A stretch of 64,000 nucleotides of DNA, taken from assembly GCA_038230375.1 (NCBI GenBank), contig JBBRNJ010000010.1:32001-96000 (forward strand). Direction: 5' to 3'. Both the position numbers and the translations under genes were made by a program. The notes below the pieces were generated by a model that worked only from the letters and a program-made list of their open reading frames with translations, ran no database searches and had not been told where the DNA came from. Positions within the stretch are counted from its first letter, which is position 1. Each line of letters opens with the position of its first letter. This document shows, one piece after another, positions 1-64,000 of the stretch. The DNA comes from Polyangiales bacterium. Lineage in GTDB: Bacteria; Myxococcota_A; Polyangia; Polyangiales; Polyangiaceae.

Positions 1-940
1 CCGCGATGCGCCGCGTTCCCGCGACAACGTCCACGTGCGTGAACAGCACGCGACCGTCCACCGCGGCCGACACGTCTCGCAAGACGATCGGCGCGGCGGC
101 CTCTCCGCCCGCATGCAGCGACGCCTGGAGCGAGAGCGGCAGACGCACCAGGAGCGCGCGACGCGTCGACTTTGCGAATGACCGCACGGCGTCAAGGCGC
201 GCTTGCCGCGTGAGCGCGGACTTGCCGTGGGACACCTGTGCGTCGCTACGCTTCTGATTGAGGCGCGCGCGAGAGGTGCATCGCGCGAGCTCGCGTGAGC
301 GCCCAAACTGCTTCTTTCGAGCCTTCCTGCGCGCGAGGTGCAGCGTGTGTTCCTCGCGCACCGCGAGACCGTGGAGATTCCTGAGGTACCGCAGCTCGCC
401 TGACTCTTGCTCGCGGGCTTGCTCACGTTGCAGCTCCGCAAGCGTGCCGGAGAAGTAGCGACAACCCGACTCCCGGATGCAGAAGAAATGCTCCATGTCG
501 CCGAGCAGCCGGCGATCGTGGCTCGCGAGCACGACGCCGCCAGTGAACGACCGCAGCCATGCGCGGAGCCACAGGGCCGCGTCGTCATCCAGATCGCTCG
601 TGGGCTCATCCAGCAAGAGCACGTCCGCGCCTGACTGCCTTGCCTCCATCAAGCGCAACCTCCGGACCTGGCCCGCGCTCATGCCCAGAACGCAATCGAG
701 CACCTGCGGCACCAGGTGCGTCCTTCCTCGCCGCAGCACCCTCTCGTGTGGAGTGCTGCCGGCGAGCACCGACAGCAGCGTGGATTTTCCCACGCCGTTG
801 CGGCCGACCAGCGCGACGTGCTCGCGGCCCAGGGAGAGCCGAAGGCCCTCCACGAGCGTTCGACCGCCATCCGCCTGGATGCGCGCATCCGCCACCACGA
901 TGAGCGGCTCGTCCTGCTTCGCGTGGGTCGTCGCTCTCAT
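1..940 (-). CDS. ABC-F family ATPase, ARE-like (3' end beyond the window)
   Basis: Not in the ORF track because it has no stop in the window. Manual translation from ATG 940: MRATTHAKQDEPLIVV...HVALVGRNGVGKSTLL (Walker A), LVPQ, MSAGQ, LLLDEPTSDLD, LASHDR, then a long basic linker. No TM segment. ATGA overlap with the hflX stop. Confidence 0.85.
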   Translation of the reverse strand, partial: MRATTHAKQDEPLIVVADARIQADGGRTLVEGLRLSLGREHVALVGRNGVGKSTLLSVLAGSTPHERVLRRGRTHLVPQVLDCVLGMSAGQVRRLRLMEARQSGADVLLLDEPTSDLDDDAALWLRAWLRSFTGGVVLASHDRRLLGDMEHFFCIRESGCRYFSGTLAELQREQAREQESGELRYLRNLHGLAVREEHTLHLARRKARKKQFGRSRELARCTSRARLNQKRSDAQVSHGKSALTRQARLDAVRSFAKSTRRALLVRLPLSLQASLHAGGEAAAPIVLRDVSAAVDGRVLFTHVDVVAGTRRIA

Positions 941-2310
941 CGCGTCCGCCCCTGGAGCCGAGCTCTAATCTGGCCCACGGCCTGCGCGGGCCCCTGGAAC
1001 GTGAGCTGCAGTCCGGTCTCCGTTGCATCGCTCTCGGTGACGCGACACCTCGCGTAGATCAACGCCAGGACCTCCGAAGCCTCGTACGGCACGAGCATCG
1101 ACACGGGCTCCTCGCCGTCTCGCGCCGCCGAGATGAGCGCGTTGCTCAGGTCAGCGACCGCGCGTGTGTCATGGCTGGAGAGCGCGCGCCACGGGCTCTC
1201 GGCACAGAGCGATGCGATCTCGCGTTCGTCGATCGCCTCGACGCGATCGCGCTTGTTCCACACATAGAAGCGTGGAACGTGCTCCGCGCCGAGCCTCGCG
1301 AGCACGGCGTGCGTCGTCTCCAGGTGCAGCGCGCGCTCGTGGTCGCTCGCGTCGACGACGATCACGAGCAAAGAAGCCTCCGTGATCTCCTGCAGCGTGG
1401 AGTCGAAGCTCGCGAGCAGCCGCTCCGGCAACCTGCGAATGAAGCCGACGGTGTCGCTCAGCACGACGTCGCCCCCATGTCGGGTAAGGCAGCGGCTGGT
1501 GGTGTCCAGCGTCTCGAAAGGCACGTCCCGTGCGGACAGCTCCGTGGACGCGAGCGCATTCATCAGCGACGTCTTCCCGGCGTTGGTATAGCCGACCAGC
1601 ACGATGCGCTTCGCACTGCCGCGGAGGTGCCGCTGCGTCTCGCCCGAGGTCAGGAGCTTCCGGAGCGCCTTCTGCAGCTCGAACGACCGCGCATCCAGCT
1701 TTCGCGCAAGGAGCTCCGAGGCCGTTTCTCCGGGCCCGCGTGCTCCCGCCATGCCGCCTGCCTGCTGGTCCATGTTGATGCCCACGCCGCGGATGCGCGG
1801 CTTCAGCCACTCGAGCTGCGCGAGCTCCACCTGGATGCGTGCGCGTCGCGTTCGCGCATGGCGGAGGAACACGTTGAGGATGATGCCCTCGCGGTCGCAC
1901 ACGGGCAGCTTCGCGACGTCCTCCAGGTTTCGCGTCTGCGAAGGCGTGAGCTCCGCATCCAGGACGAGCATGTTGCTTCCGCACGCACGTGCGCGCGCTG
2001 CGAGCTCCTCTGCTACGCCCTTCCCGAGCAACGTGCGCGGGTCGGGCTCTGCCATGTGACGGATCTCTGCTCCCACGACGCGGTCGCCCGTGCTCTTCGT
2101 GAGCGCGACGATCTCGTGGAGCTGCGCGACGCGTATTCGCGGATCGCGTTCGCGTCCAACGGACACGACGTAGTCGTCGTTCCCGCCTTCACGCGGCGAT
2201 GCGGGGAGGCCTTTTTCCTGCCACTCCGCGACAAGCTTCTCCCAGCGACCCTCGTCGGCAAGGGGCACCTCTGCGTGCTCCGAAATGGGCTTCGAATCGA
2301 ACCTGAGCAT
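937..2310 (-). CDS. hflX: GTPase HflX (ribosome-splitting factor)
   Basis: GKG, LTPSQTRNLE, QVELAQL, GPGET, G1 GYTNAGKTS, FETLDT, DTVGFI, NKRD; SD AAGGAG at 2317-2322. Confidence 0.95.
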   Translation of the reverse strand: MLRFDSKPISEHAEVPLADEGRWEKLVAEWQEKGLPASPREGGNDDYVVSVGRERDPRIRVAQLHEIVALTKSTGDRVVGAEIRHMAEPDPRTLLGKGVAEELAARARACGSNMLVLDAELTPSQTRNLEDVAKLPVCDREGIILNVFLRHARTRRARIQVELAQLEWLKPRIRGVGINMDQQAGGMAGARGPGETASELLARKLDARSFELQKALRKLLTSGETQRHLRGSAKRIVLVGYTNAGKTSLMNALASTELSARDVPFETLDTTSRCLTRHGGDVVLSDTVGFIRRLPERLLASFDSTLQEITEASLLVIVVDASDHERALHLETTHAVLARLGAEHVPRFYVWNKRDRVEAIDEREIASLCAESPWRALSSHDTRAVADLSNALISAARDGEEPVSMLVPYEASEVLALIYARCRVTESDATETGLQLTFQGPAQAVGQIRARLQGRTR

Positions 2311-2466
2311 GAGTATCTCCTTCGAACGTCAGTGTTGAGCGCGGCCTTTTCCTCCACTCGAGCGGGATCTCTGTCGGCATGCGGGACGTCGTGCGATGTG
2401 CACGGCCAGCGGCCAGCGACAGGACTCGAGGGACTCAGGGGCTCAGACGAACGAAAGATGAAACAT
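2311..2466 (-). promoter_or_regulatory. Putative translational attenuator in the hflX leader
   Basis: Nested complementary segments pair the uORF region with the hflX SD region: ATCT/AGAT, TTCG/CGAA, CGTC/GACG, TGAGC/GCTCA, CTCGAG/CTCGAG, CTGTCG/CGACAG. Confidence 0.7.
2443..2466 (-). CDS. Leader peptide MFHLSFV
   Basis: ATG TTT CAT CTT TCG TTC GTC TGA, 14 nt downstream of the -10 box. Confidence 0.65.
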   Translation of the reverse strand: MFHLSFV

Positions 2467-2480
2467 GGCGATCGACGTGC

Positions 2481-2508
2481 AGCTTAGCTCTGGATCGCGC
2501 TTCGTCAA
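2481..2508 (-). promoter_or_regulatory. sigma70-type promoter of the hflX operon
   Basis: TTGACG-N16-TAAGCT on the minus strand. Confidence 0.7.
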
Positions 2509-4394
2509 GGATGCGTGCGCGCGACCACCCGCTCGATCGCGTCGACGAGCTCGCTGCGCCCGCAGGGCTTCCTGAGCACGCGCGAGCCCAGTCGCTCGAT
2601 GAGCTCCTCGTCCGATTCGCCGCGCGCGCCTCCCGTGATGAGCAGCGTACGGTCTGCCAGCGGCGAGCCCGCGGCGCGCAGGTCAAGGAGAAGCCGCTCG
2701 CCCCCGCCGTCGGGCATGGTCAGGTCGCAGATCACCGCGTCGTAGCGCTCGCGAGCCGCGCGCTCGAGCGCGTCCTTCACCGTGGACGCCGTGTCGACGT
2801 CGCAGTGAGGGCCCAGCTGTCGCGCGTGCATCGAGAGGACCTGTGGATCGTCGTCCACCAGGAGCACGCGTCGTCGCTTCTCCGTGCGTGCAGGCGACGC
2901 ACTTGCCGCCTCCGTCTTGGGCGCCCCCGCGGCGTCGAGCTCGATGGAGAGCTCCGAGCCACGGCCAAGGGTGGACTCCACCCGCATCTCGCCCCTCATC
3001 GCGGTCACGAACGTGGAGGAGACCGCAAGACCAAGCCCGGTGCCGAGCCCCGCTGGCTTCGTGCTGAAGAACGGCTCGAACAGCCGCTCCTTCGTCGAGG
3101 CGCTCATGCCAACGCCGTTGTCCGTAACGGCGATGCGGACCTTGCGTGCGCCGCCTTGCGCGTGCGCCTCCACGCGCACCTCCACACGGCCATCCTTCTG
3201 GCCATCCGGGATGGCCTGGACACCGTTCTGAACGAGGTTTTCGATGACCTGCTCGAGCATCGTGTGTTCGCCGGTGGCGAAGGTGCCATCCGGGCAATCG
3301 ATGTCGATCTTCACGGCCCCGCGCGAGGAGGCCCGCGCGGTCTCGACCGCAGCGCGCACGCACGCGCCGACGTCGATGGTGACCCGCGCGTCCTGCGCCC
3401 GCGTCCGCGAGCCGGCCTGCTGCAGCTGCTTGACGATGCGTGCGACGCGGCGCGCCGCCTCGAGCGAGTCGGTGAGGCAGGCGTGCTCCTCCTCCGTCAG
3501 GCTGCCAACGGGTCGGGCCTCTTGCAGCACGGTCAGGTTGCCGATGACCGCGGAGATCGGGTTGTTGATCTCGTGCGCGACGCCTCCGGCAAGCTGCCCC
3601 AGCGTCGCAAGCCGCTCCGTCTGACGAAGCGTCTCGGTGGCCTTCTCGAGCGCAGCAGTCCGCTCCTTCACCCGCTGCTCCAGATCGAGCGCGAGGCGAT
3701 CCAGCGAGTTCGCCGTGCCGATGAAGCCGCGCGTGAAGTCTGCACCGACACAGAGGATCGCCGCGAAGAAGAACGGCCCCGCAACATAGGGCGGTGACAG
3801 GTAGGCCGCGCTGACGAGCACGTCGTGGACCGCGCCCGCGAACAGAAGGCCCAGCGCGGCCACGTGGTAGAAGGTCACGTCGCCCTTGCGTACGTCCTTG
3901 AGGTAACGGCCGAGCGCCAGGCCCATCACCACCATGAGCACTGCAAATGCGACGTTGCCTGCGGCGGTGGGCTGCACGTCGTAGTACCGAATGGAGCCGA
4001 GCTGTGACGCGCGTTCGACCTCGCCCGGCACGAAGGCAACGCCGGGGATCGCACTTGCAACGCCCGTGATGGTGAGCAAAGAGAGCAGCACGCGATCGAG
4101 CGTGTCGACGGCGGTGTTCTGCAGCAGGCGCGTTCGCAGCAGGATCCACGCGCCGATGTGGAGCGACAGCGACGCCACATCAAGGCCGTTCGCTGCGGAA
4201 CGCCAGAAGCCGGGCACACCAGGGATGGCGGTGTGCAGGTCGAAGAAGAAGTAGCTCACGCCCGAGCCGCCGATCCACGCGATCAGCCGTATGCGTCGCC
4301 AGCGTGGAGCGCGCGACAGAGACCAGGCCAACGCCGCAACGCCAAGCGCCGCGACGCCCCCCGCCACGTCCAGTAGTGCGCCGGCCTGAAGCAT
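2505..4394 (-). CDS. Hybrid sensor histidine kinase (multi-TM sensor, HisKA, HATPase, receiver)
   Basis: About 7 hydrophobic segments; GVAHEINNP, NLVQNG, DNGVG, FFSTK, GTGLGL; receiver LLVDDD...DLTMP...KP. Confidence 0.92.
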   Translation of the reverse strand: MLQAGALLDVAGGVAALGVAALAWSLSRAPRWRRIRLIAWIGGSGVSYFFFDLHTAIPGVPGFWRSAANGLDVASLSLHIGAWILLRTRLLQNTAVDTLDRVLLSLLTITGVASAIPGVAFVPGEVERASQLGSIRYYDVQPTAAGNVAFAVLMVVMGLALGRYLKDVRKGDVTFYHVAALGLLFAGAVHDVLVSAAYLSPPYVAGPFFFAAILCVGADFTRGFIGTANSLDRLALDLEQRVKERTAALEKATETLRQTERLATLGQLAGGVAHEINNPISAVIGNLTVLQEARPVGSLTEEEHACLTDSLEAARRVARIVKQLQQAGSRTRAQDARVTIDVGACVRAAVETARASSRGAVKIDIDCPDGTFATGEHTMLEQVIENLVQNGVQAIPDGQKDGRVEVRVEAHAQGGARKVRIAVTDNGVGMSASTKERLFEPFFSTKPAGLGTGLGLAVSSTFVTAMRGEMRVESTLGRGSELSIELDAAGAPKTEAASASPARTEKRRRVLLVDDDPQVLSMHARQLGPHCDVDTASTVKDALERAARERYDAVICDLTMPDGGGERLLLDLRAAGSPLADRTLLITGGARGESDEELIERLGSRVLRKPCGRSELVDAIERVVARTHP

Positions 4395-4439
4395 GCGACC
4401 CCAAGAGTGTACGTCAGGGAGGCGCGGAATACGCTGTGG

Positions 4440-4748
4440 TCAGGACGGGCGCGGTGCGTTTCGTATCGGCAGCTCGTTCGCCGCGTCGATGGCGGAGTTA
4501 GGCGCCGCAGTCGGAGCTTCGTTCGCCTCTGGTCGTTTGGTGGTGTCCGTCATCAGCCACGATTTCACGCGGGTTCGTGCGTCGTTGCTGAAGATGAGCG
4601 CGCCGATCCCAACGCCGATGCCCATGCCGATGACCAGCGGCCATCCAGTCGTGCGCCGCGAGTTCTCCCTCGATCGGAGGAGCCGGTCGCCTGCGCCAGC
4701 GAGATCGATCGCCAGTCGCATTCCGTCGGAGATGTTCTTGAAGTTCAT
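4440..4748 (-). CDS. Small single-TM protein, YtxH-like
   Basis: GMGIGVGIGALIFS followed by ARTRVK; TGATG coupling to the upstream gene. Confidence 0.65.
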   Translation of the reverse strand: MNFKNISDGMRLAIDLAGAGDRLLRSRENSRRTTGWPLVIGMGIGVGIGALIFSNDARTRVKSWLMTDTTKRPEANEAPTAAPNSAIDAANELPIRNAPRPS

Positions 4749-5074
4749 CAGGGCTTGCCCTTCCTCTCGTCGCGCCTGTGCTCCGCGGCTGTCGCCACTT
4801 CCTTCGCGCTGTGTCCGACCTTCTCGGCCGCCTCTTGCGCGGTGTGCAGCACCTTCGAGGCAACCTCCTTCAGCGCGTGACCAGCCTTCTCGACGCCCTC
4901 CTGGATGCGGTGCTCGCTCTTGTCAGCCAGGGTCTCCGCTGCGCCGCTCGCCTCCGTCGCCGCGGCGTCGGCCTTGTCCGCGAGCTCGTTGACCTTCGCG
5001 CCCGCCTTGGACGCGAGCTCCTTGGCTTTGTTTGCGATGTCGTCGATCTTGGAATTGATGTCCGAGGTTCCCAT
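4748..5074 (-). CDS. LEA/CsbD-like hydrophilic helical stress protein
   Basis: MGTSDINSKIDDIANKAKELASKAGAKVNELADKA...; A/K/E-rich ~11-mer periodicity; SD AAGGAG. Confidence 0.75.
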   Translation of the reverse strand: MGTSDINSKIDDIANKAKELASKAGAKVNELADKADAAATEASGAAETLADKSEHRIQEGVEKAGHALKEVASKVLHTAQEAAEKVGHSAKEVATAAEHRRDERKGKP

Positions 5075-5113
5075 GACAGCTCCTTGCGTCGATTGGTATG
5101 GACTGCCCGTAGG

Positions 5114-5129
5114 AGCATGATGTGTTCCA
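5114..5129 (-). promoter_or_regulatory. sigma54 -24/-12 promoter
   Basis: TGGAAC-ACATC-ATGCT upstream of the LEA-like gene. Confidence 0.55.
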
Positions 5130-5277
5130 CCGTTGCGACGGCGGTTTGCCTGCAGGGGTCGCAAGCCGCTGTGGCATTGTGCGACTCGAGCGGCACCGGC
5201 GCAGGGCATTCGTGCCCCTTTCGTGGCGGGATTGTCGTAGGCTGGCCTCCTTCCGAAGACGTTCGAAGAGGGCACTG

Positions 5278-5628
5278 ATGAAACGATCTCGTTCGCTACT
5301 GTTCACGCCGTTCATTCTTGCCGCATGTGGGGGAAGCTTTCCCGTCCCCACGGAGCGGCTCTCGTCTGCGGAGGGCGGTACCCGCACCGCCCACGAGCTG
5401 AACGCGGAGGGCGATCCGCAGGCCGCGCTCCATCTGAAGCTCGCGAACGAGCAGATCGAGAAGGCGAAGGCGGCGATGAAGAACGACGACAACAAGGCGG
5501 CAGACCTGCTCCTTCAGCGCGCGAGCGCGGACGCAGAGCTCTCGGTGCAGCTCGCGAAGGGCGCGAAGGCCAAGGCAGATGCGCAGGCTGCGCAAGATCG
5601 CGCCGCGGCTCTGCGAGGAGGGAAGTGA
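5278..5628 (+). CDS. DUF4398-like lipoprotein
   Basis: Lipobox LAAC; helical ALHLKLANEQIEKAK...RASADAELS; TGATG coupling to the OmpA gene. Confidence 0.8.
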   Translation: MKRSRSLLFTPFILAACGGSFPVPTERLSSAEGGTRTAHELNAEGDPQAALHLKLANEQIEKAKAAMKNDDNKAADLLLQRASADAELSVQLAKGAKAKADAQAAQDRAAALRGGK

Positions 5629-6506
5629 TGAAGACGAAGATCAGCTACTCACGCTCCGCGCTCCTGGTGGCCGCGCTCGCCGCGTCCGTTGCCTGCCTTG
5701 CCGGTGTCGCCGGATGTGGCGCCGCCATCCCTCCGCCCGAGCTCGTGGCGGCGCGCACGGCATACAAGAAGGCCGCCGACGGCCCCGCGAACAAGGAGAG
5801 CCCCGCGCAGGTGCACGAAGCGCAGCTCGCGCTCGACGTGGCCGAGAAGAAATGGGCTGAAATTCCCGACTCGGCGGAGGTCAAGGATCTCGCCTACGTC
5901 GCGCAGCGGAAGGCGGAGCTCGCAGAGGCCACCGCCGACACCAGCCTCGCGATGAAGCAGAAGGATATGTCCGAGCGCGGCGCGCAGCAGGCCCAGGTCG
6001 ACGCGCTTCGCAGCACGCAGGACCAGCTCACGAAGACCAAAGAGGAGCTCGAGCGCGAGAAGCAGCGCCGCGCCGACGCAGAGAAGCGGGCCGCACAGGC
6101 CATGGCGGACCTCCAGAAGATCGCTGCGGTGAAGCAGGACTCGCGCGGCGTGGTCATCACGCTCTCCGGCGGCGTGCTCTTCAAGACGGGCGAGTCAAAG
6201 CTCTTGCCCGCGGCGATGGCGCAGCTCAATCAGGTGGCAGACGCGCTCAGCGGCAACAACCCGGACGCGACCATCGAGGTCGACGGCTACACCGACAACC
6301 AGGGCAAGGACGCCACGAACCGCGAGCTCTCGCAGAAGCGCGCGACCTCCGTCGCCGACTACATCGTGTCACGCGGCATCGCAAAGGACCGCGTGAAGGC
6401 CGTGGGCAAGGGCTCGGACAGCCCGATCGCGGACAACACCTCCACCGAAGGCCGAGCCCAGAACCGCCGCGTCGAAATCGTAGTAGGCGGCGGCGCCGCG
6501 AAGTAA
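5628..6506 (+). CDS. OmpA-family lipoprotein with DUF4398/coiled-coil N-terminus
   Basis: VAGC lipobox; RGVVITLSGGVLFKTG, GYTDNQG, NRELSQKRA, GRAQNRRVEI. Confidence 0.92.
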   Translation: MKTKISYSRSALLVAALAASVACLAGVAGCGAAIPPPELVAARTAYKKAADGPANKESPAQVHEAQLALDVAEKKWAEIPDSAEVKDLAYVAQRKAELAEATADTSLAMKQKDMSERGAQQAQVDALRSTQDQLTKTKEELEREKQRRADAEKRAAQAMADLQKIAAVKQDSRGVVITLSGGVLFKTGESKLLPAAMAQLNQVADALSGNNPDATIEVDGYTDNQGKDATNRELSQKRATSVADYIVSRGIAKDRVKAVGKGSDSPIADNTSTEGRAQNRRVEIVVGGGAAK

Positions 6507-6590
6507 CGCGCCGCCATGCGTGGCGTCACGCGCCGCCATGCGTGGCGTCACGCGCCGCCATGCGTGGCGTCACGCGCCGCCATGCGTGGC
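6506..6590. repeat. 22-bp perfect tandem repeat (~3.9 copies), each unit with a hairpin
   Basis: Unit ACGCGCCGCCATGCGTGGCGTC at 6506, 6528, 6550 and (partial) 6572; internal stem CGCCA-TGCG-TGGCG. Confidence 0.95.
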
Positions 6591-6674
6591 CACGTCGAAG
6601 GCGCAGCTCAAGCAGGCCCGCGTCGCCCTCTACGTTCGTCAGCATGGCGGGTCCAGTAAAGGTAGAGTGACGAG

Positions 6675-8045
6675 GTGTCGCACGCCGCCACCATGTCTCC
6701 GCGCCGCTGGGCCACGAGCTTTCTCTCCCTGGTCGTGGTCTTCGGTCTGCTCTACGCGGCAAGCCGCGCGGCCCCGGATGATCACGGCGCCCTCGGGACG
6801 ATCTCGGCTGTCGGGTTTCTGCTCCTTGGTGGGGCCCTCCTCGCCGAGGTGCTCGAGCCGCTGCGCGTTCCGCACCTCACTGGCTACCTCGCGGTCGGCA
6901 TCATCGGTGGGCCGTATGTTCTTCACCTGATCGACCACGAGTCCGTGCAGCTCCTGAGCCGCGTGAACTCGCTCGCGCTCGCGCTCATCTCGCTTGCGGG
7001 CGGCGCGCAGCTTCGCGTGCGTGGACTGCGCGAAGCGTGGAAGAGCCTGGCCCTGACCAACGTCGTGCAGACCGTGGCGGGCATCGTGCTCGTCGGGGCC
7101 ACCTTCGTCGCGGCCCGCTCGCTCATGCCGTTCACCCGCACCATGTCGCTCGGTGCGCTCGTCGGCTTCGCGCTCCTGTGGGGCGTGCTCGCAACCACGC
7201 GCAGTCCCTCCGCCGTCCTGGCCGTGCTCTCGCAGACACGCGCAACTGGCCCGCTGACGCGGTATTCGATCGGCGCGGTCATGACGTCGGGAATCGTCGT
7301 CGTGGTCGTGCTGGCCGCGGCGCTGACCTTGGCGAAGCCGCTGATCACGCCCGGAGCGACGCTGCAGAGCAGCGCATTCACCGCGCTCGGACACGCGCTC
7401 CTTGGCAGCATTTCGATCGGCACGACGCTCGGTCTGGTGATGGCAGCGTACGTCAAGCTCGTGGGCAAGCAGCTCGTCGTCGTCCTGCTCGCCCTCGGGT
7501 TCGGCGCCTCCGAGATCCTCGCATACCTGAGCTTCGATCCGCTGTTGACCTTCATGGTCGCAGGCTTCGTGGTCCAGAACCTCTCGCAGCAAGGCGACAA
7601 GCTGCTCCACGAGATCGAGCAGACGGGCGGCATCGTCTACGTCGTGTTCTTCGCGACGGCCGGCGCCCACCTCGATATCCCGCTGCTCAGCAAGGTGTGG
7701 CCCGTCACGTTGCTCCTGTGCGGCGTCCGCTTCGTCGTCATCTACGTGGGCACGTCCGTGGCCGGGGCGATCACGAAGGACGAACCCCGGATCGCGCGCT
7801 GGGGATGGACGTCCCTCGTACCGCAAGCGGGGCTCGCGCTCGGCGTCGCCGCGCTCGTGGAGCGAGAGTTCCCGGGGCCAGGTTCGGACTTCAAATCACT
7901 CGGGTTCGCGGCCGCGGCGTTGAACGAGGTGCTTGGGCCCATCCTGTTCAAGATCGCCCTCGATCGCACGGGGGAGTCCCGCGGCCCGACCACCTCCGTG
8001 CCCGATGCAGCTGAAGCCACCGCCGCAGCCGATCTGCCGCACTAG
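6675..8045 (+). CDS. Cation:proton antiporter (Na+/H+ exchanger family)
   Basis: About 12 TM; LRVPHLTGYLAVG..GP, TRSPSAV, VFFATAGA, LVPQAGLALG, NEVLGP; TAGAGT-N6-GTG start. Confidence 0.88.
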   Translation: MSHAATMSPRRWATSFLSLVVVFGLLYAASRAAPDDHGALGTISAVGFLLLGGALLAEVLEPLRVPHLTGYLAVGIIGGPYVLHLIDHESVQLLSRVNSLALALISLAGGAQLRVRGLREAWKSLALTNVVQTVAGIVLVGATFVAARSLMPFTRTMSLGALVGFALLWGVLATTRSPSAVLAVLSQTRATGPLTRYSIGAVMTSGIVVVVVLAAALTLAKPLITPGATLQSSAFTALGHALLGSISIGTTLGLVMAAYVKLVGKQLVVVLLALGFGASEILAYLSFDPLLTFMVAGFVVQNLSQQGDKLLHEIEQTGGIVYVVFFATAGAHLDIPLLSKVWPVTLLLCGVRFVVIYVGTSVAGAITKDEPRIARWGWTSLVPQAGLALGVAALVEREFPGPGSDFKSLGFAAAALNEVLGPILFKIALDRTGESRGPTTSVPDAAEATAAADLPH

Positions 8046-8117
8046 CCCCCGCGCAGACCGCTCGCGTGGAAGGCGCAAGTGCTGACGCTCGGGCCCGCAC
8101 GTGCCATAACCACGCGC

Positions 8118-9557
8118 ATGAACCTGGTGCCGAAGCTGACCACGGGCCTCATCGCGGGAACGGTGCTCATCCTGGCGTGCAATGCCTACTTCCGCGTGAA
8201 GCGCGAGACCGCGCTCCTGCAGGCCGATCGCGTCCACAACCATGCCCTCGTGGGTCGGGCGCTCGGCGCGGCGGTGTCTGCGGTGTGGCGCTCCGACGGG
8301 AAGCCCGGCGCGCTGCGGGTCGTGCAAGGCGCCAACGAGCGCGAAGGCGTTGTCCGCATACGATGGGTCGACACCGCGGCTGTGGGCACGGAGGCGCATG
8401 CGGAGGCCGCTGCGCTCACGGCGTTGCCCGTCGGCGAGACGCTGACGCGCGTGGCCCCCACGCCGACCGGCGACGAACGCGTGAGCTACACGGCCGTGGC
8501 CGCGGACACGGAGCGCGTCGGCTTCGTCGAGCTCTCGGAGACGCTCGACGCGGAGCGCAGCACCGCTCGCACGATCGTCACTGACACGCTGCTCACCACA
8601 CTCACGCTGGTCATCGTGTGTGGTGCCCTCGCGGCGCTCCTTGGCCTGTGGTTCGTGGGGCGCCCGATCAAGGCGCTCTCGGCCAAGGCTCGTCGCATTG
8701 GCACGGGGGACTTCAGCGAGCCGCTCGCGCTACCGGAGGGGGACGAGCTTGGTCTGCTTGCCATCGAGGTGAACGCGATGTGCGAGCGCCTCACCGACGC
8801 GACCAGGCGCGTCGAGCGGGAGACCGCCGCCCGCATCGCGACCCTCGAGCAGCTCCGCCATGTCGACCGCCTGACGACGGTCGGCAAGCTCGCGTCCGGC
8901 GTCGCGCACGAGCTCGGGACGCCGCTCAACGTGGTGTCTGCGCGCGCCAAGATGATCGCCAAGGGCGAGACCACAACGGAGGAGACCACGGAGTACGCGC
9001 GCATCATCGCTGACGCCGCAGACCGCATGACCAAGATCATCAGGCAGCTACTTGCGTTCGCGCGACGCAAGGCCACGCAGAAATCCCGCTGCGATCTCTC
9101 CCGCGTCGCCAGGGACACCATCGAGCTGCTGCGTCCGATGGCGACGAAGGCCGACGTCCGCTTCGAGATCAGCGAGGCAGAGGCGGTCGCGGACGTCGAC
9201 GGCGACGCCATCCAACAGGTCTTCACCAACCTCTTCGTGAACGCGATCCAGTCTGCGCCGAAGGGCGGAAAGATCGACGTGAGCCTCACGTACGAGCAGC
9301 GAGCGCGTGACGACGCCCACCCAGGGCGGCACCTGGTGGTGACTGTGCACGACAACGGCGAAGGCATCGCTCCCGAGCACCTGGCGCACGTCTTCGAGCC
9401 GTTCTTCACCACGAAGGAGGTGGGGCAGGGAACGGGCCTGGGTCTGTCGGTCACCCACGGTATCGTGGAGGACCACGGTGGCTTCATCGAGGTCGCAAGC
9501 CCGCACGGAATGGGGGCGACGTTTCAGGTCCACCTTCCCGCCAAGGAGCCCTCGTGA
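8118..9557 (+). CDS. HAMP sensor histidine kinase
   Basis: 2 TM; HAMP (RPIKAL...DELGLL); GVAHELGTPL, NLFVNA, DNGEG, FFTTK, GTGLGL. Confidence 0.93.
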   Translation: MNLVPKLTTGLIAGTVLILACNAYFRVKRETALLQADRVHNHALVGRALGAAVSAVWRSDGKPGALRVVQGANEREGVVRIRWVDTAAVGTEAHAEAAALTALPVGETLTRVAPTPTGDERVSYTAVAADTERVGFVELSETLDAERSTARTIVTDTLLTTLTLVIVCGALAALLGLWFVGRPIKALSAKARRIGTGDFSEPLALPEGDELGLLAIEVNAMCERLTDATRRVERETAARIATLEQLRHVDRLTTVGKLASGVAHELGTPLNVVSARAKMIAKGETTTEETTEYARIIADAADRMTKIIRQLLAFARRKATQKSRCDLSRVARDTIELLRPMATKADVRFEISEAEAVADVDGDAIQQVFTNLFVNAIQSAPKGGKIDVSLTYEQRARDDAHPGRHLVVTVHDNGEGIAPEHLAHVFEPFFTTKEVGQGTGLGLSVTHGIVEDHGGFIEVASPHGMGATFQVHLPAKEPS

Positions 9558-10924
9558 CCACCCATGTCCTCATCGTCGACGACGACCAGGCGCTGTGCGA
9601 GACCCTCGAGGTGGGCCTCAGGAAGCGAGGCATCCATGCGACGTGGAGGACCTCTGCGACCGACGCGCTCGCCCTGATCCAGGAAGGTGACTTTGACGCT
9701 GTCGTCACGGACCTCAACATGCGCGAGATGAACGGCATCGAGCTCTGCGAGCGCGTCGACCAGAATCGGCCTGATCTACCGGTGATCGTGCTCACCGCGT
9801 TCGGCAGCCTCGACTCCGCGGTCGCCGCGATCCGCGCGGGCGCCTACGACTTCATCGGCAAGCCTGTCGAGATGGACGCCCTCGCGATCGCCATCGACCG
9901 CGCCGCGAGCCACCGCAGGCTGCGCGAAGAGGTGAGGCGCCTCAGGCGGGAGGTCCCACAGCGGCCCTCGCACGACGATCTGCTGGGCGACAGCGCCGCG
10001 ATGCGTCGGGTGCACGAGCTGCTCTCCCGGCTGTCGGAGTCGGAGGCGACCGTGCTCGTGGTCGGCGAGAGCGGGACTGGTAAGGAGGTGGTGGCGCGCG
10101 CCATCCACAAGCACAGCAAGCGCACGAACGGGCCGTTCGTGGCAATCAACTGCGCCGCGGTCCCGGAGCAGCTGCTCGAGAGTGAGCTGTTCGGCCACGC
10201 GAGGGGCGCATTCACGGACGCGAAGGAGTCGCATCCAGGCCTGTTCGTGCAGGCGAAGGGCGGCACGCTCTTCCTCGACGAGATCGGCGACATGCCGCTC
10301 GGCCTCCAGCCGAAGCTCTTGCGGGCCCTTCAGGAGCGCGTCGTTCGCCCGCTCGGCGGCAAGGCGGAGATCCCGGTGGACGTACGTATCGTGGCCGCCA
10401 CGAACCGAGACCTGGAGTCCGCGATCGAGGAGAAGCGCTTCCGCGAGGACCTCTTCTATCGCATCAACGTGGTGCAGATCCCGCTGCCACCGCTGCGTGC
10501 GCGGGGCGGCGACATCCTGCCGCTCGCACAGGAATTCATCCGGCGCTACGCCGCCGAGGCGCACAAGGACGTCACCGGCTTCTCGAAGGAGGTGGCGGAG
10601 AAGCTGACCGCCTACGCGTGGCCCGGCAACGTGCGTGAGCTCCAGAACAGCATCGAGCGCGCGGTCGCGTTGACCCGACTCCAGGAGATCTGCGTCGACG
10701 ATCTGCCGGAGAAGATCCGCGACTATCGCTTCTCGCACGTGGTGGTCGCCGGCAACGACCCCGCGGAGCTGGTCCCGCTCGAGGAGGTCGAGCGTCGCTA
10801 CATCTTGCGTGTGCTCGAGGCGGTCGCCGGGAACAAGACCGCTGCGGCCCGCGTGCTCGGACTGGAGCGAAAGACGCTGTATCGGAAGCTGGAGCGATAC
10901 GGCTCGGTCCCCAGCACGAAGTGA
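9554..10924 (+). CDS. sigma54-dependent NtrC-family response regulator (REC-AAA+-Fis HTH)
   Basis: IVDDD, DLNM, GESGTGKE, ESELFGH..GAFTDA, LFLDEIG, WPGNVREL, NKTAAARVLGLERKTLYRKL; GTGA overlap with the kinase. Confidence 0.96.
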   Translation: MTTHVLIVDDDQALCETLEVGLRKRGIHATWRTSATDALALIQEGDFDAVVTDLNMREMNGIELCERVDQNRPDLPVIVLTAFGSLDSAVAAIRAGAYDFIGKPVEMDALAIAIDRAASHRRLREEVRRLRREVPQRPSHDDLLGDSAAMRRVHELLSRLSESEATVLVVGESGTGKEVVARAIHKHSKRTNGPFVAINCAAVPEQLLESELFGHARGAFTDAKESHPGLFVQAKGGTLFLDEIGDMPLGLQPKLLRALQERVVRPLGGKAEIPVDVRIVAATNRDLESAIEEKRFREDLFYRINVVQIPLPPLRARGGDILPLAQEFIRRYAAEAHKDVTGFSKEVAEKLTAYAWPGNVRELQNSIERAVALTRLQEICVDDLPEKIRDYRFSHVVVAGNDPAELVPLEEVERRYILRVLEAVAGNKTAAARVLGLERKTLYRKLERYGSVPSTK

Positions 10925-10925
10925 G

Positions 10926-10962
10926 CGTTTCCTTCGGACTCGCCGCGACAAAATGACTCGCC
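10926..10962 (+). promoter_or_regulatory. Putative enhancer (UAS), motif A copy 1
   Basis: CGTTTCCTTCGGACTCGCCGCGACAAAATGACTCGCC; 33/37 identical to 15336-15372. Confidence 0.7.
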
Positions 10963-11012
10963 TGGGACGAGCGCGACGATGAACACGCGGCGGTAGGACG
11001 TGCCTCCTTCGT

Positions 11013-11028
11013 GGGCACGCGCATTGCT
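11013..11028 (+). promoter_or_regulatory. sigma54 -24/-12 promoter
   Basis: GGGCAC-GCGCA-TTGCT. Confidence 0.75.
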
Positions 11029-11054
11029 GCTCCGTGCCTGTGCTCTGGAGCTGG

Positions 11055-11570
11055 GTGATCGATGTGTTGCGTCCACCGGTGAGCGTGCCGCCCGTGGTTG
11101 CACACGTGAAGAACGCAGGCCTGGCCGCGATGGTGGTGGATATCCAGGCCATCTCGCTGCCCTCCGGTCGGCGACGCAGCTTCAGGGCGTTCGTGCTGGG
11201 CGGGCGCTGCATCCTCCCGTGGCTGTCAGATTCGCGTCGCATGACATGGCTGCTTCGTGACACGCTGAACCGGGAGGCGCGCGTCGAGGCCACGCCGGAG
11301 CTGGCGCTCGCCGGGGAGCCCGTGGAGCTGGTGCTCGAGCCATGCACGAAGGATGGCGAAGGCGCCGCCACCCAGATGCGCAGCTTCCGCCGAGGCGAAG
11401 ATCGCTGGCACATCGAGCGCATCGGCCCGGTGGTCAAGGTGTGGGCGTCCGTCGACGCGGGTCCGCCGATAGAGACGCTTCGCTTCTTCCTGGACGACCA
11501 TGACGCCGAGACGGCGATGACCTTGCGCGTCGCCGAGCACCTCGCCGCGGGCTTCCACGAGGCCGAGTGA
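11055..11570 (+). CDS. Hypothetical protein, C-terminus resembles a degenerate WGR domain
   Basis: GGAG SD + GTG just after the sigma54 promoter; C-terminal RWHIERIGPVVKVW...F.D..AETA...VAEHLAAGF.E. Confidence 0.65.
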   Translation: MIDVLRPPVSVPPVVAHVKNAGLAAMVVDIQAISLPSGRRRSFRAFVLGGRCILPWLSDSRRMTWLLRDTLNREARVEATPELALAGEPVELVLEPCTKDGEGAATQMRSFRRGEDRWHIERIGPVVKVWASVDAGPPIETLRFFLDDHDAETAMTLRVAEHLAAGFHEAE

Positions 11571-12062
11571 CCGAAGGGCGACGTGTAGACCTGTCGCGCG
11601 GCGCTGAGCATGCTGGCCTCGATCTCTTGCCGTGGGTCGGCGTAGACGACGTCACTGGCCCGGGCCTGGTTGACCGCGGCGTTCACCACGGTCGTCTGAC
11701 CGACGGCGGCGGCGACATCGACAGCGGCGAAGTGCCAGTTCATGAAGACGTCGCAGAACTCACGCGCGACAAGCTGCCGTGAGAGTCCCTCCGTGTTGGT
11801 GACGTCGTAGTGCTGGAGCTCCGGGCCCACGGCGCACCGGAACCCGAAGTTGCGCTGGTTGACGGTCTGGCGAGGCACCAGGTCGTACTCGATGCCCGCG
11901 GAGCCGTTCGGGCGCATCCTGAAATTCGCCTGGGAGTTCTTCTCGGCCGAGAGCATGAGTCCGGCGCTCCATCGGCGAGGTGGTGGTGGTGCGTCAGCGG
12001 GCCCACGCCCAGAGCGCCTGCAGCGCGTCGTCGTCTTCGAGCGCTCTTCCGCGTTCCGTCAT
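11571..12062 (-). pseudogene. Remnant of a probable outer-membrane protein gene
   Basis: Protein-like segment AGIEYDLVPRQTVNQRNFGFRCAVGPELQHYDVTN... with no signal peptide and no stop of its own. The ATG next to the promoter (12062) gives only 22 aa. Confidence 0.45.
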
Positions 12063-12076
12063 GTGCCGTGCTGCTC

Positions 12077-12092
12077 AGCAATGGGAGTGCCA
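12077..12092 (-). promoter_or_regulatory. sigma54 -24/-12 promoter
   Basis: Consensus TGGCAC-TCCCA-TTGCT. Confidence 0.8.
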
Positions 12093-12130
12093 GCCTCCCC
12101 CGCTCGCTTCCCGTGGATTTTCGAGCTCGC

Positions 12131-12158
12131 CCTGCGATACACCGTGTCGAGATGACAC
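12131..12158. promoter_or_regulatory. Putative enhancer (UAS), motif B copy 1
   Basis: CCTGCGATACACCGTGTCGAGATGACAC; 24/28 identical to the reverse complement of 12753-12780; contains GTGTC-N5-GACAC. Confidence 0.65.
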
Positions 12159-12219
12159 ACCCACGTCAACGGCCACCACGCGTGCGGAGGCTCGTCGCGG
12201 GCGCGCTCCGAAGCTGGCT

Positions 12220-12681
12220 CTACGGGTCGGAGTCCCCAGCGTCCTCGACGTCGACCTGGGCATTTGCCACGAGCGGCGAATCGTCGTGGTGACGTAGGAG
12301 GCGGATGACAGCGGTTCGCAGGTCCTTCACGTCGAACGGCTTGCCGATCAGCGTGGCGCCCAGGTGCTCGGCCTTCACGCGCGTCAGCTGATCGGGGAAC
12401 GCGGTCATCAGGATCACGGGCGTCTGGCTCTCGCTCGCCCGCAGCGCGGCCAGCAGGTCCAGTCCGCTGAACCCAGGCATGCGCACGTCGCTCACGATGA
12501 GGTCCCATGGCTCACACTCGTCGTCGAACGACTCGGCGATGGAAGCAAGCAGAAGCGCTCCATCGCGTGCCTCGGCCACACGGTGCCCGTCTCTCCGAAG
12601 TGCCTCGGCGACGAGACGTCGCATCTCGTCATCATCATCCGCGACGATCAGCCGAGCCGCTGCGTTCGTTGAGGGTTCCAT
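12220..12681 (-). CDS. Single-domain response regulator
   Basis: LIVADDD, DLIVSDVRMPG, TPVILMTAFPD, KPFD; no output domain. Confidence 0.9.
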   Translation of the reverse strand: MEPSTNAAARLIVADDDDEMRRLVAEALRRDGHRVAEARDGALLLASIAESFDDECEPWDLIVSDVRMPGFSGLDLLAALRASESQTPVILMTAFPDQLTRVKAEHLGATLIGKPFDVKDLRTAVIRLLRHHDDSPLVANAQVDVEDAGDSDP

Positions 12682-12692
12682 GCATCCCTCCG

Positions 12693-12708
12693 AGCAAGCA
12701 ACGCGCCC
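12693..12708 (-). promoter_or_regulatory. sigma54 -24/-12 promoter
   Basis: GGGCGC-GTTGC-TTGCT, 11 nt before the ATG. Confidence 0.65.
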
Positions 12709-12752
12709 GCGCAGAAACCGCGAACCTGCACGCCCACGACGGGATCGCGCAC

Positions 12753-12780
12753 GTGTCGTGACGACACGGTGTGTCGCAGG
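12753..12780. promoter_or_regulatory. Putative enhancer (UAS), motif B copy 2
   Basis: GTGTCGTGACGACACGGTGTGTCGCAGG, 44-45 bp from each of two divergent sigma54 promoters. Confidence 0.65.
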
Positions 12781-12825
12781 CGCCCACTGCGGACCGCATC
12801 TGACCGCGTTTTTGTGGGGTCCATG

Positions 12826-12841
12826 TGGCACCGATGTTGCT
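12826..12841 (+). promoter_or_regulatory. sigma54 -24/-12 promoter
   Basis: Consensus TGGCAC-CGATG-TTGCT. Confidence 0.8.
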
Positions 12842-12862
12842 GGTGGGCATGCAGAGGCACCC

Positions 12863-13399
12863 ATGAAGAAAGAAATCGCTCTCGTTCTCTGCGCGGTCAC
12901 GATGAACGTCGTCGGCTGCGCGAATCCACCGCCTGCGAAGGTCGCGACCCCGGCGCCGCAGACAGAGACGACGAAGGCCGCCACGACCACCGCACCCGCG
13001 CCCAAATACGATGGCTCGGCCGTAGCGGTCGGCGGCGATCTCATGACCCTGTGCAAGGTGGCGATGGGAAGCACGGAGGCCGCGCCCAAGTTCGACTTCG
13101 ACAACAGCGCCCTGTTGCCGCAGGACCGTCAGGTGCTTGCGCAGATCGCAAGGTGTGTAACCACGGGTCCGTTGAAGGGGCGCGCGCTCAAGCTCGTCGG
13201 CCGCGCGGACGCCCGCGGTGAGACCGAGTACAACTTCGCGCTCGGCGAGCACCGCGCCGGGGCCGTGCAGGGCTACCTCATGCAGCTTGGCGTGGACAAG
13301 GCGAAGCTCGCGGAGACGTCGCGCGGAAAGCTCGATGCGACGGGCTCCGACGAGGCGGGCTTCGAGCGCGACCGTCGTGTAGACCTGCTCCTTCAGTGA
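12863..13399 (+). CDS. Pal/OmpA-family lipoprotein
   Basis: VVGC lipobox; FDFDNSAL, GRADARGETEYNFALGEHRA, SRGK, DRRVD. Confidence 0.9.
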   Translation: MKKEIALVLCAVTMNVVGCANPPPAKVATPAPQTETTKAATTTAPAPKYDGSAVAVGGDLMTLCKVAMGSTEAAPKFDFDNSALLPQDRQVLAQIARCVTTGPLKGRALKLVGRADARGETEYNFALGEHRAGAVQGYLMQLGVDKAKLAETSRGKLDATGSDEAGFERDRRVDLLLQ

Positions 13400-13430
13400 C
13401 CGCACAGGGTCGCTGCGTCTGGCCACGCCG

Positions 13431-15251
13431 TCAGGAGGGGATGTTCGCGCCGAGATACGCGTGCGCGATGGACACCTGGTCGACGAATCCCACGACCTGC
13501 TCTTCGTCGTCGAGAATGGGGAGCTCGCGCAGACCTTCTTCGCGCATCAGCTCGAGCGCGTAGCGGAGATCGTCCTCGGTTCGGAGGCCGAGCGGGGGTC
13601 GCATGATGTCCATCGCCATGACGACATCGTGAAGGGACGGCTCCGTGCGCAGGACGGCCAGGTCCTCCGCGGTGATGAGGCCGACGAGCTTCTTGGTCTC
13701 GTCCGTGACGGGAAAGACCTGCGCGGGATGTGCGATCGCGGCCTTTGTCATCTCGAGCGCGCGCGTCGTGCGCAGGAAGCTCGTGAAAGGTCGGTCGCGC
13801 ACGAGCTTGTCGAGCTTCATCTCTTCGAGCGCGTCGAGAATACCCTGCGAGCGGAGGTGAATGCCGTCCTGGGAGAGGAGCGCCTCGTAGAGCGGCACCG
13901 TGCGGAAGTGCCTGGCGATCACGAATGCGCTCATGTTTGCGATCATGAGCGGCAAGATGAGACCGTACCCCGACGTCATCTCGATGATGATGAGGACGCT
14001 CGTGATCGGCGCGCGGATCGTCGCGCTGAAGACAGCCCCCATGCCAACGAGCGCGAACGCGGAGACCATGTCGCCCGAGTGGTGGAACAGCACGCGATCG
14101 AGGGTGCCGACCGCGCCGCCGAGCATGGCGCCGATGAACAGGGCGGGCGCGAACAGACCACCCGCGCCGCCGCTCGAGTAGGAAGCGACCGTGGCGACAA
14201 CCTTCGCCGCGCAGAGGACGAGCATGATCTTCACGCTGAGATGATTCGCGAGCGCCTCGGAGAGCGCGTGGTAGCCGCCGCCCGTGACGCCGTCCGTGCG
14301 GAGCCAGAGCATGACCACGACCGCGAGAGCGCCCGTGAGCGCGCCGCCTGTCGCGGGCTGAGCCCACACGGGGATCGTCTTCTGCTTGCGAAAGAACACC
14401 CGAACCTTGAGCAGGCCGTCCGTGAACGCGATCGATGTGAAGGCCGCGGCGAGCCCGAGGGCGGCGTAGAGGAGCAACGAACGGGCGTCCGTGAGGCCCT
14501 GGGTCTGGGTGGTGCCCAGGATCGGGTGCTCACCAAGTATGCTGCGCTCGAGCACGGCGGCAAGCGCGGCCGCGACGATGACGCCGGAGAGGAGGGTCTG
14601 ATCGAGCTTGCCGACGACCTCTTCGATGGTGAAGGTGACCGCCGCGATGGGCGCGTTGAAGGCGGCGGCGATGCCTGCTGCTGCGCCAACGGGGATGAGC
14701 TTGCGGCGCCCCTGGGGCGACACGCGTGCGATGCGTCCCATCGTGCTCGCGATGCCCGCGCAGATCTGCACGGTGGGTCCTTCGCGACCGAGCGATGCAC
14801 CGGAGCCGATCTGGATCGTGCCGAGGACGAACTTGGCGACCGCGTCCCGCAGCGGGATGGAGCCGCCGCGCGTCGAGTATGCGACCTTCACCTGCGGGAT
14901 GCCGCTGCCGCGTGCGCTGGGCACGACGTAGCGAAGGAGTACGCCCGCGACGAGGCCGCCGAGGGTCGGCGAGATGATGGTCCAGATCATCCAGGAGTTG
15001 CCGTCGGCGTTCATCGCGCGCTGGACGAACTGCTTCTCCGCGAAGCCGATCGCCAGATGGAACGCCACCGCCGCAAGACCGCAGACCGCGCCGATGATGA
15101 GCGTGAGCGCAAAGAGGCGCTGCTGCTCTGTGGGGACCAGGCGAAACTCGACCTCGAGCAGCTTGCGGCGGAGCGCGCGGAAGCGTCCACGCAGACCCGC
15201 GACGGCAGCTCGGCTCGAACGGACCCCCTGACGGTCCCCTGATGCACCCAT
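13431..15251 (-). CDS. CLC chloride channel/antiporter with CBS domains
   Basis: GSGIPQVK, GASLGREGPTVQ, AAFNAPIA, GGLFAP, LYEALL; C-terminal CBS pair. Start uncertain. Confidence 0.93.
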   Translation of the reverse strand: MGASGDRQGVRSSRAAVAGLRGRFRALRRKLLEVEFRLVPTEQQRLFALTLIIGAVCGLAAVAFHLAIGFAEKQFVQRAMNADGNSWMIWTIISPTLGGLVAGVLLRYVVPSARGSGIPQVKVAYSTRGGSIPLRDAVAKFVLGTIQIGSGASLGREGPTVQICAGIASTMGRIARVSPQGRRKLIPVGAAAGIAAAFNAPIAAVTFTIEEVVGKLDQTLLSGVIVAAALAAVLERSILGEHPILGTTQTQGLTDARSLLLYAALGLAAAFTSIAFTDGLLKVRVFFRKQKTIPVWAQPATGGALTGALAVVVMLWLRTDGVTGGGYHALSEALANHLSVKIMLVLCAAKVVATVASYSSGGAGGLFAPALFIGAMLGGAVGTLDRVLFHHSGDMVSAFALVGMGAVFSATIRAPITSVLIIIEMTSGYGLILPLMIANMSAFVIARHFRTVPLYEALLSQDGIHLRSQGILDALEEMKLDKLVRDRPFTSFLRTTRALEMTKAAIAHPAQVFPVTDETKKLVGLITAEDLAVLRTEPSLHDVVMAMDIMRPPLGLRTEDDLRYALELMREEGLRELPILDDEEQVVGFVDQVSIAHAYLGANIPS

Positions 15252-15266
15252 ATGCGGCGGCGTTCG

Positions 15267-15282
15267 AGCATGAGCCGTGCCG
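15267..15282 (-). promoter_or_regulatory. sigma54 -24/-12 promoter of the CLC gene
   Basis: CGGCAC-GGCTC-ATGCT. Confidence 0.65.
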
Positions 15283-15335
15283 TCGGTGCTACGGCTGAAT
15301 TGCCGCGCTCCTGGGGATTTTCCGAGTGAATGGCT

Positions 15336-15372
15336 CGTTTCGTTCGGACTCGGCGGGGCAAAATGACTCGCC
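15336..15372 (+). promoter_or_regulatory. Putative enhancer (UAS), motif A copy 2
   Basis: CGTTTCGTTCGGACTCGGCGGGGCAAAATGACTCGCC, about 53 bp from each of two divergent sigma54 promoters. Confidence 0.7.
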
Positions 15373-15425
15373 CTGTCGCGTCGGGATGTGCCCAAAAAGA
15401 ACATGTATCTTGCGCCGTTCGAGGC

Positions 15426-15441
15426 GGGCACGACGATTGCT
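15426..15441 (+). promoter_or_regulatory. sigma54 -24/-12 promoter
   Basis: GGGCAC-GACGA-TTGCT, 12 nt before the ATG. Confidence 0.75.
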
Positions 15442-15453
15442 GCGTCCAGTCGT

Positions 15454-15900
15454 ATGAGTCACCCGCCCGGCGAAGCCAATCACGCTCGTCCTGTCCTCCG
15501 CGTCGTGCGGCGCCCGATGCGAATCGTGGTGGCCGAGGACGACCTCGAAATGCGCAGCATGCTCGTGCAGAGCCTGCGTCATGACGGCTACGACGTGGTG
15601 GAGGCCGAGGACGGTGAAGACCTACTCTCGTACCTGCTGCTCGACCAGGGGGCGGGAACGCAGACGCTGGATCTCATCGTGTCGGACGTGCGCATGCCGG
15701 GCGTGACGGGCATCGACATGCTGGAGACGCTGCGGGCAACGGACGACACGACGCCGGTGATCCTGATGACGGCGTTTCCGGACGACATCACGCGGGCGCG
15801 GGCGGAGAAGCTCGGCGCGATGTTGTTCGACAAGCCTTTCGACGTCGACGAGCTGCGTCTGGCAGTCGCGGCGCTCTTGCGAAGGACGGCGGAGAGCTGA
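15454..15900 (+). CDS. Single-domain response regulator (paralog of 12220-12681)
   Basis: IVVAEDD, DLIVSDVRMPG, TPVILMTAFPD, KPFD. Confidence 0.9.
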   Translation: MSHPPGEANHARPVLRVVRRPMRIVVAEDDLEMRSMLVQSLRHDGYDVVEAEDGEDLLSYLLLDQGAGTQTLDLIVSDVRMPGVTGIDMLETLRATDDTTPVILMTAFPDDITRARAEKLGAMLFDKPFDVDELRLAVAALLRRTAES

Positions 15901-15942
15901 AGGCGCGGGCCGGAGGCCGGCCATCAACGCGATCACAGCCCG

Positions 15943-17376
15943 TCATTTCCCCTTCTTGCCTCGCGTGTGATCGGGCGTGGGCGCCACCAGAGCGCGGAGC
16001 TCGTCTCGTGTGGGTGCCACGTCCACCTTGAAGAGCACGCCCATCACGAGCTTCCACGCGGCGTCGAGCTGCGTGCGCCATTCGGGGTTCAGGCCGTCGT
16101 CGGCGCTCACGAACACGCGCACGCCGGAGTTTCGCTCGATGGAGATGTCGCGATCCTCCCAGCGATACCACCGGCCCCAGCTGTCCAGGCCGTTCGGCAG
16201 CTGGTCGCCGATCGTCTTGCGCGCCGGATCGTTCGCCTCCACCCACTTGCCCGGCTGCATGGCGATCGAGAAGCCGTTCGGGTGATCGGGGTGCTTCGAG
16301 TCCCAGAACACCTCGACACGACCCCAGAAGTCCGAGCGCGTATCGATGCACACGGTCCCGTTGCATGGGCGGCCGGGTCGGAACCACCCGTTGTCGCCGA
16401 AGTCGCTGATGGTGTGAAGAGAGCGGCTCGTGCGCGGCGCCTGGAAGCGGCTTGCGAGCTCCTGCGGAGTGACGCTGAGCGATGTGCCCGCCACGGCGAC
16501 GAGCTCCGCGCCAGTGAGCGGCACCGGCGGCGGGGGCTTGCTCATCATGTTCCGCACCGCGTAGCCCAGGCCGCCGATCGCGCCGAGAACGACGAAGAAC
16601 ATGAGGCATCCGCGGAGCGTCTTCTTGCCCTCCACCTGCTCGCGCGCCTGCGTCTCGACCTTTGCTTCGGCCTCGCTCGCCGCGAGGGCCGCGGCGTGCG
16701 ACTGGCCCACGAATCGCACGAACCACGGCGACATGGTCTTCACGGGGTGCAGGCGGCGCCAGAGCTCGTCTGGTAGGTAGACGTCGGTCTTGCAGAACTC
16801 GCACGGGATGGTGCGCTCGCTCTCCTTGGTCACGTGCAGAGGCGCGCCGCACTGCGTGCACGGGAGCGCGATGGGTCGCTCCGCATCCGCGTCGCTCTTC
16901 ACGGCGTCATCCTTGGCGTCCGCGCTCTTCGCGTCGGGTGCGGCGGTCGCGTCCGTCACGATCACGTAGCGCGCGGTGGACACCATCTCCGTGAGCCACG
17001 CGGGCGCCGGAAACCCGATCGCCTCCGCGCTGCACGACGCGCACGTGATCTTGGTGAGGGCATCAGACGGCGGCTCGGCGATGACGAGCGCTTTGCCGCA
17101 GGAGCCGCACTCTGGCGTCTTGCTCGTGCGGGTCGCGTGCGCCTCCACGCCGTCGATGTTGGCGTGTGCGCCGTCCGCGAACGGAGTGGTCTCGTCGGGA
17201 AGGTCGTCGAACCGCATCAGCAGCCGCACGAAGATGAGCGCGGGTACGTCGAAGTCCTTCGTGCATGCGTGGCAGTGCGCGCTCTTGGTCGGCGCATTCA
17301 GTGGAACGGGCAGGCCGCACGCCGGACAGTCGACGCGCAGCGTAAAGGCACCAGTGCGAGCTTCCATGATCGCCAT
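15943..17376 (-). CDS. Hypothetical membrane protein with multiple Zn-ribbon CxxC pairs
   Basis: CPAC/CHAC, CGSC/CASC, CTQC/CEFC; duplicated module; one TM (GCLMFFVVLGAIGGLGYAV). Confidence 0.8.
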   Translation of the reverse strand: MAIMEARTGAFTLRVDCPACGLPVPLNAPTKSAHCHACTKDFDVPALIFVRLLMRFDDLPDETTPFADGAHANIDGVEAHATRTSKTPECGSCGKALVIAEPPSDALTKITCASCSAEAIGFPAPAWLTEMVSTARYVIVTDATAAPDAKSADAKDDAVKSDADAERPIALPCTQCGAPLHVTKESERTIPCEFCKTDVYLPDELWRRLHPVKTMSPWFVRFVGQSHAAALAASEAEAKVETQAREQVEGKKTLRGCLMFFVVLGAIGGLGYAVRNMMSKPPPPVPLTGAELVAVAGTSLSVTPQELASRFQAPRTSRSLHTISDFGDNGWFRPGRPCNGTVCIDTRSDFWGRVEVFWDSKHPDHPNGFSIAMQPGKWVEANDPARKTIGDQLPNGLDSWGRWYRWEDRDISIERNSGVRVFVSADDGLNPEWRTQLDAAWKLVMGVLFKVDVAPTRDELRALVAPTPDHTRGKKGK

Positions 17377-17557
17377 CCCCAGCCCGCCTGGTTAGCACGC
17401 GAACGGATCCGCGCGTGAAAAACCAGGCGATTGCACGACCCGAAGCCGTCAATGCTGTCGGCTGAAAATGGGGCATACTGGAGCCATGCGGCATGCGGCA
17501 AAGGGCATGAGAGACGGCAACGTTCACTTCCGGTTCAACGTCTAGGCGAGCCGGCCT

Positions 17558-19348
17558 GTGCACGTACCCTCGCAGTCGTCGCTCGATGCCCTCTTCGCGC
17601 GCGTCACGAGCGCGCGTGTGTCTCCTATCCTCGCGCCTTCCGTCCTCGTCCAGGTCCGGGGCGACGAGGCCCGCGCGCTCCGCGACCTCGTGCGGATCAG
17701 CGACTTCGACGGCCGCGACTTCCACTGCATGTGCCGCGGCGATCTCGCGCTCGAGCTCTTCGACGACGACAGCGACGATGCCCCGCCGTTCGCGACGCTC
17801 GGCCTCCACCACGGAATTTCGCTCCGCTTCGACGCCTGGGGCTCGGATGCCCTCCTTCTTGACGGGCGTGCGATGCTCGCGTGGCTCGCCGCGCGGGGCG
17901 CACCGGCTTGGCTCCGCGCGTTCGAGGACGATCGCGCGCGCGCCCGCGTGGCAGAGAGCGCGCGGGTGGCGTGGATTGACGCCGCTCCGGCGTGCCTCCT
18001 CCCTCTCGAACACCACGAATCCCCCGATGGGATGCGCCTCGACGCAAGATCGACCCGCCTGGTCGAGGCCGAGGCACGCGTGCGTGCTGCCTACGCGTCG
18101 CCTGACGCCGCCGCGGCCGCGCTTCTCGCGTGGTACGGCTCGTCCGCCGGTCCCTACTCGGGCTTCCCGTCGTACGAGGCGCTCCCCGAGCAGCTCCTCT
18201 TCTGCCTTGGACCTCGCTTCGCACGCGAGGCCGCCGCGAGCTCCCGCGACGATGCGGTCGTCCGCGGCGCGGCGCGCTTTTTCGCCTCGTGGGAGATGGT
18301 CTCGGCGAAGAAGTCCGAGCTCGCCGACATCGACGATGCGCTCTGGGCGCGAATGAAGCGCCTCGTTCCCGCCGTCTCGGACAACGCAGATCGTCTCGCG
18401 CGTGCGTCGGAGATCGGAGCGGAGGCGCGCGCGCGCCGCAAGAACCCGGCGCCGGTGAAGACGGCGAGCGGCGCGATGCTCGTCGGCGTTGGTGAAGCGC
18501 GCCTCCACGGCATCGCGAGCGACGGGAAGAGCCTCTACGTGGCCGATGGCAAGCGCCTCGTCGCGTTCGCGCCCGGCAGCACGATCCCGCGCGTCCTCCA
18601 CACCCTCGACGATCCGTTCTTCGAGCTCGCGTACTGCGCAAAGATGCTCCTCGTGACCGAGATCAACCGCGGCGTCGTCGCGAAGCTCGTCCTCGACGGT
18701 CCGTATGTTCCGATGGCCACCGGACGCACGCGCCCGATGTCGCTCGCGAGCGCCCCAGCCGTGCTCGCCTGGCTGGAGCCGCTCGAGCGCGTCGACGCGA
18801 CGACGAACGTCATCACCCAGGACATCGCGGTCGTGCGCTTCGATCAGGGCGCGTGCAGAATCGTCGCGCAGCGTCCGTCGGCGTTTTGCCTCGTCGCGGA
18901 TCGGCATGGCCTCTTCTGGCTCGAGCTCGCCAACGCGGACGTCCTCGTCGTTGGCGAGCGCGGCCCGATCGCGCGGTTCGCGCGCCCGCAGCCTGGGTCG
19001 TCGAGCCCCCCGCGCCTCGCTGCGAGCCCCGAGATGCTCCTCGTGGCCGATGACCGCGCGCTCCTCGTGCTGCCGAAGAGCGATGGCGCCCTCACGCCGC
19101 TCGCCACGCTCGGCCCGGTCGGCGGCACGATCGAGGCGCTCGTCGCCGATGACTTTGACGTCTTCGCGCTCACCGCCAGCGCCGATCGCACGAGCGGTCG
19201 CCTCGAGCACGTAAAGCTCGGCGGCGGTCCGTCGACGATCCTCGCCGACTACGAGCGTCCACCGTGGGACCGTGGCTCGATCGTGCTCGACGCCCGCGCG
19301 ATTTCCTGGACGACGCAGGATCGCGTCCTCTCGTTATCCCGGCGCTGA
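17558..19348 (+). CDS. Hypothetical protein (HCMC motif; beta-propeller-like C-terminal half)
   Basis: Long ORF with normal composition; IASDGKSLYVA and LVADDFDVFA blade-like motifs. Confidence 0.7.
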   Translation: MHVPSQSSLDALFARVTSARVSPILAPSVLVQVRGDEARALRDLVRISDFDGRDFHCMCRGDLALELFDDDSDDAPPFATLGLHHGISLRFDAWGSDALLLDGRAMLAWLAARGAPAWLRAFEDDRARARVAESARVAWIDAAPACLLPLEHHESPDGMRLDARSTRLVEAEARVRAAYASPDAAAAALLAWYGSSAGPYSGFPSYEALPEQLLFCLGPRFAREAAASSRDDAVVRGAARFFASWEMVSAKKSELADIDDALWARMKRLVPAVSDNADRLARASEIGAEARARRKNPAPVKTASGAMLVGVGEARLHGIASDGKSLYVADGKRLVAFAPGSTIPRVLHTLDDPFFELAYCAKMLLVTEINRGVVAKLVLDGPYVPMATGRTRPMSLASAPAVLAWLEPLERVDATTNVITQDIAVVRFDQGACRIVAQRPSAFCLVADRHGLFWLELANADVLVVGERGPIARFARPQPGSSSPPRLAASPEMLLVADDRALLVLPKSDGALTPLATLGPVGGTIEALVADDFDVFALTASADRTSGRLEHVKLGGGPSTILADYERPPWDRGSIVLDARAISWTTQDRVLSLSRR

Positions 19349-19418
19349 GCTCGTCACCGCGCAGGCCGGGCACCCTCTTCTCCGTCGGATCTCGCTCACG
19401 CGCCGCGCCGAGTGATCC

Positions 19419-20630
19419 TCACGGTTGCGCGCGCCGGCCCGTTTTCCTCGCACCAAATGCGATTGCAATCGCTGCGGCCAGGATCGCGGCAAGGAACCCG
19501 CTGTCCGTCGCCCCTCCGCCGTTCACGCGACAACCGGAGGACTCGCCGGTGGGTGCCGGATCGGAGCCGCCGTCGACATCGGCGCCACCGCCGCCAGCGC
19601 CGCCACCGCCGCTGCCTCCACCGCCTCCTCCGGTTCCGCCTCCTCCGGTTCCGCCTCCCGTCCCTCCGTCCGCCCCTCCGCCGCCGGCGGAGGCGTCCAT
19701 GCCGGTGCCCGCGTCGTACGTGACGACGCTGGTGCTCTGGGAAACGTCCGCGTACGTGGTGCCGATCCGATATTCGTCGAAGTCGGACGTGGTGCCCGCT
19801 GACTCCAGCTCGACCCAGCCAAAATGGAACGGATAGACCTGCCACGACGTCTGGGTGCCGCCGTTGTTGATCCAGGAGAGATCAAGCGCGTTCGCCCCCG
19901 GCGGATCGTTCGCGGCCGGAGTTGGATCTTGCCACATCGTGATCGTGGTGCCCGCCACCGCGAAGTCGATCTTGTGGACCATCCAGTGGGTGACGCCGTC
20001 ATTGTACGGCTTCGTGGATTGGTAGTCTTCGCCGTTGGTGATGTTGACAGGGCAGCCGATCGAGTGACCGCAGGTTCGTTCGTAGCCGTAGTTCGCGTTC
20101 ATGCCGCCACGACCAAAGAACATCACCTCGCCGTTCTTGTTGCCCGAGGTGAATCCGCCCGCGGCATCGAAGCTCTCGTAGAGGTGCGAGCCCGCGGAGC
20201 TCCCCGATCCGGTGTGCCCGCGCGACACGAACGCGAGCCAGACCGTGGTCCCGGGTTTTCCGATCACGGCTTGCGTGCCTCCGAACTGCGTTGGGACCGT
20301 CTCGACCACGCCCGCAGCCTCCGCAGCAGACCCGGGTCCGCACGCGATCGGACGCAGCGCGCGCGAGTCCGCGGCGGTGATCTGGAGCGAGCCGCCAGTG
20401 GCCAAGAGCCCGCCCGGAATGTTGGGGATCGCGCCGATCGCCTTGAAATTGGCGCCCGGATTCTGCCAAGGTCCGGCCCATCCACCGCCGCCCGACTGCC
20501 CGCCCAGCGATTGGTTCGCCGCATACGAGAACTGCTCCGACGCGATCAAGGTGGCATGTGCGTTGGAACCCAACGTCATGGCGAACGCAAACGCGGCGGC
20601 AGAGGCAACGGGGAGCGATTTCATGTCCAT
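19419..20630 (-). CDS. Secreted surface protein with MYXO-CTERM-like tail
   Basis: Signal peptide AHA|T; Gly-rich linker; SSGC + hydrophobic helix + RKTGRR. Confidence 0.85.
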   Translation of the reverse strand: MDMKSLPVASAAAFAFAMTLGSNAHATLIASEQFSYAANQSLGGQSGGGGWAGPWQNPGANFKAIGAIPNIPGGLLATGGSLQITAADSRALRPIACGPGSAAEAAGVVETVPTQFGGTQAVIGKPGTTVWLAFVSRGHTGSGSSAGSHLYESFDAAGGFTSGNKNGEVMFFGRGGMNANYGYERTCGHSIGCPVNITNGEDYQSTKPYNDGVTHWMVHKIDFAVAGTTITMWQDPTPAANDPPGANALDLSWINNGGTQTSWQVYPFHFGWVELESAGTTSDFDEYRIGTTYADVSQSTSVVTYDAGTGMDASAGGGGADGGTGGGTGGGGTGGGGGGSGGGGAGGGGADVDGGSDPAPTGESSGCRVNGGGATDSGFLAAILAAAIAIAFGARKTGRRAQP

Positions 20631-20680
20631 CGGTGGGTACAGCGCGCGTTCGCGATCACGAAATCGGATAGCATCGCCGC

Positions 20681-21667
20681 GTGAGCTCGAACGCCCTCCG
20701 TGCTCTGGTGGTCGCCGCCATGTGTGCCGTCGCGATCAGCGCCGCCGGTCGCGCACGTGCGGACGCGCCGTGGCTCGGCGTCACGCGCGGGCCCGGTGCC
20801 ACCGACTGTCCCGATGCGACCGCGCTCGCTGCGGCCGTCGCGCGCGAGCCTCACGGTGGAGATGGCGCGGCGCTTGCCATGTCCCACTACAACGTGGCGA
20901 TCACCCGCGACGCCGCGCGCCTCGCCGCCACCATTCGCGTGAGCGGGGCCAACGCCGGCGAACGCACGATTGTCGATCGCGGCGACACCTGTCAGGGCCT
21001 TGCGCGCGCGCTCGCCGTAACGCTAGCAATCCTGCTCGATGAAGAACGACGCGCGCGCGAAGAGAGCGTCGAGGCGCCGGTGAATCCGCCGCCGCCCCAG
21101 GCGCCACCGCAACGAGACACCGCGCCGCCTGTGCGCGTGCCAAGGTCGAGCGAGCGGGCAGTGACGATCGGCGCGCGGGCGGGAGGAGGCGCTCTCCTTG
21201 GTGTGTTGCCGCAGCCGGGTGCGATGGGCGTGGTCGAGGCCACATTCGGCGTGGGTCGTTGGTCGCTCCAAGCAGGCGCGATCGGCGCGCCCGCGGTCGC
21301 CGCGCGCGTCGGGATCGGCGAAGTGGATGTCTCGGCGATCGCCGGGCGTGTCTCGGGTTGCGGCGGAATTTCCAGCGATCCACGCGCACTCACCGCGGGC
21401 ATCTGTGCGGTCGTCGCGGTGGGCGCAGTAGAAGGCGCTGCGCATGGCTACGACACGAACGACACTCGAACCCGCGCGTGGGTCGCGGCCGGCAGCGCGC
21501 TCTTCGGCGCAGGCCCGATCGCGAGCCCGCTCACATGGTGGGGCAAGGCGGGATTCCTGGTGCCGATCGTGCCGCAAGGCTTTGATGTTCGTGGGGTCGG
21601 GCCCGTCTTCGTGCCGCCCGCGGCCGGCGGCTCACTCGAAATGGGCATCGGAGTGACGTTTCGGTGA
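20681..21667 (+). CDS. Exported protein of the ECF operon (Pro linker, barrel-like C-terminus)
   Basis: Signal ARA|D; C-terminal GSLEMGIGVTFR; 4 nt before the sigma factor gene. Confidence 0.75.
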   Translation: MSSNALRALVVAAMCAVAISAAGRARADAPWLGVTRGPGATDCPDATALAAAVAREPHGGDGAALAMSHYNVAITRDAARLAATIRVSGANAGERTIVDRGDTCQGLARALAVTLAILLDEERRAREESVEAPVNPPPPQAPPQRDTAPPVRVPRSSERAVTIGARAGGGALLGVLPQPGAMGVVEATFGVGRWSLQAGAIGAPAVAARVGIGEVDVSAIAGRVSGCGGISSDPRALTAGICAVVAVGAVEGAAHGYDTNDTRTRAWVAAGSALFGAGPIASPLTWWGKAGFLVPIVPQGFDVRGVGPVFVPPAAGGSLEMGIGVTFR

Positions 21668-21671
21668 TCGC

Positions 21672-22241
21672 GTGACCAGTGAGGCGCCACAAGCCGTCGA
21701 CCCGATGACCTTCGACGAGGCCTACCGTACGCATTTCGACTACGTCTGGCGAACGTTGCGTCGTCTGGGCGTGCGCGAAGCCGACGCGTCCGATGCCGCG
21801 CAAGACGTGTTCATCGTCGTCCACCGGAAGCTCGAGACGTTCGAGGGCAACGCGCTCCTCACCACCTGGCTGTTCCGCATTTGCATGTATGTTGCAAGTG
21901 AGCGGCGCCGGTCTGCGAGCGCACGGCACGAGGTTGCGGACGAGGCGCTAGACCCGCCCTCCACCGCGCCCAACGCCGAAGAGGACGCGCAGCGAAAGCA
22001 GGAGCTGGCCCTTGCCGAAGGGATGATGGATTCGCTGACCGATGAGCAACGCGCAGTGTTCGTGCTCTTCGAGATTGAAGAGATGAACGGCGATGAAATC
22101 GCGGAGGCCCTGGAAATCCCGGTGGGCACCGTGCGCTCGCGCCTCCGCATGGCGCGCGAGGCATTTCAAGCGGCGATGACACGCGCGAAGGCTCGATCGG
22201 AGTTCGCCGGCGCGGCGCGCTCGGCCGTGAAGGAGCGATGA
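21672..22241 (+). CDS. ECF RNA polymerase sigma factor
   Basis: VWRTLRRLGV, DAAQDVF, TTWLFRI, EIAEALEIPVGTVRSRL. Confidence 0.95.
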   Translation: MTSEAPQAVDPMTFDEAYRTHFDYVWRTLRRLGVREADASDAAQDVFIVVHRKLETFEGNALLTTWLFRICMYVASERRRSASARHEVADEALDPPSTAPNAEEDAQRKQELALAEGMMDSLTDEQRAVFVLFEIEEMNGDEIAEALEIPVGTVRSRLRMAREAFQAAMTRAKARSEFAGAARSAVKER

Positions 22242-22993
22242 CGATGCAAGACCCGACCAGACTGAAAGACGAAGGGACGCTGGAGCGACAGCTGCTCTCG
22301 CGGCTGGAGGAAGCGGCGCCCCCGCCGGGCGAACGCGAACGAGTCGGTGTGATACTGGATGCGCGGCTTCACGCGCTCGGCGCGAAGCGTCCGTGGTTCT
22401 CTCGCACCGCCGGGGTCGTCGGGCTTGCGTGTGTGGGCGCCCTCTTCCTCGGCTCCGGCTTCTGGCTCTCGTCCTCTGGTGCCGGGGCCGTTCGAACCAC
22501 GTCCGCGATCACGCCGGTGACACCCATGGTGGAGCCTGCATCCGCGCCCGTGCCCGCGGCGTCTGCCGCGCCCGTTGCGACCGTGGCGGTCGATCCCGAG
22601 CCCGCAACGATCGCGACGGATCCACGACAGAGCGCGCGTCCGAACGCGCCGCCGAGCGCGCGGACCACAAGCTCTGTCGCCGCGTCGGCAGCGCCGCCTA
22701 CACCAAGCGTCGCCGCAGAGGAAGTGGGCAGCGATCTGCGAGACGAGAGCGCGCTGCTTGCGAGAGCGCGCGGCGAGCTTCGCGCAGGTGCACCGGCGAC
22801 CGCGCTGGACACACTCGCTGACGCCAACAAGAAATTTCCGAACGGCGCGCTGTCGCAGGAACGCGAGGCGCTCACGATCGAGGCGTTGTCCCGCTCGGGA
22901 CACACCATCGATGCTCGTGAGCGCTTCGACGCCTTCGCGCGCGCCAACCCCGAGAGCCCACACACCGCACGCCTTCGGAGGCTCTTTCCGTGA
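22238..22993 (+). CDS. Probable anti-sigma factor (TM, Pro/Ala linker, TPR-like C-terminus)
   Basis: ATGA overlap with the ECF gene; LRDESALLARAR...FPNGALSQEREAL...P.SPH. Confidence 0.8.
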   Translation: MTMQDPTRLKDEGTLERQLLSRLEEAAPPPGERERVGVILDARLHALGAKRPWFSRTAGVVGLACVGALFLGSGFWLSSSGAGAVRTTSAITPVTPMVEPASAPVPAASAAPVATVAVDPEPATIATDPRQSARPNAPPSARTTSSVAASAAPPTPSVAAEEVGSDLRDESALLARARGELRAGAPATALDTLADANKKFPNGALSQEREALTIEALSRSGHTIDARERFDAFARANPESPHTARLRRLFP

Positions 22994-23721
22994 GCACCCG
23001 AAGGTGCGCCGCGCTCTTGTCGCTGCTCGGACTCGGCGCACTCGTCGCCGCCTGCGCCGCAGAGTCGACCACGGTGGGCAGCGTAGATTCGCAGGCGACC
23101 AATGGCGACGGTGGAGACGCGGGCGTGGTGGGCGCGGATGGTGAGGTCTCCAGCGACGGGAGCGGTCCATTCGTGGAAGGCGGCGGCTTCGATGCGGCTT
23201 GCGTGACGCCTCCGTATCCAGGCGGCCCGTACGGCGTGTTGATGGGATCAGTGCTCTCACCGAAGCCAAGCTGGACTGGCTACGTAGACGGCGCGACCAC
23301 GGCGACCACCATCGTCGCGAGCGACTACTTCGACGGCGCGCAGTGCCGTGGCATCAGCGCGCTGTTCATCGTCGAGATCGATGCGAGCGATCCGACAGCC
23401 GAGGACGTGACCACGCTGATCGCGCAGAACCTGGCAGGGCCGTGGGCGGGCGGTCACGTGCGCGTCCTGCAGCTGGTCACCCGCGGAAGCACCGGCGCCG
23501 CAGCCACCCTCGCGGATGCGGATTCATGGCGCGCTGCGCATGCCGCCACGTGGTCTGTCGCGGTCGACGCGGCGGAGACCTACCAGTCCCCGGCCGACGG
23601 ATTCTATCCGCAGATTCGGCTCGTCGTGGACACATGCTCGATGGTGGTCACGCGCTGGGTGCATCGCGATGACGTGACCTCCGACGTGACAGCATTTGCG
23701 AAGCGCACGTCCTGTCCGTGA
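22990..23721 (+). CDS. Lipoprotein with thioredoxin-like fold lacking CxxC
   Basis: VAAC lipobox; YPGGPYG, WTGY, W...H..TWSVAVD, YPQIRLVVD. Confidence 0.65.
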   Translation: MSTRRCAALLSLLGLGALVAACAAESTTVGSVDSQATNGDGGDAGVVGADGEVSSDGSGPFVEGGGFDAACVTPPYPGGPYGVLMGSVLSPKPSWTGYVDGATTATTIVASDYFDGAQCRGISALFIVEIDASDPTAEDVTTLIAQNLAGPWAGGHVRVLQLVTRGSTGAAATLADADSWRAAHAATWSVAVDAAETYQSPADGFYPQIRLVVDTCSMVVTRWVHRDDVTSDVTAFAKRTSCP

Positions 23722-23776
23722 GCCCCGTTCATTTTTCGTGATCGCAGACGCCACGTGCGACCACTGACGGCCACCG

Positions 23777-25339
23777 ATGAATCGTCGCGTCGCTTTTTCG
23801 CTGGTCCTCTCACAGCTGTGCCTTTTTTCCGCCTGCGGCAGCGCCGACGGCACCAACTCGAGCGGTGACGCGAACGACGCGTCCACGTGCGCGCCCTCGG
23901 CGAACGGAGGCGTCTGCGTGGCGGACGAGGGCGGGTCCACCACGGACGGCGCCAGCGGAGGCCCTGACGCGAAGTCGACCGCGCCCGATGGCGGCGGCGA
24001 CGCCGGCCGTGACGGAGGCGGCGGCAACAAGGGCGACGGAGGCGGTGATGCAAGCGACGCCTCCGGACCGTTCTCCACGTCGTTCCAGTTCGCAGTCGGC
24101 GAGGAACACGCGTGCGCGCTCTTTCCCGATGGCCGCGCCAAATGCTGGGGCCAGCTCTACGTGGGCGCATTCACGCACTTCGCAGGCAATGCCCCGAACA
24201 CGATGGGAGCCAGCCTCGCGTACCTGGATTTTGGCGGCGCGAACGTCGCGCGGATCGCCGCCGGGAGCCAGAAGTCGTGCGGGATCCTGGAGAGCGGCCA
24301 GGTCCGCTGCTTTGGCAACTCGGTCTACGGCGAGCTCGGGAGCGCGGGCGGCGTTTATCTGAACGGGGCGAGCCAGAACCTTCCGCTCCCCGCAGGTCGC
24401 ACCGTGAGGGAAGTCGCGCTCGGCTGGACCCATACCTGCTTGTTGTTCGACGACGGCACGGTCCGATGCATCGGCGCGAACGACGCTGGGCAACTCGGAC
24501 AAGGCGACACCACGCCGCGCACCAGCCTCGTGGCCATTCCCGCGGTGGCCCTTGGCGCAGGACGGAGCGCAAAACACATCACCGCGAACGGCACGTTCAC
24601 ATGCGCGACCTTGGATGACGATCGCCTGAAGTGCTGGGGCGCGAACTCCAACCTGCAAGGCGGCAGCGGTGGGATCGGCGGTAATCTGTGCACGGGCGAC
24701 CACATCGCGCGCGGCGACCAACCCGGCACGATGGGCGACGCGCTCCCCTACGCGGCGCTCGGAAACGACGGTATGGGCCAGCCGTGGCACGTGAAGAAGG
24801 TCACCACCGGCCCCAACTACGCATGCGCGATCCTCGCGAACGATCGCCTGAAGTGTTGGGGCCGAAATGACGGCGGCTACCTGGGCTCGGGCAACACCAC
24901 GACGTACGGCGAGACGCCTGCCCTGATCGGCGACGCGATCCCGTTCATCGTTGTGGGCACCACCGCGGGCTCGCCCACGCCGGTCGTGGACGTGGCCGCT
25001 GCGGCCTTCGCCACATGCGCGGTCCTTCAAGGCGGAGCCGTGAAATGCTGGGGCGGTCACGCGCTGGGCGTGCTCGGCGACGAACAGAGCACCAACGTCA
25101 TTGTCGGCGATGACCCCGCCGAGATGGGCGACTCGCTGGCGCTGGTGCCGCTCGGCGCCGGACGCGTCGCGACCGCGATCGGGTCCAATGCAAACACCAT
25201 GTGCGCGCTGTTCACCGGTGGCGCGATCAAGTGTTGGGGCGCCAACGGCTATGGCCAGCTCGGCCAAGGAGACAACGTGGTGCGCGGCAACATGCAAAAC
25301 CAGATGGGCGACAACCTATTGCCAGTCGTTCTCCAGTAG
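23777..25339 (+). CDS. RCC1-repeat lipoprotein
   Basis: FSAC lipobox; repeated HxCA...VKCWG.N..GQLG. Confidence 0.92.
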   Translation: MNRRVAFSLVLSQLCLFSACGSADGTNSSGDANDASTCAPSANGGVCVADEGGSTTDGASGGPDAKSTAPDGGGDAGRDGGGGNKGDGGGDASDASGPFSTSFQFAVGEEHACALFPDGRAKCWGQLYVGAFTHFAGNAPNTMGASLAYLDFGGANVARIAAGSQKSCGILESGQVRCFGNSVYGELGSAGGVYLNGASQNLPLPAGRTVREVALGWTHTCLLFDDGTVRCIGANDAGQLGQGDTTPRTSLVAIPAVALGAGRSAKHITANGTFTCATLDDDRLKCWGANSNLQGGSGGIGGNLCTGDHIARGDQPGTMGDALPYAALGNDGMGQPWHVKKVTTGPNYACAILANDRLKCWGRNDGGYLGSGNTTTYGETPALIGDAIPFIVVGTTAGSPTPVVDVAAAAFATCAVLQGGAVKCWGGHALGVLGDEQSTNVIVGDDPAEMGDSLALVPLGAGRVATAIGSNANTMCALFTGGAIKCWGANGYGQLGQGDNVVRGNMQNQMGDNLLPVVLQ

Positions 25340-25637
25340 CGCGCGGCATGCTTCGGTGGAGGACTGCGCATGCGCCGCCTTCACGCGCTCACGCTCGCTC
25401 GCTGTCGGGGCCTTCACTCGTGCGACGGCAACCACTGGACTTGTACCGGAGACAACGATCCAATCTCGCTGGTGGGCAAAGCCTGACCGTCGCCACCGAG
25501 CCCGCCGCAGATGCACGCGTTGTACGTCACATCACTGCTCAGGATCTGCCTTCGCTGACCTGCACGACGTCGGCCGGTAGAATGCTGCCAACGTACGGCT
25601 GGGCTCGACGTGGGAAGGTTGGTACGCTCCGGATGCC

Positions 25638-27071
25638 GTGACCGTCGATAACGAGCTCACCCAGGCCGAGACGCGCATCGGCAACGTACTCCGCGATAAG
25701 TATCGACTGGAGCGCGTGCTGGGCATCGGCGGGATGGCGGCCGTCTACGCGGCAACGCATCGCAACCAGAAGAAGTTCGCGGTCAAGATTCTCCACACGG
25801 AGCTGTCACGCAACGCGGACGTTCGGGCGCGATTCGTTCGCGAGGGCTATGCGGCGAACTCGGTTGACCACCCTGGCGCCGTCGCGGTCCTGGATGACGA
25901 CACCGCAGAGGACGGATCGGCGTTCCTGGTGATGGAGCTGCTCGCCGGCGCTCCGCTCGAGTCGATCTGGGAGAAGGGCGGCCAGCGAATGGCACCCGCG
26001 TCCGTGCTTGCGATCACGTCGCAGCTCCTCGACATCCTGGCGGCCGCGCACGCGAAGTCGATCGTGCACCGCGACATCAAGCCGGCGAACATCTTCATCA
26101 CGACAGAGGGCAACGTGAAGTTGCTCGACTTCGGCATCGCGCGCGTACGCGACGCAGCCACGACCAGCATGACCCAGACGGGCGCCCTTCTCGGAACGCC
26201 CGCGTACATGCCGCCCGAGCAGGCGCTCGGCAACGTCCACGAGCTGGATGGTCAGACGGATGTGTGGGCCGTGGGCGCAATGATGTTCACCCTTGCGACT
26301 GGCCACTACGTGCACGAGGGCGACACCCCACAGAAGCTCATGATCAGGGCCGCCACAACACCGCCGCGCAGCATCACGAGCGTCGCCCCGGGCTCATTTC
26401 CGCCGTTCGCAGCCGTGGTCGATCGCGCGCTCATGTTTCAGAAGGCCGATCGTTTTCTCTCGGCCTCGGACATGAAGCGCGCCGTCGACGACGCGCATCG
26501 CGCCATCACCGCGGTACTGCCGTCGCGCGAGGCGGTGGCGGCCGCCTGCTTCGGCGGTCCGGCGCCCGTGAATGCCCCGGCGATGAGTCCCACCATGGTG
26601 GCGGAGTCCCCGCCCACCCTCATCATGGCGCCGCTCGCACAACAAGCGCCACCGACCATGCCGGCCGTCTCGTCGACGCACGTGCCGGGCGCGCCGAAGG
26701 GGAGCGCGTGGCTCTATGTTTCGGTCGCTGCCGTCGTTCTTCTCATCGGGATCGGAGCCGGCGGTGGGCTCCTTGCCCGCAGCGGGAAACTCCACGGAGA
26801 TGACGCCGCGAACGCCGCGAACGGATCCGATGCAGTGCTGGTCACGCCGACGTCACCGCCCGTGCCGCAAGCTCCTTCCTCGGCGGACACGAAGACCGCT
26901 GGTGCCGCCCCGAGCGCAGGCGCAACCGCGAGCGCAAGAGGCCCCGGCCAAAAGGCACCGCCCAGGCCTGCTGACCTGGCGAAAGGCGCCCAAGCAAAGA
27001 AGGCCTGCGCCCCGAACTACACCCTCGACATCAATGGCGAGAAGCACTTCAAGCCCGAGTGCTTCGAATGA
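25638..27071 (+). CDS. Ser/Thr protein kinase, membrane-anchored
   Basis: LGIGGMAAVY, AVK, HRDIKPAN, DFG, GTPAYMPPE; TM; terminal C-x-PNY...KPEC. Confidence 0.95.
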   Translation: MTVDNELTQAETRIGNVLRDKYRLERVLGIGGMAAVYAATHRNQKKFAVKILHTELSRNADVRARFVREGYAANSVDHPGAVAVLDDDTAEDGSAFLVMELLAGAPLESIWEKGGQRMAPASVLAITSQLLDILAAAHAKSIVHRDIKPANIFITTEGNVKLLDFGIARVRDAATTSMTQTGALLGTPAYMPPEQALGNVHELDGQTDVWAVGAMMFTLATGHYVHEGDTPQKLMIRAATTPPRSITSVAPGSFPPFAAVVDRALMFQKADRFLSASDMKRAVDDAHRAITAVLPSREAVAAACFGGPAPVNAPAMSPTMVAESPPTLIMAPLAQQAPPTMPAVSSTHVPGAPKGSAWLYVSVAAVVLLIGIGAGGGLLARSGKLHGDDAANAANGSDAVLVTPTSPPVPQAPSSADTKTAGAAPSAGATASARGPGQKAPPRPADLAKGAQAKKACAPNYTLDINGEKHFKPECFE

Positions 27072-28030
27072 ACCGAGCACGCAGCTTGAATCGGGCGCGG
27101 ATGCGGACGTTCGCGTTCAGTGCCCTCGCCGCGCTGCCTGCAGTTCTTGGCGCTGCCCATACACCTTCTGCGCATGCGGCGTCCTCCGCGGTGGCGCAGT
27201 GTCTGAGCGCAAACGAAGACAGCCTGAAGGCGCGCGGCGCACACAAGTTGAAGGAGGCCCGCGCGCAGGCGCTCATCTGCGCAGCGGGTACGTGCCCCAC
27301 CGACGTGCGGAACGAGTGCGCGAAGCGCGTCAGCGACATCAACGCTGCCATCCCGTCGATCATCTTCGACGTGAAGAACGAAGCGGGTGAGGACGTGCCC
27401 GGCGTCAAGGTGCGGATGGACGGTGACGCCGCTGGGAGCGCCGTCGATGGCAGCGCGGTCGAGATCGACCCCGGCGAGCACGCGTTCACGTTCTCGGTCG
27501 CGAGCTCCGCGTCGTCGGTCGACCTTTCTGCGCAGAAGACGTTCGTGCTGCGCGAGGGCGAAAAGGCGCGGCATGAACCCGTCATCATGAAGAGCACCAC
27601 TGCTGCGGGCACTCAACCAACCAGCAGCGCCACTGGCGCCACCACGGGGACGCCGCCGGAAAAGCCGCGATCGGGCGGCATGAAGATCGCCGGCATCGTG
27701 CTCGGTGGTGTTGGGCTGGTCGGCGTGGGTCTTGGAACGTATTTCGGGCTCAGCGCATCCTCGGCGTGGAGTTCACAGCAGAGCAACTGCGGCAGCCCCA
27801 CGAAATGTCCGAACCGCGCTCAGGCCATCGCTGATCACGACAACGTCACCAGCAACGGCCTCGCGTCCACGATCTCGTTCGCGGCGGGCGGCGCGCTGCT
27901 TGGCGCAGGCCTCTTGCTGTTCGTGCTGTCTCCGTCCTCCGGTTCCAAGGTAGAGGAGGCGGGCACCTTGCACGTCGTTCCTGCGTTTGGTCCCAAGGGT
28001 GGTGACCTCAGCGCAGCGTGGACCTTCTGA
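27068..28030 (+). CDS. Exported PEGA-like protein of the kinase operon
   Basis: Signal peptide; Cys-linked helical N-terminus; VRMDG...IDPGEH; Gly-rich hydrophobic hairpin; ends in WTF. Start may be 27101. Confidence 0.8.
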   Translation: MNRARSLNRARMRTFAFSALAALPAVLGAAHTPSAHAASSAVAQCLSANEDSLKARGAHKLKEARAQALICAAGTCPTDVRNECAKRVSDINAAIPSIIFDVKNEAGEDVPGVKVRMDGDAAGSAVDGSAVEIDPGEHAFTFSVASSASSVDLSAQKTFVLREGEKARHEPVIMKSTTAAGTQPTSSATGATTGTPPEKPRSGGMKIAGIVLGGVGLVGVGLGTYFGLSASSAWSSQQSNCGSPTKCPNRAQAIADHDNVTSNGLASTISFAAGGALLGAGLLLFVLSPSSGSKVEEAGTLHVVPAFGPKGGDLSAAWTF

Positions 28031-28836
28031 TGCGCAAGATCATCTTCCATGCAGCAGCAGCCCTGTTCGGCGCGGGCGTGGTCGCAGGCTGCACGGCGCT
28101 GCTGGGCGTGACGGACGTGCCCAACCCTGCGCTTGCGGATGGCTCGGCAGGAGGCAGCGAAGCGGGCATCGACGAAGCGGGCATCGACGAGGCGGGAAAT
28201 CCCATCGATGCCGCCCAGAAGGACGGCGGCGCGGCGGACGCGGGTTGCGTGAGCTTCGTGCTCCCTGCCGTGGCCGACACGTACCTGCTGGACGACGGCA
28301 ATCACTGCAACGGCGCGGTCACCTTCGGCAACGCGACGCTCCTGCACGCGGAGGTGTCCAGTCCGGCCGAGTACGCGCTGGTCAGGTTTGCGATCACGGG
28401 TGCCCAGCTCGCTTTCCTCGATTCCAGAGCAGTCATCGCGGTCTCGACCACGGGAGCCACCTGCAGTGCCGGGCTGTGTGCCGGGAATGCGTATGCGATG
28501 CGCTCGGACTGGGCGGAGGCTTCGGGGGACAGCAAGGGTGCCGACCTGTGTCGCCGCGACTTCCCATCGTTCGGGTGGGCCGCGGGTCTGGGTCAGCCGC
28601 TCGCTCAGCCGGCCGACTACGATACCCTCCCCGCCGCGGCGATGTCCCTCTCGGGGAGCACATGGCGATCCGCGCCGCTGCCGTCCGGCCCGCTCACGGC
28701 GCGGCTGTCAGGCGACGGCGGCGTCGGCTACTCCGTCTCGTTGCTCTTCAACGTCGCGTCGCCCGCGGGCGCGCTGGACTTCCCGGCCCACGACGCGGAC
28801 GGCGGCATGACCATGACCGTCATCCGCTGCGAGTGA
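28030..28836 (+). CDS. Lipoprotein (beta-sandwich, ADTY motif)
   Basis: VAGC lipobox; TGATG coupling; DEAG repeats. Confidence 0.75.
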   Translation: MRKIIFHAAAALFGAGVVAGCTALLGVTDVPNPALADGSAGGSEAGIDEAGIDEAGNPIDAAQKDGGAADAGCVSFVLPAVADTYLLDDGNHCNGAVTFGNATLLHAEVSSPAEYALVRFAITGAQLAFLDSRAVIAVSTTGATCSAGLCAGNAYAMRSDWAEASGDSKGADLCRRDFPSFGWAAGLGQPLAQPADYDTLPAAAMSLSGSTWRSAPLPSGPLTARLSGDGGVGYSVSLLFNVASPAGALDFPAHDADGGMTMTVIRCE

Positions 28837-28885
28837 ACGTGCCCGCCACGTGGGATCCGCGGCAAGGGTAGCGTAGGCTCGGGCG

Positions 28886-28957
28886 ATGCTGCTGGGCCTT
28901 GGGTTCACGTTGGCCGTCACGATCGGGCTGGCGGCGTGGGCTTGTGGCAGCTCGTGA
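28886..28957 (+). CDS. Possible leaderless 23-aa hydrophobic peptide or frameshifted remnant
   Basis: TAGGCT-N6-ATG; MLLGLGFTLAVTIGLAAWACGSS. Confidence 0.35.
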   Translation: MLLGLGFTLAVTIGLAAWACGSS

Positions 28958-29102
28958 GCACGTTCGGCGCGGCGTCCGGCTGGCTCTCACATGGAAGTAC
29001 CACTGGAGCGCGAAGCCCCCAGGCGCGCCGCGCGCTCCTCCACGGTCTCGGCGTTCGAAGCAGCGACGGCAAGGGCGGCGCCGCACCCGTGACCGGCGGG
29101 GT

Positions 29103-29145
29103 GACGCGACAACGTTGTCGCGCGACGCGACCATATTGTCGCGTC
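29103..29145. promoter_or_regulatory. Tandem palindromic operator-like site
   Basis: Perfect 18-bp palindrome CGCGACAACGTTGTCGCG followed, at a 21-bp period, by GACGCGACCATATTGTCGCGTC. Confidence 0.6.
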
Positions 29146-29331
29146 GGGGCTACTCCCTCGTGGCCTTCCCGGACCCCACGGATGGAACGAAGAAGCTCCG
29201 GGGCTGGGTCGTTACGCGAGGAAAAGACTGACCGTGGTCACCGGTGGGTTGACCGTGGTCGGCGACGCCGGCGCGAAGTGGCTGGAAATGCTCGTGGGGA
29301 TGGTTGGCCTGCGTCGTGCTCGTGGGTCGTC

Positions 29332-29613
29332 ATGACCATCACTGCATGGGGTGACGCAACCGTCGTCGAAGAGATCCAGATCAAGCAGGGCGCGGAGGGG
29401 CGCTCGTTCTCCACGCTCGTGCAGCTGCTGCGTGGGGCGGGCGGGGAGCCGCTCGTGCGCTTTGCGTACTCCACCGGAGGCGCTGCGCGGCGCGGCCCGG
29501 TGACGCTTCGCCGCGCGGACCTCGCGCGTCTGCGAAAGGCGCTGGCGAAGCATCCGCGGCTGCGCGCGGAGATCGCGGGCGTGCTCGGAGCGTCCGGAGG
29601 TTCGTCGGGATGA
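29332..29613 (+). CDS. Small hypothetical protein
   Basis: MTITAWGDATVVEE...LVRFAYSTGGAARRGPVTLR; preceded by sigma54-like TGGCCT-N5-GTGCT (29305-29320). Confidence 0.7.
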   Translation: MTITAWGDATVVEEIQIKQGAEGRSFSTLVQLLRGAGGEPLVRFAYSTGGAARRGPVTLRRADLARLRKALAKHPRLRAEIAGVLGASGGSSG

Positions 29614-29645
29614 GGCGCGCGTCGAAACCAACTATGATGAGCGTG

Positions 29646-30014
29646 ATGACGCTCGACGAGCTCCTCCGTTCACTCACGCGCCCGGAGCGCGACTTCATCG
29701 CCGCGCGTGACTATGGCGCGGACAAGGGCCGACACCTCGACGCGCTGCAGGCGGTGATCGCGAACGGTGGAGTCGTCCACTTTGGCGCGGAGGGCGTGTG
29801 GTACCCGTACGAGGTGATCGAGCTCTGCAAGAACGTGCTCGAGCCAGGGCACGCGCGCGAATATGCGGCATGCCTCGGCATCGTGCTGCTCAACGTGAAG
29901 CTCGGTGGTGATCGCAGCAACGTGATCGAGGACGTGCTCGAGAGCCAGCACGAGGCGATCGCGCGCCTGCCAGAGGAGCTACAGCGCATGCTCGACGACG
30001 TGCTCCTTCCCTGA
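29646..30014 (+). CDS. Hypothetical protein
   Basis: IAARDYG, WYPYEVIEL; TATGAT box upstream. Start uncertain. Confidence 0.7.
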   Translation: MTLDELLRSLTRPERDFIAARDYGADKGRHLDALQAVIANGGVVHFGAEGVWYPYEVIELCKNVLEPGHAREYAACLGIVLLNVKLGGDRSNVIEDVLESQHEAIARLPEELQRMLDDVLLP

Positions 30015-30084
30015 TCCGGAGCGCATGCGGTGACACAGGACGGCATGCCCACCGCGTGAGATTCCGCATACATGGCGGTGGCGC

Positions 30085-31170
30085 GTGGTTTGCTCGTGCG
30101 GGGCTGTGCTCCCCCTTCAACGCATCGGTTTTTTTGTGGGCTCCACCATTCTCGTGCTCGGCGCAGGGGGGTGCAGCCAGAACGGCGGCTCTGGCAACGG
30201 CGCCGTGTGCGTGGCGCAGGAGCGGACGATCGCGCCGATCGATCCGAATGCCGGCTCGGGGATCATCCTCCGCGGCGGGTACGTCTACGTGCAGCAGCGC
30301 GATGCGGGCCCGAACTACACCCGCAGCTTCACCCGCGTGCCGGTCTCCGGCGGTCCCACGGAGACGCTCGCGGACTCGAAGGCAGGCGACTTCGCCGCGA
30401 ACGACGCGAACACGGTCGTGTGGGAGGACCTCGCGGCCACGCCGCCTGTTCTGGAATGGCGCGGCCCGCAGCAGGAGTCGCGCACGCTCGCGCTGCCTGA
30501 TGGCGTGCAGAGCATTGCGGATCTGGCCCTTGACCGTGCGGGCAACGTGTTCGTGCTCGCGATCGATCCGAAGGGCGGCAACACGGTGTGGCGCTATAGC
30601 GCGGAGCACCAGACGTTCGACCTGCTCCATCACAACATCGCTGGCCTCACCGGCTTCTTCGAGGACGCGACCGGCATCGCGTGGCTCGGCCCGGCGACCG
30701 GCGGCACTGCGCTCTACCACGAGGACGTGACGGGCGGCGCGCCCCAGGTCAGCGCGAACCTGAGCAAGCAAAACCTTGGTCCGTACAACGGAGTCGGCAG
30801 CGTCGTGGGCCTCGATGCCACTGCGCTCTACGTGGCGAACGGCAACCACGTCATGGCGATCGATCGCACAACCGGGACGTCGACAACGGCGCTCGACCTC
30901 ACACCAGAGCAGGGCACTGCATCGGGCATGGGTCCCATCCAGCCGGACTACACGAGCGTCCGCATGGACGACGCGAGCTTCTACTGGGTGGAGCGCGATC
31001 GCGATCAGGGCACCGCCTCGATCCGCCGCACCGACAAATCCGGCAAGGGCAGCGTGTCGACGCTCACCACGATCACGGACGTCCAGTCACTCGCCGTAGG
31101 TGGATGCAGCCTGGCGTACGTGGGCGCGCAGGACTCGTCCAGCTGGGGAATCGTCGCCCGCCCCAAGTGA
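30085..31170 (+). CDS. Lipoprotein with beta-propeller-like repeats
   Basis: AGGC lipobox; LDATALYVA and MDDASFYWVE blades. Start uncertain. Confidence 0.7.
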   Translation: MVCSCGAVLPLQRIGFFVGSTILVLGAGGCSQNGGSGNGAVCVAQERTIAPIDPNAGSGIILRGGYVYVQQRDAGPNYTRSFTRVPVSGGPTETLADSKAGDFAANDANTVVWEDLAATPPVLEWRGPQQESRTLALPDGVQSIADLALDRAGNVFVLAIDPKGGNTVWRYSAEHQTFDLLHHNIAGLTGFFEDATGIAWLGPATGGTALYHEDVTGGAPQVSANLSKQNLGPYNGVGSVVGLDATALYVANGNHVMAIDRTTGTSTTALDLTPEQGTASGMGPIQPDYTSVRMDDASFYWVERDRDQGTASIRRTDKSGKGSVSTLTTITDVQSLAVGGCSLAYVGAQDSSSWGIVARPK

Positions 31171-31293
31171 CCGATCCCCGATGCCCGTCCGTCGGGTGAG
31201 CTGGTATGCCGGTAGGGAGGAAGTCTTGAACATGTGGACGAGCCCGAAGGGCGAGGACCTTGTGCGAGACGCCCGCCCGCAGGGAGGAAAGTC

Positions 31294-32094
31294 TTGAACT
31301 ACCGCACACAAGCCGCGCGCGAGCCGTCGCCTGTTCGCGAGGAGACCGTGGAGCTCAGCAGGTTCTCGCGCGCCTACACGCGCGGGCTGCTCGTCGCGAC
31401 GATCCTGTCGGGCGTCGGCGCCATCGTGACCGTCGGCTCCACCGACGTCGTCTGCGAGCGAAGCAACAAGGACGCGCCTCCCGCGTGCGAGCTGGTCGTG
31501 AGGCGTCTCGCATTTCCCTCGCACGAGGCGCTCGAGGCTGGTCCTGGTGCGGTGGAGGTGAAGAACGCGATGCTCGGTGACGACGGTGAGAAGCCGCACC
31601 TTGCCGTGCACACGCTGCATACGCCGCTCCAGTGGTTCGATCCCCGTGGTGACCGTGACGAGCTCGCGGCCGCGTTTCGCCGCTATCACGCGTCGTCAGA
31701 TCTGCACTTCTCGCTGCGCATCGAGCGCAACGCAGTGATGTCCGCGATGCTCCTGATCTTCGCCTTGTGCTTTGGGCTCCCGCTCGCGGTGGTCCAGAGG
31801 CGACAGCGCATCGTGGTCGATCTGGACACCGCCGAGGTGCGCATCGTCGGATGGAAAGGGGAGGGCGCGGGTGTCCGTCACGCCACGGTCGGCTTCGAGC
31901 GGGTCAAGGTCGAGAGCGCCGATGGTGACTCGGAGCTCTACAACGTGGTCCTGGATCTCGGCAAAAACCAGCACGTGATCGGCGAGGCCGTGAGCTCACT
32001 CGCGACGCCCGCAGCCAAACGCCTGGACGCGATCTTGCGCGGCGTGTGGGAAGAGAAGAAGAAGGCCGAGTTGCCCGTTCCGCCCGAGGCCTGA
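31294..32094 (+). CDS. Hypothetical 2-TM membrane protein
   Basis: GGAGG SD + TTG; two hydrophobic segments flanking a Cys-pair loop. Confidence 0.7.
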   Translation: MNYRTQAAREPSPVREETVELSRFSRAYTRGLLVATILSGVGAIVTVGSTDVVCERSNKDAPPACELVVRRLAFPSHEALEAGPGAVEVKNAMLGDDGEKPHLAVHTLHTPLQWFDPRGDRDELAAAFRRYHASSDLHFSLRIERNAVMSAMLLIFALCFGLPLAVVQRRQRIVVDLDTAEVRIVGWKGEGAGVRHATVGFERVKVESADGDSELYNVVLDLGKNQHVIGEAVSSLATPAAKRLDAILRGVWEEKKKAELPVPPEA

Positions 32095-32116
32095 TCTTGT
32101 GTAGGCTGCGCCAGCG

Positions 32117-32386
32117 ATGGCGCGCGTGGTCTTCACCGAGAACCTGCAGAGGCACGTCGCGTGCCCGCCCACGGAGGCCCGCGGCAATACGGTGCGTGAG
32201 GCGCTCGAGCACGTATTCGACGGCAACACGCGCCTGCGCGGCTACGTCGTGGACGAGCGAGGCGCGCTACGCAAGCACATGGTGGTGTTCGTGGACGGCA
32301 CGATCATCACCGACCGCGAGAAGCTGTCCGATCCCATCGGTGCGGGCTCGGAGATCTACGTGATGCAGGCGCTGTCCGGAGGATAG
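32117..32386 (+). CDS. MoaD/ThiS-family ubiquitin-like protein
   Basis: 89 aa; TVREAL, LRGYVVDERGALRKHMVVFVDG; C-terminal QALSGG. Confidence 0.92.
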   Translation: MARVVFTENLQRHVACPPTEARGNTVREALEHVFDGNTRLRGYVVDERGALRKHMVVFVDGTIITDREKLSDPIGAGSEIYVMQALSGG

Positions 32387-32388
32387 AC

Positions 32389-33486
32389 ATGTCAGGGCTG
32401 ATGATTTCAACGAAGAAGGGCCTCTTCTGGATCGAGGGAAAAGGCAGCGCCGCGCGCGTCTCCCGCTCCGCGTTCCTTGGAGACAACGTCGTCCTCACCA
32501 TGAAGGACCGCCGCGACGGCACGACGTACGCGGTGCTCGACCACGGACACTTCAGCGTGAAGCTCCATCGCTCCGACGACGACGGCGTGACCTGGAAGGA
32601 GATCGCCATCCCCGCCTATCCGCCGAAGCCCGAGGGCTTCGTGGACAAGGACATGTGGGGCAAGGATCGCGAGTGGGCCACGAAGAACATCTGGGCGCTG
32701 GTCCCCGCGCTCGACGCCTTGGGCGCGCTCTGGTGTGGCACCATGCCCGGCGGCCTCTTCCGCTCCGACGACCGCGGCGACACGTGGCGCCTCATCGAGA
32801 GCCTATGGAATCAGCCCACGCGCGTGAAGTGGAATGGCGGCGGCGCCGATCACGCGGCCATCCATTCCATCTGCGTGGACCCGCGCGATCCGCGCGTCGT
32901 CGTCGTCGCGGTGTCGAGCGGCGGCGTGTGGCGCACGCGCGATGCAGGCGCAACATGGCAGCCCCACACGAAGGGCATGAAGGCGGGTTACGTGCCGCCC
33001 GAGCAGGCCGACTGGCCGGAGAACCAGGATCCGCACTGCGTCGTGCAGAGCCCGTCGAACCCGGAGGTCTTCTGGTGCCAGCACCACATGGGCATCTGGC
33101 GCTCCTCGAACGATCTCGCGAGCTGGGAGCAGCTGACCGCAGAGCCATCGAGCTTTGGCTTCCCCGTCGTCGTGCATCCGCGCGACGCCGACCGCGCGTG
33201 GTTCGTACCCGCGCACTCCGACCAGAAGCGCGCGCCGATCTGGGGCCAGGTGCTGGTCACACGCACGAAGGACGGAGGCAAGACCTTCGAGACGCTGCGC
33301 GAAGGCCTGCCACAAGAGCACGCGTACGATCTGGTCTACCGCCACGCCATGGACATCGCGGACGACGGCGACCAGATCGCGTTCGGCTCCACCACCGGCA
33401 ACCTGTGGCTCACGGAAGACCAGGGCGAGCACTGGCACGCGGTCGCACACCACCTGCCTCCGATCTTCGCCGTGCGCTTCGTCTGA
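32389..33486 (+). CDS. BNR/Asp-box beta-propeller (sialidase-like), cytoplasmic
   Basis: Asp boxes SDDDGVTW, SDDRGDTW, TRDAGATW, TKDGGKTF, TEDQGEHW; QDPHC, QHHMG; no signal peptide. Confidence 0.9.
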   Translation: MSGLMISTKKGLFWIEGKGSAARVSRSAFLGDNVVLTMKDRRDGTTYAVLDHGHFSVKLHRSDDDGVTWKEIAIPAYPPKPEGFVDKDMWGKDREWATKNIWALVPALDALGALWCGTMPGGLFRSDDRGDTWRLIESLWNQPTRVKWNGGGADHAAIHSICVDPRDPRVVVVAVSSGGVWRTRDAGATWQPHTKGMKAGYVPPEQADWPENQDPHCVVQSPSNPEVFWCQHHMGIWRSSNDLASWEQLTAEPSSFGFPVVVHPRDADRAWFVPAHSDQKRAPIWGQVLVTRTKDGGKTFETLREGLPQEHAYDLVYRHAMDIADDGDQIAFGSTTGNLWLTEDQGEHWHAVAHHLPPIFAVRFV

Positions 33487-33525
33487 CGTCAGCACCAGCG
33501 GCAAGACTCGGTGTAGGATCGGCGC

Positions 33526-35754
33526 GTGGATCCGGCGCTTGCTCCCACATCACAGTTCGGACCGTTCGCCATCGGAGCGGTCCTGGCGTCACGCTACGAG
33601 ATCCTCGCGCCGCTGGGCGAAGGTGGGATGGGCGCGGTGTATCGCGCGCTGGACCGCACGCTCGAAGAAGAGGTCGCCCTCAAGGTGCTTCGTCCGGAGC
33701 TCGCGGCCAACGCGGACGCGCTTGCGCGCTTTCATCGAGAGGTGAAGCTCGCACGGCGCGTGACCCACGCGAACGTGGCCCGCACGTACGATCTGGGCTT
33801 TCACGAAGGCACCCGCTTCATCACCATGGAGCTCATTCACGGCGAGTCACTCGCGGTGGCGGCTCGTCGCGGCGTTGCGCTGCCGGAGGCGCTGCGCATC
33901 GCACACGAGGCCTGCCTTGGCCTGATCGCTGCGCATGCCGTGGGCGTGGTCCACCGGGATTTCAAGCCCGACAACGTGATGCTGGAGGAGCAGCGCGTGA
34001 AGCTGACCGACTTCGGCATCGCACGTGCGCTCGGTGCGCCCGACGCCCACACGGTCAACGCCATCGTCGGCACGCCGGCGTACATGGCTCCGGAGCAGGT
34101 GGAGGGGCACGCGATCGACGGCCGAACCGACGTCTACGCGTTCGGTGTGATGCTGTTCGAGCTGACCACGCGGCGCCTGCCCTGGGACGGCGATTCTCCG
34201 TTCGCGCTCGCGGCCGCGCGCCTGCTGCGGCCCGCTCCACGCGCGCGCGACGTCGCAGCCGACGTGCCCGATGGTGTGGACGCTCTCATCGCTCACATGC
34301 TCCAGAAGAAGCGCGAGGATCGCCCCGACGCGGCGAGCGTGGCCGACGAGCTCGAACGGCTGCGCGGCGTACGAGCGCGGACACTTTCGCCGGGTGGGCT
34401 CACCTCGACGCTGAGCAACCTGCCGAGCGTCACCGAGCGCGCCGTGGTGCTTCGTCCATTCGACGGCGAGCCCGCGGAGCTGGCCGCATCGCTCGAGGCA
34501 GTGCTCGGCGACGCGCTGGTCAACGCCAAGGGGCTCACCGTTGCCCTCCTGCGCGAGGCTCCGAATGCACGCGGTGACGTCGCCCTCGCGGGCAGCGTGC
34601 GAGCTGCTGGTGATACCGTGCGTGTGCGCGTTCGCCTCGTGGAGCCGGTGAGCGGTGTCACCACGTGGGCGGATCAGATCGATGGGACGAAGAGCGATCC
34701 GTTCGCGCTCGAGGATGCGCTCGTCTCGCGCGTGGTGCCTGCCATCGTGCACCGCTGCGGCGGCGGCCAGGGACCAGGCGATCCGGCGGTTCGCGCTCGG
34801 TGGGAAGAGGCCCGCGCCCTGTACGCGGAGGTCGCGCCGGCGAGCGTCATGAAGGCGACCGCCATCGCCGAGGAGATCCTCACGAGCGACCCGAAGAATC
34901 CGTGGGCGATGGCACTCCTTGCGCTCTGCGGAATGCGCACGTTCACGCAGATCGGCTCCGCGGACCAGACGATCGTGGCACGCAGCGAGGAGCTGGCGTT
35001 GCGCGCGCTGGACATCGATCCCCGCGTGGCGGACGCGTACTATGCGGTGGCGCTGGTTCGCTGGGCCACCGGTGACTATCGCGGCGTCATCCAGGCGGAT
35101 CAGGAGGCACTTCGACGAAACCCGCTCTTTGGCGACGCCCACGCGGGCCTCGCGTCGGTGCTCGCGGACCTTGGCAGTCTTGATGCAGCGCTGCAACGCG
35201 TGGACGTTGCCATCAGGCTCCAGCCCCGCGACTTCAATGCGCGTGCGACGCGCGTCCGCACGCTGGCGCTGCTCGGCCGGGTGGGCGAGACGAAGACGGA
35301 GATCCAGCGCATGTACGACCTGGGAGGCGGCGCCGCGGTCACGAGCATGGAGGCACGGCTGGTGTTCTGGTGGGGCGACCGCGAACACGCGGGGCTCCTC
35401 GCTGAACGCATGACTGCACTCGCATCCAAGGCGTCGTGGGACAGTGCGATCCCTGCGCTACGCGCCTATGCACGCAACGAAGCCGACCCGGACGCGGTCG
35501 TACGGCTGGAGACCTGGTATGGCCAGGCCTTCGGGGCGAGCCGCGGACTCATCCTCCAGATCGCAACGGAGTACTTTGCCGCGATCGGTGATCGCGAGCA
35601 GGCGCTGAGCTTCATCAGGCGATTCGAACCGCGCACCTTCTGGTCGCTGGGGTGGCTCGACCACTGCCCAGCGCTCGCATGCGTGCGCGACTCCACGGAG
35701 CTCGCAGCGCTTCGCGTGAGTACGGCGGAGCGCGTTGCGCGGCTACTTGACTAG
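33526..35754 (+). CDS. Ser/Thr kinase with TolB-N-like and TPR domains
   Basis: LGEGGMGAVY, HRDFKPDN, DFG, GTPAYMAPE; GSVRAAGDTVRVRVRLV; TPR helices. Confidence 0.93.
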   Translation: MDPALAPTSQFGPFAIGAVLASRYEILAPLGEGGMGAVYRALDRTLEEEVALKVLRPELAANADALARFHREVKLARRVTHANVARTYDLGFHEGTRFITMELIHGESLAVAARRGVALPEALRIAHEACLGLIAAHAVGVVHRDFKPDNVMLEEQRVKLTDFGIARALGAPDAHTVNAIVGTPAYMAPEQVEGHAIDGRTDVYAFGVMLFELTTRRLPWDGDSPFALAAARLLRPAPRARDVAADVPDGVDALIAHMLQKKREDRPDAASVADELERLRGVRARTLSPGGLTSTLSNLPSVTERAVVLRPFDGEPAELAASLEAVLGDALVNAKGLTVALLREAPNARGDVALAGSVRAAGDTVRVRVRLVEPVSGVTTWADQIDGTKSDPFALEDALVSRVVPAIVHRCGGGQGPGDPAVRARWEEARALYAEVAPASVMKATAIAEEILTSDPKNPWAMALLALCGMRTFTQIGSADQTIVARSEELALRALDIDPRVADAYYAVALVRWATGDYRGVIQADQEALRRNPLFGDAHAGLASVLADLGSLDAALQRVDVAIRLQPRDFNARATRVRTLALLGRVGETKTEIQRMYDLGGGAAVTSMEARLVFWWGDREHAGLLAERMTALASKASWDSAIPALRAYARNEADPDAVVRLETWYGQAFGASRGLILQIATEYFAAIGDREQALSFIRRFEPRTFWSLGWLDHCPALACVRDSTELAALRVSTAERVARLLD

Positions 35755-35756
35755 GC

Positions 35757-36314
35757 TCATCGGTAGGGGAGGCTCACGGCGTCCCTCATGGTCCGCGCGG
35801 CCTCTGCCAGCTGCCTCGTCGCGTTCACCGCGATGGGGACGTCGAGCACGATGCGGTCGGCGGACACGTATCGCTCGGCGCGCGTGATGTTCACGCCTAG
35901 CGCGGTCACCTCGAGCTCGGTCACGCCCATCGATGCCGTGGTCGCATGCAGGGTCTCGACCATCTGCTGGAGTCCAGAGCCTAGAAGCAGCTTCAGTCGC
36001 TCGGGTTCCGACGTCCTGAGCTTGAAGGTCGCGTCGAACTGCGCGTCACCGATCGCCACGTCGTGCATTCCGGCGACATGCGCGAGCCGATCCCCAAAAC
36101 CCTCCAGCCCGATCGAGAACTCGAACGGCAGCGGCTGCTCGAGGAACGCCATCGTTTCGAACCTGTCTCCCGACACGCTGCGCGTGAGGCGCACGGGCAC
36201 ACCGCCAAGTGACCCGTAGATCGTGAGAACGCTGTGCGTCTCGAAGAGGCTGGGCCCAGGCAGGAAGATCCACCCGAGCCGCTTCGCGGCCTCCTTCATC
36301 TCGTCGATGGGCAC
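35757..36314 (-). CDS. Hypothetical protein
   Basis: DVAIGDAQFDATF motif; TATGCT-N6-GTG. Confidence 0.7.
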   Translation of the reverse strand: MPIDEMKEAAKRLGWIFLPGPSLFETHSVLTIYGSLGGVPVRLTRSVSGDRFETMAFLEQPLPFEFSIGLEGFGDRLAHVAGMHDVAIGDAQFDATFKLRTSEPERLKLLLGSGLQQMVETLHATTASMGVTELEVTALGVNITRAERYVSADRIVLDVPIAVNATRQLAEAARTMRDAVSLPYR

Positions 36315-36365
36315 GACGACAGCATAACCGCGCGCGTCGTTCGACTGCGACGCGTTCGTGATCGT

Positions 36366-37841
36366 TCACTTCTTGTCGAGGCGACGGATCGTGTGGATCC
36401 CGTCGTCGAGCTCGATGCTCAGATCGTCCATCGCGCGCATCTCGCCCATGTCGACTTCGACCTCGATCGATGGCTCCTCATCCCTCGGGCGCCTCTGCAG
36501 CTGCTTCTTCCCTGGGACCTTCATGGGCCTCGTCCCCGGTCGAGCGAGCGGCACGGCGTTCCTGGCAATCTTCGTGGGCGCCTTCGTGGGGACCTTGGAG
36601 GCGATCTTCGTGGGCGCCTTCCGGTGGATCGTTCGCTCGCCCTCGCTCTGGTAGGCGGACTCCGCTTTGTGGCGCTGCGTCGGCTCGTCGAGATCGGAGT
36701 CGTCCCTTGGCGGCGGCTGCGGGTTCACCTCCGCTCGTCGCGCGAGCTGCTCGCCCGACTGCGACTTGCTCATCACCACCTTGCCCGAGTGACTCTGCGA
36801 CTGCTCGCCCGTGTACGGTCGCTCTCTCGCCGCCTTCTGCTCGCGCGCCGGCGCGCCTGGCGCGGCCGCTCTGGACTTCAACGCGATCGCTGCGAGGGCA
36901 GTGCCACTGGGCGCAGGCTTGGGCACGTCGCCGGCGGCCGGACCTGCATCCAGGAACTCGTTGAGGAGCTGGTCCACGCGCGTCGCGGTCTTGAGCCAAG
37001 CCATCAGCGCGTCACGCATCTCGAGAGCGCTCGAGAAGCGCGCGGCCGCGTCCCACTCTATCGCCCGCTCCACGATGCGCGCGAAGACGGGGTCGACATC
37101 GGGCTGAAGCTCACGGAGCGGCGGCGCGCCACGCTCGCGCAGCTTCTGGATCATCTCGAAGAGATTCGCCGCGCGGTACGGCGGCTGTCCCGAGACGGCG
37201 CGATAGAGCATGACGCCGACCGCATAGAGATCGACGCGGAAGTCGATCTCCGACGAGCCCGACTCGAACTGCTCCGGCGCCATGTACGTGAGCGTGCCGA
37301 AGAGCGTCCCGATGCCGCTCTTGACGTCGCCAGCCTCACCCTTCGCCGCCATCTTGCAACAACCGAAGTCCAGGATCTTCACGAAGTCCGGGCCGCTCTC
37401 CATCCGCACCAGATAAATGTTCGCGGGCTTCAGATCGCGGTGGATGATCCCCGCCTGGTGCACCTTCGTGAGGCCCTCCAGGAGCTGGAGCGCGACCATG
37501 CCGATCTCCGTGGCCGACACGCGAACGCGCGCCTTGAGTCGCTCGGCCAGGCTCTCGCCGTCCAGGTACTCCATCACCATGAAGCGATCGCCCCGCGGCA
37601 GGTCGCCGATGTCGATCACGTCCGCGATGTGCGTGGAGCCGATGCGTGCAGCGGCCTGCGCCTCGCGCTCGAAGCGCGCGACCAGATCTCGGTCCATCGA
37701 CAGACGCGCGTGCATCACCTTGATCGCGACGCGGCGATTCAAGCGGATGTTGCGTCCTTCGTAGACCACACCCATCCCGCCTTCGCCGATGAGGCGAACA
37801 ACAACGTACTTGTTGTCGACGACGTCGCCTGCGTTCAGCAC
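36366..37841 (-). CDS. Cytoplasmic Ser/Thr kinase with disordered tail
   Basis: IGEGGMGVVY, VAIK, HRDLKPAN, DFGCCK, GTLTYMAPE. Confidence 0.93.
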   Translation of the reverse strand: MLNAGDVVDNKYVVVRLIGEGGMGVVYEGRNIRLNRRVAIKVMHARLSMDRDLVARFEREAQAAARIGSTHIADVIDIGDLPRGDRFMVMEYLDGESLAERLKARVRVSATEIGMVALQLLEGLTKVHQAGIIHRDLKPANIYLVRMESGPDFVKILDFGCCKMAAKGEAGDVKSGIGTLFGTLTYMAPEQFESGSSEIDFRVDLYAVGVMLYRAVSGQPPYRAANLFEMIQKLRERGAPPLRELQPDVDPVFARIVERAIEWDAAARFSSALEMRDALMAWLKTATRVDQLLNEFLDAGPAAGDVPKPAPSGTALAAIALKSRAAAPGAPAREQKAARERPYTGEQSQSHSGKVVMSKSQSGEQLARRAEVNPQPPPRDDSDLDEPTQRHKAESAYQSEGERTIHRKAPTKIASKVPTKAPTKIARNAVPLARPGTRPMKVPGKKQLQRRPRDEEPSIEVEVDMGEMRAMDDLSIELDDGIHTIRRLDKK

Positions 37842-37844
37842 GTA

Positions 37845-37892
37845 ATTTCAAGAGTATCGCGATTGCCTTGCTCGCGATACTTCACCTGAAAT
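37845..37892. promoter_or_regulatory. Inverted repeat upstream of the kinase (operator or terminator hairpin)
   Basis: AGTATCGCGA-N9-TCGCGATACT with outer ATTTCA/TGAAAT. Confidence 0.55.
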
Positions 37893-37918
37893 GCGCCTAG
37901 TTCTGGGTACTCACGCAC

Positions 37919-39643
37919 TCACGGGCACGGAACCGAGATCGCGCCCGTGGCCGCGCCGCCCTTCAGGTCCACCACGGAGTCGGCGCTGACGTTGAGCGCC
38001 GACAGGCCGTTCACGGTTCCACACTGGAAGCTCGCGCTCGCCGGTGTGGCTCCGAGCGTGTTGCCGTTGATGACGACCGGCGATGCGATGGTGCCCGCGC
38101 CCTGCGCGTTGATCTGGATGTTGCCGCCCACGACGTTGTTGTTCGTGACCGTGCCGCCTTTGATGTTTGGCGATGCGTACCAGGGATGCGGACCGAGCTC
38201 GATCCCGAAGTGGCAGGCCACCGGGCAGTAGACGATATTGTTGCTCAGCGTGGTGCCGGTGAAGTCGCCGAGCGCGGGGTTGTTGAAGTTGTCCAGCATG
38301 ATGGCCGCGAACGAGCTCTGCGTGAGCTGCTGCGCGGTGTTGCCGGTGTACTGCGCATTCACGCCGCCGCCGGAGATGAAGCCGACATCGCTGTTGTCCA
38401 CGAAGCGGCTCTGCGTGACCTTCGCGTTGTCGCTCTTGTGGATGGTCAGGCCGTCGGACCACATGTTCTGCGTGTTGTGGTCGCCGTTGCCGAAGAAGTC
38501 GCTGTTCTCGACGACGACGCCGTCACCGTCCCACTCCAGACCGGAGCCGCAGACCGCGCGCGCCGAGACGCTGCCCTTGATCGCGCAGCTCGCGCAGTTC
38601 GCGCCAATGTTGATGCCGTCGCCGTTCTGCCCCGCCGCGCAGTTCGTGGCGGCCGTGGTGACAAGGCGCGCGGCGCGATTGCCGTCGACCACGACGTGCT
38701 CGAGCGTGACGGCGGAGGTGGCGGTCCCGAGCGAGCCGAGCCGCACGAAGCCGCGCGTGGCGCCCGCGGATGGGAGCGTGGTCGTGTCCGCGCGAAGCAC
38801 GGCGCATGGCGCGGTGTCGTAGTCCAGGCAGCTCGGCTTGGCGCCCATGACGCCTGTAGTGGCCAACGTCATGGGCTTGTCGATCACGATGACCCCGGAG
38901 ATCCTGTAGATGCCGGGAGGCAGCGCGAGCGTGCCGCCCGATGAAGTGCTCGCGATGCATGCGTTGATCGCGGCGGTGGCGTCCGTTGCGCCGGATGCAT
39001 CAGCCTTCTGGCCGGAGCAGATCGTGATCGCTGCGGCAGCCACCGCCTGCACGTCGATGGTGTGCTGTGTGCTCGCGTGTCCAAGCCATGCGACCCCTTC
39101 GCGCACGAGCTCGTACGCATACGGATGCGTCCCCGTGAGGGGCGGGGCATGGACCGCGAGCTGGATGGTCACCGCGTTGCCCGGCGGCACGTCCACGGGC
39201 AGCGCGATGCGCGACGGCGTCCACGTGGTGCTGTCATGCGGCGCGCTCGGACCTAGCTTGACGGCGGGCCCGCTCATGGGCGCGGATGACCACGTGGTGG
39301 TACCGCAGTTCGCGAACGTGACGCTGGTGACGACATGCTGCCAGGGCGTGAGCGTTGCCGGCGGTGCGCTTTCACTCACGAACACGACCTCCGGCGAAGC
39401 CGACGGACACGTGTACGCCGCGAGCACCGGTCCAGCGCCTGCGTCGCCACCCGCATCGATTCCGAGCGCTGTCGCTCCGTCGCTTGCGTTCGCGCTCGCC
39501 GCGTCTGCGCTTCCCGGAGCAGCGTCCGCGGTGTCCGTTGTCTTCGCAGGGGATGAGTCAGAGCCGCCACACGCAAGCGCGGACAGCGTGACTGCGACAG
39601 ACAGGGTGAGGACGGCGGGGAGAAGCGCGGCTCCGCGGTGCAT
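37919..39643 (-). CDS. Lipoprotein: NBR1-like Ig domain + pectin-lyase-like beta-helix
   Basis: ALAC lipobox; VTFANCGTTTW, DVPPG; DATAAINACI, LALPPGIYRI; Asn-rich beta-helix repeats. Confidence 0.85.
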   Translation of the reverse strand: MHRGAALLPAVLTLSVAVTLSALACGGSDSSPAKTTDTADAAPGSADAASANASDGATALGIDAGGDAGAGPVLAAYTCPSASPEVVFVSESAPPATLTPWQHVVTSVTFANCGTTTWSSAPMSGPAVKLGPSAPHDSTTWTPSRIALPVDVPPGNAVTIQLAVHAPPLTGTHPYAYELVREGVAWLGHASTQHTIDVQAVAAAAITICSGQKADASGATDATAAINACIASTSSGGTLALPPGIYRISGVIVIDKPMTLATTGVMGAKPSCLDYDTAPCAVLRADTTTLPSAGATRGFVRLGSLGTATSAVTLEHVVVDGNRAARLVTTAATNCAAGQNGDGINIGANCASCAIKGSVSARAVCGSGLEWDGDGVVVENSDFFGNGDHNTQNMWSDGLTIHKSDNAKVTQSRFVDNSDVGFISGGGVNAQYTGNTAQQLTQSSFAAIMLDNFNNPALGDFTGTTLSNNIVYCPVACHFGIELGPHPWYASPNIKGGTVTNNNVVGGNIQINAQGAGTIASPVVINGNTLGATPASASFQCGTVNGLSALNVSADSVVDLKGGAATGAISVPCP

Positions 39644-39713
39644 GATCCCGCGCTTCTAGCACGCCAGATGGACGACGCCCGTTCCGCCCGATACGTCGTG
39701 GAAAGGATGATGA

Positions 39714-39950
39714 GACGCTGGTTCGCCGTTCCAGCTGCTGAAACCATTTCGCGCCGCTGGGGTCTGGTACCAAGTGGAGCTGACGGCCGACTACGCGAAC
39801 GCCTCGGCGTCGGCATGGTTTGGGTCCAGCATGGTCGCCATGGTGTTGCCCACGGCCGCGAAGCCCGGCGGCCTGCCCACCGTCGCATTTGGCCCTGATT
39901 TCTCGGCAAACCGCGTCGGGCTCGACAACATCGTGGTGGACGTTCACTGA
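39714..39950 (+). pseudogene. Start-less 3' fragment of a ConA/LamG-like domain gene
   Basis: Stop-to-stop frame DAGSPFQ...GVWYQVELTADYA...VGLDNIVVDVH*; no plausible 5' start. Confidence 0.45.
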
Positions 39951-39988
39951 GCGGTGGATCGGCGGTGCCGTGGTAGCCTTCCACCACC

Positions 39989-40801
39989 ATGACGAAGCTC
40001 GTATCAGTCGCAGCGGTCGGTATTGCTCTTGTCGCCATCGGCTGTGAGCCGGCACCGGCGCGCCCTGCAGAGGCTCCTCACGCGGCCGCCGCGCCTGTCG
40101 CCCCCACGCCTCCTACGCCGCCCACGCCTCCGCCGCCTCCCGGTGATCACGCAGGAGGCTCTGGCTGGCCGCATCACGGAGAGGGCGGCGACGCCCACGA
40201 AGGCATGGCTCATCACCCCGGACCGAAGGGCGAGCACGATGGTGGCGGTCCCGGTCACGCGATGGGCGAGCGGATGCGTGGACACCAGAACCGCGCGCGC
40301 GGCGCCCAGTCACGAGGCGAGCACGGACCCATGGAGCACGGGGGTGGCGAGATGGCGCGCGAGCTCGCCACGCTTGGCGTGCACTTCTACCCCGCGCCGA
40401 GCCTCATTCGCCGCTCGAAGGAGATCGGCCTCACGCCCGATCAGCTGACAAAGATCCGCGGCGAGATGCTGACCACCCAATCGAAGGCGATCGACCTCCA
40501 CGCGAAGGTGCAGCACTCCCGCGTCGAGGCAGCGCGCTTGCTGTCCGCCGAGAAGATCGACGAGAAGGCCGTGGACGCACAGATCGACGAGGCCACCAAG
40601 GCCGAGGCCGAGATGCACAAGCTCCACGTCGGCGCGATGCTGCGCATCCGCGCGCTGCTCACCGCCGAGCAACGTCAGAAGCTCGATGAGCGCAAGAAGG
40701 GCATGCACCACGACGGGAAGCCCGGCGGCGTCGCGGGAGGCCCCATGGGCCAGGACGACGATGATGGCGACGACGACGACGACGACGACGTCGAGGGCTG
40801 A
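39989..40801 (+). CDS. Spy/CpxP-family lipoprotein with His/Met-rich insert and acidic tail
   Basis: AIGC lipobox; IGLTPDQ...IR and LLTAEQRQKL (LTxxQ motifs). Confidence 0.85.
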   Translation: MTKLVSVAAVGIALVAIGCEPAPARPAEAPHAAAAPVAPTPPTPPTPPPPPGDHAGGSGWPHHGEGGDAHEGMAHHPGPKGEHDGGGPGHAMGERMRGHQNRARGAQSRGEHGPMEHGGGEMARELATLGVHFYPAPSLIRRSKEIGLTPDQLTKIRGEMLTTQSKAIDLHAKVQHSRVEAARLLSAEKIDEKAVDAQIDEATKAEAEMHKLHVGAMLRIRALLTAEQRQKLDERKKGMHHDGKPGGVAGGPMGQDDDDGDDDDDDDVEG

Positions 40802-40844
40802 AGCGCTGCTATTCTGAGAGCGGTACGAAACCGAGGGGACGTCC

Positions 40845-41645
40845 ATGGGGAAGAAGGCGCTGTTCGTCGGGTTGGTCAGCACGGTGCTCGCGGGCGCCAG
40901 TGCGGTTGGCAGCGGGTGCTCCGCCGCCGCAGACCTGGGCACTGACGGCGGCCTCACGTTCGACACCGGCGCCAAGAACGACACCGGGGGTGGCAGCTTG
41001 TGCCGCACGCAGAGTGACGTGTTCGGCACCGCCGGCGCGTCCACGCAGACACTGAATGCGTGCACGCCAACGGAGCTCGGCACGCTGGACACCATGATCC
41101 GCTCCTCGACCGGTACGACCTACGTCGCGCTCTACGGCATGGTCGGCGCCAGCTGCCAGAAGTGCTTGTTTTCAAGCGCGAGCGACGCAAACTGGCAATC
41201 CTTCGTCTGGGCGCCCGACATGCAACACGTGCTGTCGGATCTGGACGCGGGCGCTGGCAAGTCGACGGTCTTCGACAACTCGGTGGGAGCCTGCGTCGCG
41301 CACGTGGCGGCGGGCGGCTCTTCGTGCGGCCTGGCCGCAACGCACAACGACGAGTGCTACCAGACGTCCTGCCAGAGCTGCGCGTCCCAGTCGGACTTCG
41401 ACGGCTGCATCAGTGATCCGCAGACCGCCGCGCAGTGCGGCCAGGTCGACACGCGCGCGACGGACTGCATGACCAAGGATCAGTACAACCAGGCGCTCGT
41501 GCAGTGCGGGTTCGATCTCGGCGCGAAGACGATCGACTTCAAGGTCCTCCTCAACGTGACGTGCGGGACCGGCAAGGGCGCGAGCAGCGATGGTGGAACC
41601 GATAGCGGCAGTGACAGCGGGTCCACGGACGCGGGCCCTGGCTGA
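40845..41645 (+). CDS. Cys-rich lipoprotein
   Basis: GSGC lipobox; many Cys; DGG/DSG/DAG tail. Confidence 0.8.
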   Translation: MGKKALFVGLVSTVLAGASAVGSGCSAAADLGTDGGLTFDTGAKNDTGGGSLCRTQSDVFGTAGASTQTLNACTPTELGTLDTMIRSSTGTTYVALYGMVGASCQKCLFSSASDANWQSFVWAPDMQHVLSDLDAGAGKSTVFDNSVGACVAHVAAGGSSCGLAATHNDECYQTSCQSCASQSDFDGCISDPQTAAQCGQVDTRATDCMTKDQYNQALVQCGFDLGAKTIDFKVLLNVTCGTGKGASSDGGTDSGSDSGSTDAGPG

Positions 41646-41679
41646 TCCCAGCGGCTGATTGCCGAGAATGTGACACTGC

Positions 41680-42636
41680 ATGGATCTCGAACGCATGGCC
41701 CGGATGTGCCGCGAAGGCCAGTGGAACGTCGGTGACCTCGACTGGTCCCAGCGGCCTCGCGCCATGTCGCCGGACGACGAGCGAAACGTCGTCCAGTACT
41801 TCACCGACATGGCGCAGATCGAACGCCTTGCCGGCGCCTTGTTCGTAGAGCAGCAGCGCCGCGTCACTGATCCGATCTTGAAGGACATCTACGCCACGTT
41901 CGTGATCGACGAGATGCGACACTCGCATGTTGCGCAGATGCTCGCCGATCACTACGACGTGCGCCGGCTCACGACCTATCGCCCGAGCCGGAGCCTGGAG
42001 CGTTTCTTTCCTCACTTCGTGGATGCCATCCGCCACCTCTCGGACGACATCGCGAACGCGTACATCACGTCGGGTGAGCTGATCCTGGACATCGCGCTCC
42101 TGCGCTCGATCAACGACTTCGTCGCGGATCCGTTGAGCGCCCAGGCAATGGAGCTCATCAACCGCGACGAGTCCAGGCACATCGCCGTCGACTACTACAT
42201 GGTCGGCTACTACTGCTCCGACGAGTACAAGCGCGCGCGTACGAGCGTGCGCAAGTCAGCGCGGGAGCAGGCCATCGCGACGCGCGCGTTTGCGGCGATG
42301 ACGCTCTGGGGGCGCCCGTTCTTCCGCGACGTCTTCTTCGGCCCCATGGACAGGATCGATCCCACCGGCACGCGCCTGCGCGAGGCGTTCAAGCGAATGC
42401 AGCTCCTCGGTGAACGTCCAGGCATCGACCAGCTCCCGCTCGTGAAGTACTGGTCGCGCATGATGGCCCTCTACAACCAGCCGTGGATGGGGCCGCGGGG
42501 CAAGGACGCTGTTGCACTTGTCGTCGGTATGGACCCCCGCTTCATGGAGCACCTGGCAACGGAGGAAGAACTCGCGCGCGCGCGCCTCATGTCCCTCGAC
42601 GAGCTCGCGGAGGAAGCGCTCTCGGCGAAGGGCTGA
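41680..42636 (+). CDS. Ferritin-like di-iron protein
   Basis: E...DEMRH and E...DESRH ligand pattern. Confidence 0.85.
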   Translation: MDLERMARMCREGQWNVGDLDWSQRPRAMSPDDERNVVQYFTDMAQIERLAGALFVEQQRRVTDPILKDIYATFVIDEMRHSHVAQMLADHYDVRRLTTYRPSRSLERFFPHFVDAIRHLSDDIANAYITSGELILDIALLRSINDFVADPLSAQAMELINRDESRHIAVDYYMVGYYCSDEYKRARTSVRKSAREQAIATRAFAAMTLWGRPFFRDVFFGPMDRIDPTGTRLREAFKRMQLLGERPGIDQLPLVKYWSRMMALYNQPWMGPRGKDAVALVVGMDPRFMEHLATEEELARARLMSLDELAEEALSAKG

Positions 42637-42659
42637 ATCTCCTCAGAGGTGCTGACAGA

Positions 42660-44246
42660 TCAGAAGGCGACGGTCACCCAGAAGGGGACCTCGTAGCTCA
42701 CGATCACGCCGATCGCGTCGGCCGACACGCCATCCAGCGCGAGCGGCGAGAAGCCCGCGGCGACGTTCTTCCACAGCGCGAACGTCGCGCCAAGATGCCC
42801 GTGTACACCCCATGCGGTGACCGTGGTGTTGCGGAATGCGGGGCTCGAGAACGAGAACCAGTTGTAGGTGAGCGCGAAGAGCAGCTCGATCTCGATGTGC
42901 TTGCTCACCTCGAGCTCGTACGCGAAGGGCAGCCCGACAAGATCGCGCGCGCCGCAGCAGCCCTGGAAGTAGTGCTTGTACTCGAGCCCGACCTCCGCGC
43001 GTCGCGTGTCGGAGAGCTTCAGGCGGAAGCGGCCGTCGAGGCCGAGAAAGACGCTCGCTGGCACTTCGGTGCGCGCGAGCGGGAAGGACGGACCGATGAG
43101 GAGCTTGGCGCCGATGATCGTGTCGCGCTGGACGGGGAGATCGTCGTCGTGCGGGTCGACGTCGGGACGCGGGGGCTGGGGTGCGTTGGGATCGGGGGCG
43201 GTGATGGTGGGGGAGGGTGAAGGTGAAGGTGGAGGTGGAGGGGAAGGTGGAGGTGGAGGTGGAGGTGAAGGGGCTGGGGTTGGTGGTGCGGGGGTGCCTT
43301 GTGGTGGGACGGGCGTGCCGGCGGGCGGTAGGACTGTGCCTGCGGGGGGCTGTGGCTCTTGGGCTTTCGCTGGCTTTGCGTAGGCAAGGGAGAATGCCAG
43401 CAGCGTGAGCGCGATGGTGGGGCGCGGGCTTGTGGTGCTGCTTTTCAGGAGGCCCCACCTTCGTGCGAGGACCACGCAGAGGAGGACGAGGGCGATGCTC
43501 ACCCATTGCGAGGTGGAGAGGCCGAGGAATGCGCCGCGGATCGCGTCGTCTCGGAGCAGCTCGAGCCCGAAGCGCCCGCACGCATAGGTGACGAGCCACG
43601 TGATGAACGCCGCGCCGCTTCGCTCTCCGCGCGCGAGCCTGCGGTAGGCGAGGAGACTCGCGATCATCGCGACGAGGCCCTCGTAGAGCTGCGTGGGATG
43701 AACCGGGAGGCTTGGCGCGCCAGCGGGAACGAAGCCACGCTGCATGTGATCCGTTGCCGCGAGGCTGCCGGCGGGAAAGCGAACGCCGAACACGCCGGCC
43801 GTTGGCTTGCCGTAGTCGCACCCTTCCAGGTAGCAACCTGCGCGCACGAACGCGAACTCGATCCCCATACCGAGCGTCACGCGATCGAGGAATGGACGCA
43901 CCGGTTGCTTCCGCACGCGAAGCCAGAGCGGCGCCGCGACGAGCCCACCGAGCAGCCCGCCATACGCCGCGCGACCGGCCGTGAGGATGGGCGTGAGCGA
44001 GCGCTCCGCGATCGCGATCGGCAGCATGCGTACCCACTCGAAGACGTAGCCGCCAAGGAGACATGCGAGGTACGTGAGGAGAAGCGCGAATGCCTGCTCG
44101 CGCACCTCCGCACGATCGCGCTTTGCCATGCGCAGGATGAGGATGGCGCCAAGGAACGTGGCCAGACCGACCATGGTGCCGTAGTCCGGCGCGAGCCATC
44201 CCGGGATACCGTGCTGCGCGAGCCACGCGACGAGGAGCGGCCTCAT
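42660..44246 (-). CDS. Lgt-family diacylglyceryl transferase fused to a Pro linker and a predicted OM beta-barrel
   Basis: YGGLLGG, RAGCYLEGCDYG, HPTQLYE, RFGLELLRDD, STSQWVS; then a signal-like helix ending AKA|Q, a poly-Pro linker, amphipathic strands and terminal F. Confidence 0.88.
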   Translation of the reverse strand: MRPLLVAWLAQHGIPGWLAPDYGTMVGLATFLGAILILRMAKRDRAEVREQAFALLLTYLACLLGGYVFEWVRMLPIAIAERSLTPILTAGRAAYGGLLGGLVAAPLWLRVRKQPVRPFLDRVTLGMGIEFAFVRAGCYLEGCDYGKPTAGVFGVRFPAGSLAATDHMQRGFVPAGAPSLPVHPTQLYEGLVAMIASLLAYRRLARGERSGAAFITWLVTYACGRFGLELLRDDAIRGAFLGLSTSQWVSIALVLLCVVLARRWGLLKSSTTSPRPTIALTLLAFSLAYAKPAKAQEPQPPAGTVLPPAGTPVPPQGTPAPPTPAPSPPPPPPPSPPPPPSPSPSPTITAPDPNAPQPPRPDVDPHDDDLPVQRDTIIGAKLLIGPSFPLARTEVPASVFLGLDGRFRLKLSDTRRAEVGLEYKHYFQGCCGARDLVGLPFAYELEVSKHIEIELLFALTYNWFSFSSPAFRNTTVTAWGVHGHLGATFALWKNVAAGFSPLALDGVSADAIGVIVSYEVPFWVTVAF

Positions 44247-46060
44247 GACGGGTCCTCCGCGTTCTTGCGACGCTTGGGGGTCACCGTCTCGCGCCGCGTA
44301 CGCGCAGCCAGGTAGCCGATCGGCAGCAAGAGCCAGAAGAGCGTTGTGGCGGGGCCGAATGGCGGAGTGCCCTTGGGCTCGTCCGCGGTCGCGCATGCGC
44401 CGCCGTTCGCTCCAGGTCCGTCGAGAGTCTCGTCGAGCGCGTCGTCGGGGGCGTTCGGATCCGTGAGCCCGCCGCGATGACTCTTCGTGTCCACGGGGTG
44501 ACTGGGATCGACCTTCCGTCCGCCGCCCAGCGCGCCTGCGCCGGCCTCCTCGAACGCGTAGATGTCCTCCGAGTGACCGTTGTCCACGCGTCGCGCGCCC
44601 TTCGGCGTTCCAGAGTCCGTGGTGCTGGTTCCCCCGTCGTCGAAGAAGCCGCCGCTGCCGCCGCTGCTTCCGCTTCCGCTGCAGCTACCGCAGCCGCCGG
44701 AGCTCTTGGTGTTGCCGCCGGACTGGTATCCGCTGCTGCCGTAGCCAGAGGAGGAGCCGCCCGAGGTGCGCGTGTCCGACCCGCAGCCGGAGCACGTGGT
44801 GCAGCCAGAGCAAGACGTGCACGACGCGCCGCTCGAGCCGCCCGAGCACCGTCCGTTGCTGCACGCGGAGCCCACGGCGCTGCACGAAGAGCCGCACGCC
44901 TTGAACGGGTCCTGGCAGCCCTCGATCTTGACGTTGAACGAGAGATCGAAGCCGGCGTCCAGGCCGAACGGAGTGCCGGACAGACAGAGGTCGAGCGCGC
45001 GCACGCAGCGATCGTCCGTGACGAAGATGTCGGCGCTCACGAGCATGTTGGAGGAGATGTTGACGGACGTCTCCACGCTGAGCCCGGCTGGCAGGCTGCA
45101 GTTCTCCTTGGCCACGCAGCTCGCGACCGTGCAGACGTCGAGCAGCGCCATGGCGCAGAGCTCCTGCACGCGGCCGTAGATGAGCGGGCCGCCCGCGTAG
45201 ACGGGCTTCTGTCCGCCGCCGAGCAGGTACGTGCACTCGCTCTTTCCGTCGGGGTAGTCGGAGAGCGTCGCGTGGTCGTCGCAGCTTCCGCCGGCGAGGC
45301 ACGTTGCGCAGCGGCCCTGCACGTCGCCCACGCACTGGTTGAGCGTGTCGTAGAGATGATACGGGTTGCCGCGAAGCGACTGTGGCAAGACGAACGACAC
45401 GCCGCCCTGCGCTGCGTTCGTCGCGGCCGCATTGCGCACGGGCTCGCGGGCTGCCATGGCAACGAGCCACGCAGCGTTCACGTAGACCACGTCGTCGATC
45501 GCGACGGCAGCCATGGGCCAGCGCGTGACACGCATCACGCGGCGGGCGTGGGTGTCCACGAGCATCCGCGAGATGACCCGACCCGCGGCGCCCTCGAGCG
45601 CGCGCGTCTCGTCGTTTCGGGTGACGGTGGGAACGTCACCTTCGATCGGCGGTAGCGCGGGCGGCGTGGGCTTTGCGCTCGCGTCCGGCTCGGAGAACGA
45701 TCGAGTGTGAGCGACGAGCCGGCCCTTCGCGACCGTGACGTCCGCCGCGAGCAGGCAGTCCTTGTCCTGCACCGCCCGTGCGTCGTCGATGGCGCGCACC
45801 TCTTCGGCGGGCGTGATGGCACCCGCGCCCTCCGTCTCCTCCGTCACGGCCTGGGACTCGAGCGCGCCCTTGAACTTGTCGGCGAGCGCCTCCTTCGATT
45901 CGGCGGGCAGCTCCTGCACGACCGCGGGGTCTGCACCCAGCGCGTCGCGCATGGACAGCTCTGCGAGCGGCGGCGGAGAATCCGAGCACGCCTCGGTCGC
46001 CGTGATCGCGCACGCCGCGCCAAAGAGGGCCATCGCGGCCTTCGCGCGCGCCCAGCTCAT
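44243..46060 (-). CDS. Cys-rich lipoprotein with MYXO-CTERM-like tail
   Basis: SD GGAGG; TEA|C lipobox-like site; Cys/Ser/Gly-rich region; GGAC...TM...RTRR; ATGA overlap with the Lgt gene. Confidence 0.82.
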   Translation of the reverse strand: MSWARAKAAMALFGAACAITATEACSDSPPPLAELSMRDALGADPAVVQELPAESKEALADKFKGALESQAVTEETEGAGAITPAEEVRAIDDARAVQDKDCLLAADVTVAKGRLVAHTRSFSEPDASAKPTPPALPPIEGDVPTVTRNDETRALEGAAGRVISRMLVDTHARRVMRVTRWPMAAVAIDDVVYVNAAWLVAMAAREPVRNAAATNAAQGGVSFVLPQSLRGNPYHLYDTLNQCVGDVQGRCATCLAGGSCDDHATLSDYPDGKSECTYLLGGGQKPVYAGGPLIYGRVQELCAMALLDVCTVASCVAKENCSLPAGLSVETSVNISSNMLVSADIFVTDDRCVRALDLCLSGTPFGLDAGFDLSFNVKIEGCQDPFKACGSSCSAVGSACSNGRCSGGSSGASCTSCSGCTTCSGCGSDTRTSGGSSSGYGSSGYQSGGNTKSSGGCGSCSGSGSSGGSGGFFDDGGTSTTDSGTPKGARRVDNGHSEDIYAFEEAGAGALGGGRKVDPSHPVDTKSHRGGLTDPNAPDDALDETLDGPGANGGACATADEPKGTPPFGPATTLFWLLLPIGYLAARTRRETVTPKRRKNAEDPS

Positions 46061-46134
46061 CGACCCCTCCGCATGTCCGAGGAAACCTACCATCATCAGT
46101 GGACGCTCGCGCTCGGTTTTGCGATACCTCCGGA

Positions 46135-46695
46135 ATGCGAAACATCCTCCTCGCAGCCGGCCTCGCTGGCGTCGCTGGCGTCGCTGGCCTCCTCGGCTGC
46201 AAGTCCGAGCCCGACAGGGACGTCTCGAAGCGAAAGCAGATCGAGCAGGTCGTCCAGGTCGAGGCGATCCAGAACGTCTCTGCGAAGTTTCGGATGAAGA
46301 TCCCCGAAGGCTTCGTGGACGGACGCTCGATGGGCATGACGTTCGTCTCCGAGCAGGGCCTGCTGGGCCCCACGATCCACCTTGCTCTACGCATCGACTC
46401 GAGCGTGCCGAAGGATGCGGTCGACGCGATGAAGTACAACGATCAGAGCGAGATCTCGTTCGCGAATCGCGCTCTTCCGGATGGCTTCGTGGTCACCAAC
46501 ACCCCGAAGAAGGGCGACACGAACTACTACACGGTGGCCGTGCGCAGCATCCCCGGGCTGCCGACCCTGCGGTCCGGGACCAAGCTCGTGTTCCTGTGCG
46601 AGGTCACGTACGGCGGAGCGAAGGAGCTGCACCGTGAGAAGGAGCTCGTTGCGTGGATGGAGTCGCTGTGCACGGACGCCGCGCTCCAACCTTGA
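46135..46695 (+). CDS. Lipoprotein of unknown function
   Basis: LLGC lipobox. Confidence 0.75.
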   Translation: MRNILLAAGLAGVAGVAGLLGCKSEPDRDVSKRKQIEQVVQVEAIQNVSAKFRMKIPEGFVDGRSMGMTFVSEQGLLGPTIHLALRIDSSVPKDAVDAMKYNDQSEISFANRALPDGFVVTNTPKKGDTNYYTVAVRSIPGLPTLRSGTKLVFLCEVTYGGAKELHREKELVAWMESLCTDAALQP

Positions 46696-46712
46696 TGTAG
46701 TCTACATATTAT

Positions 46713-47474
46713 TCAGCCGCGGAGCAGGAGGCTCAGGCACGTCGCGCAGCCGTCGGCCTTGGCGAGCTCGGAGAGATCGATCCGCGTCACGGCGAAGCCC
46801 TCGCGCTCGAGGCGATCCGCGGTCTCCGCATAGGCGGCGCCAATGCATACCGTCTCGCCGACACAGACGACGTTCGCGCTCTCCGCATCCACGTTCACGC
46901 GCTCGAAGCCGGGCAGGGCGTCGTCGCGAAAAAAGCGGGGGTTCGCCAGCAACCGTCCATCCGGCAGCGCGGTGCAAGCCGTCTTCAGGTGCAGGCAACC
47001 CGTGACGGCCACGGCGCGCACGTCGTAGCCCAGCGGGCGCGCGATGTCGGCCAGCGCGGAGAGCGCCGCGGCGTTCGTCCGGCCCGACTGGCCCACGAGG
47101 ATGGTGCGGCCCGTGACGATCACGTCGCCGCCATCGATGGTCGCGGGCAGCTCCACGCGCACAACCTTTCGAAGCTTCGCGAGCGCTGGCTCCACCGCGG
47201 CCGGCTCGTTACGCCGTGAGAGCGCGCCCATGGAACAGAGGATGGCGAGCTCGTCGAGCACGATCGCCGTGTCCTCGATGAACACGCAGTCCGGGGACTC
47301 CGCGTCTGCGTCGATGACGACGACCGACGCACCAGCGGCCGCGAGCGCCGCGCGATAGGACGCGTGCTGCAGGTTCACCTTCGCGACGTCGATAGGCTCG
47401 TGCGCCACGAACGTGCGCACGGCGCCGTCCATCAAGGGCGAGGGAAGACGGGTGAGGGCAGTGATGGAGCTCAT
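46713..47474 (-). CDS. Dimethylarginine dimethylaminohydrolase (amidinotransferase fold)
   Basis: PDCVFIEDTA, SRRNE, IDGGDV, HLKTA, KADGCATCLS. Confidence 0.9.
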   Translation of the reverse strand: MSSITALTRLPSPLMDGAVRTFVAHEPIDVAKVNLQHASYRAALAAAGASVVVIDADAESPDCVFIEDTAIVLDELAILCSMGALSRRNEPAAVEPALAKLRKVVRVELPATIDGGDVIVTGRTILVGQSGRTNAAALSALADIARPLGYDVRAVAVTGCLHLKTACTALPDGRLLANPRFFRDDALPGFERVNVDAESANVVCVGETVCIGAAYAETADRLEREGFAVTRIDLSELAKADGCATCLSLLLRG

Positions 47475-47570
47475 GTCACCTTCCAAGCTACCGCGCTTTG
47501 TCGCGCTTCGCGCCCGCGGAGGCAGCGCGACACATTTGGCGGAATCTGGAGTAGGAAGCGGTGCCTCGAA

Positions 47571-48428
47571 ATGGAAGCGCACCTTGTTCCGCTCGATCGC
47601 GATCATCCCGGGTTCCGTGACGTCGCCTATCGACGGCGCCGCGACGCGATCGCACGTCAGGCGGAGGTGCATGTCGCCGGCGATCCGCCTCCGCATGTAG
47701 AATACACGGATGAGGAGCACGCGGTGTGGCGCGCGGCCCTGGTTGCGCTCGCTCCGCTGCACGCGCGATACGCGTGCGCGAGCTATCGCACGGGGTGGGA
47801 AGACGCGGCGTTGCCGAGCGACCACGTGCCGCAGCTACAGACCGTGGGCGCGCGCCTCTCCTCACTCACGTCGTTCCAGTACCAGCCCGTCTCTGGCCTG
47901 GTGACGCCTCGCCTGTTCATGGAGCGCCTGGATGACCGCTTCTTCCTGTCCACCCAGTACATGCGCCATCACTCGATGCCGCTCTACACACCGGAGCCCG
48001 ACGTCATCCACGAGCTCGTCGGGCACGCGCCGCTCCTGGCCACGCGCGCGCACGCGGATCTCAATCGGCTCTTCGGGCGCGTGACCAAGGTCTGCGACGA
48101 CGAGGCGGTGTTGCGGCTCATCCGCCTCTACTGGTACGGGCTCGAGTTCGGACTCGCGCGCGAAGGCGGCGAGCTACGCGCGGTCGGCGCCGGGCTGCTG
48201 TCGTCGTTCGGTGAGCTCGGCAGGTTCGAGGCCTCCGCGAAGCTCGAGCCGTTCGACGTCGACGTGATTGCTCGCACGCCGTTCGATCCGACCTCGTACC
48301 AGTCGACGCTCTTCGTCGCCGACTCCGAGGACGCGCTCCTGTCCGCGCTGGAATCCGCGCTGGAATCGGCGCTGGAATCCGCGCTGGAATCGGCGGGGCA
48401 ATCGGCGCTAGATACCGCCGGTAGCTGA
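47571..48428 (+). CDS. phhA: Phenylalanine 4-monooxygenase
   Basis: DHPGFRD..YRRRR, TQYMRH...YTPEPDVIHELVGH, YWYGLEFGL, GAGLLSSFGEL. Confidence 0.93.
   Translation: MEAHLVPLDRDHPGFRDVAYRRRRDAIARQAEVHVAGDPPPHVEYTDEEHAVWRAALVALAPLHARYACASYRTGWEDAALPSDHVPQLQTVGARLSSLTSFQYQPVSGLVTPRLFMERLDDRFFLSTQYMRHHSMPLYTPEPDVIHELVGHAPLLATRAHADLNRLFGRVTKVCDDEAVLRLIRLYWYGLEFGLAREGGELRAVGAGLLSSFGELGRFEASAKLEPFDVDVIARTPFDPTSYQSTLFVADSEDALLSALESALESALESALESAGQSALDTAGS
48345..48392 (+). repeat. 12-bp in-frame tandem repeat (ALES x4) in the phhA tail
   Basis: GCGCTGGAATC[CG] x4. Confidence 0.9.
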
Positions 48429-48479
48429 TCTTCGTGGTGTTTGAGCGGGCCCTTCTGGGGCTATCATGGGCGATCCACG

Positions 48480-50615
48480 ATGGATGACAGGCGCGATCCC
48501 AGGCCCGAGGGCGAACCGGCAAGCAAGCGTGTCGAGGTGATCGAGAGCCGCAACGCGGCCACGAGCGCCGTGCTCGATCTGAAGCGAGAGCTGATCCGGC
48601 TCACGGAGCGAGCTCAGGTCGTCGAGTCCTCGCTGACGGTGGAGCGACGTCAGCGCGGCGAAGCGCTCGCCGAGGTCGAGACCCACAAGGGGCGCGAGGC
48701 CGCCGCACAGGAGCGCGCGAAGGCCGCCGAGGAGCGCGCGAAGGCCGCCGAGGAGCGGACGAAGATCGCCGAGGTGCGCGCGAAGACCTCGGAGGGGCGG
48801 TCTCGAACGGCCGAAGATCGCGCGAAGATGACCGAGGACCGCGCGAACGCCGCGATCGAGCGCGCGAAGAAGGCGGAGGACCGCGCGAAGGCGAGCGAGG
48901 ACCAGGCGAAGGTCGCCGAGGACGAGGCCCGTGCCGCCGAGGAGCGGGCGATCACCGCGGAGGAGCACGCGAAGGTCTCGCACGAGCGCGCGAAGGCCGC
49001 CGAGGAGCGTGCGATCACCGCGGAGGAGCGCGCAAAGGCCACCGAGGAGCGCGCGCGGGCAACCGAGGAACGCGCGAAGGCCGCGGAGGAGCGCGCGAAG
49101 GCATCCGAGGACCGCGCCAAGGCTGCGGAGGACCGCGCAAGGGCCACCGACGTGCTCGCGAGGGCCGCGGAGGCGTTCGCCATGGAAGCGGAGGACCGCG
49201 CAAAGGCGGCCGAGCAGCAAGCCGAGGCAGAGAAGGAGAGGGCGGACGCATCGGAGGCCGCGGAGGCGGCGATAAGCCGCAACCTCCTCGAGCTCCACGA
49301 TGAAGTGAAGACGGCGTTCTCGCGCATTCCCTCGTTCGCGCCGCCGCCGCCGAGCGCAACGGAGACCGCGGTCGATCAGCTCGGCGTGGAGGACATCCCC
49401 GGCCCCGCTGCCATGCCGCGGATGTCGCGCTCGAAGCCACCGTCGCAAGCGCCCTCGCAACCATTGCGCCCGCTCTCCCAGCCTCCGTCAATCCCATCCC
49501 CCGCATCGCAGCCGCCGTCGGAGCCACCGAAGAAGGTGGTGGAGCCTGACCCGTTTCCTTCCATCAGACCTCCGCCGCCGGCGATCTACTCCAGTCCGCC
49601 GCCGCCTCAGCGGCTCCCTCCACCGCCCACTCCGCGACCGAAGCTGCGCTCGAATCCGCCCGACGCCACGCCAGCAGCGCCTGGGGTGCAGACCGTTGCG
49701 CGCGCCGTGACGCCGCGTCCGCCGCCCGTCGTACTGGACGTGCCGGTCGCCATGGGCTCCGTCGATCCGCCGATCGTGACGGCGCCGTCCATGTCGCGCT
49801 CCACGCCGGAGCTCGCCTCCCTGGATGACGAGTGGTCGAAGCCGATGCTGCTGGATATGCCTCTGCCGGTGCGGCAGGAGCGAGACGCATTGCTGCGTGA
49901 GCTCTCGGATCCAGAGAGCGCGCTCGCGGCCGTTGTCGCGCTCAAGGGGCGCGACTGGCTGAGAGGTCTCCCGCCCGAGTCGCTCGTGAACGACCTTGCC
50001 GCCATCGACTACGACGACGAGTGTGCGGTGTTCGAGATCGCGCGCGGGTGGGAGCGTGGGGCCATGTCCCAGTCGGTCGTCATTCATCTCCAGGCCGAGA
50101 CCGACGGCAAGCGCCGCGAGCACGACGCGTGGCTCGTGCAGCATCTTGGCGCCGCGACGGATTGCCAGGCGATCTGCGACATCGCGGTGCGACGAGAAGA
50201 GGCGACGGCCACGCGAATCTGGCTCCTCAAGGCGCTGGCGCGGCTGGCTGCGGCGCACTCGATCGACTGGCAGGAGTTGCTCACACCCATGATGATCATT
50301 GCGTTCGACCCCGACGCGACGATTCGCGATGGCGCGACGGCGGTGATCGATGCGCTGCCCAAGGGCGACGAGAAGCGCCGCATTCTCCTGGATATCCTGC
50401 GCAAGGACGATGACGAGAACGTCCTGTCGCGCGCGATCCAGGCCATCGGGGGCACGTTGCCCATCGAGATCGGAACCGCTCTGGCGGAGCGCCTCCTCAG
50501 CCACCGCAGCCCGCGCGTACAGGACGCCGTACGCGACCTCATTGCGCTTGCGCGCGCGCGTCGGTCCCAGATGCCGCCACCTCGCGGCAGCATGCCGCCC
50601 GGCTCCAGCAGCTAG
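48480..50615 (+). CDS. Coiled-coil heptad-repeat + Pro-rich + HEAT-like protein
   Basis: More than 20 AEERAKA-type heptads (21-bp repeats, ~48700-49215); Pro-rich linker; helical repeats such as DPDATIR and HRSPRVQ. Confidence 0.8.
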   Translation: MDDRRDPRPEGEPASKRVEVIESRNAATSAVLDLKRELIRLTERAQVVESSLTVERRQRGEALAEVETHKGREAAAQERAKAAEERAKAAEERTKIAEVRAKTSEGRSRTAEDRAKMTEDRANAAIERAKKAEDRAKASEDQAKVAEDEARAAEERAITAEEHAKVSHERAKAAEERAITAEERAKATEERARATEERAKAAEERAKASEDRAKAAEDRARATDVLARAAEAFAMEAEDRAKAAEQQAEAEKERADASEAAEAAISRNLLELHDEVKTAFSRIPSFAPPPPSATETAVDQLGVEDIPGPAAMPRMSRSKPPSQAPSQPLRPLSQPPSIPSPASQPPSEPPKKVVEPDPFPSIRPPPPAIYSSPPPPQRLPPPPTPRPKLRSNPPDATPAAPGVQTVARAVTPRPPPVVLDVPVAMGSVDPPIVTAPSMSRSTPELASLDDEWSKPMLLDMPLPVRQERDALLRELSDPESALAAVVALKGRDWLRGLPPESLVNDLAAIDYDDECAVFEIARGWERGAMSQSVVIHLQAETDGKRREHDAWLVQHLGAATDCQAICDIAVRREEATATRIWLLKALARLAAAHSIDWQELLTPMMIIAFDPDATIRDGATAVIDALPKGDEKRRILLDILRKDDDENVLSRAIQAIGGTLPIEIGTALAERLLSHRSPRVQDAVRDLIALARARRSQMPPPRGSMPPGSSS

Positions 50616-50621
50616 TTCGCC

Positions 50622-51431
50622 ATGACCGTCACCCTGACGATCCGCTTGCCCCCTCCGCGAATGCCGGCGTGGTACCCGCCGCAGGATCCTGCCGCGCCTC
50701 ATGTCTACGAGCTGGGCGAATCCCAGATGAAGTTCGTGCAGCGCGTGCTGCTGCGCGCCGGCGTCCTTGCAGGGCCTGACAACTTCGACGGCTCCGTCGA
50801 GAGCTGTGGTGCGATCGCACGTGCGCTCAGAGGGCTCGTTGGCGACACACGCGAAGGTGGCGCGTTCGATGAGCTCCACACCGAGTCGATGCGAAACGAT
50901 CTGTTTCACTTCGGAGCCTTCAACGCCGTCGCGGCCGACTGCGACGGCTACGAGGTCGCCGGTGACGTGCCGGACGTCCCGGAGAGCGAAGCCGGGAACG
51001 AGAATGGCGACGACGACAACGACGAAGAGCTGGAGCCGTTCCTCGACTGGGCCGCACTGCGAGCATGGGCCGCCGAGAGCTACGAGATCGAGGACGAGGG
51101 AGGAGACATCTTCTCGTTCGTGGTGGACTGGACGGACACCGAGCGGACGCAGCGCGTGGTCGTGCGCCCAGCGACGGTCCAGGACGAGATGTGTGCCGTC
51201 TTCGCGAGCTTCGTTGCGCGCAAGGATCAGGTGGACCCCTGGCTCTTGCTGTCACGCAACCTGACGGACGCGTTCGCCACGTTCGGTCTGGACGATGAAG
51301 GGCGCGTCCTTCTCACCTGCACATTCCCCGTCGCCGTGCTGGCCCCCGGGCGATTTCACGCGATCGTGGACGTGCTTGCGGCTCGCGCGGACGACGCCGA
51401 GCACGAATTCACGGACGCCGACGAGTTCTGA
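50622..51431 (+). CDS. Hypothetical protein with YbjN/T3SS-chaperone-like C-terminal domain
   Basis: RTQRVVV...LL.RN...ADDAEHEFTDADEF. Confidence 0.7.
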   Translation: MTVTLTIRLPPPRMPAWYPPQDPAAPHVYELGESQMKFVQRVLLRAGVLAGPDNFDGSVESCGAIARALRGLVGDTREGGAFDELHTESMRNDLFHFGAFNAVAADCDGYEVAGDVPDVPESEAGNENGDDDNDEELEPFLDWAALRAWAAESYEIEDEGGDIFSFVVDWTDTERTQRVVVRPATVQDEMCAVFASFVARKDQVDPWLLLSRNLTDAFATFGLDDEGRVLLTCTFPVAVLAPGRFHAIVDVLAARADDAEHEFTDADEF

Positions 51432-51436
51432 ACACC

Positions 51437-52117
51437 ATGCGCGCGCTCAGCACGGGCCAGTGGGAAGAAGAGGTCTTGGGCGACCTGCGCTACCGCGTGC
51501 TCTTGCCCCACGACTACTCGCCCGCGCGCAAGTACCCCCTCGTGGTGTTCCTCCACGGCAGCGGCGAGCGTGGCAGCGACAACGTCGCGCAGCTCACCAA
51601 GGGCGTTGGGGCCTTCAACACCAAGCACGTTCGCTCGCGCTTTCCGTGCATCGTCGTTGCGCCGCAGGCACCGGGCGGCGGCTCGTTCGGCGGGGCGTGG
51701 TACCCCGGGCTCTGGGCCACGCAGGACGCAGTGGCGCGACTCACGCGCGAGCTCGCGGGGCGACGCACCGTCGATCGCAGTCGGATGTACCTGGCAGGGC
51801 TCTCCATGGGCGCCATCGGCGGCTGGGAGCTCCTGGTGCGCCACCCGGAGCTCTTCGCGGCGGCGATGCTCGTGTGTGGTGAGCCGAAGGTCGGGTGGGC
51901 GGAAGCGCTCGCCGGCATTCCGGTCTGGGCGTTCCACGGCTCCGCGGACGACGTGGTGCCCGTGGAGCCAGCCAAGGCGCTGTGCGAGGAGCTCACGCGC
52001 CGCGGCAGTCCCGTGAAGTGGACGGAGTACGCGGGCGTGGGGCACAGCTCGTGGGACCGCGCCTTCGGCGAAGCGGCGGTCTACGAGTGGCTCTTCGCCC
52101 ATAGGCGCGGCGCGTGA
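51437..52117 (+). CDS. alpha/beta hydrolase (carboxylesterase/peptidase)
   Basis: YPLVVFLHGSGERGSDN, GLSMG, FHGSADDVVP, GHSSW. Confidence 0.92.
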   Translation: MRALSTGQWEEEVLGDLRYRVLLPHDYSPARKYPLVVFLHGSGERGSDNVAQLTKGVGAFNTKHVRSRFPCIVVAPQAPGGGSFGGAWYPGLWATQDAVARLTRELAGRRTVDRSRMYLAGLSMGAIGGWELLVRHPELFAAAMLVCGEPKVGWAEALAGIPVWAFHGSADDVVPVEPAKALCEELTRRGSPVKWTEYAGVGHSSWDRAFGEAAVYEWLFAHRRGA

Positions 52118-52176
52118 ACGCGCTTCAGTGCTCGATCCTCACGACGCTCAAAGATGGCAGCTCGCTCGAAGGTCAC

Positions 52177-52438
52177 TCACTGCGCGGCTGCCCTTTCGGC
52201 AACCGGGTTCTCGGTCGCGTGGAAGACGCGCGTGGTCGGAAAGGCCAGGTGCACGTCGGGCAACGCTTCGATGGCCGCGAGCACGAACTCCCACATGTCC
52301 CCGCGATGATGCTCGCGAGACGCGGCGCACCAGGGCATAGGCGAGCAAGACGACGATGGACAGCAGGATGCGCCACGCCAGCGGCGACGTACCGAACGTC
52401 GTGTGGAATGCCTCTTCGGCGCGGGTGAACGGGTTCAA
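52177..52438 (-). pseudogene. Internally deleted MscS-like gene
   Basis: N-terminal TM (WRILLSIVVLLAYALVRR) joined out of frame to MWEFVLAAIEALPDVHLAFPTTRVF, which resembles an MscS C-terminus. Confidence 0.55.
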
Positions 52439-52707
52439 GACTCCTCCTCTTTGGCCTTGGCCTTGCCCTTCTCGCCGTCCTCGTCACGACCGACCTCGCG
52501 CGCGGAGCCGAACATCGAGAAGCCGCCCGCGATGGCCGCGATGCCCATGAGCGGGAGCATCAGGTACACGAGCGCGTCCCCAGCGCGTTCGTTCTTGTGG
52601 AGGTGGGTCATCCGGTAGCAACCCGCGCCGCCAAACCCGAGCCCCGCGCAGATGAACACGACGCCTCCGACCCACATCGTGTAGCGACCCCCGCCCATTC
52701 CAGCCAT
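52435..52707 (-). CDS. Small 2-TM membrane protein
   Basis: Two hydrophobic helices; TAGACT-N6-ATG. Confidence 0.7.
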   Translation of the reverse strand: MAGMGGGRYTMWVGGVVFICAGLGFGGAGCYRMTHLHKNERAGDALVYLMLPLMGIAAIAGGFSMFGSAREVGRDEDGEKGKAKAKEEES

Positions 52708-52784
52708 GGAGACAGTCTACCTCTGGAAGCGGGCGCCCAGTGATCGCAACGCGCACGTCGTTTTCGCGTAGGCTCGGAATCGCG

Positions 52785-53270
52785 ATGGTAGCTCTCACGT
52801 CAAAGACCCAGCGTGCCGTCTGCGCCCTCGCCCTGCTCTCGCTCACGAGCTGCGACCCGCTCGTCGGAGTGAGCCTGCGGATCAATGTGCCTGCCGCCAC
52901 GCAGGCCGCGTACAGCGGTGGCTACCCCGCGGAGGTCGTCGTGTTGTACCACCGCAGCGGGATGATCGGCGAGATCGAGTACTACCGCGTGGGCGTGCTC
53001 TGCGAGGCGACCCCGCAGCCGATCACGTTCAAGGCAGGCTTCGGCGGAATCGGCTGCGCGGACGAGAAGCCCGTGAAGGCCTGGATCCTCCCGCTCGGAC
53101 CGGGTGACAAGCGGGCGTGCGGACAGAGTCCGGAGCCCGAGCGCCTCCTCGACAAGCAGGTATCGGAGAAGCCGTGGGGCGAGGCGGTGGTGTTTCCAGG
53201 GGTGAAGAACAGCTGCGGCAACCGCGAGACCGAGGTCGACGTGAACCTCACCGCACCCGCCCAGAAGTAG
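52785..53270 (+). CDS. Lipoprotein of unknown function
   Basis: LTSC lipobox; four further Cys. Confidence 0.75.
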   Translation: MVALTSKTQRAVCALALLSLTSCDPLVGVSLRINVPAATQAAYSGGYPAEVVVLYHRSGMIGEIEYYRVGVLCEATPQPITFKAGFGGIGCADEKPVKAWILPLGPGDKRACGQSPEPERLLDKQVSEKPWGEAVVFPGVKNSCGNRETEVDVNLTAPAQK

Positions 53271-53288
53271 GGTGCGGGCCGAGCTGCG

Positions 53289-55187
53289 CTACGCCTTCTT
53301 CGCAGCTGCACGTGACTGTGCGATGAGCGCGATCGCGAACGAGCCAGTCCCGAGCAACATCGCCAGCGAAAACCACAGCGAGACTCGCTCGGGCCAGGCG
53401 CGCGTGGCCAGCGCGGCGGCGATGAATGGGACCACGCTGATCGCAAGCCTTCGCTCGACCGCAATCGCGCCAGCACCCAGCGACGCTGCCATCACCCAGA
53501 GGTCCACGAGCATCGCCGTCTCGACAGCACCGCCCGTCAGCGCGCACGCGGTCCGATCAAGAAGCCAGAACGCGAGAGCCATGAAGAAGAACGCGCCAAG
53601 CCGGCGGTTGAAGGCGCTCTTGAAAGCCCATCCGCGAATCGCGAAGGCGACACCACCAGTCAGGACCATCATGATCCCGACCATCGCGACTGACACCCAG
53701 ACATTGCGCTCGTCGGCCACGTTCGTATGAACCATGAAGGCGATGACGACACTGATGGCCGCCGCGCCCAGCACAACGGCGAGCCGCGGCACCAGACCGG
53801 CGCTCGGATCCACGTCTCGACCCAGCGCCTCCAGCCGTCCCGCCTCGCTCCGCTGGGCCATAAGGTTTGCGCGCACGTCCGCCACCCGCTTTTCGAGCGC
53901 GGCGTCTGGCACTGCGAGCTCGTCCAGCAAGGCGTCGGCACTGTCGACGTGGCCCTGACGCAGCTCGAGCTCCACGAGCGCGGTGACGGACTCGCGCGCC
54001 CCTGCGTTGGCTTCCTCGTGGGTCGGGTACGAGCGCAGGCACTGCGCGAAGCCAAACCGGGCCTCCGTGATCAGGCGGTATGCCGCCGTCAGGTTCGTGG
54101 GGGCAGCATCGGGAGGCGCGGAAACCATGAGCTCGCGGAAGGCGGAGAGCCGCTCACGTGCCGCGTCCGAGAGCTCCAGCGCCGCGCGGTTCTGCATGAA
54201 GGCGAGAATCACGTCTCGAAACTCCTCGGCCGACTGCGGTCGCTCGTCGGGCGCGCGCCTCGTGGCCCGGTTGCAGAGATCTGCGAGCTGCGAGGGAACG
54301 TCGGGCCCGTAGACCACCGCAGCGGATGCAAGGGCCGACTCTCCCGCTGCACGCAGATCGTGGTCGGCATGACGGAGCGCGCCCGTGAGCACGTTGTGAA
54401 GCATCGCGCCGAGCAGGTAGACATCCGTGCGCTCGTCCACGACGCCACCAAGAAACATCTCGGGAGCCATGAAGCCGGGGGTGCCAACCAGGAACGACTC
54501 CGCAGGCCCCTTCTTCGTCGCGATGCCCCAGTCGAGCAGGTAGACCTCGCCGAAGCGCCCGACCATCACGTTCGCAGGCTTGATGTCACGATGGATGACG
54601 CCGCGCGCGTGCGCGAAGTCCAGCGTGCGGCTCACCTGCAGGACGATCTCCAGCTTCGCGGTGAGGCGGTCGACATTCTTTCCCTGACGCCCGAGCCAGA
54701 TCGGATGGTCCGGCGCCGCCAGCAGCTCGCTGAAGTCCGCGCCTTCCACGCGCTTCATCACCAGCAGCGGCTGGCCACGCGAGTCCACGCCCAGCGCGTG
54801 AACAGGGACGACGCCCGGATGCTCGAGTGCACCCGTGGTGCGCGCTTCGCGAAGAAGCGCGAGTGCTAGCTGGTGGGGCGCGCCGTCCTTCAAGGTCTTG
54901 ACCGCAACGTCTCGCTCGAGCGATCGCTGGCGCGCAAGGTGGATGCGCCCCATGCCACCCTCGCCGAGGATGCTTGTCAGCGACAGGTCGCTAGCGGCGT
55001 TCTGCGGCGCCGTGGAGTCCATCTGAAGGGAGACATGCGGGAGCGCCGCCACGGCGATTGTCGCAGCGACCGCTTGCTCGAGCGAATCATGGCGAATCGT
55101 GTTCGCGAGCCATGCCGCGCCTGGTCCCGCAGGCAATTCGACCGTGGCAAGGCGTGTTTCGAGCATTCGTTCGTCGGACGCGGTCAT
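53289..55187 (-). CDS. Ser/Thr kinase with C-terminal multi-TM domain
   Basis: LGEGGMGRI, VAVK, HRDIKPAN, DWG, GTPGFMAPE; about 6 TM at the C-terminus. Confidence 0.92.
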   Translation of the reverse strand: MTASDERMLETRLATVELPAGPGAAWLANTIRHDSLEQAVAATIAVAALPHVSLQMDSTAPQNAASDLSLTSILGEGGMGRIHLARQRSLERDVAVKTLKDGAPHQLALALLREARTTGALEHPGVVPVHALGVDSRGQPLLVMKRVEGADFSELLAAPDHPIWLGRQGKNVDRLTAKLEIVLQVSRTLDFAHARGVIHRDIKPANVMVGRFGEVYLLDWGIATKKGPAESFLVGTPGFMAPEMFLGGVVDERTDVYLLGAMLHNVLTGALRHADHDLRAAGESALASAAVVYGPDVPSQLADLCNRATRRAPDERPQSAEEFRDVILAFMQNRAALELSDAARERLSAFRELMVSAPPDAAPTNLTAAYRLITEARFGFAQCLRSYPTHEEANAGARESVTALVELELRQGHVDSADALLDELAVPDAALEKRVADVRANLMAQRSEAGRLEALGRDVDPSAGLVPRLAVVLGAAAISVVIAFMVHTNVADERNVWVSVAMVGIMMVLTGGVAFAIRGWAFKSAFNRRLGAFFFMALAFWLLDRTACALTGGAVETAMLVDLWVMAASLGAGAIAVERRLAISVVPFIAAALATRAWPERVSLWFSLAMLLGTGSFAIALIAQSRAAAKKA

Positions 55188-55256
55188 GCACCGAAGATAC
55201 CCCGGTCACGAGGAACGCGCATGGACGAGCCCATCAACTGGCCGTACGCTCGGTTC

Positions 55257-56969
55257 GTGACGTTCCTCTATGGCGACTCCACGATGGCTCCCTTCGACGA
55301 GAACTTTCTCGAGGCGCTCCGCGACGCCATGGACTTCGCGGCGGCGATCGCAGAGTCCGATGAGAAGATCGTCACCGCCGACGCGCGCAAGCTGGCCTGC
55401 ACCCAGGCTGCCGACGCCGAGGCCGCGCGCCTGGAAGGTCTCGCGCGCGCCATGCTCGACGCAGCGTCCGGCGCGGAGAAGGGTCAGGCGAGCTCGCCCA
55501 CGAACGCGCTTGCAGCGGCGCTCACCGCGGTGGTGTCGGAGCGCCACCGCGACGCGACGCTGGCAGTGACGGCGAAGCTGACGGAGGATGTTCGCGCGAT
55601 CGACGTGGCGGCGCTCAACGCTCAGAGCCGATACCGCGACGCGCTCGAGGTCTACCTGCTGCTGCGGGAGCCTCCCGACGCCCAGAGCCAGCTCACGCTC
55701 ACGCTCACTTCGGGTGGCAAGAATGACGATCACTACGACGCGGCGACGACAGGCTGGTCGGACCTTGGCCTCACGTGGGAGATCGAGCATGCCGTGCCCG
55801 AAGGTGGGCCATGGTCGAAGGCGGTACGCGTGGACCGCGTGCTCGCAGATGGTCTCTCGATAAAGGCCCCGCAGAAGTCGGGGCTCATCAAGAAGGAGGT
55901 GAAGGTCAAGAAGCAGAAGCTCGACCGACATCTCGTCACGAAGCTGGTCGACGACGGCAGCACGCTGTTCATCGAGCTGCGGACGGAGCTCGGCGGGGAC
56001 ACGGGCCTGGATCTTTCGGTGCAACTCGAGAACCGCGTGACTGCCGCGCGGGTTGGTCCGGAGGGCGAGATGGGAATCGGCCCCTTCGACGTCGACCCCG
56101 GCGACATCGGCCCGCTCGTTTCCTTCGCCGAGAAGCTCCGGGAGACGTCTCTCGCGCTTCCGCGGAAGCGGCTTGTGTCCGCGCTCTTCGATGGTGCGCC
56201 GTTCGACGGCAGCGCAGCGGAGCATCAGCCGAAGCTCGTGGCGATCGTGTCCAGGCTCGTCGCGAAGCTGGCGCCAGTCGTCGCGGAGATCGCGGCGCGC
56301 TCGCGTGCAGACGACGAGCTGGTCCTGCGGCGCTCGCTGCGCGATGGTCACCGCGAGGAGATTTTCCTGCCGAAGGGGATGCTCCGCGGCAAGCTCGGCT
56401 CACTGGGTACCGCCCACGCCGAGCTGTTCGCGCCTCTCCGCCTGGAGGCGCCAGCGAAGGTCCCGGTGCCATTCTCGGCGAATGAGCCGCCGACCATACC
56501 CACCGTGCGCTCCAAGGTGGCGTCGTCGATCCCGGTGCCCACCGGCGGCCTCTCGCGCCCCGCGCTCCTCGTGAAGCGCGCCGTGCCCGCGCCGCAGCCA
56601 GAAGCGCCGCGAGCGGAAACGGACTACGTCGCGTTGTTCTCGAGCGCTGCGTTCGCCACGCGAAGCGTCGACGATCGGCGCGAGGCCCTGCGGAAGATGA
56701 TCTTCGCGGAGCCCTCACCCCAGCCAGGCGATGAGATGCGCAGCGCCCATCAGGCGGCGGTTGCAGCGCTCCAGCTCCTGATCGTGGAGCACCGCGATCC
56801 AGCCGACTACGAGATGCTCGGGCTCGCGTACAACGCCATCGGCGAAACCGGACAGGCGACCGAGATCTGGAAGAAGGCGCTCGACCTGGAGCGAGCGCGA
56901 AACCCCGAATCCGACCTGTGCTCAAGCTTGCAACGGCGCGTAGGCCCCCCGGCAGCCAGCGGGACTTGA
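55257..56969 (+). CDS. Hypothetical protein with C-terminal TPR
   Basis: TACGCT-N6-GTG; TFLYGDST; YEMLGLAY...ALDLE. Confidence 0.75.
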   Translation: MTFLYGDSTMAPFDENFLEALRDAMDFAAAIAESDEKIVTADARKLACTQAADAEAARLEGLARAMLDAASGAEKGQASSPTNALAAALTAVVSERHRDATLAVTAKLTEDVRAIDVAALNAQSRYRDALEVYLLLREPPDAQSQLTLTLTSGGKNDDHYDAATTGWSDLGLTWEIEHAVPEGGPWSKAVRVDRVLADGLSIKAPQKSGLIKKEVKVKKQKLDRHLVTKLVDDGSTLFIELRTELGGDTGLDLSVQLENRVTAARVGPEGEMGIGPFDVDPGDIGPLVSFAEKLRETSLALPRKRLVSALFDGAPFDGSAAEHQPKLVAIVSRLVAKLAPVVAEIAARSRADDELVLRRSLRDGHREEIFLPKGMLRGKLGSLGTAHAELFAPLRLEAPAKVPVPFSANEPPTIPTVRSKVASSIPVPTGGLSRPALLVKRAVPAPQPEAPRAETDYVALFSSAAFATRSVDDRREALRKMIFAEPSPQPGDEMRSAHQAAVAALQLLIVEHRDPADYEMLGLAYNAIGETGQATEIWKKALDLERARNPESDLCSSLQRRVGPPAASGT

Positions 56970-56995
56970 GGCGTCGGGAAGGCTATTCTTCCCGC

Positions 56996-57637
56996 GTGGA
57001 CCCGAAACGCCGCTCCGAGAAAGAGCTCCTGGAGCTCACGGCCCGAACGCTTGCGCACTACCAGAAGAACGCTGCGTCGTTCGCCGAGGCGACTGCGCTT
57101 CACGACGTATCGCAGAACTACGCGGCGCTCCTTGGTGCCATCAAGACGTCGCCGCCGTCTCGCATCCTCGATCTCGGGTGTGGTCCCGGCCGCGACCTTG
57201 CGTGGTTCAAGTCGCAGGGCCACGAGGCGGTGGGCCTGGACGGTTCGCTCGCCTTCGTCGAGATGGCGCGCAAGGCCACGGGCTGCACGGTCCTTCACCA
57301 GAACTTCCTGGCGCTGGAGCTCCCGCCCGCGCACTTCGACGGTGTGTTCGCCAACGCCTCGCTCTTCCACGTACCCGTTCAGGAGCTCCCACGCGTGCTG
57401 CGCGAGCTCCACGACGCGCTGGTGTCGGGCGGCGTTCTGTTCTCCTCCAATCCGCGCGGACTCGACACCGAGGAGCAGAACGGGGAGCGCTTCGGTGCGT
57501 TCCACACGCTCGAATCGTGGCGCGTCTTCGTGGAGGGCGCCGGCTTCACGGAGGTTGCGCACTACTACCGTCCGGCCGGAAAACCGCGCGAGGAGCAGCC
57601 GTGGCTCGCGACCGTGTGGCGCGCGCTTCAGAGGTAG
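56996..57637 (+). CDS. Class I SAM-dependent methyltransferase
   Basis: ILDLGCGPGRD, FDGVFANASLFHVP. Confidence 0.92.
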   Translation: MDPKRRSEKELLELTARTLAHYQKNAASFAEATALHDVSQNYAALLGAIKTSPPSRILDLGCGPGRDLAWFKSQGHEAVGLDGSLAFVEMARKATGCTVLHQNFLALELPPAHFDGVFANASLFHVPVQELPRVLRELHDALVSGGVLFSSNPRGLDTEEQNGERFGAFHTLESWRVFVEGAGFTEVAHYYRPAGKPREEQPWLATVWRALQR

Positions 57638-58269
57638 CCACGCTCCAGCGCCTTGAGGACCGCGCGCGTGCGGTCCCGTACGCCGAGCTTGGAGAGAATG
57701 TTCGACGTGTGGTTCTTCACCGTGCCCTCGGCCACGCCCAGGGCGTCGGCGATCTCGCGGTTGCTCATTCCCGCAGCGATGAGCCGCAGGATCTCGATCT
57801 CGCGCTCCGTCAAGGGATCCGCCGCTCCGTCCAGCGCATCGAAGTCCAGTCCCTCGTCGCGGACACGGTCACGTGCGCGCGCGCTGGTGGCCTTGATCAG
57901 GGTCTTCCCGGCGGCCACTGCGCGAACGGCCTCCGCGAGCTCCTCCAGCTCCACGTCCTTCAACAAGAATCCCGCGATGCCGGCAGCGATGCCCTCGCGC
58001 AGCGCCTCGTCGTCGTCGAATGTGGTGAGGAGGATCGTTGGCGGCGCGAAGCCTGCGGCCTTGCACCGACGTAGTGCCTCGATGCCGCTGCATCCCGGCA
58101 TGCGTACGTCGAACAGCGCCACGTCAGGCCGTGCGCTCGCGACCTTGCGAACGGCCTCTTCGCCGCCCGTGGCCTCCTCGACGACGCGAATGTCCGCGGT
58201 CAGATCGAGCAAACCGCGGATGCCCTTCCTCACGAGCGCCTGATCGTCCGCCAGCACGATCCGGATCAT
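57628..58269 (-). CDS. NarL/LuxR-family response regulator
   Basis: LADDQ, DVRMP, LTEREIEIL...SNREIA...TVKNH...DRTRAV. Confidence 0.95.
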   Translation of the reverse strand: MIRIVLADDQALVRKGIRGLLDLTADIRVVEEATGGEEAVRKVASARPDVALFDVRMPGCSGIEALRRCKAAGFAPPTILLTTFDDDEALREGIAAGIAGFLLKDVELEELAEAVRAVAAGKTLIKATSARARDRVRDEGLDFDALDGAADPLTEREIEILRLIAAGMSNREIADALGVAEGTVKNHTSNILSKLGVRDRTRAVLKALERGYL

Positions 58270-59429
58270 GCGCTCGCCTCTTCGTTCGGCAGCGTGGCGC
58301 GCATCGTGAGCCCGCCGCCGTGCTGCGAGTCGATCACGAGCGTTCCCTTCACCTCGGCGAGACGCTCCTCCAGGCCCAAGAGCCCGCTGCCCTTCGCGAG
58401 CGCGCTCGAGCCCACGCCGTCGTCGCGGACGGTGAGTACGATGCCGTCGTCATCCACCACCTCGATCCAGACGTGCTTCGCGTTCGAATGGCGGAGCGCG
58501 TTCGTCAACGCCTCCTGCGCACATCGAAAGATGGCGTGTGCGCGCGCGGGGTCGGACAGGCGGAGCGAGCGCGGCAGCTTGAGCGTCACCTCGGGCTCGG
58601 TGATGCCGGCACACAGCGCGCGGAGGGCGGCGCCAAGGTCCACGCTGGCCTCCGAGCGCATCGTGCGCACCAGGCCTCGTACCTCTGCCAGCGTGCTCTT
58701 CACGGCTGCCTGCGCTGCGCTCAATGCTTCCTGCTTCGCTCCGGAGGCTTTGGCCTCGTTCGCGTCGCCCGCGCGCGCCGCCAGCTGGAGATGAAGGCTC
58801 GCCGCCGTCAATCCGTGGCCGATCGCATCGTGCACCTCGCGCGCAACCCGCATGCGCTCACCAGCCTTCGCGTCGTCCGCGAGCAGCGACTGCGTGGCGT
58901 AGAGCTCCGCGTTCACGCGCGCGAGCGCCTTTCGCGCCGTCGCCTCGCGCTCGCGAAGGTGCAACACGAGAAGCGCGAACAGCGCGAATGTCGCGTACTC
59001 CCCTGTGGCCTTCGCGGCGCCCGGCACGCCGTGCGAAGGCAGCACCATGGGGAAGAGCACCGCGGCCTGCACGATATCCCACGCGAGCGCACGCCCTGGC
59101 TTCATCAGCGACGGCGCCTGCGCGGACACCAGCGCGAACGCCGCGCCCTCGAAGTGGGGCATCCCCAGGAAGCAGAGGAGCACGGCGACCGCCGATTGAT
59201 AGAGGAGCAGCGCGCGCCGCCGCTCGAGCGACACACGAGGGGACGTCGCGAGCAGCAACGCCGCGGCGAACGATGCGTACGCGACACACCACACCACGGG
59301 ATGCCCCGACCCCACGTCGCCGGGCGCGCTCCGCAGAAGCGTCCACGAAGGCGAACCAACGACGAGCCACACGACGAGCCCCACGAGGCGTAGGAAGTCG
59401 TCGAGAAGCCTCCCCGCGCGCGAAACCAT
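58266..59429 (-). CDS. HisKA_3 (DesK-type) membrane histidine kinase
   Basis: About 5 TM; ERMRVAREVHDAIGH, QEALTNALRH, DDGVG, GSGLLG. Confidence 0.92.
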   Translation of the reverse strand: MVSRAGRLLDDFLRLVGLVVWLVVGSPSWTLLRSAPGDVGSGHPVVWCVAYASFAAALLLATSPRVSLERRRALLLYQSAVAVLLCFLGMPHFEGAAFALVSAQAPSLMKPGRALAWDIVQAAVLFPMVLPSHGVPGAAKATGEYATFALFALLVLHLREREATARKALARVNAELYATQSLLADDAKAGERMRVAREVHDAIGHGLTAASLHLQLAARAGDANEAKASGAKQEALSAAQAAVKSTLAEVRGLVRTMRSEASVDLGAALRALCAGITEPEVTLKLPRSLRLSDPARAHAIFRCAQEALTNALRHSNAKHVWIEVVDDDGIVLTVRDDGVGSSALAKGSGLLGLEERLAEVKGTLVIDSQHGGGLTMRATLPNEEASA

Positions 59430-59538
59430 CGTCGCCCGAGGTACTACGCGCCGTCCCCACGGTCCAGCGCAGCGCTTTTTTCGGGACCCATGACTTTCGG
59501 CACATGTGACGTTTCGGGTCGATTCGTAGGGTGGGCGC

Positions 59539-60012
59539 ATGAAAACAACTCGCTCGCTCCTTTCCTGCCTCCTGACGGCCCTCCTTCTTCTTGCCTTCGC
59601 GAAGAACGCCCGTGCGGACGACGCGCAGCCCGCGCAGACCTCCGGCGCAGCGGAGGTACGACCCCCGCAGAGCCCCGTGGGCGCCCAGCCATGGCAGCGC
59701 CGCAGCACGCCGCTGGTCGTCGGTGGGGTCACGGGCGTCGTCGTTGGCGTCCCGTGGACGCTGCTCGGCGGTACGGTGACCGCGCTGTGCCTTACTACGG
59801 CGCGTGGCAACCTCGATCCGCGGGCACCTGCGGACCAGGGGCACTGCTATTCGACGGTGGGCTTCACGTTGGCCGGGCTCGGCCTCGTCTCCGGGGGCAT
59901 CATCGGGATCTTGTACGGCTCGCAGCGCGTGCCCGTCACGGAGGAGCGATCGTCGCTCGTGCCCAGCGTCGCGATCGGCCCGCGTTCTGGCTCACTCACG
60001 TGGCAGTTTTGA
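59539..60012 (+). CDS. Exported Gly-rich hypothetical protein
   Basis: Signal ARA|D; hydrophobic hairpin with a Cys pair; ends in WQF. Confidence 0.75.
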   Translation: MKTTRSLLSCLLTALLLLAFAKNARADDAQPAQTSGAAEVRPPQSPVGAQPWQRRSTPLVVGGVTGVVVGVPWTLLGGTVTALCLTTARGNLDPRAPADQGHCYSTVGFTLAGLGLVSGGIIGILYGSQRVPVTEERSSLVPSVAIGPRSGSLTWQF

Positions 60013-60053
60013 GCGTAGTGTCCGCATTCCTGCGGGCGGAAAGGCAAGCAGCC

Positions 60054-61079
60054 ATGAGGTTCTGGAAATTCACGCATATCGGTGCGCTCGCGCTCATGCT
60101 GGCGAGCTGCAACGGTGATCTCGATCCGAACGCACCGGCGTGGCAGCAGATCTCCACCGGTACGCTGTCGGCGCGCTGGGGGCAGGTCGCGGTGGATGAT
60201 CAGCGCCGTGATCGCATGCTCGTCTTCGGCGGTGATGACGGCAGCGCCTCGAACGCGCAGCTGGGCGATCTCTGGGCGCTCGACCTCACTGCGCTCACGT
60301 GGGACAAGCTTCACGTGCAGGCGGGCGCGGCGCCGTCTCCCCGCACGGACCTCGCGAGCGCGCTCGATCTCTTGCGCGACCGATGGATCATCATGGGTGG
60401 GCGCGTGGGTCTCGGCACCTCGATCGGCGAGACCTGGGCCCTGGACCTGAAGACGCTCGCGTGGAAGCAATTGCCGGATCTGCCCACGGCACGTCATGAC
60501 GTCCCCGCCACCACGGATGGCGGGCGCGCATGGGTGTTCGGCGGCGCAGGCGTGCTGTTCCAGTCGCTGGACGATCTGTGGGAGCTCGACTTCGCCACGG
60601 ACACGTGGACGCAGCTGCCGGACGACGGTGTGCGCCCACCCGCGCGCGGCTCCAGCTCGCTCGCGTACTCGAGCGGCTCCATCTACATGTTCGGCGGGCA
60701 TGACGTGGCCGTCGTCCATCGCGACGCATGGCGCTACGATCTCGCAAAGAAGCGCTGGTTCCAGCTCGAACCAGGCGGCGCTCCGGTCGCGGGCGCGCAT
60801 TTCGGCTATGCGACCGATCCGATCTGCAACGAGCTCTTCCTGTCCGGTGGCGACAACCTGGACAACTTCGATGTGGCGTTCACGGATCGGCTCGTGCTCG
60901 GTGGCTCGCCTCGGTTCGCCCGCGTGCACACGTCTGCCATGCCACCTCCACGCGATCACGCCTCGCTCATCGTGGACGGCGGTCACCGGCGCCTCGTGCT
61001 CCTTGGTGGCGGCTCCCTGGGTGACGGACTGGGGCTGCGCGGCGATGCATGGATATATCCGCTGGGAGCGTGCCCGTGA
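60054..61079 (+). CDS. Kelch-repeat lipoprotein
   Basis: LASC lipobox; repeated FGG...DLW.LD...W. Confidence 0.9.
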   Translation: MRFWKFTHIGALALMLASCNGDLDPNAPAWQQISTGTLSARWGQVAVDDQRRDRMLVFGGDDGSASNAQLGDLWALDLTALTWDKLHVQAGAAPSPRTDLASALDLLRDRWIIMGGRVGLGTSIGETWALDLKTLAWKQLPDLPTARHDVPATTDGGRAWVFGGAGVLFQSLDDLWELDFATDTWTQLPDDGVRPPARGSSSLAYSSGSIYMFGGHDVAVVHRDAWRYDLAKKRWFQLEPGGAPVAGAHFGYATDPICNELFLSGGDNLDNFDVAFTDRLVLGGSPRFARVHTSAMPPPRDHASLIVDGGHRRLVLLGGGSLGDGLGLRGDAWIYPLGACP

Positions 61080-61735
61080 GCGCGCGCGGAGCCGTTCGCA
61101 CGCTAGCTCGCGTGCTCGCGTGGTCGGTGGCGCTTCTCCCCCTCGCGGGCTGCTACTCGTTCTCCAACTTCGGGCGCGCACGCGTGGTGGATGAAGGGCA
61201 CGTGGAAGCGTGGGTTGCGCCCGAGGCGCTCATGGCGACCAGCGGCAGCGGCATGTCCATCCGGCCCATCGCTGACATGGGTGTCCGTTACGGCCTCACG
61301 CGCTCTGTCGAGCTGGATGCACGCGTGACGTCTGCCGGGGGAGCCCTGGGGCCAAAGCTGCAGCTCTTGCGAGCACCCTCGCGTTCGTCGGGACTGGATC
61401 TGGCGCTCGCGCCCGCGCTGTCGTTCACGTACGCGGACAAGGTGGCAGCGGAGCTCCCGCTCCTTCTGGGCATCAACCTGCCGCACAGGAACCAGCTCGT
61501 ACTGGCGCCACGCGTCGCCTACCTGCAGCGCTTCGGCGTGCCCGGCTTCGATCGGCCAGTGAGCTTTGCATTCGTGGGCGGTTCGCTCGGCTTCGCATGG
61601 TCCGTCACGCCCAGCTTCACGCTCATGCCGGAGCTGTCGTTCCTGACGCAGCTCTATGCCGAGCCTGGGTTCAACAGCAACGTGGGCGGGGGCCTGGGCA
61701 TGCAGGGCGGCATCGGCTTCCTGTACGACCTCTGA
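61076..61735 (+). CDS. Lipoprotein with OM beta-barrel-like strands
   Basis: LAGC lipobox; GVRYGL; terminal GIGFLYDL; GTGA overlap. Confidence 0.75.
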   Translation: MSARGAVRTLARVLAWSVALLPLAGCYSFSNFGRARVVDEGHVEAWVAPEALMATSGSGMSIRPIADMGVRYGLTRSVELDARVTSAGGALGPKLQLLRAPSRSSGLDLALAPALSFTYADKVAAELPLLLGINLPHRNQLVLAPRVAYLQRFGVPGFDRPVSFAFVGGSLGFAWSVTPSFTLMPELSFLTQLYAEPGFNSNVGGGLGMQGGIGFLYDL

Positions 61736-61747
61736 GTCTACGCGCGA

Positions 61748-62374
61748 TCAGCGGCGAATCAGGCCGTGCTCCTCGCGGATGGCTGCGTTCTTGGCCTCTG
61801 CACGCACGAGCGCCGGACGCGCGGCAAGGCGATCCATGTATGCGGAGAACGAGGGCCGCGCCTCGATCATCTTGAAGCCGACCATGAAGCGCAGCGTGCC
61901 GCCCAGGATCACGTCGGCCATGGAGAACGAATCACCCAGGACCCAGTCCTTGCCAACGATCGCGCTCTCGATGGACGCGAGCATCGCATCGTGCGCGCCC
62001 CACCCAGCCTGACCTTCCTTGTACGTCCAGCCCGCGCCCTTTGCCATTGCGCCCGGCTCGATGACGGACGGCGCGAAGAGCGACCAGCGCAGGTAGGCGC
62101 CGCGCTTCGGGTCATCGGCCTTGGGCGCGAGTGTTCCGTACGAGTGACGATCCGCCAGGTAGAGCCCGATGGCCGCGGACTCGGTGACGACGACGTCGCC
62201 CTCCGTGAGGATCGGCAGCTTGCCCATGGGGTTCAGCGAAAGGATGTCGGCGCTCTTCTGCGCGCCCTTCATCAGGTCGATGAAGCGGACCTCGTAGGGG
62301 ACGCCGACCTCCTCGAGCATCCAGACGACGGTAGCCGCGCGAGAAAACGGGTGATGGTAGAGGACGATCGACAT
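61748..62374 (-). CDS. Glutathione S-transferase
   Basis: SRA..V.WMLEE, NPMGKLP, ESAAI, FSMADV. Confidence 0.93.
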   Translation of the reverse strand: MSIVLYHHPFSRAATVVWMLEEVGVPYEVRFIDLMKGAQKSADILSLNPMGKLPILTEGDVVVTESAAIGLYLADRHSYGTLAPKADDPKRGAYLRWSLFAPSVIEPGAMAKGAGWTYKEGQAGWGAHDAMLASIESAIVGKDWVLGDSFSMADVILGGTLRFMVGFKMIEARPSFSAYMDRLAARPALVRAEAKNAAIREEHGLIRR

Positions 62375-62409
62375 GGGACTCCGCCTTTCGGAGGGCGCGA
62401 GTGTACCAG

Positions 62410-62958
62410 CTATGCGGAGAGCAGTCGCGCTTCCACGAGCTCCGACTCCATGACCTTGTCGCCAACGGTGACGTAGAGCTTCCCGTCGTTCCGTGCGATC
62501 TCGAGCTTGAGCCGCCGAGCCATCTGGTCACCAAGCGCATCCAGAAACGCACCGTCGAGCAACCACACGACGATGTCATCGATCTTGTGGATCGGGCGAG
62601 TTGCGGCCTCGCGCTGCAGCGACGCGAGCGATGCGTGACTGAACAGCACGACGCGCCCCGCCGCCTTCGAAGCCTTGTGCAGGCGCTCGGCGGAAGGGGA
62701 GCCCACGTCGATCCACGCAAGGCGCAGGCCCGTCGGATCGTGAATGGACACAGGCGGCTCGTCCGTGTCGGACAGGCCGCCCTTGCTGAACGCGATGCCA
62801 TCCTCGTACGAGAGGCAATAGGCGAACGTGCGCGTCAGCATGTAGCGCATGCTCTCCGACGGATGACGCGCGATGCGAAGGTCCAGCGCCTCGTAGACGG
62901 AGCGGTCCACGTCCGACAGCGTCACTTCGAGATGGTAGATCGTCGGGGACTCGGCCAT
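62410..62958 (-). CDS. yaeQ: YaeQ family protein
   Basis: LSDVDRSVY, ARHPSES, FSKGGLSDTDEP, WIDVGSP..ERLHKASK. Confidence 0.9.
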   Translation of the reverse strand: MAESPTIYHLEVTLSDVDRSVYEALDLRIARHPSESMRYMLTRTFAYCLSYEDGIAFSKGGLSDTDEPPVSIHDPTGLRLAWIDVGSPSAERLHKASKAAGRVVLFSHASLASLQREAATRPIHKIDDIVVWLLDGAFLDALGDQMARRLKLEIARNDGKLYVTVGDKVMESELVEARLLSA

Positions 62959-63005
62959 GGGTCGCCACTTCACCACGGCAGCCGCGCAAAGTATTGCGCC
63001 GTCGC

Positions 63006-63061
63006 TTGACGAGAGCCGCTCCACGTTGTATTCAACCTGTAGGTTGTAAACCATTGGGTTT
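63006..63061 (+). promoter_or_regulatory. Promoter with a double ArsR-type operator
   Basis: TTGACG -35; palindromes CAACC-N4-GGTTG (63033-63046) and AAACC-N4-GGTTT (63048-63061). Confidence 0.7.
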
Positions 63062-63068
63062 AATAAAG

Positions 63069-63437
63069 ATGACCACGAACGATCTCAGCGCCACGTTCTC
63101 TGCCCTAGCGGACGCCACGCGTCGCGACATCCTCGCCCGCCTCGCCACCGGTGATGCCACGGTGAACGAGCTCGCAGAGCCCTACGACATGAGCCTTGCC
63201 GCAGTCTCGAAGCACCTCAAGGTGCTCGAGGGGGCCGGCCTCATCTCGCGGGGGCGCGATGCGCAGTGGAGACCCTGTCATCTGGAGGGCAAGCCGCTGC
63301 GCGAGGTCGCGGAGTGGGCCATGGGCTACGAGCGCTTCTGGGCCCGCAACCTGGACAGCCTCGGTGCGTACCTGGAAAAGCTCAAACGAACGGCCGCGCC
63401 GCACACGACGAAAAAGAAGAGGAGAACTTCCCGATGA
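63069..63437 (+). CDS. ArsR-family regulator
   Basis: FSALADATRRDIL, VSKHLKVLEGAGLI. Confidence 0.93.
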   Translation: MTTNDLSATFSALADATRRDILARLATGDATVNELAEPYDMSLAAVSKHLKVLEGAGLISRGRDAQWRPCHLEGKPLREVAEWAMGYERFWARNLDSLGAYLEKLKRTAAPHTTKKKRRTSR

Positions 63438-63922
63438 CCATGCAAACCCAGATCCCCGAAGCCGAACCCACCATCGTGATGACCCGCGTCTATGCTGCGC
63501 CGCGCGCGCTAGTGTGGGAGGCGATGACAAGACCCGAACACATCAAGGAGTGGTGGGGCGGACCTGGCTTCACGAATCCCGTATGCGAGATGGACGTGCG
63601 CGTTGGCGGGCAGTGGAAGCACGTGATGCGGTTCCCGGATGGCCACGAGCTCCGCATGGACTTCGTGTTCATGGAGGTTGCGAAGCCAAGCCGCCTCGTC
63701 TGGCAACATCAGGACCACGGCAAGCGAACGTCCGGGCCGCCGTCCTGCGTGCACACCGTCACGCTGGAGGAGGTCCTTGGCGGCACGCAATGCAGGACGG
63801 AGGCGCGCTTTCTCTCGATGGCGGACCGCGCTGCTGCCCTGGAGATGGGCTTCACCAGACCGATCGCGGCAAGCAACGAGCGCCTCGTTGCGTATCTCGC
63901 GACGATCCCTGTCCCTTCGTGA
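63434..63922 (+). CDS. SRPBCC (AHSA1-like) domain protein
   Basis: RVYAAPRALVWEA, WWGGPGF, DVRVGG.W; ATGA overlap. Confidence 0.92.
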   Translation: MTMQTQIPEAEPTIVMTRVYAAPRALVWEAMTRPEHIKEWWGGPGFTNPVCEMDVRVGGQWKHVMRFPDGHELRMDFVFMEVAKPSRLVWQHQDHGKRTSGPPSCVHTVTLEEVLGGTQCRTEARFLSMADRAAALEMGFTRPIAASNERLVAYLATIPVPS

Positions 63923-64000
63923 GCGCGAAAGTCGTGGTTTTGGTCGTGACATCGCGCTAACCGCAGTGCGCATGGGCGCACAGTGGAAGCAGAAGCACCG

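Follow-up and report, generated by a model that had tools for sequence, protein, structure and literature searches.

The leader of an hflX paralogue found in the window (the whole stretch of 64,000 nucleotides that was analyzed, from a Polyangiales bacterium) is probably a ribosome-stall-sensing translational attenuator of a two-gene rescue/protection operon, of the ermC/cat kind and with an MsrDL-like peptide. The upstream ORF (uORF) of this leader, which encodes the heptapeptide MFHLSFV, is genuine: about 60 uncultured myxobacteria have kept it, as have a few other bacteria. The translational attenuator that the initial annotation had inferred from this locus is supported by the conservation of both the uORF and its pairing with the ribosome binding site (RBS) of hflX.

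Organization of the locus and predicted fold of its leader

Table 1. Features of the hflX leader and of the adjacent genes (positions in the window)
Feature	Position	Strand	Remarks
Hybrid histidine kinase ORF, upstream of the leader	4394..2505	minus	
-35-like hexamer TTGACG	2508..2503	minus	Shares nucleotides with the TGA that ends the hybrid histidine kinase ORF
-10-like hexamer TAAGCT	2486..2481	minus	16-nt spacer from TTGACG; 14 nt before the uORF ATG
Leader uORF MFHLSFV	2466..2443	minus	ATG TTT CAT CTT TCG TTC GTC TGA; 7 codons + TGA
Outer (anti-SD) helix, 5′ strand	2441..2467	minus	uORF start codon, codons 2-7, stop and 2 nt beyond; predicted (MFE)
Inner nested hairpin	2342..2440	minus	CUCGAGU/GCUCGAG, CUGUC/GACAG and CGUGC/GCACG stems; predicted (MFE fold)
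Outer helix, 3′ strand	2308..2340	minus	GCUCA, GACG, CGAAGGA (SD) and CAUG of the hflX start; predicted (MFE)
hflX Shine-Dalgarno (SD) GAAGGAG	2323..2317	minus	6 nt before the ATG at 2310
hflX paralogue, 457 aa	2310..937	minus	About 55-aa subfamily-specific N-terminal extension (N-terminal alignment)
ABC-F gene, 481 aa	940..1	minus	Start overlaps the hflX stop (ATGA); 505 nt past the left edge of the window

The 7-codon uORF proposed by the initial annotation is present as described, and so is the promoter-like TTGACG-N16-TAAGCT in front of it (2508..2481, minus strand). The latter matches the promoter consensus at 8 of 12 positions and, being below the scan threshold, was not called by the promoter scan of the window. 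Of the 57 unique leaders, 27 have a TTGnnn-N16-18-TAnnnT motif at the equivalent place ahead of the uORF (the alignment was also inspected by eye). The distance between the end of the -10-like hexamer and the uORF ATG is exactly 9 nt in 20 of these 27 motif-bearing relatives, which suggests that the 5′ UTR is limited to a few nt. Among the 57 leaders, 47 have an SD-like 4-mer in front of hflX and only eight have one in front of the uORF; the uORF of the window is itself devoid of SD. In four of these eight relatives (L012, L015, L075 and L087), a GGGAG/GGAGG motif was seen by eye and no -10-like hexamer was seen by eye about 9 nt before the uORF ATG; the motif scan placed a hexamer 29 nt away in L012 and called none in the three others.

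The gene had been annotated as hflX, an identity confirmed by the score of its product against TIGR03156 (308.1 bits for a cut-off of 216.75); this product also carries the Pfam domains GTP-bdg_N, GTP-bdg_M and MMR_HSR1. The genome harbors three HflX homologues, the two others being 40% and 37% identical to the one of the window. The PTC-directed loop of this protein is one residue longer than those of the E. coli HflX and of L003, the one of the two other paralogues of the genome that was compared, and one residue shorter than that of the Listeria HflXr, D-M-D-Q-Q being common to both. Its extension is of +1 residue, that of HflXr being typically of +2 residues compared to housekeeping HflX (PMC9638945). 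An ORF with a Walker-A motif overlaps or abuts the stop codon of hflX in 59 of 65 loci. In the window, this gene encodes an ABC-F protein whose best NCBIfam match is NF000355 (ribosomal-protection-like; 215.5 bits, below the cut-off of 380); its scores against other resistance models (Msr, 155; Vga, 145) are far below their cut-offs, so that none of the curated models of resistance ABC-F was reached. The protein aligns over its full length with VmlR, a lincosamide-streptogramin A resistance ABC-F, VgaL and an MsrE-type protein, and over one ATPase domain only with housekeeping ABC-Fs. In these comparisons, it is nearest to the resistance ABC-F families. The coupled ABC-F gene, the near-leaderless uORF and the decoy pairing observed in a part of the family (see below) are three points that were absent from the initial annotation.

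In the MFE fold of the leader, the uORF and the RBS region of hflX form an outer helix made of CAUG 2467..2464 paired with CAUG 2311..2308 followed by UC:GA, UCUUUCG 2458..2452 with CGAAGGA 2324..2318, CGUC 2449..2446 with GACG 2330..2327, and UGAGC 2445..2441 with GCUCA 2340..2336. The pairing between uORF and RBS claimed by the initial annotation is thus recovered except for its ATCT/AGAT register, which is replaced by UCU:GGA and UC:GA. The inner CTCGAG and CTGTCG/CGACAG stems of the nested hairpin that it described are found as CUCGAGU/GCUCGAG and CUGUC/GACAG. Taken as a whole, the leader does not fold more stably than shuffled sequences (-61.1 versus -59.9 ± 4.25, z = -0.28; 71 of 200 shuffles as good). 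Fold stability alone is uninformative, and it is the comparison across loci that decides. The uORF:RBS duplex itself reaches -19.5 compared to -12.1 ± 3.0 for shuffled uORFs (z = -2.45), none of the 55 windows tested is a better partner for the uORF than the RBS region, and the pairing is kept when 15, 75, 150 or 300 nt of coding sequence are appended. Stalling on the leader had been proposed to free the SD, and the fold with a blocked uORF agrees with this in one respect and not in another. Holding the uORF and 12 nt single-stranded lowers, in silico, the cost of opening the region from -15 to +3 (13.0 to 6.5 kcal/mol), but the fraction of the SD that is predicted to be paired goes from 0.66 to 0.73. 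According to this modeling, the SD would still be mostly paired when the uORF is blocked, but less stably. A search of Rfam with positions 1800..3000 (E up to 10) retrieved only two chance-level matches (E about 6). Among public sequencing runs, none from RNA was listed as containing this sequence, the sole run listed being DNA of a sediment metagenome, perhaps its source.

Conservation of the uORF and of its pairing with the RBS

Conservation of the uORF was searched for in two samples. An order-level survey of the genome itself and of 200 others identified 12 orthologous loci (this one and 11 more), and all 12 carry a 7-8-codon uORF ending with F-x-stop. The second sample consisted of 57 further loci from species-representative genomes. 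Altogether, a 6-9-codon uORF with a penultimate Phe is found in 60 of 61 distinct orthologous hflX loci, so that the uORF does prove to be conserved in homologues; the only locus devoid of it has only 201 nt of upstream sequence. Copies of this leader family are also found outside Myxococcota, in Planctomycetota, Vulcanimicrobiota and Lentisphaeria. Exactly seven codons are counted in 50 of the 60 uORFs. Phe is second to last in all 60, the next residue being usually Val, followed by the stop, but this apparent invariance of Phe is partly by construction since the pattern used to search the 57 extra loci demanded a penultimate Phe. Within the same loci, the uORF pattern gave 45 matches in 32.6 kb of leader zones compared to none in 350 kb elsewhere. 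In the 9-Mb genome that carries the window (18 Mb on both strands), there are 39 ORFs that match the peptide pattern, and the MFHLSFV uORF is the only one of them preceded by a promoter-like motif.

Positions 2-5 of the peptide are variable across the family: among 47 seven-codon uORFs, 24 have Leu or Ile at position 3, and the peptide of the window has His3. The codons used for Val7 vary (GTC 26, GTT 7, GTA 2 and GTG 2) and all three types of stop codons are used, suggesting that the C-terminus of the peptide is under selection at the peptide level. The sequence data suggest a different constraint on codons 2-5, namely selection at the RNA level, with a complementarity between uORF and RBS that is lineage-specific and localized to the SD and spacer. 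For 57 leaders, the duplexes between matched uORFs and RBSs average -17.30, compared to -14.01 ± 0.40 when the pairs are permuted; none of 10000 permutations attained the matched value. After thinning to 39 leaders sharing less than 65% identity, the corresponding values are -17.85 and -14.00 ± 0.50 (z = -7.7; 0 of 20000 permutations), showing that pairing, and not only the uORF, is found in homologues. When only codons 2-5 and the region from -20 to -2 are considered, the z-score is -4.3 (1 of 20000 permutations), whereas the control regions +10..+60 and -120..-70 give z-scores of 0.6 and -0.4. Furthermore, blocking the uORF lowers the cost of opening the RBS by at least 3 kcal/mol in 28 of 57 leaders and raises it by that much in only one.

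These tests are free of register, which was chosen because the register of the helix shifts between lineages. A column-by-column analysis of covariation in fixed register, on all 57 leaders, gave only a weak ridge (0.58 compared to a background of about 0.40), a part of which corresponds to the trivial CAUG:CAUG pairing. Counts of MFE pairs were also considered. At least seven pairs between the uORF and the RBS window are present in 42 of 57 native leaders, compared to 26-31 with shuffled uORF windows and 31-40 with uORFs swapped between loci; with 60 nt of extra coding sequence, 29 of 57 native leaders are paired compared to 8-13 shuffled ones. Since the swap and shuffle controls reveal a strong end effect, the closing helices of the MFE folds are partly due to this effect and these counts were dropped as stand-alone evidence. 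A specific pairing of the Phe-Val codons with the conserved GACGAA near the SD was not supported, the exact complement being found in four of 57 leaders versus 15 of 705 control windows.

The complementarity is not found everywhere. Duplex z-scores are above zero in nine of 57 leaders. In the long-leader relatives from Polyangiaceae (n = 11), the uORF pairs with an RBS-like decoy located about 100 nt downstream and not with the SD. The relative that is the closest in the N-terminal region (L036) has a uORF:RBS complementarity z-score of 0.20 and a U8 tract. These in silico results suggest that the mechanism is not uniform across the family.

Candidate mechanism and rival explanations

The uORF, its conservation, its covarying complementarity to the RBS and the operon are shown here. 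What we infer is the stall-dependent exposure of the SD, the translation of the uORF, an arrest at its stop, the dependence on a drug, the inducer and a feedback, and all these parts could be articulated as follows. The promoter just upstream would produce a transcript that opens, a few nt in, with the SD-less 7-codon uORF, whose RNA (start, codons 2-7 and stop) is complementary to the SD, spacer and start codon of hflX, 130 nt downstream. Once the leader is fully transcribed, the uORF and the RBS would pair and close the nested hairpin, blocking the initiation of hflX and, through coupling, the translation of the ABC-F gene. A ribosome arrested on the uORF would cover the whole 5′ strand of the helix, leaving the RBS of hflX open and allowing both proteins to be made; arrest at the uORF stop would account for the constancy of its length and for the penultimate Phe. 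The ribosome splitter and the drug-displacing factor would then clear the stalled ribosome, generating a negative feedback. As no SD precedes the uORF, whose own start codon is engaged in the helix, translation of this ORF would need a co-transcriptional, leaderless-like initiation.

A more ambitious reading, which we consider as doubtful, is that M-x4-F-V-stop defines a family of termination-arrest peptides, new and present across phyla, whose members sense a natural product binding the tunnel or the PTC, each leader being a one-shot co-transcriptional sensor of a two-factor self-resetting module. The finished leader would lock the uORF and hflX starts in a single 5′-3′ helix, so that the uORF could be loaded on the nascent transcript only. 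HflX would split the drug-stalled ribosome and the coupled ABC-F would clear the drug, thus resetting the sensor.

Other explanations were considered. That the locus merely associates a chance ORF and a chance hairpin in GC-rich intergenic DNA would agree with a fold energy no better than those of shuffles and with the end effects that inflate 5′-3′ pairing. However, this is hardly credible since it is contradicted by the comparative data, i.e., the covariation tests and the presence of the uORF in all distinct loci but one compared to its absence from the control sequences. It is rather unlikely that the uORF is a general translation-stress element (responding to starvation, release-factor or tRNA shortage, or drop-off) or a constitutive one (a cap-like helix stabilizing a dormant mRNA). 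HflX proteins do act in heat and other stresses, according to paper abstracts, and the 5′-3′ helix would bury the 5′ end including the AUG of the uORF. However, the strict length and the Phe-Val-stop end are typical of arrest peptides, whereas starvation sensors depend on runs of one codon, and the ABC-F is closer to resistance than to housekeeping families.

Two transcriptional mechanisms should also be weighed. In tnaC, the ribosome arrested at the stop codon masks an adjacent downstream Rho entry site. A Rho-dependent attenuation, with a mainly transcriptional output, could occur here if an arrested ribosome masked a Rho site or if untranslated hflX underwent intragenic Rho termination. Over the 80 nt that follow the uORF stop, the sequence is rich in C (C 0.41, G 0.29), an excess of C over G of at least 0.08 is seen in 19 of 57 leaders while the reverse is found in only two, and toiL-topAI joins RBS occlusion with intragenic Rho termination (PMC12121999, in its available part). 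However, this mechanism is unlikely: the mean excess of C over G is mild (0.354 versus 0.308), a strong structure is predicted for the region, which disfavors Rho loading, and the covariation with the SD and spacer would be left unexplained unless Rho is combined with the translational attenuator. In intrinsic-terminator attenuation, of the rli80-hflXr or msrDL-msrD type, a stalled ribosome keeps the terminator hairpin from folding. The known hflXr and msrD leaders act in this way (PMC6310831 and PMC10314930, both from their accessible parts), and T-runs are found in the leaders of some relatives, such as L008 (T6), L047 (T6), L048 (T5), L061 (T5) and L036 (T8). Such a mechanism is nevertheless very unlikely in the leader studied here, as no terminator-like site was detected in the window and no T-run of at least four in the 132-nt leader. 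The inner hairpin, which is not followed by any U-tract, is therefore not an intrinsic terminator, and 28 of 57 leaders do not contain any T-run (counted from the per-leader table).

Relationships with known attenuators and significance

The translational attenuator favored here can be compared to several characterized systems. In cat-86/cmlA and ermC, a uORF precedes a resistance gene, the SD is sequestered by pairing and a stalled ribosome opens this pairing. The leader studied here is similar to those of cat and cmlA in that the uORF itself would be the strand that pairs with the SD, with two segments and not four. It differs from those of ermC, cat and cmlA by an unrelated 7-codon peptide ending with Phe-Val-stop, by a uORF devoid of SD and lying within a few nt of where the transcript is predicted to start, by a helix that holds the start codons of both the uORF and hflX, by its predicted targets (an HflX GTPase and an ABC-F) and by its hosts (Myxococcota and other Gram-negative environmental phyla). 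MFHLSFV presumably also resembles the IFVI stall motif of ErmCL and the resistance pentapeptide MRLFV.

The peptide is similar to MsrDL of streptococci, a very short hydrophobic leader peptide (MYLIFM, 6 aa) that also precedes an ABC-F gene. According to the available part of PMC10314930, translation of MsrDL is arrested at the stop codon, its penultimate Phe clashing with the release factor, and the residue that recognizes the drug, in MsrDL as in resistance pentapeptides, is Leu or Ile at position 3. The uORFs described here share the penultimate Phe followed by a hydrophobic residue and the stop, and are predicted to cause stalling. However, as far as that part of the source tells, MsrDL has its own SD and an intrinsic terminator, whereas no terminator is found here and the predicted output is access to the RBS; furthermore, the peptide of the window is one residue longer and has His3 instead of Leu/Ile.

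Concerning the regulated genes, the available part of PMC6310831, which also mentions the translation attenuation of ermC, reports that hflXr of Listeria is controlled by a leader-peptide attenuator and proposes that it acts with an ABC-F. The rli80-hflXr locus (lmo0762, Listeria monocytogenes) and the one studied here both have an additional HflX paralogue, presumably non-housekeeping in our case, behind a leader-peptide attenuator (predicted in our case). The Listeria leader differs, from the same part of this source, by a 14-aa peptide with an RLR motif and by its action through transcription termination, and hflXr and the ABC-F gene (lmo0919) are separate genes in Listeria whereas they form one translationally coupled operon here. 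A Gram-negative uORF on which stalled ribosomes remodel an RBS-occluding structure is also known in toiL-topAI of E. coli, but the downstream genes are there a toxin-antitoxin pair and Rho termination is a secondary output (PMC12121999, in the same part).

In the literature on HflX with ABC-F, leader peptides or myxobacteria, we found no description of an hflX-ABC-F operon or of such a leader. The leader attenuators of ribosome-protection genes have mainly been described in Firmicutes, Actinobacteria and clinical resistance elements. The present work would thus extend their host range to a well-conserved family in Myxococcota, also present in Planctomycetota, Vulcanimicrobiota and Lentisphaeria. 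The M-x4-F-V-stop uORF provides a candidate arrest peptide that is compact, constant in length and conserved at its Phe-Val-stop end, and that is directly testable in vitro with ribosome inhibitors, either known ones or those of myxobacteria, and the uORF with its flanking motif could be used to mark inducible ribosome-rescue operons in metagenomes. The association of HflX and ABC-F in one coupled operon brings genomic support to the idea of a cooperation raised for Listeria, in hosts that are soil and sediment bacteria living among antibiotic producers.

Organization of the hflX locus

Features of the hflX leader and of the downstream operon in the window
Feature	Position	Strand	Remark
Hybrid histidine kinase/response regulator ORF	4394..2505	-	Stop codon inside the -35-like TTGACG
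-35-like hexamer TTGACG	2508..2503	-	Sequence reading
-10-like hexamer TAAGCT	2486..2481	-	16 nt after TTGACG
uORF ATG TTT CAT CTT TCG TTC GTC TGA (MFHLSFV)	2466..2443	-	ATG 14 nt after TAAGCT
Spacer between uORF and hflX, 132 nt	3′ of uORF	-	Sequence reading
hflX SD GAAGGAG	2323..2317	-	Sequence reading
hflX, 457 aa	ATG at 2310	-	HflX GTPase by Pfam and TIGR03156
ABC-F gene, 481 aa	Start overlaps hflX stop (ATGA), extends past left edge of window	-	Sequence reading

All the features described for the hflX leader and operon lie on the minus strand. The 457-aa ORF encodes an HflX GTPase, with GTP-bdg_N, GTP-bdg_M and MMR_HSR1 domains (Pfam) and a TIGR03156 score of 308.1 bits (cut-off 216.75); the genome (9.0 Mb assembly, 179 contigs) carries two other HflX homologues (40% and 37% identity). 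The public sequencing runs listed for this genome comprise one DNA run of a sediment metagenome and no RNA run. In NCBIfam, the ABC-F protein matches NF000355 best (ribosomal-protection-like ABC-F; 215.5 bits, under the cut-off of 380). Alignments with solved resistance ABC-Fs (VmlR, a lincosamide-streptogramin A resistance ABC-F, VgaL and an MsrE-type protein) cover the whole protein, those with housekeeping ABC-Fs one ATPase domain only. An ORF with a Walker-A motif overlaps or abuts the hflX stop codon in 59 of the 65 loci. The kinase encoded upstream (2505-4394, minus strand) has myxobacterial EspC/EspA kinases as best NCBIfam matches, far under cut-off, and shows no obvious likeness to the sequences located 5′ of the uORF in other loci. 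Just left of the window, a gene encoding a 654-aa Ser/Thr protein kinase with a PknB-like kinase domain (L006 locus, 923-2887, plus strand) faces the ABC-F gene end in convergent orientation.

The HflX subfamily is characterized by the N-terminal motif S-K-P-I-x-E-H-A-E-V-P-L-A-D-D-G (alignment A1 of HflX N-terminal regions). This motif, followed by R, is nearly invariant within an extension of about 55 residues (2146-2310, minus strand, in the window) that is missing in matching solved HflX proteins, whose alignments start at query residue 54-63. The loop expected to reach the PTC (PRIRGxGxxMDQQxGGxxxARGPGE) has one more residue than that of E. coli HflX and of the paralogue L003, the other paralogue, L002, having been left out as it did not match the search motif. 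The loop of Listeria HflXr shares DMDQQ with the window HflX but is one residue longer, and the HflXr extension is described as typically two residues (PMC9638945). In four loci, the hflX frame ends early (L051, 241 aa; L084, 95 aa; L088, 426 aa; L092, 65 aa) and the next ORF yielded no Walker-A motif, the L084 locus being only 2014 nt long and ending about 500 nt past the hflX start. The early ends could stem from frameshifts, from pseudogenes or from faulty assembly of the metagenome-assembled genomes.

Conservation and putative initiation of the uORF

When 200 further genomes from this order were searched, 11 full-length orthologues (55-66% identity) were obtained, the remaining matches being paralogues (about 40% identity). 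All short upstream ATG ORFs of this first set were listed without bias towards any peptide pattern; the shared feature was a 7-codon ORF (8 codons in one locus) ending with Phe-x-stop, located just beyond the first 330 nt examined in two loci. The N-terminal motif was used to retrieve 57 further loci from species-representative genomes, mostly Polyangiaceae/Polyangiales assemblies with a few labelled Nannocystaceae, Planctomycetota/Pirellulales, Vulcanimicrobiota and Lentisphaeria. As eight of them duplicate the first set, 61 distinct loci were compared.

The MFHLSFV uORF, which the initial annotation had read in the window alone, proved to be conserved: a uORF is present in 60 of the 61 distinct loci, the exception having only 201 nt of upstream sequence. 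Exactly seven codons are found in 50 of these 60 uORFs; three start with GTG, and in three the last residue is N, G or R instead of one of V, I, L, S and A. The invariance of the penultimate Phe is partly due to construction, since the search pattern for the 57 added loci demanded it. In clear controls free of this circularity, the pattern M-x4-F-[VILSA]-stop has 45 matches within the 32.6 kb of leader zones, versus none in 350 kb elsewhere in the same loci (both strands). It has 39 matches in the 18 Mb of the window genome (both strands counted), among which only the copy at 2466 is preceded by a promoter-like motif. Residues 2-5 are variable, and Val7 is encoded by four codons (GTC 26, GTT 7, GTA 2, GTG 2) and followed by all three stop codons, so that the C-terminal Phe-Val-stop is under selection as a peptide and for its length.

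The uORF and hflX are also found in assemblies assigned to Vulcanimicrobiota (L050, L051), Planctomycetota/Pirellulales (L076, L077, L089, L092) and Lentisphaeria (L090), with leaders of lower GC and with an ABC-F gene following hflX where the locus extends that far. This suggests that the whole regulated unit was horizontally transferred across phyla, mis-assignment of bins being the alternative.

In 27 of the 57 unique leaders, a TTGnnn-N16-18-TAnnnT motif lies upstream of the uORF. The distance from the end of its second hexamer to the ATG is exactly 9 nt in 20 of these 27 leaders and 14 nt in the window, which implies that the 5′ UTR of the putative uORF transcript is a few nt long. An SD-like 4-mer was detected for eight of the 57 uORFs versus 47 of the 57 hflX genes. 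Read by eye, four of these eight uORFs (L012, L015, L075 and L087) have a GGGAG/GGAGG motif and lack a -10-like hexamer some 9 nt upstream of the ATG (the motif scan places that of L012 29 nt away and finds none for the others). We infer a leaderless-like translation of the uORF.

Predicted pairing between the uORF and the hflX ribosome-binding site

The nested hairpin that had been proposed to join the uORF and the hflX RBS region is reproduced by the MFE fold. Its outer helices are CAUG:CAUG (both start codons), UC:GA, UCUUUCG:CGAAGGA (over the SD), CGUC:GACG and UGAGC:GCUCA (over the uORF stop), and its inner helices CUCGAGU:GCUCGAG and CUGUC:GACAG; the helices are kept when the fold includes between 15 and 300 nt of the coding sequence. 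Of 55 windows that cover the leader plus 150 coding nt, the RBS region is the best partner of the uORF, with a duplex of -19.5 kcal/mol versus -12.1 +/- 3.0 once the uORF window is shuffled (z -2.45). Since the stability of the whole-leader fold is unremarkable (z -0.28; 71 of 200 shuffles equally stable), the promoter scan of the window leader called no promoter and Rfam gave no match in the leader region, the window sequence alone proves nothing.

Among the 57 leaders, the uORF is paired with the RBS in 42 MFE folds, an inflated number, as swapped and shuffled uORFs gave 31-40 and 26-31, respectively; shuffled uORFs still pair since the two ends of a folded molecule tend to come together. 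When 60 nt more of coding sequence are included, the RBS is chosen in 29/57 native leaders versus 8-13/57 with shuffled uORFs. Column-wise covariation counts were not useful because the helix register shifts between lineages. A register-free permutation, which is the cleaner test, gave -17.30 for the own RBS versus -14.01 +/- 0.40 for those of other loci (0/10000 permutations), and a thinned set (39 leaders, <65% identity) gave -17.85 versus -14.00 +/- 0.50 (z -7.7; 0/20000), the own uORF ranking first to third among the partners in 15 of the 39 leaders (3 expected). The signal lies in codons 2-5 versus positions -20..-2 (z -4.3; 1/20000); it is weak for codons 6-7 and the stop (z -1.9) and absent from the control regions, located in the coding sequence and in the middle of the leader (z 0.6 and -0.4). 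The check by covariation across homologous leaders that the initial annotation had proposed is thus borne out, the variable part of the uORF covarying with the hflX SD/spacer.

A ribosome stalled at codon 7 (P site) was mimicked in silico by keeping the uORF and 12 nt single-stranded. In the window leader, the opening cost of -15..+3 drops from 13.0 to 6.5 kcal/mol, but the fraction of the SD predicted to be paired goes from 0.66 to 0.73. In the family, the cost decreases by at least 3 kcal/mol in 28 of the 57 leaders and increases by at least 3 in one, with little change of the mean paired fraction (0.68 to 0.57). The model therefore predicts weaker alternative pairings rather than a naked SD.

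Eleven Polyangiaceae relatives (L008, L038, L043, L047, L048, L052, L057, L059, L060, L063 and L065; alignment A2) have leaders of about 300-400 nt with uORFs of MWLHxFV type. Instead of the true SD, the partner of these uORFs is a conserved RBS-like decoy (GUCUUUGCGAAGG..GCCAC) about 100 nt downstream, with 15 pairs in a predicted structure where 4 pairs show compensatory changes. About 200 more structured nt lie before hflX. This pairing resembles a relay of the ermC kind, or may serve some other output. T-runs are found in some leaders, not in that of the window, and 28 of the 57 leaders have none (counted from the per-leader table). L036, the relative closest over the N-terminal region, shows a U8 tract and lacks uORF:RBS complementarity in its leader. 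Conservation extends to the sensor but probably not to the read-out. The L009 leader carries four tandem copies of a unit of about 16 nt (CACGAGAGTCGGCACC-like) about 220-160 nt upstream of hflX.

Proposed mechanism and known systems

The reading with the most support, which we consider fairly likely, is that the hflX leader is a stall-sensing translational attenuator. This reading is based on the conserved uORF, the SD-directed covarying complementarity, the translational coupling to the ABC-F gene and the membership of the HflX family. The uORF would be translated and the ribosome arrested at its stop codon, possibly with a drug as trigger, and the HflX and ABC-F products would exert a negative feedback. 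A Rho-dependent output, for which tnaC is a precedent, is a less likely alternative, in favour of which the first 80 nt past the uORF are C-rich in the window (0.41 C, 0.29 G). Another precedent of such an output is toiL-topAI (PMC12121999). T-runs are found in some leaders, not in that of the window, and 28 of the 57 leaders have none (counted from the per-leader table).

For the attenuator, an arrest at the uORF stop codon is suggested by the Phe at fixed distance from the stop and by the likeness to MsrDL (MYLIFM-stop), in which termination is blocked in the presence of erythromycin, the release factor clashing with the penultimate Phe (PMC10314930). Leu/Ile at position 3, reported to matter in MsrDL and resistance pentapeptides (PMC10314930), is found in 24 of 47 seven-codon uORFs, whereas the window peptide has His. 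Listeria hflXr is described as controlled by a 14-aa RLR leader via transcription termination, and a cooperation of its product with the ABC-F Lmo0919 has been proposed (PMC6310831); in the window, unlike in Listeria, HflX and ABC-F are joined in one operon.

The full-text literature (subscription-only papers and supplements being outside the search) yielded no account of an hflX-ABC-F operon, of this leader or of HflX regulation in myxobacteria. The logic of the proposed attenuator is textbook. Its unusual traits are the putatively near-leaderless uORF, both start codons predicted in one helix, the fixed 7-codon Phe-Val-stop peptide, and the suggested spread of the leader together with the operon across phyla.

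Follow-up and report, generated by a model that had tools for sequence, protein, structure and literature searches.

The one job known for Lgt is the opening step in the maturation of N-terminal lipoproteins, and C-terminal sorting tags with an invariant cysteine are believed to gain their lipid ahead of cleavage. For one of these tags, MYXO-CTERM (TIGR03901), the enzyme that lipidates the cysteine is given as unknown in the relevant passages of Guo, Haft and Wall 2025 (PMC11980579), where an 'Lgt-like acyl-transferase' is proposed as the leading candidate, and for this reason a cassette that couples an Lgt-family enzyme to a tagged protein matters. Here we describe such a cassette, for which we consider it about an even bet (probability roughly 0.5), judging from sequence comparison and structural modelling, that an Lgt paralog (gene 2) is dedicated to a single client protein (gene 1) and lipidates the tag cysteine of that client, Cys556, as a C-terminal anchor. 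E. coli Lgt (5AZB/5AZC; PF01790) has the same domain, signature loop and transfer-site Arg, Tyr and Glu, whereas gene 2 is one of seven copies, is of a kind coupled or fused to one client, adds a predicted outer membrane (OM) barrel behind an internal signal peptide, and has as its proposed acceptor a Cys that precedes an inverted C-terminal helix and has no lipobox. The MrtJ/JDVT-CTERM system (Haft), as far as it is outlined in PMC11980579, follows the same one-enzyme, one-tagged-client logic with a conserved two-gene neighbourhood and an invariant tag Cys; MrtJ, however, is a CPBP intramembrane protease and the enzyme of our cassette an Lgt-family transferase, and MrtJ/JDVT-CTERM is reported there in beta- and gamma-proteobacteria, never in Myxococcota.

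Both genes lie on the minus strand of the window, the whole 64,000-nucleotide stretch of DNA that was analysed (Table 1). Across their junction (...GAC CCG TCA TGA GGC CGC...), the TGA stop of gene 1 and the ATG start of gene 2 share the letters ATGA, which bears out the overlapping two-gene unit described in an earlier note on this DNA; the other elements listed there, namely a lipobox-like Cys, a Cys/Ser/Gly tract and a GGAC...RTRR tail in gene 1, and Lgt motifs followed by extra domains in gene 2, are all present as well. The neighbours of the pair in the window, an AurF-like protein, an LTXXQ protein, a biopterin hydroxylase and an ADI-like protein, are unrelated to it.

Table 1 Features of the two-gene cassette, in positions of the window.
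Feature	Position	Strand	Basis
Gene 1 (P0001), 'client', 605 aa, exported, Cys-rich (27 Cys)	44243..46060	-	ORF and translation
Signal peptide and lipobox-like Cys25 (ITATEA-C)	45986..46060	-	Alignment A1; N-termini of 18 clients
Conserved N-domain, residues 26-210	45431..45985	-	Alignment; AF2 pLDDT ~80
Middle Cys-rich helical domain, residues 227-362	44975..45382	-	Conserved cysteines in A1; pLDDT ~70
Cys/Ser/Gly tract, then acidic disordered stretch, residues 375-550	44411..44938	-	Composition; pLDDT <50
C-terminal tag, residues 553-590: Cys556, spacer, helix (W576, P580), RTRR	44291..44404	-	Alignment A4; tail HMM; complex model
Gene 2 (P0002), 528 aa, Lgt paralog with predicted OM barrel	42660..44246	-	ORF; Pfam
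Lgt domain, residues 1-275	43422..44246	-	Pfam LGT; clade profile match to 5AZB
Internal signal-peptide-like segment, residues 263-290	43377..43460	-	Sequence
Proline-rich linker, residues 291-372	43131..43376	-	Composition
Predicted 8-stranded OM beta-barrel, residues 373-528, ends ...VAF	42663..43130	-	AF2, Foldseek

The client belongs to a family that has no match among Pfam or NCBIfam models, and its predicted fold has no counterpart in the PDB by Foldseek at E<=0.001; the best score of a wide VIA-align search (Z 3.9) is at noise level. Word-based homolog searches with P0001 returned 18 and 11 matches and missed many relatives, so that a profile search was required; this gave 184 representative clusters for the N-domain family at E<=1e-3. 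We took the ATG at 46060 as the start of gene 1, with an alternative ATG at 46096. The signal peptide ends in a lipobox-like T-E-A-C that is non-canonical at -3 and -2 relative to [LVI][ASTVI][GAS]C, whereas the aligned Cys lies in a canonical lipobox in most homologs (LVGC, LIGC, LSAC). Directly behind this Cys the N-domain opens with PP...L.(L/M)RDAL, and further on W181, P182 and Y193-V-N are invariant in the alignment. The middle domain is restricted to 'long' clients. In residues 375-470, Cys, Ser and Gly together make up 68% of the sequence.

The tail of the client reads GGAC(556)...LFWLLLPIGYLAA-RTRR, with 15 further residues behind it. Both the Cys and the helix Pro of the tag are invariant in 18/18 tails (alignment A4). 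When a tail HMM was run against 82,055 open-frame ends of the source genome, gene 1 was the sole match (E 2e-14, with the next-best at 0.11-0.13), and it was still found at 5.9e-6 by an HMM built without gene 1 and its closest relative. As judged by these searches, the tag is private, being carried by one protein per genome, whereas MYXO-CTERM occurs dozens of times per genome alongside one myxosortase. The MYXO-CTERM-like character that the earlier note had given to this tail holds for the layout and fails for the model. The tripartite arrangement of invariant Cys, helix and Arg cluster is the same, and both tags are found on Myxococcota proteins with N-terminal signal peptides, yet the gene 1 tail scores 7.9 bits against TIGR03901, below the 20-bit cut-off, which is reached by 0/20 client tails; the 19 others include four sub-threshold matches (17.8, the best, then 14.8, 12.5 and 10.8). 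A further difference is the invariant Pro in the client-tag helix, since the MYXO-CTERM helix is characterised, in the portion of the preprint that describes it, as having neither Pro nor charged residue (Haft; bioRxiv 10.1101/2023.06.07.544157). The source genome separately encodes 16 true MYXO-CTERM proteins and one myxosortase, and the tail HMM matches none of those 16.

The pair was recovered starting from either gene, in answer to the question of whether the neighbourhood is conserved. Searching with the client pattern gave 20 loci, at 19 of which a clade Lgt adjoins on the same strand; at the 20th the sequence ends ~550 nt past the match. Starting from the Lgt, in 28 loci drawn from a 401-genome class sample, a tail-bearing ORF ends at the Lgt start in 25 (HMM E<=0.01), and the remaining three comprise two with tail-bearing ORFs by eye and one at a contig edge. 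In the outer clade the pattern is the same: of 13 further Lgt loci, 12 have a tagged client, the 13th being a housekeeping-type Lgt. The 4-nt overlap is seen in 44/44 rows with a script-found client, out of 51 rows that include some loci twice. In two cases Lgt and client are fused in frame (G022, 690 aa; P0085, 721 aa). A tree was built from 47 Lgt domains, leaving out two frameshifted rows (L043, L054) and one fragment without an Lgt (L050); it groups the client-linked domains in a single 25-row clade (SH-aLRT 96), in which 23 rows are client-linked and an 18-row core is supported at 99; no client was detected for members L020 and L060. Across 16 loci the conserved gene content consists of these two genes only: no third gene (protease, LspA, secretion gene) is common beyond close relatives, and the cassette has no linked CPBP protease, which sets it apart from the MrtX myxosortase (NF040914) system. 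Since the same pair and overlap recur in dozens of genomes, the pairing is more than chance, and by comparative genomics it is a conserved cassette in Polyangia. Both genes have adjacent accessions in the cultured Pendulispora albinea, and the gene 2 clade also has Lgt-barrel members in Sorangium cellulosum So ce56 and in Polyangium fumosum.

Gene 2 is clearly an Lgt-family protein. Residues 22-260 match Pfam LGT at E 1.2e-33 and 116.9 bits (gathering cut-off 24.9), and the motifs VRAGC, HPTQLYE and YACGRFGLELLR are present. With a profile built from the gene 2 clade, E. coli Lgt 5AZB is reached at E 5.6e-32; phmmer of P0002 against PDB sequences had given no match, which made the profile necessary. 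The genome holds seven LGT-domain loci including gene 2, which is therefore not the sole lgt. Gene 2 scores 60.8 bits against TIGR00544 and passes none of the NCBIfam equivalog cut-offs for Lgt. The top two of the other paralogs have scores of 101.2 and 97.9, and the TIGR00544 cut-off of 118.9 bits is reached by none of the seven. Gene 2 also falls in a distinct clade, nearly all of whose members are client-linked, and on this sequence evidence it is a non-housekeeping copy, as the earlier note had supposed. R135, R225, E229 and R232 of gene 2 align with R143, R239, E243 and R246 of the E. coli enzyme, and Y221, Y22 and G146 with Y235, Y26 and G154; R143, the Arg of the signature motif, and R239 are described as essential in the sections of PMC4728403 that deal with the roles of these residues.

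The C-terminal half of the protein has a different character. Behind the Lgt domain, basic residues are followed by a hydrophobic helix and then by AYA, with K as the next residue, and such AxA-type ends recur among gene 2 homologs; in the linker, residues 297-345 are 55% Pro. The AF2 model of residues 373-528 (pLDDT 81.4) predicts eight long antiparallel strands, and Foldseek matches it to NspA (1p4t; E 2.6e-5, TMt 0.73), OmpA, OmpX, Ail, OmpW and PagL; all 17 PDB matches at E<=0.001 are OM barrels. No Pfam family (e.g. PF13505) matches the domain at E<=0.1, and PF13505 is present in 23% of the members of its ESM Atlas neighbours, which we take as a lead only. The C-terminal part of gene 2 is thus predicted to be an OM barrel, and the OM partner anticipated for the enzyme would reside within gene 2 itself. 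The likeness to NspA, OmpX, Ail, the OmpA N-domain and PagL lies in the predicted fold and the aromatic last residue; in contrast to NspA/OmpX-type barrels, that of gene 2 is the C-terminal part of an inner membrane enzyme and is preceded by a Pro-rich linker and, before it, an internal signal peptide of the AxA type.

How might the enzyme and its client interact? We modelled the Lgt domain (residues 1-275) with the 70-aa tail of gene 1 and obtained an ipSAE of 0.82 (runs 0.83, 0.82 and 0.79), against 0.00 for the best of three controls. These were unrelated natural proteins and not other membrane helices; any such helix might fit just as well. The 0.82 mark is reached by 116/157 solved complexes and 2/215 mismatched pairs, counts that hold only roughly here because custom alignments were used. 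The runs have at least 81% of contacts in common, with a partner pLDDT of at least 66. In the model the tail helix docks between TM1 and TM2 of Lgt and, as its topology demands, lies parallel to TM1; tail residues 20-21, of which 21 is the invariant Cys, meet signature-loop residues 137-138, 141 and 143-144. Two points count against this docking. Mao et al. (PMC4728403), in the parts of that paper concerned with the clefts, assign the TM1/TM2 'front cleft' to phosphatidylglycerol entry and locate the acceptor peptide in the side cleft at TM3/TM7, and conservation is not enriched at the modelled interface (0.69 vs. 0.71 overall; 0.63 vs. 0.72 within residues 15-70).

What the analysis shows is the anatomy, the conserved coupling, the fusions, the retained Lgt motifs, the one-per-genome tag and the predicted docking; which reaction takes place, on which Cys, whether cleavage follows and where the client ends up are inferred. 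The client would cross the inner membrane and stay held there by its private C-terminal tag; the paralog would most likely dock the tag helix against its own TM1 and TM2 and move diacylglycerol from phosphatidylglycerol onto Cys556. This would give the client a lipid anchor at its C-terminus, with a substrate topology opposite to that of a normal lipobox, while the N-terminal lipobox, where present, would be left to the general pathway. In 'long' systems like the present one, in which gene 2 also encodes the barrel, this barrel would probably be freed by signal peptidase I at the internal signal peptide. Later removal of the tag helix is conjecture, as no protease is linked to the cassette.

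The strongest competitor to lipidation of the tag Cys is that the dedicated paralog modifies Cys25 instead, with PP...L.LRDAL... serving as an extended recognition motif and the tag as an anchor or docking handle. This could explain why a lipobox-like Cys is present in each of the 18 core-clade clients examined, why the stretch right behind that Cys ranks among the most conserved of the whole protein, and why the lipobox helix comes directly behind the Lgt domain in the fusions; in addition, the non-canonical T-E-A-C of gene 1 might require a special enzyme. However, the ordinary lipoboxes of most homologs should suit a general Lgt, and seven clients without the lipobox Cys, two in the core clade (L070, L078) and five in the outer clade (L061, L093, L034, L035, L100), still have both the tag and a partner Lgt whose motifs are intact. 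The model, moreover, sets the tag Cys itself, beyond the helix, at the signature loop. Within the core clade the two sites are inseparable because most core clients carry both, but overall the comparative data and the complex model favour the tag Cys over the N-terminal one, and we regard modification of Cys25 as unlikely.

A second possibility, to which we give still less weight, is that there is no enzyme-substrate relation at all: the tail helix could be a stable subunit or regulator of the paralog, e.g. via a thiol or metal contact with Cys138 and Cys143, and the pair would then serve another role such as metal handling or envelope tethering. The high-confidence helix-helix interface does look like a stable complex, and the 4-nt overlap would fit stoichiometric subunit production. 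Furthermore, H103 and E151, essential in E. coli, are replaced by Tyr95 and Cys143 in gene 2, which also weighs against our main reading, and N146 by C138. Replacements of the H103/E151 type are, however, present in all seven paralogs of the source genome, at least one of which must be active, and in all 25 aligned myxobacterial Lgt domains, and C138 is not special to the gene 2 clade as it is invariant in 25/25 of these domains. The transfer-site Arg, Tyr and Glu are retained throughout the client-linked clade. Improbable in our view is a multiply lipidated protein, in which the paralog would act on cysteines of the tract (C/S/G or D/S/C repeats) instead of, or besides, the tag Cys: while every client seen, even a small one without the N-domain, has a Cys-rich low-complexity tract ahead of the tag, the tract cysteines vary widely in position and number (9 to 54 per client), the tag Cys alone is invariant, and the tract is modelled as disordered and distant from the membrane helix. 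The idea that gene 2 is just another redundant lgt, lying beside gene 1 without any meaning, has hardly any chance of being right, since for all the Lgt copies in myxobacterial genomes (seven here), dozens of loci with the same overlap, two fusions and a separate Lgt clade contradict it.

Dedicated lipidation of the tag Cys would also bear on a wider and more tentative proposition, to which we give somewhat less than even odds: that enzymes of the Lgt fold are able to lipidate a Cys situated ahead of an inverted helix at the C-terminus, the cassette being the one-enzyme, one-client form of that activity. Our literature search turned up no publication that treats dedicated Lgt paralogs in myxobacteria, and the client family and the new tag have so far been without a family model. 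The overlap, the fusions and the retention of the pair after loss of the N-terminal Cys tie an Lgt paralog to one tagged protein, turning the general Lgt-like hypothesis into a two-gene experiment, with a cassette that is present in cultured strains. If the wider proposition is true, the cassette would be a small, tractable system for proving C-terminal Cys lipidation, and the gene would be a natural 'polyprotein' releasing a barrel, or a client in the fusions, via an internal signal peptide. Lgt-family enzymes, whether paralog or general, would then be the missing transferases for Cys-bearing C-terminal tags such as MYXO-CTERM.

The two genes form a minus-strand unit in which the ATGA at the end of gene 1 is read from the sequence as both its stop and the start of gene 2, bearing out the overlap claimed in an earlier note. 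We refer to the product of gene 1 (P0001) as the client, to its C-terminus as the tag or tail, to the product of gene 2 (P0002) as the Lgt paralog and to the pair as the cassette. The lipobox-like Cys, Cys/Ser/Gly tract and GGAC...RTRR tail previously claimed for gene 1 are all present (C25, 375-470 and C556). P0001 has no Pfam or NCBIfam family match. In its AF2 model the N-domain is confident (pLDDT ~80) and the middle domain fair (~70), and structure comparison of that model found no match to either domain among solved folds. The cassette is flanked by two lipoprotein-like ORFs without a Pfam family, one Cys-rich and of 266 aa (window 40845-41645, plus strand), the other of 198 aa with LLGC (46099-46695, plus strand); neither is kept beside the cassette in other genomes. 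A 724-aa ORF at 48441-50615 (plus strand), with a long AEERAKA-type heptad-like repeat run and then a Pro-rich region, matches no Pfam family at E ≤ 0.001.

Features of the cassette and residues of P0002 aligned with E. coli Lgt
Feature	Position	Strand	Detail
Gene 1 (P0001)	44243-46060	minus	605 aa, 27 Cys; 3' end ...GAC CCG TCA TGA
Gene 2 (P0002)	42660-44246	minus	528 aa; ATG start inside gene 1 end
P0001 signal peptide			ends ITATEA-C25
P0001 conserved N-domain	after signal peptide
P0001 middle domain			Cys-rich, helical
P0001 Cys/Ser/Gly tract	residues 375-470		68% Cys+Ser+Gly
P0001 disordered stretch	between Cys/Ser/Gly tract and tail		acidic
P0001 tail			GGA-C556, 17-residue spacer, helix LFWLLLPIGYLAA, RTRR, then 15 residues
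P0002 extension	after Lgt domain		basic patch, hydrophobic helix ending AYA-K, 55%-Pro linker, ~155 residues
P0002 Y22			E. coli Lgt Y26 (profile alignment)
P0002 R135			E. coli Lgt R143 (profile alignment)
P0002 G146			E. coli Lgt G154 (profile alignment)
P0002 Y221			E. coli Lgt Y235 (profile alignment)
P0002 R225			E. coli Lgt R239 (profile alignment)
P0002 E229			E. coli Lgt E243 (profile alignment)
P0002 R232			E. coli Lgt R246 (profile alignment)

P0002 matches Pfam LGT with 116.9 bits and falls below every NCBIfam Lgt equivalog cut-off; it belongs to the Lgt superfamily but is no equivalog of the housekeeping enzyme. The source genome (9.0 Mb, 179 contigs) holds seven loci with an LGT domain, and gene 2 scores 60.8 bits on TIGR00544, where the two copies closest to Lgt reach 101.2 and 97.9. 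Both the claim of a non-housekeeping paralog and the proposed check for a separate housekeeping lgt thus come out in favour of the earlier note. A profile of the clade matches 5AZB, the E. coli Lgt, at E 5.6e-32, and the E. coli residues listed in the table have roles described in the accessible part of Mao et al. 2016 (PMC4728403). H103, N146 and E151 of the E. coli enzyme are Tyr, Cys and Cys in P0002, and 25/25 aligned myxobacterial Lgt domains, housekeeping-like ones included, carry replacements of this kind. Another of the seven paralogs, outside the window (G000:C7:93389-95624), is short (~226-268 aa); it overlaps the end of an ORF of 503 aa that has 20 Cys and starts MELRDRTFLGITDSLCPTCLEEG. 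A protein of the same genome with a MYXO-CTERM-looking end (...GC...helix...RRGYARRR; G000:C129:73-1278), which is not among the 16 matches over the TIGR03901 cut-off, lies ~2 kb upstream of yet another paralog (3415-4308) with two ORFs between, an arrangement that may be coincidence.

Gene 2 had also been credited with extra periplasmic or OM domains besides its Lgt motifs, and the LGT match is indeed joined by a predicted eight-stranded barrel. In an AlphaFold2 model (pLDDT 81.4) the final ~155 residues form eight long strands, for which Foldseek returns NspA (E 2.6e-5, TMt 0.73), OmpA, OmpX, Ail, OmpW and PagL. An AxA-type helix end follows the enzyme domain in every extended Lgt read (AYA-K, ASA-G, ARA-D, ALA-Q, VHA-Q, ADA-Q, AAA-Q, AHA-Q), and these sites suggest that signal peptidase I may release the barrel. 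In fusions of Lgt and client, the client would likewise be freed at an internal lipobox. Barrel-extended Lgts (at least 480 aa) account for 8 of 51 rows, some rows being the same places fetched twice, and all adjoin long Cys-rich clients; L040, L057, L070, L078, L086 and L088 have a long client but no barrel. Some Lgt-barrel proteins (P0036, P0033 and P0023 of Pendulispora and relatives, and that of locus L037) contain a further small beta-rich module (...IVL.TGER..G.I.E..PGDH..I.L..G...) between internal signal peptide and Pro-rich linker. A 723-aa metagenomic clade Lgt, P0076, carries precomputed Pfam matches to PF12708 and PF00295 (pectate-lyase-like / glycosyl hydrolase 28), which hints at another type of fusion partner.

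The tag Cys and the Pro inside the helix are invariant in 18/18 aligned tails, and the Trp four residues ahead of this Pro is nearly so. This layout is that of MYXO-CTERM, and the tag looks much like that of TraA as displayed in the portion of PMC11980579 available to us. However, none of 20 cassette tails reaches the 20-bit MYXO-CTERM cut-off (7.9 for the window's, 17.8 for the best), and the invariant Pro sets the helix apart from that of MYXO-CTERM, described as Pro-free in the accessible text of a preprint (10.1101/2023.06.07.544157). The cassette tag is therefore not a MYXO-CTERM domain: the likeness claimed earlier stands for the layout and fails for the TIGR03901 model. Among 82,055 open-frame ends of the source genome, gene 1 is the sole match to a tail HMM (2e-14), and still is when gene 1 and its closest relative are withheld from the HMM (5.9e-6; next 0.11-0.13), so that the tag is private to one protein. 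Elsewhere this genome has 16 true MYXO-CTERM matches and one myxosortase core domain. On this analysis, the tag is a putative Cys-bearing tripartite sorting signal, distinct from MYXO-CTERM. A longer tag is found on two outer-clade clients of ~590 aa (L097, L098; G582:C22, G630:C969), which have 53-54 Cys in CN(Q/D/S)CNSDC-type repeats and an N-terminal signal of ambiguous nature.

The proposed check of whether the client is a conserved neighbour of the Lgt clade gave a positive answer from either gene. A pattern scan for clients, with one genome per species, yielded 20 loci, all in Myxococcota-type MAGs; in 19 of them an Lgt (37-94% identical to P0002) is immediately next on the same strand, and the fragment bearing the 20th ends ~550 nt past the match. 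Starting from the Lgt, 61/401 genomes of a same-class sample match at E ≤ 1e-32, and a tail-bearing ORF ends at the Lgt start in 25 of 28 listed loci by HMM (E ≤ 0.01). Two others (L084, L089) have a variant tail by eye, and in the remaining one the Lgt begins at base 20 of the contig, leaving the upstream side unreadable. At least 7 of the 28 loci have tails identical to those of client-first loci and probably come from the same genomes. More distant Lgt matches gave 14 regions, one of which (L090) covers just the flank upstream of L058 and has no Lgt in it; 12 of the other 13 have a tail-bearing client (11 upstream, 1 downstream), and the 13th is a housekeeping-type Lgt. A script found the client in 44/51 rows, with a 4-nt overlap with the Lgt start in 44/44, and only client and Lgt are common to all of 16 loci compared. 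In G022 the Lgt domain, the lipobox helix and the whole client are fused in frame in a single ORF of 690 aa, and P0085 (721 aa) is another fusion of this kind. In cultured Pendulispora albinea, the protein accessions of client and Lgt are consecutive and lie on one 12.2-Mb contig. A tree of 47 Lgt domains (L043, L054 and L050 left out) places the client-linked Lgts in one clade of 25 rows (SH-aLRT 96; 23/25 client-linked), with a core of 18 rows, 18/18 client-linked (support 99). Inside the clade, L020 (G006:C10) and L060 (G264:C1) lack a tagged client; their divergent neighbours, a short secreted peptide with the end ...(G/N)CGC(S/A)PCWGPPAPP... and a protein of ferritin-like di-iron type, may represent a different client type.

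Both families extend well beyond these loci. In a large protein collection, the Lgt clade has no fewer than 151 members at E ≤ 1e-40, among them those of Sorangium cellulosum So ce56 (CAN91712.1), numerous Sorangium strains, Polyangium, Labilithrix, Byssovorax and Pendulispora; the proteins read from So ce56, Polyangium and Pendulispora share the build of Lgt, AxA helix, linker and barrel. For the client N-domain, a profile search gives 184 representative clusters with E ≤ 1e-3, of which 101 reach E ≤ 1e-30. Of 99 newly listed representatives of at least 300 aa, the tail is recognised in 94 by HMM or regular expression; the remaining five comprise three with a variant tail by eye and two that are apparently truncated. 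Phylum-wide the cassette is patchy, with an Lgt-clade match in only 5/401 sampled genomes.

Which Cys would be the target? A lipobox-like Cys is present in 18/18 core-clade clients checked, so these loci cannot discriminate. At L070 and L078, core-clade Lgt partners (52-53% identical) overlap by 4 nt with clients whose signal peptides lack a Cys, while the PP...LRDAL motif, Cys tract and tag are all kept; representatives P0020, P0175 and P0190 resemble these. The outer clade has small clients without lipobox or N-domain, with AFA-G-type signal peptides (L061, L093) or N-terminal anchors (L034, L035, L100), and Cys-rich tract and tag are present in all five. The Lgt partners of L070, L078, L061, L093, L034 and L100 keep R.GC, GCDYG, HPT.LY and Y...R...E..R, and that of L035 has the same motif residues in alignment A2. 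At L035 (5106-6779; G017:C8) the paralog has an extra N-terminal domain of ~280 aa, and the small tagged client downstream has no Cys in its anchor. The feature common to all cassettes is thus the tag with its tract, and not an N-terminal Cys.

A complex model was also built of Lgt residues 1-275 and the C-terminal 70 residues of the client, from alignments of 25 and 18 rows respectively. The ipSAE was 0.82 (runs 0.83, 0.82, 0.79) vs. 0.00 for the best of three controls, which were not membrane helices; the benchmark mark was reached by 116/157 solved complexes and 2/215 mismatched pairs, counts that are only rough here because our own alignments were used. At least 81% of contacts agree between runs, with a partner pLDDT of at least 66. 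The modelled tail helix (piece residues 37-57, conserved Trp and Pro included) packs on TM1 and TM2, parallel to TM1 and thus in the correct membrane orientation, and tail residues 20-21 (21 being Cys556) meet Lgt residues 137-138, 141 and 143-144, which adjoin R135 in the signature loop. Interface residues in this model are not better conserved than others. The predicted docking is at the TM1/TM2 front cleft, the lipid entry in what we could consult of Mao et al. (PMC4728403), unlike the TM3/TM7 side cleft assigned there to the peptide; a substrate whose topology is inverted may or may not be affected by this difference.

In the literature searched, mainly at the level of listings, we found no description of dedicated Lgt paralogs in myxobacteria. 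The nearest printed design, in the accessible part of PMC11980579, is Haft's two-gene cassette of MrtJ with one JDVT-CTERM protein; there the enzyme in the pair is a protease and the hosts belong to the proteobacteria, whereas here an Lgt-family enzyme is found in myxobacteria. The same text of Guo, Haft and Wall has the MYXO-CTERM Cys lipidated 'by an unknown enzyme'. Overall, the observation in the earlier note is confirmed and its interpretation supported. We put the probability that the paralog acts on its neighbour at about 80%, and, from sequence comparison and the complex model, give even odds to the fuller statement that it would lipidate the C-terminal tag Cys of its client.
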